Of a DNA stretch of 13,328 nucleotides, positions 1 through 13,328 are shown piece by piece. The translations under genes and the position numbers were made by a program. Below the pieces are notes generated by a model. The model saw only the letters and a list, made by a program, of their open reading frames with translations, made no database searches and was not told where the DNA came from. The DNA is from Methanosarcinales archaeon. Its GTDB lineage: Archaea > Nanobdellota > Nanobdellia > Woesearchaeales > CG1-02-33-12. The stretch spans positions 1 to 13,328 of the forward strand of contig JAFCBX010000019.1 of assembly GCA_017610505.1 (NCBI GenBank). Direction: 5' to 3'. Each line of letters starts with the position of its first letter. Positions within the stretch are counted from its first letter, which is position 1.

Positions 1-1
1 T

Positions 2-178
2 AAAATAAAAAAAGAGCTCCATAATTTCATAGAAACCAGGGATTTATTTACGTTCTCTCATCACAGCCTGATTAAAAACAGCCCAATACAATTGTTCCAC
101 AAGGCAATAGAAGGTCTTGGAACAAAAATCTCTGAACTAAAATTCAATGAGCTTGAAAACTTCAAAAAGAGGTTATGA
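2..178 (+). CDS. 3' end of an unidentified upstream gene (5'-truncated by the window edge)
   Basis: Frame 2 is open from the window edge to TGA at 176-178 (...HKAIEGLGTKISELKFNELENFKKRL*). Its stop overlaps the ATG of the next gene (ATGA at 175-178), a typical coupled operon junction. No family recognised. Confidence 0.4.
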   Translation, partial: KIKKELHNFIETRDLFTFSHHSLIKNSPIQLFHKAIEGLGTKISELKFNELENFKKRL

Positions 179-1878
179 TGAAAAAGCAAAAAAAAGGGGC
201 AAACAGGAAAAAATATTCCCCAACAAAGCTAATTAAAGGACTTGAGACTATTGAAATTAATAAGGAATTAATTGAGAATTCCTGGGACATTATAGTTGTT
301 TCAAATTTAAAAGCCAGAATTCTATATGTAAATAAAGCAGTTAAAAGGTATGGGTTTAGCAAGGAAGAGTTAATAGGAAAATTTTTGTATAAACTTATTC
401 CAAAAAAGCAAATACCTTTTCTGGCAAGTGAAATGATAAAGGTGCTGAAAGGAAGAATAAGCAAGGGGAATATGGAAGTCCTTACAAAAAAAGGCATTAT
501 CACCTGCGAATTTGTAAGCACTCCAATTAAGAAAAACGGCAAGGTAATTGCACTTCAGACCATTCTCAGGGGCATCACAGAGCGCAAGAAAGCAGATGAA
601 ATAATAAAAAAAGAGAAAAAATTTAATGAAACTCTTGTTCAGGTATCTCCTGCTTTTTTTGTTGCTATCAACGCTGAGGGCAAGACCATAATGATGAACA
701 AGGCAATGCTCAGCGCTCTTGGATACACACTAAAAGAAGTTGAGGGCAAAGACTATCTAAAGACTTTCGTTCCAAAGAGAGACCATAAGATGCTGTCCAA
801 AGTATTTGAAAAGCTGACAAAATTACATGGGGCGTCCTTGAATGAAAACCATATTTTGACCAAAGATGGTAAAGAACTGCTTGTTGAGTGGCATGGAAGG
901 CCAATCTTTAATGAAAATGGCAAATTTGACTATTTCTTTGGGGTTGGCATTGACATCACAGAGCGAAAAAAGGCAGAAGAAGAAACCCAAAGCCAAGCTA
1001 AATTCCTTTCTGAAAATCCTAACCCTATAATGCGTATTTCCCAAGATGGAATTTTATTATATGCAAATGGAGCTGCTTTGGCTCTTGGAGGAAAATTAAA
1101 AATAGGAAAACCAATAGAAGAAAAATGGAGAAAAATATCCAAAAAAACCTATGAAGATAATCAGATTACAGAGCAAGAAGTGCCAGTTGGAGATATATTA
1201 TATTTATTTACGATAATTCCTATTAAAGGTGCTAGCTATATGAATGTGTATGGAAGGGATATCACAAAGCAAAAGAAGGCAGAGGAAAATCTGAAGGAAA
1301 GCGAAGACAATTTCAAAAACCTGTTTGAAAACATGAGCAGCGGAGTTGCAGTTTATAAGGCAGCGAATAATGGCAAAGACTTCATATTCACAAATTTCAA
1401 CAAGGCTGGCGAAAAAATTGATAATATCAAGCTGGAAGATGTCATTGGAAAAAGTGTTCTTAAAGTATTTCCCGAAGTTAAAAAATTTGGACTATTTGAA
1501 ACCTTTCAGAGAGTATGGAAGACCGGCAAGCCTGAGCATCATCCAATCTCAATCTATAAGGACAAAAGATTGACTGGCTGGAGGGAAAACTATGTTTACA
1601 AGCTGCCCTCAGGCAGAATAGTTGCAATATATAATGATATCACAAAGCAGAAAAAGGCAAAGGAAGCATTGAAGGAAAGTGAAGATAAATTCAGAACAAT
1701 AAGTTCATCTGCCAGGGATGCAATTATTATGATTGACAATGAGGGGAAAGTTAATTATTGGAACTATGCAGCAGAAAAACTATTTGGGTATAAATCTAAA
1801 GAAATCTTGGGAAAAAACTTGCATAAGGTCATTACACCACAAAGGTATATCAAAGCATACATATGCAAGAGGATTTAA
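175..1878 (+). CDS. Multi-PAS sensor protein, N-terminal fragment (PAS 1-4 plus first half of PAS 5) of a frameshifted gene
   Basis: ATG at 175 (or 178) lies just downstream of AGAGGT. The sequence shows repeated PAS/S-box modules, each ending in a [DG]IT[EK][RQ]KKA[ED]E linker (GITERKKADE, DITERKKAEE, DITKQKKAEE, DITKQKKAKE). The third module carries the SENPNPI..ISQDG...YAN signature. The ORF stops at 1876-1878 in the middle of PAS 5 (...LHKVITPQRYIKA). Confidence 0.85.
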   Translation: MMKKQKKGANRKKYSPTKLIKGLETIEINKELIENSWDIIVVSNLKARILYVNKAVKRYGFSKEELIGKFLYKLIPKKQIPFLASEMIKVLKGRISKGNMEVLTKKGIITCEFVSTPIKKNGKVIALQTILRGITERKKADEIIKKEKKFNETLVQVSPAFFVAINAEGKTIMMNKAMLSALGYTLKEVEGKDYLKTFVPKRDHKMLSKVFEKLTKLHGASLNENHILTKDGKELLVEWHGRPIFNENGKFDYFFGVGIDITERKKAEEETQSQAKFLSENPNPIMRISQDGILLYANGAALALGGKLKIGKPIEEKWRKISKKTYEDNQITEQEVPVGDILYLFTIIPIKGASYMNVYGRDITKQKKAEENLKESEDNFKNLFENMSSGVAVYKAANNGKDFIFTNFNKAGEKIDNIKLEDVIGKSVLKVFPEVKKFGLFETFQRVWKTGKPEHHPISIYKDKRLTGWRENYVYKLPSGRIVAIYNDITKQKKAKEALKESEDKFRTISSSARDAIIMIDNEGKVNYWNYAAEKLFGYKSKEILGKNLHKVITPQRYIKAYICKRI

Positions 1879-2935
1879 AAAATTCCAAGTTACAGGAAAT
1901 GGTGCTGCAGTAGGGAAAACACTTGAATTAAATGCCCTGAAAAAAGATGGAACAGAATTTCCTGTTGAATTATCCATGTCCTCAGTTAAGATAAAAGGAA
2001 AATGGAATGCAATAGGAATGATAAGGGATACCACCGAAAGGAAAAAGGCAGAAAATATATTACAGGAAAAAGAGGGATTGCTTAGAGCTACACTTGAATC
2101 AACTGATGATGGCATTCTTGTGGTAGATGAACAATGGCATGTTACCCACACAAACACTAGATTTACAAAGATGTGGAAAATACCAAAGAAAATCATCCAA
2201 ACAGGTGATGATAGGAAGTTGCTTGACTATGTTCTTAACCAGTTGGAAGACCCGCAAGCATTTCTTTCAAGGGTTAAACAATTGTACAAGACACCAAAGG
2301 AAAGCCTTGATATAATCACTTTCAAGGATGACAGGGTTTTTGAGCGCTTTTCATGTCCTTTGATTCAAAAGGGAAAAGTCACTGGGAGGGTTTGGAATTT
2401 TAGAGATGTCACAGAGCGCAAAAAGGCAGAAAACGCAATACATGAAAGTGAAGAAAGATACAGGGCAACATTTGAAAGCACTGGAACAGCAATGATGATT
2501 ATTGAGGAAGACACTACAATTTCTCTAGCCAACCATCAGCTTGAGCTATTGGCTGGCTATTCAAAACAGGAAATTGAAGGCAAAATAAGCTGGACAAAAT
2601 TTGTCCACAAGAAAGACCTTGAAAAGATGAAAAAGTATCACAAGGAAAGAAGAAAACAAGAAGGAAATGCCCCTAAACAGTATGAATTCCGCTTTATTGA
2701 TAAAAATAAAAATATAAAAAATATCTTCCTCACAGTAAATGTTATTCCAGGAACAAAAAAAAGTATAGCATCATTAATGGATATTACCGAGCGCAAACAA
2801 ATAGAGCAAGAAATTAAAAAAAGAAACGAAGAACTTGAAAAGTTCAACAAGTTTGTGGTTGGCAGAGAGCTTAAGATGGTTGAGTTAAAGAGGAGAATAA
2901 AAAAGCTTGAGGCAAACTTAGGAAAAAAGAGGTAA
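1733..2935 (+). CDS. Multi-PAS sensor protein, C-terminal fragment (second half of PAS 5, PAS 6-7, conserved C-terminal helix) of the same frameshifted gene
   Basis: Frame 2 continues the interrupted PAS fold from about 1856 (HTYARGFKKFQVTGNGAAVGKTLELNALKKDGTEFPVELSMS...RDTTERKKAE). Two more PAS modules follow (RDVTERKKAEN, DITERKQIEQ). It ends with EELEKFNKFVVGRELKMVELKRRIKKLEANLGKKR*. The track start at 1733 is a TTG inside the overlap and is probably not a real start. No kinase, GGDEF, HTH or other output domain is present. Confidence 0.85.
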   Translation: MTMRGKLIIGTMQQKNYLGINLKKSWEKTCIRSLHHKGISKHTYARGFKKFQVTGNGAAVGKTLELNALKKDGTEFPVELSMSSVKIKGKWNAIGMIRDTTERKKAENILQEKEGLLRATLESTDDGILVVDEQWHVTHTNTRFTKMWKIPKKIIQTGDDRKLLDYVLNQLEDPQAFLSRVKQLYKTPKESLDIITFKDDRVFERFSCPLIQKGKVTGRVWNFRDVTERKKAENAIHESEERYRATFESTGTAMMIIEEDTTISLANHQLELLAGYSKQEIEGKISWTKFVHKKDLEKMKKYHKERRKQEGNAPKQYEFRFIDKNKNIKNIFLTVNVIPGTKKSIASLMDITERKQIEQEIKKRNEELEKFNKFVVGRELKMVELKRRIKKLEANLGKKR

Positions 2936-2938
2936 AAA

Positions 2939-3796
2939 ATGAATGATCTTTTGATATCATTAGGGCAGACAATGTTTAATCTACTTGTTTTTGTTTCATT
3001 TTCTGTGACAATCATATATTTGCTTACTAAAAATAAAAGATTTGCAGATTTTCTTGTATCAGAAAAACCAAAAATTAAATACCAAATTATAGCTGTGATA
3101 CTCTTTGGGATAATTATAATTTTGGCATCAAAATACGCAATTATTGTTATGGGAGCGCGCATTAACATCAGGACTTGTATAGCAATATTCTCCGGAATTC
3201 TTGCAGGTCCAGCAGCGGGCATTGCAGTTGGATTAATAGGGGGGATTTACAGGATGGCTTTGGGTGGATGGAGTGCACTCCCTTGCGGTTTGGCTACAAT
3301 AGGTGCAGGTATGATAGGGGCTTATCTTTATAAGTATAAAAACTATAAGATAAAAAATATAACCCTTAAGCAAATAGGGATAATAACCCTAATAGTTGGG
3401 GTATGGGAATTTATTCATATAGAGGTTCTTGTTCCTCTTTTAGGGGAAAAGCCCATACTTGAGGCATTATCAATTGCAAATCCTCACCTTATCCTGCCAA
3501 TGGCATTGCTGAATATGCTTGGCATAGTAACATTCCTCTTGGTATGTAAAGATACTAAAGAATTAAGAGAGAGTATAAAGATAAAAGAAGATGCCATAAA
3601 AACTAATGTTGAAGCCAGGCAATTGTTGGAAGAACATGTAAAGGAAAGGACTATTGAACTAGAAAAATCAAAGGCTAAACTGCAGTCAAAAGTAGAGGAA
3701 CTGAAAAAATTCAATAATCTTACAGTCGGAAGAGAGATGAGAATGGTTGAATTGAAGAAAAAAGTAAAAGAGTTGGAAGAAAAAATTAAGAAGTAA
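2939..3796 (+). CDS. Membrane sensor with a LytS/YhcK-type 5TM receptor domain (5TMR-LYT-like) and a C-terminal coiled coil; no output domain
   Basis: ATG at 2939 is preceded by AAAAGAGGTAAAAA, 3 nt after the upstream stop. About 5-6 hydrophobic helices are present, with the glycine-rich 5TMR-LYT signature GARINIRTCIAIFSGILAGPAAGIAVGLIGGIYRMALGGW. A cytoplasmic tail of about 85 aa ends in VEELKKFNNLTVGREMRMVELKKKVKELEEKIKK*. Confidence 0.8.
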   Translation: MNDLLISLGQTMFNLLVFVSFSVTIIYLLTKNKRFADFLVSEKPKIKYQIIAVILFGIIIILASKYAIIVMGARINIRTCIAIFSGILAGPAAGIAVGLIGGIYRMALGGWSALPCGLATIGAGMIGAYLYKYKNYKIKNITLKQIGIITLIVGVWEFIHIEVLVPLLGEKPILEALSIANPHLILPMALLNMLGIVTFLLVCKDTKELRESIKIKEDAIKTNVEARQLLEEHVKERTIELEKSKAKLQSKVEELKKFNNLTVGREMRMVELKKKVKELEEKIKK

Positions 3797-3836
3797 ACAA
3801 AGAGTGCAATAATCAATATCAAAAAGAGGTAAAAAG

Positions 3837-5117
3837 ATGAAATTTTTGAATGTTCCAGTGGGACACAAAAAAAGTGAAACTTTTTTTCGCGTTAATGAGA
3901 AAAGCTTGGAAAATTTTAATTTATTAAAAAAAAGTTCTGTATTCTTAATATTATTAGTGATAATATTTTCCGCATTTATTTCAGGGTGCTCAAATCTTCA
4001 ATCAAAGCAGGAAACAATAAAAATAGTTGCCAGTTTTCCTATGAGGGAAATTGATGTTGGGCAAGATATTGTTAATGGAATTAAATTAGCCCTTGAGGAA
4101 GCTGATTATACGGCAGAAAACTATAAGATTAAGTTAGTAGTAGAGGATGGCGGCGATGAAACAGGCACTTGGCAGGCATCTATAGAAAGAGAAATAGCAA
4201 AAAGAGCTGTAGAAGATCCTGACGTAATGGTTTATTTAGGAACGTATAATAGCGGTGCGGCAAAAGTTAGCATCCCCATTACAAATCAATGGGGGCTTGT
4301 TCAGATAAGCCCGGGGAATACATGGCCAGGATTAACAAAGCCAGGTTTCTTTCCTGGAGAGCCAGGTTTATTTTACCCAACAGGAGTGCGGAATTATTTT
4401 AGGGTTTGCCCAAATGATGCAGTGCAGGGTCCAGCTGGGGCTGTCTGGGCCAAAGAAATGAAGTTACAAAATATTTACATATTTGATGACGGAGAAGCAT
4501 ATGGCAAAGGAATTGCCAATATTTTTGAAGAAAAAGCAACTGAACTGGGTTTGAACATATTAGGGCACAAAACTCTTGACAAAAAGTCAGAAGATTTTAC
4601 AGGAGAGTTAAGCAAAATCAAAGATTTAGATTTAGACCTTATTTATTTTGGGGGTATAACACCCAATGGAGCAGTTCCATTGGTTAAAGGCATTAAAGAG
4701 TTAGGAATAACCGCTGAATTCATGGGACCTGATGGCATCATGGAGCAGGCTTTTATAGGCCAGGCAGGAGATGCTGCAGAAGGGACATATGTGGCTGTTG
4801 TTGGAATGCCTACAAAAGGGCTTAAAGGGAAAGGAAAGGAATTTTATGAAAATTACCTGAAGCAATACAGTAAAGAGCCAGGGGCATTCTCAGGTTTTGG
4901 TTATGAAGCAACTAAAGTGGCCTTATTAGCAATTGAAAGGGCTGGTGTAAAAAATAGAGCAAAAATTTTAGAAGAAGTATCAAAAATAAAAAACTATGAC
5001 GGGCTTTTTGGGACTTGGAGTTTTGATAAATATGGTGATACTACTTTAACTATTGTGAGCGGAAATATAGTAAAAAACAAGAGTTTTGTTTTTGAAAAAT
5101 TATTATCCTCAAAATAA
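3837..5117 (+). CDS. Extracellular solute-binding lipoprotein, LivK/branched-chain-amino-acid-binding type (Peripla_BP_6-like)
   Basis: ATG at 3837 has AAGAGGT 7 nt upstream. The signal peptide carries a lipobox-like FISGC|SN. Type-I periplasmic binding-protein motifs run throughout (IKIVASFP...GQDIVNGIKLALEE, YLGTYNSGAAKVSIPITNQWGLVQISPGNT, YFRVCPNDAVQGPAGA, IYIFDDGEAYGKGIA, DLIYFGG, GYEATKVALLAIERAG). Confidence 0.85.
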   Translation: MKFLNVPVGHKKSETFFRVNEKSLENFNLLKKSSVFLILLVIIFSAFISGCSNLQSKQETIKIVASFPMREIDVGQDIVNGIKLALEEADYTAENYKIKLVVEDGGDETGTWQASIEREIAKRAVEDPDVMVYLGTYNSGAAKVSIPITNQWGLVQISPGNTWPGLTKPGFFPGEPGLFYPTGVRNYFRVCPNDAVQGPAGAVWAKEMKLQNIYIFDDGEAYGKGIANIFEEKATELGLNILGHKTLDKKSEDFTGELSKIKDLDLDLIYFGGITPNGAVPLVKGIKELGITAEFMGPDGIMEQAFIGQAGDAAEGTYVAVVGMPTKGLKGKGKEFYENYLKQYSKEPGAFSGFGYEATKVALLAIERAGVKNRAKILEEVSKIKNYDGLFGTWSFDKYGDTTLTIVSGNIVKNKSFVFEKLLSSK

Positions 5118-5133
5118 TGAGATTATAAGCAGA

Positions 5134-7047
5134 ATGGAAAAGAGTATTAAGGCAATATTCAGTAGGATTGGATTAAAATTAATAATCCCTTATTTAATAA
5201 TCTCTTTTTTTACTTTAATATTAATTGCAGGATTAATTTACTATAATTATAATGTACAAATTGATTCTATCCAAAAAATTCAGGAAGAAATTTCATTAAA
5301 ATCTAGTTCTGAAATTAATTATTATATTAAAAATATTATTGATGAATTGGATTTATTTAGCAAGGATATTGGTAAAACTAACCGCTTTGAAAAAAATTTA
5401 AACATAAAAACCTTAAAAAATTTAATTGATTATGACCCAAGTATTTATTCACTTTCAATTATTAATATAGAAGGAAATGAAATAACTAAAATTGTTAGAT
5501 ATAACCCGAAGGCATCTTTAGAGTTAAGGGATGTTTCTTCTCAGGAGAAATTTAAGAAAGCACTTGAAGAAGGAATTTATTTGAGTGATATTTATATTTC
5601 TGAATATAAAGTTCCTTTTATTTCAATTAGTTTGCCAATATTAGATGAAAATAACACAATAATTGGGGTTCTTACTTCTGAAGCTGATTTAAGCCCTATG
5701 TGGGGAACTATATCTAAAATAAGGGTTAAAAAAACAGGGTATGTTTATGTTGTAGATCAAAATGCAAACCTTATAGCATATAAAGATGTAAGTTTAGTTA
5801 AGAAAAAGTTAAATCTAGAGCATATTCAAGGTGTGAAAAACTTTTTGAATAATATCCCTAAATCTGAAACTTACACTTCATTTAATAATGAAAAAGTTAT
5901 TGGTACTTGGAAATCAATTGATATTGCTGGTTGGGGCGTAATTGTAGAATTGCCCTATAAAGAAGTATCTCAAGAACTATTAGTGCTTCTCTTTATTGGT
6001 TTGAGCTCATTTGTTATATTTATTCTATTTATAATTATAATTTTAATAATTATTTTCAAAAAATTATTAGCACCACTTAGCTATTTACAAAAAGGGGTTA
6101 TGGAAGTTAAAGGTGGGAACTTAGATTACAAGATCAATATAACATCCAAGGATGAAATTGGTGAACTTGCCTTTGCTTTCAACCAAATGACTAAGGATTT
6201 AAAAAAGTCAAGGGCAGTTATTGAGAAACACACTGAGAATCTGGAAAGAGAGGTTTCCAAAAGGACAAAAGAACTTAATGAAAATTTCAAAGAGGTTAAT
6301 GATACAAAAACAGCTGCATTAAATATGATGGAAGATCTGCATGAAGCAAATGAAGAGCTTAAAGAGCTTGATAAGGCAAAATCAAATTTCCTGAATATAA
6401 TATCCCATGAATTAAAAACCCCATTAACAGCAGTAATAGCACATCTAGGTGTGTTGGAAGACTTAAAAACAAATCTGACTCCTGATGAAATAAAAAGTGT
6501 GGAAGCAATAAAAAGGAATACAAGCAACCTGAAAATGCTGATAGAGAATATACTGGAAACCTCAAGAATGGAGGCTAAAAAATTTGAGATAAACCTGACA
6601 AAAGTCAGCCTTGAATATCTAATTAAAATGGTCGTGGCAGATTTAATGGTTTTATCAGAGAAAAAAGGGCTAAAGCTAATAACAAAGATAAGCAAATTGC
6701 CAAAAATCTCAATGGATGAGGAAAGGACAAGGGAAATATTAAACAACCTTATTACCAATGCAATTAAATTCACTGAAAATGGCTCAATTACAGTAAAAGC
6801 CAAAAAAATAAGGAATTATATTTCAGTGGATGTAATAGACACAGGCATAGGTATATCAAAGGAAAACTTAAAAAAGATATTTGAGAAATTTTACCAGATC
6901 GACCCTTCTCTAGCAAGGAAATATGGGGGAACAGGTCTTGGGCTGTCAATAACAAAGCAGTTGGTTGAGGCGCAGGGAGGAAAAATAAGTGTAAAAAGTG
7001 TTTTGGGCAAGGGCTCAACATTTTCATTTAAATTACCTATAAAATAG
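5134..7047 (+). CDS. Sensor histidine kinase: TM, Cache-like extracellular domain, TM, HAMP, coiled coil, HisKA, HATPase_c
   Basis: The preferred start is ATG 5134 (MEKSIKAIF...). The track start at 5086 is a TTG that overlaps the upstream gene by 32 nt. Two TM segments flank an extracellular domain of about 250 aa with Cache-like motifs (IIGVLTSEADL, KKTGYVYVVDQNANLIAYKD, GWGVIVELPYKE). Downstream come HAMP (LAPLSYLQKGVMEVKGGNLDYKINITSKDEIGELAFAFNQMTKDL), an S-helix (AALNMMEDL), the H-box FLNIISHELKTPL, the N-box NLITNAIKFT, G1 DTGIGI and G2 GGTGLGLSI. Confidence 0.9.
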   Translation: MEKSIKAIFSRIGLKLIIPYLIISFFTLILIAGLIYYNYNVQIDSIQKIQEEISLKSSSEINYYIKNIIDELDLFSKDIGKTNRFEKNLNIKTLKNLIDYDPSIYSLSIINIEGNEITKIVRYNPKASLELRDVSSQEKFKKALEEGIYLSDIYISEYKVPFISISLPILDENNTIIGVLTSEADLSPMWGTISKIRVKKTGYVYVVDQNANLIAYKDVSLVKKKLNLEHIQGVKNFLNNIPKSETYTSFNNEKVIGTWKSIDIAGWGVIVELPYKEVSQELLVLLFIGLSSFVIFILFIIIILIIIFKKLLAPLSYLQKGVMEVKGGNLDYKINITSKDEIGELAFAFNQMTKDLKKSRAVIEKHTENLEREVSKRTKELNENFKEVNDTKTAALNMMEDLHEANEELKELDKAKSNFLNIISHELKTPLTAVIAHLGVLEDLKTNLTPDEIKSVEAIKRNTSNLKMLIENILETSRMEAKKFEINLTKVSLEYLIKMVVADLMVLSEKKGLKLITKISKLPKISMDEERTREILNNLITNAIKFTENGSITVKAKKIRNYISVDVIDTGIGISKENLKKIFEKFYQIDPSLARKYGGTGLGLSITKQLVEAQGGKISVKSVLGKGSTFSFKLPIK

Positions 7048-7061
7048 GGGAGGTGAACAAA

Positions 7062-7511
7062 ATGAAACCAATGAAAATTAAAAATTTTCATGGTTCTGAA
7101 AATTCAAAGAATTTTCAAGAACTTTCAAAGAAAGGTTTAGAGAAACCGAAGGTTTTTCAAAAAAAAATACTTTACATAGAGGACAATGAGGATACTGCTG
7201 ATGCAGTAAAAGCAATCCTGACACATGCCGGCTTTGAAGCAGATATATCCCTATCTGGAAAAGGTGGAATAAAAAAAGCAGAGAAAATGTTTGACTTAAT
7301 CCTAATAGACATAATGCTTCCTGACATGTCTGGATGGGATGTCTTTACAAAGCTGAATAAGAAAACAAAGGCAAAATTTGCTTTTCTCAGCGCTATTCCT
7401 GTATCAAATGAAAGGATGAAAGTTCTGAAGAAGGCAGGAATCTCAGACTATATAACAAAGCCATTTGAAAAGGATGACTTAATCAATAGAATAAAGAAAA
7501 TATTAAAATAA
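7062..7511 (+). CDS. Stand-alone CheY-like response regulator (REC only) with a Lys-rich N-terminal extension of about 35 aa
   Basis: GGGGAGGTGA at 7047-7056 lies 5 nt upstream of ATG 7062. The track start at 7053 is a GTG inside that SD sequence. REC motifs are present: ILYIEDNED, the phospho-acceptor context DLILIDIMLPDMSG, and ITKPF. No DNA-binding or enzymatic output domain is present. Confidence 0.88.
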   Translation: MKPMKIKNFHGSENSKNFQELSKKGLEKPKVFQKKILYIEDNEDTADAVKAILTHAGFEADISLSGKGGIKKAEKMFDLILIDIMLPDMSGWDVFTKLNKKTKAKFAFLSAIPVSNERMKVLKKAGISDYITKPFEKDDLINRIKKILK

Positions 7512-7548
7512 AAAGATTTAAAACTATCAATAATCCAGGAATTGCAAA

Positions 7549-8028
7549 ATGACATCATTATTAATAATCACTTCAGTAGAAAAACTGCAAACCAGGGTAA
7601 ACTCTGTGGTAAAATCCTTTAAAAATATCCCTGGAATTTATGTTTCCTTAAACAAAACCCAAAAAAGCACAGAAAATATTCTCAGGAAAAATAAGATAAA
7701 TACAAACAAAATATTTTTCATAGACTGTGTTACATCTGAAAAAACAAAGGAGGATGTCTTGCATATAGCGCCTGACCAGCTTGACTTATTGAGCTCTGCA
7801 ATCAACACTTTTATAAAAGACATTAAAGGAAAAAAATTTCTGGTTGTAGATGCATTGTCAACCTTATTAATTTACAATGATGAAAACAAGGTTGTCAAGT
7901 TTGTCAAGGAAGTTACTGAGTATGCCTCCCAAAATGATGTAAAAGTTACGGCTTTCAGCCCTAAAACAAAGGGGGAGGAATTATTAAACAAAATATTCAA
8001 TTTTTTTGACGAGGTAAAAAAAAGATGA
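7549..8028 (+). CDS. Hypothetical protein; possible degenerate RecA/KaiC-superfamily domain lacking a Walker A P-loop
   Basis: ATG 7549 has AGGA 9 nt upstream. The strand/helix pattern resembles KaiC/RadA-like modules (GIYVSLNKT...IFFIDCVT...LLSSAINTFIKDIKGKKFLVVDALSTLLIYND...VKFVKEVTEYASQNDVKVTAFS), but no GxxxxGK[ST] is present. The CDS call is solid; the fold assignment is by-eye and weak. Confidence 0.6.
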   Translation: MTSLLIITSVEKLQTRVNSVVKSFKNIPGIYVSLNKTQKSTENILRKNKINTNKIFFIDCVTSEKTKEDVLHIAPDQLDLLSSAINTFIKDIKGKKFLVVDALSTLLIYNDENKVVKFVKEVTEYASQNDVKVTAFSPKTKGEELLNKIFNFFDEVKKR

Positions 8029-8564
8029 AAAAGATTCTGCTACTTGCATTCCTTATAGCAGGAATTATTCTTGCGCAAAAAAATGTTGAGGCATCATCAT
8101 TTAACATACAGATAACAATTCCAAATGACTATAAAATTATGCATCCCGGAGAAGAGCTTATGGCAAGCATAAAACTTGTTAATCTTGGAAGCTCTGGCAG
8201 GGAGGATGTGTTTTTGGACTATTGGATTACTGGCCCTGAGCAGAATGTTATACTCCAGAGAAAAGAAACTGTTGCTGTTGAAACACAGGCAAACTTTATC
8301 AGGTTCTTTGATATTCCGGAAGATGCTGGACTTGGCAAATATTGCCTTCATTTTAAGGTGACTGACTTTAATGGAAAGGAATCTACTGCAGAGCATTCAT
8401 TTGAGGTTGCTCAAACGCATATAGATAGGCAGGTGTCCTACTGGTTTGCAGGAATACTTGCTTTTATACTATTGATTTACATTATTTCCAAGTCAAGGCC
8501 AATGCTTAAAAGGCTGCAGATGCAGGTCAGGGTATCAAGAATGGTTAAAAAGAGACTGAAGTAA
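8025..8564 (+). CDS. Small secreted protein with a predicted Ig/CARDB-like beta-sandwich and a C-terminal TM anchor
   Basis: ATG 8025 overlaps the upstream TGA (ATGA), with GAGGT 9 nt upstream. It has an N-terminal signal peptide (MKKILLLAFLIAGIILAQKNVEA). The alternating beta-strand pattern is typical of CARDB-like domains (HPGEELMASIKLVNLGSSGREDVFLDYWITGP...GKYCLHFKVTD). A C-terminal hydrophobic helix (YWFAGILAFILLIYII) is followed by a basic tail. Confidence 0.7.
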   Translation: MKKILLLAFLIAGIILAQKNVEASSFNIQITIPNDYKIMHPGEELMASIKLVNLGSSGREDVFLDYWITGPEQNVILQRKETVAVETQANFIRFFDIPEDAGLGKYCLHFKVTDFNGKESTAEHSFEVAQTHIDRQVSYWFAGILAFILLIYIISKSRPMLKRLQMQVRVSRMVKKRLK

Positions 8565-8610
8565 AAGCTAATTATCTTATGCTTAATTCTATTTAGTTTT
8601 ATTATAAATA

Positions 8611-8807
8611 TACGGCTGCCGGGACTTTCATAGCACTTGCAAACTCTTTTGTGAGTGTTAGCGAGCACGGCGGGCTTGCCGTCAGGCAATGCCCTCCTTT
8701 GCGTATCAAATGAGCGTAACCATTTGCGTGCCAGCTTAGCAAGAAGCTGTTTTGAACCCGGGCAATGACCTTGGGAGGGTCATGTCATACCACTAGACCA
8801 CAGCCGT
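8611..8807 (-). tRNA. tRNA-Gly(CCC) interrupted by a 126-nt intron in the T-loop (between nt 59 and 60)
   Basis: The minus strand reads ACGGCUG UG GUCU AGUGGUA UGAC A UGACC CUCCCAA GGUCA UUGC CCGGG UUCAAA[126-nt intron]U CCCGG CAGCCGU A. After splicing this gives a 71-nt cloverleaf with perfect 7-bp acceptor, 5-bp anticodon and 5-bp T stems. Conserved positions are present: U8, A14, G18G19, A21, U33, purine-37, U54-U55-C56, A58 and G53:C61. The anticodon is CCC. C2:G71, G3:C70 and A73 fit archaeal Gly identity. CCA is not encoded. Exon 1 is 8751-8807 and exon 2 is 8611-8624. Confidence 0.85.
8625..8750 (-). other. BHB-type tRNA intron (126 nt), GC-rich and internally structured
   Basis: T-loop nt 54-57 (UUCA) pair with the intron 3' end (UGAA) to form the 4-bp central helix. 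It is flanked by a 3-nt bulge on the 3' strand (AG|U60) next to the T-stem and by a bulge on the 5' strand (A58 A59|A). An inner helix follows (AGC/GCU, then CUUGC/GCAAG) after one C.A mismatch. Cutting after the second bulge nucleotide on each strand restores the canonical T-loop UUCAAAU. The intron has 64/126 G+C by my count, well above its AT-rich surroundings. Confidence 0.75.
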
Positions 8808-8830
8808 GTAATAACCAAGAAAGTAAGAGG

Positions 8831-8838
8831 ATATAAAA
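8831..8838 (-). promoter_or_regulatory. TATA-box-like element for the tRNA gene
   Basis: The minus strand reads TTTTATAT, with 23 nt between it and tRNA position +1 (8807). This matches archaeal TATA-to-TSS spacing. Confidence 0.55.
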
Positions 8839-9002
8839 GATTTTTGGAAAAATCAGGATTGTTTTAATAGTTTTTTATTATCATTCTTTATTTATTCAAG
8901 GAATTCTTACTGAAAAAAAGTAAAGTTTTTATTGTAATTGTGATTCACTAATAGGAATTAATCATTATAAAACAAATAATGTGATTATTGGGGGTAAGAA
9001 AA

Positions 9003-9170
9003 ATGCTCGGAATAGTCAAGAAAGGGAAAATCTATAGTGAAGGAGAATTAGAAAAACTCGGTCTGGTAAATACCCATAAAAAATTCTCTGATCTCTTGAT
9101 TTACAAGAAAGATGATAAGGTGTATCTTTTTAAACATATTGATAAGAACAAACTTAAATTATACATATAA
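9003..9170 (+). CDS. Small hypothetical protein (55 aa)
   Basis: ATG 9003 is preceded by GGGGT about 8 nt upstream and by CATTATAAAA about 30-39 nt upstream. The track start at 8988 is a TTG. The product is MLGIVKKGKIYSEGELEKLGLVNTHKKFSDLLIYKKDDKVYLFKHIDKNKLKLYI. No family recognised; it could be non-coding. Confidence 0.35.
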   Translation: MLGIVKKGKIYSEGELEKLGLVNTHKKFSDLLIYKKDDKVYLFKHIDKNKLKLYI

Positions 9171-9315
9171 CTAAAAACCAATACGTGTTTTTCCTAACAG
9201 CTTCTTAGTTAGAGTAAAACTTTGCTAAACTGTAGCTTATTAAAAATAGAGCTAGCTATTACAACTTTCCTTCTTTCCTAAAAAAAACAAGTCTAACTAT
9301 CTGACAATAGTAACA

Positions 9316-9323
9316 TTTAAATA
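9316..9323 (+). promoter_or_regulatory. TATA-box-like element upstream of the 499-aa ORF (leaderless-type spacing)
   Basis: TTTAAATA at 9316-9323 ends 23 nt before ATG 9347, and no SD-like sequence lies between them. This is consistent with a leaderless archaeal transcript. Confidence 0.45.
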
Positions 9324-9346
9324 AAAGAATAGCCATTTAAACACTA

Positions 9347-10846
9347 ATGGAGAACAAATCTGATTTAAGAATCAATTATCCTCAATATACTGGAAGAAGA
9401 TATGTTTTTGCAATAAAGGACAATCCACAAAACAAGCCCTTAATAGCTGCAGAGGCTGCTTTTATTGCAGATGTCATGATAACAAAACCAAGTATTCTCA
9501 AAAAACAATTTCAGGCTTCTTTAGAATATCAGGAACAAAAAAAGAGTTACATCCCACTCATAGATTTAAGTAGAAAGTATGGTGTTTACACAGGAGAGAA
9601 AAAAGCAGATGAGAGTCTGCAGTTAAGATACAAAAGGTTAACTGACTTAAGTTTGGATGAACTGGTTTTTGCAATTCTGGAAAAAATCCACACAAAAACA
9701 GGGGCAAAGAACCTTTACTATAAATCAGGAGAAGAATACTTTAATATAGAAGAAAGCGGGCAGGGAGGAGGCATACCCTATGCAGGACCAATTGTTTTGA
9801 CAGCTCCTGTAAGGGCAAAGGCAGATGGCAGGAGAAAAGGCAAGGGCATCAGGAAAATTGAAATAGAGGGCTATTTTGAAACAAGCAAAATTCCATTCAA
9901 CAGTATTCATTCAGAGTCAGAGGACTTTTTCTATACCCTTACAAAGCAGGGTTACACAGGAGGGCATTTACTCACAACAGAAGTACAGGCCCTGCTGCTT
10001 TATGCAAAAAGAAATCCTAGTAAAATCAAAAACCTAGAGAACCTAATGAAATCAGATTCAAATCTAAAAATATTCACACCAATCCATACTAGAGAATCAC
10101 AGCTTAAAACATTGGAAAAATATACAATAAAAGAAGATGATTTTATGAAGAAGGGTGAACAACCAGATCTGACAATGCTCAGGGATGATATACTCTTTGA
10201 CTGGCTGTTTAATGGAACAAACTTCTTTGAGATAGGAAAGAAAATAACTAAGATACCAACAATTGTTGATATAAAACTAGCTGATAAGGTATATAATGAA
10301 ACTGCTGATCTTGAGGTAGTTGTAAATAACTACATATTTGATAAAAGCAATACCTTTATACCAAAACCAGTAAGGGCTTTTTTTGAATTAATGCATAAAA
10401 GACTGATTTGGGATGGATTCAAGCGAGAGGGTTACTGTCTTGAGAAAAGGGATTCTGAAAATGAGACAATAGCAATGGTTTATGAAAAGGGGGATAAGTC
10501 CATAAGGCTCTTATTCAACCAAAATTTTCCACCTTTGGTTCTAAAGCGTGTAAAAAACCCACGGTTTGAAGTAACACCATTCAGAGTCGAAGAAAAAAAC
10601 AACAAAATACATCCTTTCTCTGAACTTTTTATGCAAAAAGATGTATTTGATGACAAGACAAGGGCAAGGACAGATTACCAAGTTGTTATCCCAACAGAGT
10701 TTAAAATTCCAAGAGAGCTTTGGCATGATTATAGGATAATGATTAACAAATATTTTAAAGGCAAAGGCAATCGTCTTGAAAAGCAGTTAAGAATAATGAA
10801 TATCCCTAACAGAGATAGAATTCTGGATTTAATAAAAATGTCTTGA
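9347..10846 (+). CDS. Hypothetical protein, 499 aa, no recognisable domain (ORFan by eye)
   Basis: A long uninterrupted ORF with non-repetitive, mixed-charge composition unlike the antisense shadow ORFs. No P-loop, HNH, DEDD, zinc-finger or HTH signature could be identified. A basic patch is present (RAKADGRRKGKGIRK). Confidence 0.75.
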   Translation: MENKSDLRINYPQYTGRRYVFAIKDNPQNKPLIAAEAAFIADVMITKPSILKKQFQASLEYQEQKKSYIPLIDLSRKYGVYTGEKKADESLQLRYKRLTDLSLDELVFAILEKIHTKTGAKNLYYKSGEEYFNIEESGQGGGIPYAGPIVLTAPVRAKADGRRKGKGIRKIEIEGYFETSKIPFNSIHSESEDFFYTLTKQGYTGGHLLTTEVQALLLYAKRNPSKIKNLENLMKSDSNLKIFTPIHTRESQLKTLEKYTIKEDDFMKKGEQPDLTMLRDDILFDWLFNGTNFFEIGKKITKIPTIVDIKLADKVYNETADLEVVVNNYIFDKSNTFIPKPVRAFFELMHKRLIWDGFKREGYCLEKRDSENETIAMVYEKGDKSIRLLFNQNFPPLVLKRVKNPRFEVTPFRVEEKNNKIHPFSELFMQKDVFDDKTRARTDYQVVIPTEFKIPRELWHDYRIMINKYFKGKGNRLEKQLRIMNIPNRDRILDLIKMS

Positions 10847-10904
10847 GAATTAAAACAAACAATTAATAAAGTTCAAAAACATACTGCTTCTGGGGTGAGT
10901 TGTA

Positions 10905-11744
10905 ATGTCAAAAAAATACTCAAAAGAAAATATAGAAGGAATTCTAAAAAGCCTTAAAGGTGGGGTTATTATGGATGTAACCGAGTTAGGACAAGCACAA
11001 ATAGCCCAGGAGGCAGGGGCTGTTGCAGTAATGTCATTATACATGGTTCCATCTGATATTAGAAAAGAAAAGGGACATTATGGAGAAGCAAGAATGCTTG
11101 AAGCTCTTGGAATTGATTTTATAGATGAAAGTGAAGTACTAACTCCAGCAGATAAAAAATACCATATAAACAAGAGAGAATTTAAAGCACCATTTGTCTG
11201 CGGTGCACGTGACCTGGGAGAGGCATTGAGGAGAATTTATGAAGGGGCTATGATGATAAGAACAAAGGGAGAGGCAGGAACAGGTGATATAAATCAGGCA
11301 ATAGAACATATGAGACAAATCAGGAAAGAGATAGCAGAGCTTGTTGGCTTATGGGAATATAACAAGTTTCTGATTAAAGAAGGCAAAAAAGGTATGGAAG
11401 ATGAGCTAAGAAGAAAGGCCCTAAAAGAATATGAGGTCCCATATGAGCTTGTATATGAAGTTGCAAAATCAGGAAAACTTCCAGTATTAAACTTTGCAGC
11501 AGGAGGAATAGCAACTCCTGCAGATGCAACCTATATGATGAAGCTAGGAGCAGATGGTGTCTTTGTTGGAAGCGGGATATTTAAATCAGAAGATCCAAAA
11601 AAAAGGGCAAAGGCAATAGTTGAGGCTGTCAGATATTGGAATGACCCTGCTAAGCTGTTAAAGGTTTCCAGAGGTTTAAAGGAGGCAATGAAAGGCACTG
11701 CAATAGACTCTTTAGAAGAAAAAGATAAAATGCAGCATAGATAA
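10905..11744 (+). CDS. pdxS: Pyridoxal 5'-phosphate synthase subunit PdxS homolog with an internal in-frame gap (possibly inactive)
   Basis: GGGGTGAG lies 5 nt upstream of ATG 10905. Strong PdxS motifs are present: [82 protein letters not shown] and AMKG. An archaeal-type insertion follows the RQIRKEI region. The GVARM...IPVMAK.RIG segment is missing (see findings). Confidence 0.85.
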
Positions 11745-11794
11745 ATTTTATTCATCAAACTTAAAATAATCTAAAAGAAAAAAGAATTAGAAAA

Positions 11795-12070
11795 CTATGC
11801 TTCCTCTTCTTCCTCAGGATTGTAGCTAGGCACAGCTGCCTTGCTTATTATCATTACATCACCAATTGATTTAACGAGCTGATGTGGAACAATAACGCCC
11901 TTTGCAGAACCAAGTATTTTGTTCAGGAAAGAATTCTTTGTTGCCCTCACCCGCCAGCCAAATACTTTGTTGGCTGTTAAAATTGATTCCTCCACATCAC
12001 CAAAATAATCTCCAGAATCAGTAAAAACTTTCATGTCATATGTTTCTGATATTTTTTTCATCTTTAGCAT
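11795..12070 (-). CDS. PRC-barrel domain protein (91 aa) with an acidic C-terminal tail
   Basis: GGAGGGGT lies 3 nt upstream of ATG 12070 on the minus strand. The pattern is typical of a small archaeal PRC barrel (ISETYDMKVFTDSGDYFGDVEESIL...GVIVPHQLVKSIGDVMII). It ends in PEEEEEA. Confidence 0.75.
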   Translation of the reverse strand: MLKMKKISETYDMKVFTDSGDYFGDVEESILTANKVFGWRVRATKNSFLNKILGSAKGVIVPHQLVKSIGDVMIISKAAVPSYNPEEEEEA

Positions 12071-12276
12071 GATACCCCTCCAATGTAATTATGCTATGAT
12101 TAATATATACCAACTATTTAAAGCTTTCGAAACTTTGGCTTTGGTTATAAAGTAGCTATAAACCAGACTTTAAATCATATCTTAGCAAAGCATCTGCAAG
12201 CACAGCAGCATTGCAAAACTTATTATCAAGCCAGAACTCCAATAAAGCGGTTTAAGTTGGCTGAAAGGTAGGGAGA

Positions 12277-12999
12277 TTATTTCTTTATTTTCAGATTTAA
12301 TTGTTTCTCAAGTTTTGCAATCCTTTCCTTAAGTTCAATCATTTTCAATTCCCTGTTCGTTGCAAATTTGGTGAATTTTTCAAGATTTTCTACCTCTGAT
12401 TTCAAAATTCTTCTTTCTGTTGGTTCAGATAAATGCCATTTTTTATCTGTTTTGTATAGAATCATATTATGAGATTGTATAACATCAATAAGATCTGGAA
12501 TTGAAATGTTCTTTACAGGATAAGTACACATCAATAAAATTAACCTTTTACTATATTTTTCAGTAAGACCTTTTTCGTAAACAAGGACTTTTTTGAGCAA
12601 TTTACTCTTGACCCAAGACATATCTCCTGCTGCCCTTATTCCATCAATGTCTTTGAAGCCAATACTATTAAGTTTTTTATCAATCAACCTATACACTTTT
12701 TCCTTAGTGAATATATTATTCTTAAAATAGAATGTCTTGTAATGTATAAATTCAATCTTCTTTTCTTTAGTATATTTTTGCAAGTCAACAATTCTTGAAA
12801 TTTCTTTTTTAATCTTTTGCTTAAGCGCAGTATTTGGGTAGACTACTATGCAAAGTTCATTATTCTTAAGACCACTTGCAAAAAAAGAAGGAAAAATCTC
12901 TAGGAGGTCTGATATTTTCTCATAAAGCATGACTATATGGGTCCCTTGCTCAACCTCTCCTTTCATAAATCCTAGCGGATTATACTTCCTTTTAAACAT
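12277..12999 (-). CDS. MEDS-domain sensor protein ending in the same conserved C-terminal helix; no output domain
   Basis: The N-terminus matches the MEDS (methanogen/methylotroph DcmR sensory) signature: GTHIVMLYEKISDLLEIFPSFFASGLKNNELCIVVYPN ... IRAAGDMSWV ... LLMCTYP. The C-terminus is NLEKFTKFATNRELKMIELKERIAKLEKQLNLKIKK*. Confidence 0.75.
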   Translation of the reverse strand: MFKRKYNPLGFMKGEVEQGTHIVMLYEKISDLLEIFPSFFASGLKNNELCIVVYPNTALKQKIKKEISRIVDLQKYTKEKKIEFIHYKTFYFKNNIFTKEKVYRLIDKKLNSIGFKDIDGIRAAGDMSWVKSKLLKKVLVYEKGLTEKYSKRLILLMCTYPVKNISIPDLIDVIQSHNMILYKTDKKWHLSEPTERRILKSEVENLEKFTKFATNRELKMIELKERIAKLEKQLNLKIKK

Positions 13000-13025
13000 A
13001 TGGTTTACTTATTATACTTAATTGT

Positions 13026-13033
13026 ATTTATAA
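13026..13033 (-). promoter_or_regulatory. TATA-box-like element upstream of the MEDS gene (leaderless-type spacing)
   Basis: The minus strand reads TTATAAAT, 27-34 nt upstream of ATG 12999, with no SD-like sequence in between. Confidence 0.4.
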
Positions 13034-13157
13034 GTTTTCATTATAAAATTGGTCTATGGTCAAAACAAGGGTTTATGGCCAAAGTTCAAAACTCCGGAAG
13101 TTTTATAAAAAAGGATTTGCTGCTTATTTCCTTATAAAAATCAATATGGTTGATAAA

Positions 13158-13328
13158 ATGGAAATAAGATATAAACACAACAAAACAAAAGATGAGGCTT
13201 ATAAAGCAATTGATGGATTTTTAGGTAAATTAGAAGAAGAATATAAAGATCTGATTGAAGATTATTCAGGGAGTTGGAACTCTTCCAAAGATATTATGGA
13301 TTTCAGTCTTAGTGCCAGGGGTTTTAAG
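13158..13328 (+). CDS. 5' part of a small PHA_gran_rgn-like (putative polyhydroxyalkanoic-acid-system family) protein, truncated by the window end
   Basis: The frame is open from ATG 13146 (MVDK) or ATG 13158 (MEIRYKH...) to the window edge. The sequence MEIRYKHNKTKDEAYKAIDGFLGKLEEEYKDLIEDYSGSWNSSKDIMDFSLSARGFK follows the family pattern (short N-terminus, H, EA, acidic helix, W, F, G). TTATAAAAA lies about 22 nt upstream of 13158. Confidence 0.45.
   Translation, partial: MEIRYKHNKTKDEAYKAIDGFLGKLEEEYKDLIEDYSGSWNSSKDIMDFSLSARGFK

Follow-up and report, generated by a model that had tools for sequence, protein, structure and literature searches.

What does a sensor protein do when it has no recognisable output domain? 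The role of thousands of proteins is blank for this reason, and three of them are encoded in the stretch of AT-rich archaeal DNA analysed here (the window, 13,328 nucleotides). According to their ORF translations, a multi-PAS protein, a 5TMR-LYT membrane protein and a MEDS protein end in a common C-terminal helix of about 35 residues (Table 1). The copies read ELEKFNKFVVGRELKMVELKRRIKKLEANL-GKKR-stop, ELKKFNNLTVGREMRMVELKKKVKELEEKI-KK-stop and NLEKFTKFATNRELKMIELKERIAKLEKQLNLKIKK-stop, respectively; the MEDS copy, with ATNRELKM, is the most divergent. We trained an HMM on 106 copies of this tail from other genomes, with no window sequence among them, and scored it on all six frames of the window. 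Exactly three segments were recovered, at 61.3, 56.9 and 40.4 bits (E = 8e-19, 2e-17 and 3e-12), and the next-best segment scored 6.9 bits. K, E and L are abundant in the three segments, and profile searches of the PDB with the tail returned generic coiled coils only, at E > 0.04, as would be expected if the likeness were a chance one among Lys/Glu-rich coils. That explanation is refuted by the independent HMM, which stays at or below 7 bits elsewhere in the window and does not match the Lys/Glu-rich coiled coil of the window kinase in the six-frame scan; we consider it practically negligible.

Table 1. Sensor genes, terminal helices and kinase cassette of the window (nucleotide coordinates).
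Feature	Coordinates	Strand	Basis and remarks
Multi-PAS sensor gene, without output domain	175..2935	+	Pfam: PAS only; split into ORFs 175..1878 and 1733..2935
Putative transmitter helix copy 1, multi-PAS protein	2807..2935 (with stop codon)	+	Residues 359-399, end of ORF 1733..2935; 61.3 bits to independent HMM
5TMR-LYT membrane sensor gene, without output domain	2939..3796	+	PF07694 over residues 36-205
Putative transmitter helix copy 2, 5TMR-LYT protein	3677..3796	+	Residues 247-285 plus stop codon, end of ORF; 56.9 bits
Periplasmic solute-binding protein (Peripla_BP_6), stand-alone input protein	3837..5117	+	Pfam; between helix genes and kinase
Histidine kinase: dCache_1, HAMP, NxLED coil, HisKA, HATPase_c	5086..7047	+	Pfam and motif; proposed partner of helix proteins
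NxLED coil module of kinase, KRTKELNENFKEVNDTKTAALNMMEDLHEANEEL	6262..6375	+	Between HAMP and H-box, outside any Pfam model
Response regulator, receiver domain only	7053..7511	+	Last core gene of helix-kinase-regulator cassette
MEDS sensor gene, without output domain	12277..12999	-	PF14417 over residues 20-177
Putative transmitter helix copy 3, MEDS protein	12277..12405	-	Residues 199-240 plus stop codon, end of ORF; 40.4 bits

The sequence-only reading of this locus held that three sensors end alike and share nothing but the tail. Both claims are borne out, the second in the sense that the proteins have no other Pfam domain in common (PAS, 5TM-5TMR_LYT and MEDS, respectively). The coordinates it gave for the 30-residue strings were off by one codon (the true starts are 2831 and 3698), and the gene of what it called the 7-PAS protein is two overlapping ORFs, because of an apparent frameshift near 1857-1862. 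Indeed, tblastn with an orthologue of the multi-PAS protein changes frame at nt ~1859, and locus L132 encodes an unbroken 1230-aa orthologue with the same terminal helix. The 5TMR-LYT orthologues P0170-P0172 have an architecture identical to that of the window protein, and the helix is kept in 15 of 15 full-length MEDS homologues on other contigs (38-75% identity, DPANN-type). When modeled with AlphaFold2, the 5TMR-LYT protein has a single helix over residues 185-284. The tail (residues ~221-285, pLDDT about 86-93) is the end of this roughly 100-residue unbroken helix, which begins in the last transmembrane helix. A helix break at T-V-G was rejected, as the model is continuous there.

An exhaustive profile search found the tail in 13,826 clusters (50% identity) at E <= 1e-3 and in 929 at E <= 1e-10, from both Bacteria and Archaea. 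Its core of ~26 residues, EL-E-[RK]-F-x-[KR]-L-[TA]-V-G-R-E-L-[KR]-M-[IV]-E-L-K, is 85-100% conserved at most positions across the two domains of life (n = 300). The match is followed by a median of 4 residues, and by 20 or fewer in 136 of 139 non-redundant complete genome-encoded ORFs; among the best database matches the median is 5. Internal copies occur in large multi-sensor proteins, likewise without outputs. Preceding the tail in two sets of 89 and 102 members are PAS, HAMP, GAF, Cache, HisKA_7TM, REC, PocR, flavodoxin, protoglobin and CHASE4 domains, with MEDS to be added. No catalytic output domain is among the 25 families listed per set, and a kinase-core HMM that we built matched none of the helix proteins. 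Databases name them "PAS domain S-box protein" or "PocR ligand-binding domain-containing protein." The tail is a widespread, sequence-specific helix family, terminal and placed after input domains only. The early view of it as a dedicated module rather than a generic coil is thus upheld by family size, independent HMM and cross-phylum conservation, and its position, proposed to be always C-terminal and alone after the sensory domain, is essentially always so. The idea that similar strings are linkers inside larger kinases did not hold, since the helix is found in 0 of the 68 + 51 kinases of the fetched loci.

We then considered whether the tail is a piece of something known. The sequence-only reading would have been refuted if the tail were simply the start of a known domain cut short, and this check was negative in Pfam, in NCBIfam and by hhalign against DHp profiles. 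No family of Pfam-A 2025 or NCBIfam 20.0 covers the tail in the window proteins, and no curated family is common to most of the 89 or 102 members. The hhalign probability against DHp profiles was 2.9%, so the tail profile does not resemble that of the HisKA phosphoacceptor helix; a degenerate H-box (GRELKM versus SHELRTP) was rejected on this basis. The tail has no His and carries Arg at the position nearest to the H-box equivalent, and Pfam HisKA has no match in the three window tail proteins. Nor is it HAMP (PF00672), being a single helix that stands downstream of the HAMP match in HAMP-containing members. Decay of kinases by fission or truncation, with the helix as the leftover start of a lost domain, would account for the frameshift in the window multi-PAS gene and for a resemblance between the upstream half of the tail and the pre-DHp coil of kinases. 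It is very improbable given strong conservation, also of the stop position, in thousands of clusters, retention of the helix in the MEDS homologues, the lack of DHp/H-box similarity (hhalign probability 3%) and the absence of even partial Pfam or NCBIfam matches over the tail.

Genes around the tail point to a partner. In the window, two helix genes are followed by the binding protein, the kinase and the regulator, with a DUF7090/DUF835 gene directly after the regulator. The kinase carries a second, previously undescribed coil motif, A-[LM]-L-N-[IM]-[LM]-E-D, which we call NxLED; in the window it reads LNMMED from nt 6319, between the Pfam matches to HAMP (to residue 373) and HisKA (from residue 431). 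The fuller coil, ...RT.EL..[RK]..EL..[ST][KR].A[LM]L-N-[IM][LM]-E-D..., lies before the phosphoacceptor (DHp) helix or before an inner PAS domain. We found no description of the tail or NxLED motif strings in the literature, and the link of tail genes to kinases is likewise new here; a census of archaeal two-component systems does not describe the tail (PMC5847659). Among 82 loci, sampled as those most similar to the DPANN query and for that reason possibly biased in lineage, 40 have a same-strand kinase within three genes downstream of the helix gene, often at overlapping or 1- to 12-nt junctions. NxLED is present in 32 of the 40 nearest downstream kinases versus 10 of 27 other kinases of the same loci (Fisher p = 7e-4), and of the 41 loci that have a kinase among the next six same-strand genes downstream, 38 have an NxLED-bearing gene there. 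For the reciprocal test, NxLED kinases were picked from metagenomes by pattern alone, with a narrow NxLED alignment as the query. A helix-terminated gene lies within three genes upstream in 18 of 28 informative non-redundant loci, and none lies upstream in the other 10. Genomics therefore points to the partner class guessed at first from the kinase two genes downstream. The association could also reflect common ancestry of the operon type, not direct contact between helix and NxLED.

The order helix, NxLED kinase, regulator recurs across loci, with a regulator almost always after the kinase. Tandem helix genes can precede a single kinase, up to seven of them in L042. Solute-binding and FIST proteins recur between helix genes and kinase in other loci, including a solute-binding orthologue (61% identical) at the same position in L066. 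General programmed read-through from helix gene into kinase was rejected, as at most junctions the two genes are in different frames (-4, -1, -8, -11 nt).

Could the tail dock on another common partner, such as the regulator, the inactive-KaiC-like DUF7090 protein, a CheR-type methyltransferase or another protein, the NxLED kinases being mere operon company? The near-constant place of the regulator after the kinase and the DUF7090/DUF835 gene next to it in the window would fit. So would CheR genes, which three Bacteroidetes loci have between helix gene and kinase and which are absent from most loci and from the window; methylation of a signaling helix (S-helix) is known for RsbK/RsbM (PMC4574943). 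Orphan helix genes would fit as well: about 40% of helix genes have no nearby kinase (36 of 82 loci, 12 of these with little downstream sequence), and no kinase adjoins the MEDS tail gene in the window or at its orthologues. Against this, no non-kinase neighbour of helix genes is conserved across lineages, the intervening genes being heterogeneous input-type proteins, and nothing but NxLED distinguishes helix-linked kinases from the others in those loci. A conserved small partner beside the MEDS-helix genes was sought and rejected, since the downstream ORFs of 91-97 aa are mutually unrelated. We consider another partner quite unlikely.

If the partner is the kinase, where would the helix bind? 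The simplest kinases are informative. In L051, the entire non-catalytic part of the kinase consists of three 21-residue NxLED repeats, and its gene starts 3 nt after a PAS-helix gene. The L063 kinase has five such repeats followed by more coiled coil and directly abuts a PAS-helix gene. By hhalign, tail and NxLED modules have a common in-register leader of 20 residues and then diverge; the mean charge of the cores is +3.2 for the helix and -1.9 for NxLED. As we read the logos, each core also has hydrophobic residues on faces other than the a/d seam, equally far from the RT anchor in both. Contact is more likely at the NxLED coil just upstream of DHp than at DHp itself.

A simpler role would be that of a homodimerisation zipper or stalk cap, the sensors signaling through other surfaces (e.g., PAS-PAS) or buffering ligand, and the NxLED link reflecting a shared pathway. 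The plain continuous helix that prolongs the sensor stalk in the AlphaFold2 model is in keeping with such a cap, as are tail heptads that continue the S-helix register (as defined in PMC1592074) and the PAS domain that many downstream kinases have of their own. A zipper has no need, however, for near-invariant G, R, E, M and E-L-K on all faces in Bacteria and Archaea, after ten unrelated N-terminal domains. The tail logo has heptad-spaced hydrophobic positions at -16, -9, +5, +8, +12, +15 and +19. In its central segment Thr and Arg occupy core a/d positions, with hydrophobic residues on the outer faces, which makes for a poor simple dimer. In kinases of the L051 type, the only surfaces on offer are NxLED repeats and the catalytic core. 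Finally, P0176/L131 joins residues 10-212 of the window 5TMR-LYT protein (58% identity) to a window-type kinase core (416-651, 39% identity), with the regulator next; this fusion, a single protein cluster, has neither helix nor NxLED, so the covalent arrangement does without the helix. We regard the zipper as unlikely.

Two apparent helix-kinase fusions, P0148 and P0152 (helix, linker, NxLED repeats, HisKA), were downgraded as Rosetta stones. They belong to a GC-rich lineage, their C-termini seem to be read in the wrong frame, and L051 and L063 keep the same two genes apart; read-through or a frameshift probably produced them. Four sensors (P0040, P0083, P0147 and L042:9010-9762) have NxLED and helix in one continuous coil, which a simple one-plug-one-socket picture does not predict.

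The tail looks like a variant of the S-helix (Anantharaman, Balaji and Aravind 2006, PMC1592074) that ends proteins rather than leading into an output domain. Both are parallel coiled coils of ~40 residues directly after sensor or receiver domains, with conserved polar residues at core positions; by AlphaFold2 and logo, the tail is a ~40-residue helical segment of five heptads adjoining the sensor domain. Aligned in the same register, the Arg of RT, the R/K at +7 and the Arg of GRE all fall on d positions. The S-helix "ERT" occupies c, d and e of the central heptad, and the tail has its own invariant triplet, G-R-E, with Arg likewise at d. R-T at -20/-19 of the tail occurs in only ~25% of 300 copies, and (E)RT.EL, where present, lies 20 residues before G-R-E; of the window copies, the 5TMR-LYT one has it (KERTIEL), while its presence in those of the PAS and MEDS proteins is not clear. 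By definition, an S-helix connects an upstream input domain with a downstream effector domain (PMC1592074), whereas the tail is the protein end in 136 of 139 cases, with no effector domain after it. The tail signature ELE[RK]FxKLTVGRELKMIELK is not described in that paper.

Other systems resemble parts of this arrangement. Stand-alone sensors regulate a co-encoded histidine kinase in trans in H-NOX/HnoK, NosP/NahK, LuxP/LuxQ and TorT/TorS. Here too, a separate input polypeptide is encoded beside kinase and response regulator, and FIST and solute-binding proteins are found in the same operons. Sensors of the H-NOX, NosP, LuxP and TorT type bind via globular domains in a family-specific way, whereas the tail is common to at least ten unrelated input domains and paired with a conserved kinase-side coil. 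NosP-type FIST sensors are mentioned in PMC12570481. "Short" LOV proteins such as PpSB1-LOV (PMC4589677, PMC9758184) are likewise PAS-type sensors with a C-terminal dimeric coiled coil, no effector domain and a partner nearby. Unlike the tail, their J-alpha helix has no motif conserved across phyla, and one of these proteins has as its reported effector a transcription factor of the LitR type rather than a kinase (PMC4589677, PMC9758184). In Bacillus cereus, RsbM is a CheR-type enzyme that methylates the S-helix of the kinase RsbK (PMC4574943); as proposed here for NxLED kinases, a conserved coil upstream of the kinase core serves as the regulatory site in RsbK, and CheR genes occur in the three Bacteroidetes loci.

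These data suggest, with somewhat better than even odds in our judgment, that the tail is a dedicated transmitter coiled coil that non-covalently couples stand-alone sensors to NxLED histidine kinases. Physical contact and the geometry of the bundle are inferred. Each tail protein would be a stand-alone input subunit in which the helix follows a sensor or receiver domain, and the paired tails of a sensor dimer would pack on the NxLED segment of a kinase dimer, giving a heteromeric bundle of helices. When a signal shifts the sensor stalk, the movement would then reach DHp and alter autophosphorylation and phosphotransfer to the co-encoded response regulator. Like HAMP and DHp, such an assembly would be a four-helix bundle through which conformational change passes down a stalk. 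In HAMP and DHp each chain supplies two helices in cis, whereas the tail would contribute one helix per chain, between molecules, and Pfam HAMP and HisKA models do not match it. One kinase could serve several different sensors. The window kinase would receive input from the multi-PAS and 5TMR-LYT proteins, beside its own Cache domain and the binding protein, and the MEDS protein may act in trans on this kinase or another. A bolder version, to which we give somewhat less than an even chance, is that GRELKM tail and NxLED are a universal, orthogonal plug and socket, with many sensors, even receivers, on one kinase and possibly one dimer per 21-residue repeat.

Annotators gain two new profile models, one for the tail helix and one for the NxLED coil. 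Thousands of proteins annotated just as "PAS domain S-box protein," "HAMP domain protein," "MEDS" or "PocR domain protein" would gain a testable function. If the proposed coupling is true, it would explain how kinases without a sensor of their own get input, add a non-covalent, modular coupling principle to two-component signaling and offer two compact, possibly orthogonal coiled-coil parts for synthetic sensor-kinase rewiring. If the plug and socket is true, combinatorial multi-input kinase complexes would be a major unrecognised architecture, especially in CPR bacteria and DPANN archaea.

We built an HMM of the tail helix from 106 copies in other genomes, excluding the window sequence, and scanned the window with it in all six frames. 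The model picked out exactly three segments (61.3, 56.9, and 40.4 bits), and no other segment exceeded 7 bits, the Lys/Glu-rich coil of the window's kinase included. Since an independent HMM selects just these three and leaves the rest at or below 7 bits, the likeness among the tails is real and specific. The sequence-only reading had held that three sensors share one terminal helix that is not a generic coiled coil, and the HMM agrees on both counts. Some details changed: the copies stand, but their coordinates were off, the quoted strings starting one codon earlier; the third copy does end the MEDS protein, on the minus strand; and the "7-PAS protein" has its tail but is read as two overlapping ORFs.

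Copies of the tail helix in the window
Feature	ORF	Strand	Location
Tail helix copy, PAS protein	1733..2935	+	C-terminal end of ORF
Tail helix copy, 5TM-5TMR_LYT protein	2939..3796	+	C-terminal end of ORF
Tail helix copy, MEDS protein	12277..12999	-	C-terminal end of ORF

The first multi-PAS ORF (175..1878) passes into the tail-bearing one by a frameshift within a PAS domain (window 1850-1880, near nt 1857-1862). At this site an unbroken orthologue from another locus (L132; 1230 aa) reads ...PQRYIKAYAKEFEKFQITGNG, whereas in the window frame 1 gives ...PQRYIKAY and frame 2 continues with (T)YARGFKKFQVTGNG. The sequence is consistent with a 4-nt ATAT insertion; the frameshift could be an assembly error, or the gene could truly be split or a pseudogene. 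A Woesearchaeota bin (L045) has copies of the two adjacent helix genes at 88% and 71% identity, which makes a DPANN archaeon of Woesearchaeota type the probable source of the window, itself an entire metagenomic contig of 13,328 nt.

The tail defines a large family. Exhaustive HMMER searching of 1.84 billion cluster representatives returned 13,826 proteins at E<=1e-3, of which 929 reached E<=1e-10. When genomes were scanned for the peptide pattern [LF][TV]VGREL[KR]M, at least 513 places were confirmed, in taxa that include archaea (DPANN, Methanosarcinales, Methanomassiliicoccales, Thermoplasmatales) and bacteria (CPR/Patescibacteria, Bacteroidetes, Planctomycetes, Delta- and Gammaproteobacteria, Spirochaetes, Chloroflexi, Omnitrophota, Verrucomicrobia, Acidobacteria). 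The logo of 300 distinct copies reads [RK]-x-x-E-L-E-[RK]-F-x-[KR]-L-[TA]-V-G-R-E-L-[KR]-M-[IV]-E-L-K-x-x-[IV]-x-x-L, with 85 to 100% conservation at most positions. The helix is essentially always C-terminal: a median of 5 residues follows it in the best database matches, and a median of 4 in non-redundant complete ORFs from genomic and metagenomic loci, 136/139 of which have 20 or fewer. A rare nonterminal copy (L060:9317-10360) is followed by a Cys-rich tail of about 70 residues (CW..C..CP..C..C..C) that may form a metal or Fe-S site.

The architecture is input-only. Input domains precede the helix throughout, PAS making up about half of two tallies (89 and 102 members); the others are HAMP, GAF, dCache/sCache, HisKA_7TM, receiver, PocR, flavodoxin, protoglobin, CHASE4, and 5TMR-LYT, with MEDS seen in the window. 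Among the families listed for these members there was no catalytic output domain, and a purpose-built kinase-core HMM did not match the helix proteins. Internal copies occur only in very large multi-sensor proteins (dCache-HAMP-PAS-[helix]-PocR-PAS-[helix]), also without outputs, and two proteins of 59 to 62 aa (P0001 and P0003) are scarcely more than the helix. In an AlphaFold2 model of the 5TMR-LYT protein, made from a 22-sequence alignment, a single helix runs from residue 185, in the last transmembrane segment, to 284, with pLDDT of about 86 to 93 in the tail; the model shows no break at T-V-G.

We considered that the tail might be the truncated N-terminus of a known domain, the case that would have undone the sequence-only reading. 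No such domain was found. Neither Pfam-A (2025) nor NCBIfam (2026) has a model over the tails of the window proteins, and the tails of the 89 and 102 other members have no family in common. PDB profile searches returned only generic coiled coils (E>0.04). The truncation reading fails because profile-profile comparison with the HisKA DHp/H-box region was negative (probability 2.9%). By these searches, the tail helix is outside every curated family. Members carry public names such as "PAS domain S-box protein" or "PocR ligand-binding domain-containing protein" and nothing more specific, and literature searches with motif strings and descriptions of such proteins found nothing relevant.

We then mapped kinases and regulators in 82 loci, a sample in which relatives of a DPANN query are over-represented. 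A recurrent cassette consists of at least one helix-terminated gene, zero to two other genes, a same-strand histidine kinase, and at least one response regulator, with junctions often of -4 to +12 nt. The kinases of this cassette have a further conserved coil in common, NxLED (...RT.EL..[RK]..EL..[ST][KR].A-[LM]-L-N-[IM]-[LM]-E-D-x-[DE]-E...), covered by no Pfam model. The NxLED HMM matched 32/40 nearest downstream kinases versus 10/27 of the remaining kinases of those loci (Fisher p=7e-4), and an NxLED-bearing gene was present in 38/41 loci having a kinase within six same-strand genes downstream. In the reverse direction, a metagenome scan for [KRS]xA[LM]LN[MI][LM]ED gave 43 loci with 32 nonredundant kinases. 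An upstream gene was visible for 28 of these; a helix-terminated gene lay no more than three genes upstream in 18 and was absent in 10. This enrichment is extreme, since helix proteins account for less than 1 per 100,000 protein clusters. For about 40% of helix genes, there is no kinase in the vicinity. The new finding is this conserved, co-encoded class of kinases with NxLED as the likely partners of the helix proteins.

Other stand-alone input proteins (among them FIST, several solute-binding families, ODP, STAS-like, CheR) lie between helix genes and kinase. In CPR loci L014, L028, L056, L060, and L118-L123, this place is taken by a family of about 200 aa without a Pfam match. The most helix genes per kinase were observed in a Nealsonbacteria MAG (L042:3062-11090): seven consecutive helix-terminated genes, the last also with NxLED, and after them a single NxLED kinase and a regulator.

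The window's gene order (multi-PAS-helix, 5TMR-LYT-helix, Peripla_BP_6 binding protein, kinase, regulator) matches the cassette exactly, and its kinase reads dCache-HAMP-...TAALNMMEDL...-HisKA-HATPase. The binding protein and kinase have an orthologous pair in locus L066 (61% and 56% identity), where two helix genes also precede. Directly after the receiver-only response regulator lies a DUF7090/DUF835 (inactive KaiC-like) gene (7549-8028), whose product may be the output of the window's two-component system; MEDS has also been classed as inactive-KaiC-like (PMC5847659). The MEDS helix copy has no kinase nearby. All 15/15 full-length MEDS homologues from other contigs keep the tail, and they sit amid housekeeping genes with no conserved neighbour. 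Elsewhere in the window are a 499-aa ORF (9347-10846) without a Pfam or NCBIfam match and a PdxS homologue (10905-11744; 375.6 bits versus an NCBIfam cut-off of 395) in which about 30 profile positions are absent, residues 57-279 aligning to profile 89-296.

NxLED is a conserved histidine kinase module without a curated model (window 6262-6375; kinases in L002-L126). It occurs with HisKA and HisKA_2 cores, about 24 residues before the H-box in the archaeal type and before an inner PAS domain in the CPR type. Minimal kinases carry it in three to five tandem 21-residue repeats. The L051 kinase (317 aa), whose start lies 3 nt past a PAS-PAS-helix gene, consists of three repeats and DHp-CA; that of L063 has five repeats, then more coiled coil, and a HisKA_2-type core. 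Neither kinase has a sensor of its own, and outside the catalytic part each consists mainly of NxLED coil. At L051:10080-10135, in a Methanomassiliicoccales MAG, the PAS-helix gene and the kinase are in one frame, with nothing but TAG-AAG between them, ahead of the ATG. A read-through fusion is conceivable here because Methanomassiliicoccales decode TAG as pyrrolysine in some genes. In P0148 and P0152, helix and kinase appear fused, probably as an artefact of read-through. A one-piece 5TMR-LYT-HisKA-HATPase kinase, P0176 (L131:186-1532; regulator next), joins the equivalents of window 5TMR-LYT residues 10-212 (58% identity) and window-type kinase residues 416-651 (39% identity). It lacks both tail helix and NxLED, as expected if both coils would serve only noncovalent coupling.

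Four sensors carry NxLED and tail helix in one continuous coil. The two motifs share an in-register 20-residue leader (RT.EL..[RK]..EL) and diverge after it (hhalign columns 2-21 versus 2-21, E=3.6e-4). In this common register the mean net charge per 20 residues is +3.2 for the tail core and -1.9 for the NxLED core. As we read the logos, both cores have hydrophobic residues beyond the a/d seam at equal axial level, where the tail helix has Thr and Arg at a/d; this pattern would suit a bundle of more than two helices. In Bacteroidetes MAGs (L018, L038, L073), a receiver-containing helix protein precedes a CheR-type methyltransferase, after which come hybrid kinases, one with NxLED. This resembles RsbM/RsbK, in which RsbM methylates the S-helix of RsbK (PMC4574943), and by analogy one of these coils may be methylated.

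H-NOX, NosP, and LuxP are trans-acting sensors. Functionally, the helix proteins resemble these and the effector-less "short LOV" proteins (PMC4589677, PMC9758184) but differ in having one short motif across many unrelated input domains and a conserved kinase-side motif. Structurally, the tail comes closest to the S-helix (PMC1592074), likewise a coiled coil after input domains with Arg at core "d" positions; its upstream RT.EL has a counterpart in a minority of tail copies (R-T in about 25% of 300). The tail differs in its own signature and in lacking the S-helix's defining link to a downstream effector. On this comparison we class the tail as S-helix-like but terminal: a probable transmitter module whose cognate would be the kinase coil.

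The family, its terminal placement, its input-only make-up, and its genomic linkage to NxLED kinases are established. Helix proteins are probably coupled functionally to NxLED kinases. We lean modestly toward the fuller statement, that the tail is a terminal transmitter coupling sensors to these kinases; direct contact between tail helix and NxLED is a tentative suggestion. In the bundle geometry that we infer, a sensor dimer would present two transmitter helices, and the pair would pack onto the NxLED segment of the kinase dimer. Shifts driven by the sensor would pass into the DHp, and different sensors with the same tail would converge on one kinase.

Follow-up and report, generated by a model that had tools for sequence, protein, structure and literature searches.

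The window analysed here, a 13,328-nt stretch of DNA, contains a minus-strand tRNA-Gly(CCC) gene that is interrupted within its T-loop: 8807-8751 (57 nt) and 8624-8611 (14 nt) join to give a 71-nt tRNA. With a probability of roughly 0.88, the locus is a functional tRNA gene that contains an intron and is presumably expressed and spliced; it belongs to an uncultured archaeon, most likely one of the DPANN, of Woesearchaeota type. It is a gene that routine software misses, not a new kind of biology. Its parts are as follows, with a slash marking each splice site.

8751..8807, minus strand: exon 1, tRNA positions 1-59, read from the sequence and part of the ARAGORN call on the spliced sequence
8625..8750, minus strand: intron, 126 nt at tRNA position 59/60; removal gives the 7-nt T-loop UUCAAAU
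8611..8624, minus strand: exon 2, with U60, T-stem CCCGG, acceptor CAGCCGU, and discriminator A73
8761-8757 with 8623-8619, minus strand: T-stem (outer helix), CCGGG with CCCGG, 5 bp
8753..8756, minus strand: central 4-bp helix, 5' strand, U54 U55 C56 A57, partner UGAA 8630-8627
8627..8630, minus strand: central 4-bp helix, 3' strand, intron UGAA
8750..8752, minus strand: 5' bulge, A58 A59 / A (intron base 1), with predicted cleavage at 8751/8750
8624..8626, minus strand: 3' bulge, A G / U60, with predicted cleavage at 8625/8624
8739..8749, minus strand: inner helix h', 5' strand, C8749, AGC 8748-8746, CUUGC 8743-8739
8631..8640, minus strand: inner helix h', 3' strand, GCAAG 8640-8636, GCU 8634-8632, A8631
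8669..8697, minus strand: internal hairpin, GG-A-GGGC-A-UUGCC(UGAC)GGCAA-GCCC-G-CC, present in 10 introns (the window's and nine others)
8832..8850, minus strand: conserved upstream block TTTCCAAAAATCTTTTATA, a BRE-like purine run and TATA-like box; putative promoter

Read along the minus strand, exon 1 is ACGGCUG UG GUCU AGUGGUA UGAC A UGACC CUCCCAA GGUCA UUGC CCGGG UUCAAA, comprising the 5' strand of the acceptor stem (ACGGCUG), the D arm, the anticodon arm with CCC, one strand of the T-stem (CCGGG), and UUCAAA of the T-loop. After 126 nt, exon 2 follows as U CCCGG CAGCCGU A, and no CCA is encoded at the tRNA 3' end of the locus. A sequence-only reading of this DNA had proposed that a cloverleaf forms only when the 126 nt are removed, and this is what was found. 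ARAGORN reports 0 tRNAs in the raw window and none in the unspliced 301-nt region under options including -i, -i0,200, and -io, because it models anticodon-loop introns only; once 8750-8625 is deleted in silico, it reports a tRNA-Gly(ccc) of 71 nt whose cloverleaf is regular. The spliced RNA also has the cloverleaf as its fold of lowest energy (-27.6 kcal/mol), the 7-nt loop UUCAAAU is restored as predicted, and the bases for tertiary pairs are present (U8/A14, G18-G19/U55-C56, G15/C48, U54/A58, G53/C61).

Rfam at the gathering threshold yields no match in the whole window. At E values up to 10 on 8500-8900, there is a sub-threshold tRNA match of 21.7 bits, but it is mis-aligned, wrongly taking intron bases for the 3' strand of the acceptor; the other matches in this interval are to snoRNA and CRISPR families and were judged to be chance. 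The expectation that standard finders miss the gene is thus true of both ARAGORN and Rfam. As a proxy for a covariance score of the spliced tRNA, the intronless orthologues L011 and L007 were scored instead, reaching 70.5 and 66.1 bits with the Rfam tRNA model (gathering score 29). These have the acceptor, D arm, anticodon loop, and T arm in common with the window's tRNA, and differ from it at 7-8 positions, all in the anticodon stem and variable region. The ARAGORN call, the cloverleaf energy minimum, and the scores of the intronless orthologues all point to a canonical tRNA as the product of excision. A 70-aa ORF at 8477-8689 (minus strand) had been set aside as spurious; it is present, it has no Pfam match, and no gene is called there on the same-species contig L001.

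The splice motif is a bulge-helix-bulge (BHB) on the T arm: two 3-nt bulges flank a 4-bp helix, and the splice falls after the second base of each bulge. The sequence-only reading had described the UUCA/UGAA helix, the AG/U and AA/A bulges, and a 37/38-like geometry moved to the T-arm, and base by base this description is accurate. By the strict hBHBh' criterion, the outer helix is the 5-bp T-stem, while the inner helix opens with a C8749.A8631 mismatch (also pointed out in that reading, as the mark of a relaxed BHB) and continues through AGC/GCU (3 bp), a small internal loop, and CUUGC/GCAAG (5 bp). The h' bases have an alternative, a local hairpin of CAGCUU (8749-8744) with AAGCUG (8737-8732). 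The window motif is accordingly classed as a slightly relaxed hBHBh' form, for which the local hairpin could alternatively supply h'.

Energetically, the motif is cheap. When the BHB is enforced on the 197-nt precursor the predicted energy is -71.4 kcal/mol, vs. -71.8 for the free fold, a cost of 0.4; with the local hairpin CAGCUU/AAGCUG as inner helix it is -70.9 kcal/mol, nearly isoenergetic with the long-range h'. The precursor beats 200/200 dinucleotide shuffles in fold energy (z = -2.96). In the nearest-neighbour free fold of the window precursor the weak UUCA/UGAA helix does not form spontaneously; among 16 precursors tested, the BHB fold lies 0-3.6 kcal/mol from the free minimum and equals it in 4.

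The arrangement recurs in relatives. Three metagenome contigs of the same species (L001-L003) have a tRNA and intron identical to the window's, and L001 differs from it by one base over the 301-nt region, just upstream of the tRNA gene. A scan of 185,579 species genomes for the D-arm-to-anticodon pattern gave 8 loci, and a metagenome scan, built to leave out intronless genes, gave 27 further loci. T-loop inserts at the same site are found in L008 (121 nt; labelled Nanoarchaeota), L009 (96 nt) and L013 (72 nt; both Woesearchaeota), and L012 (122 nt; Methanosarcinales); the exons of L008, L009, and L012 are the same as the window's, and those of L013 are one base off. In these four assemblies, which are incomplete, the D-arm-to-anticodon pattern was matched only once each. 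In a clade of DPANN-type archaea, the only visible tRNA-Gly(CCC) gene is the T-loop-split one. Intronless tRNA-Gly(CCC) genes are found in L007 and L011 (Woesearchaeota), with the same A1:U72 acceptor end as the window, and in L006 and L010 (Methanosarcinales), with G1:C72. Since intronless copies in the same group also have A1:U72, this pair is a lineage trait of tRNA-Gly(CCC); the earlier suggestion that it is unusual does not hold, as this is the normal acceptor end of tRNA-Gly(CCC) in the lineage.

Together, the two scans yielded 28 distinct tRNA-Gly(CCC) sequences with an insert at 59/60, of between 12 and 143 nt. The intron lengths are 12, 17, 23, 25, 26, 29, 29, 30, 30, 32, 35, 40, 72, 72, 76, 89, 90, 91, 96, 102, 121, 122, 122, 123, 125, 126, 130, and 143 nt. 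The window's 126 nt had been described as long for an ORF-less tRNA intron; long it is, but not exceptional, as 10 of the 28 distinct introns are of 102-143 nt. Four of the loci (L014, L016, L028, and L035) have a second insert, in the D-loop.

The exons are far better conserved than what surrounds or separates them. In L008, L009, L012, L024, and L038 they are identical to the window's at 71/71 positions, whereas identity falls to 53-66% in the introns, which have many indels, and to about 50-73% in the 60-nt flanks. Exon 1 of the window is also exon 1 of L023 and L033, in addition to these five, and exon 2 is unchanged in all A1:U72 relatives with CAGCCGU. Invariant exons against diverged introns and flanks indicate purifying selection on the exons. 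A tRNA-Gly(UCC) could in principle read GGG, and the conservation therefore argues for function rather than essentiality.

Pairing within the motif is conserved as well. If the 3' splice site is placed one base before the CCCGG strand of the T-stem, the partner of positions 54-57 lies exactly two intron bases upstream in 25/28 distinct sequences, a spacing that leaves a 3-nt 3' bulge beside C61; central-helix pairing is imperfect in L028, L030, and L040. Over 25 distinct junctions, 97% of cells in the central helix are paired. T-loop base 57 covaries with intron base -6: A-U is found 14 times, G-C 10 times, G.U twice, and other combinations twice, with zero A-C combinations (Fisher p = 1.2e-5). 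In the relatives, UGAA goes with a UUCA T-loop and CGAA with a UUCG T-loop. Sliding the partner columns by one lowers overall pairing from 84% to 52-63%. Because it recurs in 28 distinct sequences and covaries, the arrangement is not a product of chance. The proposal of a tRNA-Gly(CCC) with a 126-nt BHB intron at 59/60 is accordingly upheld, its coordinates and sequence statements being correct throughout and the 28 sequences lending it comparative support.

The 5' side of the motif is more variable. It is in strict register in L016, L021, L022, L029, L030, and L040; has a mismatched first inner pair in the window, L008, L025, L031, L032, L038, and L039; has a single extra base opposite the bulge in L012, L015, and L017, with long-range helices of 5-12 bp; takes an alternative form with a 2-nt bulge in L013, L014, L019, L020, and L036; and is reduced to a minimal bulge-helix-loop-like form in L035.

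Within the intron itself, the possibility to be weighed is that it is not only spliced but is also a functional RNA: a stable or circular small RNA, or a protein-binding element, acting on tRNA maturation or in trans. The long introns appear from their sequences to be modular: the L023 intron is that of L024 plus 54 nt; a 5' element, ACAGCUUCUUGCUAAGCUGG, is common to the window, L008, L012, L025, L031, and L038; its L015 variant, ACAACUGCUUGCUCAGUUGA, is changed at four positions, in pairs that leave the local hairpin as well as the long-range helix intact; and a AAAUGGUUACGC.CAUUU hairpin is common to the window, L009, L023, and L024. The internal hairpin at 8669..8697 has an invariant C-A-UU ... 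AA-G core with a bulged A. In its 8 distinct versions, 89.6% of cells are paired and 6 pairs show changes on both sides, a result reached by 0/500 shuffles. This was measured in an 8-row alignment of equal-length versions, anchored by hand on the structure, which tempers what the covariation can say. The hairpin is retained with differing host exons, in L015 and L032 (both A1:U72) and in L017 (G1:C72), and there is a precedent for a guide RNA within an archaeal tRNA intron in the tRNA-Trp of Haloferax. On this evidence the bulged-A hairpin and the 5' CAGCUUCUUGCUAAGCUG element of the long introns may form a functional structured RNA module, but we consider this unlikely. The hairpin is absent from the 12-40-nt introns and from L013, L021, L025, L031, L036, and L039, and, being missing from so many orthologous introns, it is not something the tRNA needs. 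Neither C/D nor H/ACA boxes are present, and the hairpin and the introns match no Rfam family (window region at E values up to 10, seven related loci at E values up to 5). A search of 270 kb of related loci found the motif outside tRNA-Gly introns only as one chance-looking match (L040), which gives no evidence of a mobile module. The hairpin would also be retained if selection simply favoured an intron that is compact and free of misfolding. If functional, the module could bind a protein, have a regulatory role, or be set free by splicing as a stable circular RNA; it would be specific to the Woesearchaeota-type clade and would make the T-loop intron more than a passive spacer.

Several candidate elements were looked for in the course of this survey. 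By eye, the window intron has one UGAU and one CUGA, the CUGA lying in the hairpin loop and being unconserved in relatives; Rfam C/D families match the locus on the plus (opposite) strand only (E = 4.5 and 8.2), and no C/D matches overlap the introns in the seven relatives scanned. An intron-encoded box C/D guide RNA was rejected, as C (RUGAUGA) and D (CUGA) boxes conserved among the orthologues were not found. A k-turn and a split or permuted tRNA were also considered and rejected.

Upstream of the gene, 25-44 nt before tRNA base 1, the window shares a block, TTTCCAAAAATCTTTTAWA, with ten relatives (L008, L009, L012, L015, L023, L024, L025, L031, L033, and L038), while the surrounding flank diverges. 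Within it, TTTTATAT occupies -31 to -24 from tRNA base 1, a position typical of archaeal TATA boxes, which suggests an archaeal BRE/TATA promoter. Tandem Repeats Finder reports nothing in 8800-9400.

These data also bear on whether the locus might be dead: an ordinary tRNA-Gly(CCC) gene that received an insertion in its T-loop and is left unspliced, with another tRNA reading GGG. The silence of the standard finders, the mismatch in the inner helix, and the intronless tRNA-Gly(CCC) genes in some other Woesearchaeota-labelled assemblies (L007 and L011) would all fit a pseudogene. Invariant exons among heavily diverged introns and flanks would not, nor would compensatory change that upholds the splice motif, conservation of the promoter-like block, or the failure to see a second copy in the four intron-bearing species assemblies; a pseudogene is very improbable. 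A reading of the insert as a group I or II self-splicing intron, or as a mobile element that integrated here, in either case independent of an endonuclease, can be dismissed almost entirely: Woesearchaeota rRNA genes do harbour group I introns (PMC6125680) and the intron family looks modular, with hairpin-sized insertions such as the 54 nt by which L023 exceeds L024, but 126 nt is far under ribozyme size (200 nt or more) and orthologues go down to 12 nt, Intron_gpI and Intron_gpII are unmatched even at E = 10 and no ribozyme core was found, the insert has no ORF or terminal repeat, the window has no duplicated tRNA 3' end (att-like repeat), and the junctions obey the bulge-helix-bulge rule exactly.

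We return to the likeliest reading, an endonuclease-dependent intron in a functional tRNA gene, and to the organism that carries it. An archaeal origin is suggested by the labelled relatives, by A73 without an encoded CCA, and by the DUF835, DUF7090, and MEDS domain families. Within the archaea, the host is most likely a DPANN archaeon (Woesearchaeota, or GTDB Nanoarchaeota), a placement we hold with moderate confidence because five assemblies with the same tRNA type, independently produced, are labelled Woesearchaeota or Nanoarchaeota, and one Methanosarcinales. The PdxS and PRC-barrel genes beside the tRNA have 83-91% DNA identity to those of L008, L009, and L012, and in L007 and L013, too, the tRNA has the PRC-barrel gene as a neighbour.

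Genes for PAS, Cache, and histidine-kinase proteins, for a response regulator, and for DUF835/DUF7090 proteins occupy the first 8.5 kb of the window. Such a load of sensor kinases is unusual for a small DPANN genome, and it has no counterpart at the same site in L008, L009, or L012. This cluster, and the Methanosarcinales label of the syntenic contig L012, speak against a DPANN placement.

The maturation of the tRNA can be proposed in outline. The BRE/TATA-like block would drive transcription from a start a few bases ahead of tRNA base 1. The resulting 197-nt precursor is predicted to fold as usual in its T-stem and in its acceptor, D, and anticodon arms, and UUCA (54-57) pairs with UGAA near the 3' end of the intron to form the bulge-helix-bulge, a motif seen in the sequence and supported by covariation. 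In order, this runs from the T-stem through the bulge AG/U60, the 4-bp helix, and the bulge A58 A59/A to the inner helix closing the rest of the intron. By the established archaeal pathway, EndA would then cut one bulge at 8751/8750 and the other at 8625/8624; an RtcB-type ligase would join A59 to U60, giving the T-loop UUCAAAU; the excised intron would probably be circularised; and CCA would be added after ligation. No EndA or RtcB gene is found within the 13-kb window. The lineage's endonuclease is expected to tolerate relaxed motifs, because of the C.A mismatch in the window and the relaxed 5' side of most relatives (one base opposite the bulge, or a 2-nt bulge).

Nothing about this gene alters how archaeal tRNA splicing is understood. 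The 28-member orthologous series is nonetheless a useful natural data set, with introns of 12-143 nt at one site: it shows BHB introns growing by modules while compensatory change holds the splice motif, and it gives an indication of the relaxed motifs that the endonucleases of these lineages, still uncharacterised, have to accept.

Compared with the canonical 37/38 intron, the geometry is an identical 3-4-3: in both, a 5-bp stem leads into a 3-nt bulge carrying the 3' splice site, four bases of the loop are paired to the intron, and a second 3-nt bulge carries the 5' splice site, which comes after the sixth loop base. The difference is one of place, the window motif being shifted 22 positions to the T-arm, so that it disrupts the T-loop and D/T elbow where the canonical intron disrupts the anticodon loop. 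The Haloferax volcanii tRNA-Trp intron, of about 105 nt with a box C/D guide RNA inside, is like the window's in being ORF-less, structured, and over 100 nt long. It lies at 37/38, however, and has recognisable C/D boxes and known methylation targets, neither of which was found in the window intron.

The 59/60 site has closer parallels. It is among the established non-canonical archaeal tRNA intron sites (PMC4090602), and the Thermoproteales introns (2007, 2008; reviewed in PMC4090602) resemble the window's in being endonuclease-dependent at sites other than 37/38, 59/60 included. These have hBHBh', HBh', or hBH motifs, and several introns are possible per tRNA, as in the relatives here. The Thermoproteales, however, are hyperthermophilic and have an (alpha-beta)2 enzyme, whereas the host here is low-GC, apparently mesophilic, and DPANN-type; and of the transposition between different tRNAs described for their introns there is no sign in the DNA examined here. 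T-loop introns had been presented in the sequence-only reading as a rare, non-canonical class, mainly of Thermoproteales-type archaea. Non-canonical they are, but the rarity and the taxonomic framing were overstated, given the recognised site, the most likely DPANN host, and ARMAN-2 (Candidatus Micrarchaeum acidiphilum), itself a DPANN archaeon.

In ARMAN-2, pre-tRNA-Cys(GCA) has a 13-nt intron at 59/60 that is cleaved in vitro by the epsilon2 endonuclease (Fujishima et al., 2011, PMC3239211), and pre-tRNA-Pro(GGG) has introns at 53/54 and 59/60 (PMC3239211). The intron type is therefore already documented, in DPANN included, although the literature searched, not exhaustively, held no paper on a tRNA-Gly(CCC) 59/60 intron family. 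Site, superphylum, and a T-arm BHB that includes relaxed forms are shared with the window; the tRNAs differ (Cys and Pro there, Gly-CCC here), as do the intron lengths (13 nt in tRNA-Cys vs. 126 here, about ten times as long), and the window intron has a conserved structured hairpin, unlike those of ARMAN-2. The endonucleases may differ as well: that of ARMAN-2 is the special epsilon2 type, while for several DPANN lineages the literature suggests alpha4 enzymes with an extra L3 loop, tied to more disrupted tRNA genes (PMC5829648). From the incomplete predicted tRNA sets of DPANN archaea, Kaneta et al. (2018, PMC5829648) suspected that disrupted genes had gone unidentified, and the gene described here is a concrete example.

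The sensor gene cluster that fills the 3′ side of the intron-bearing tRNA-Gly(CCC) in the window, together with the other nearby features considered here, is arranged as follows:

1-8564, forward strand: sensor gene cluster, ending 46 nt from the 3′ end of the tRNA
175-1878 and 1733-2935, forward strand: two PAS-domain ORFs, overlapping by ~145 nt in different frames
9003-9170, forward strand: small ORF, containing the segment 9043-9113 that is absent from contig L002
10905-11744, forward strand: PdxS gene, with a deletion point near 11075

Predicted products of the cluster include PAS-rich sensor proteins, a 5TMR-LYT membrane protein, a periplasmic binding protein, a Cache-HAMP histidine kinase, a response regulator, and DUF835/DUF7090 proteins. 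The two overlapping PAS ORFs could be a single sensor gene split by a frameshift, or the start codon could have been over-extended. This flank appears to be shared with L025, a metagenomic relative that also has a T-loop (59/60) intron; in the relatives L008, L009, and L012, a different gene, possibly YggS-like (protein start MSIAENYKKI), takes the place of the cluster. That the cluster is an island inserted beside the tRNA is possible but unsupported; neither a repeat of the tRNA 3′ end nor an integrase was seen in the window.

Upstream of the tRNA, a stretch of 71 nt (window positions 9043-9113) is missing from L002, a contig of the same species. Its length is not divisible by three, so one strain has a broken version of the 55-aa ORF that was called here on two other same-species contigs (L001 and L003). 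A Pfam search with this ORF gave no match, and it may not be a real gene.

The window PdxS gene itself lacks 30 codons (VARTAPVDKIEDIMNDEEIKIPVMAKARIG) that are retained in L001 and in L008, L009, and L012. Within the missing stretch lies VMAKxRIGH, a conserved motif that holds the catalytic lysine. The window allele is probably inactive, or else an assembly or population variant.

Of these relatives, L012 (CAYOHL010000011.1) carries the label “uncultured Methanosarcinales archaeon”, but it is syntenic with L008 and L009, labelled Woesearchaeota or Nanoarchaeota, at 83-91% DNA identity, and is probably mislabelled or mis-binned.

A tRNA match was also found in L021, a metagenomic relative:

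L021 2841-2897, reverse strand: sub-threshold tRNA match, 26.6 bits against a gathering score of 29

It lies close to an intact tRNA and to the intron-bearing tRNA-Gly, and may be a further disrupted tRNA gene. Four other metagenomic relatives (L014, L016, L028, and L035) have, besides the 59/60 intron, a D-loop insert of ~11-37 nt after GGUA; these tRNA-Gly(CCC) genes are double-intron genes.
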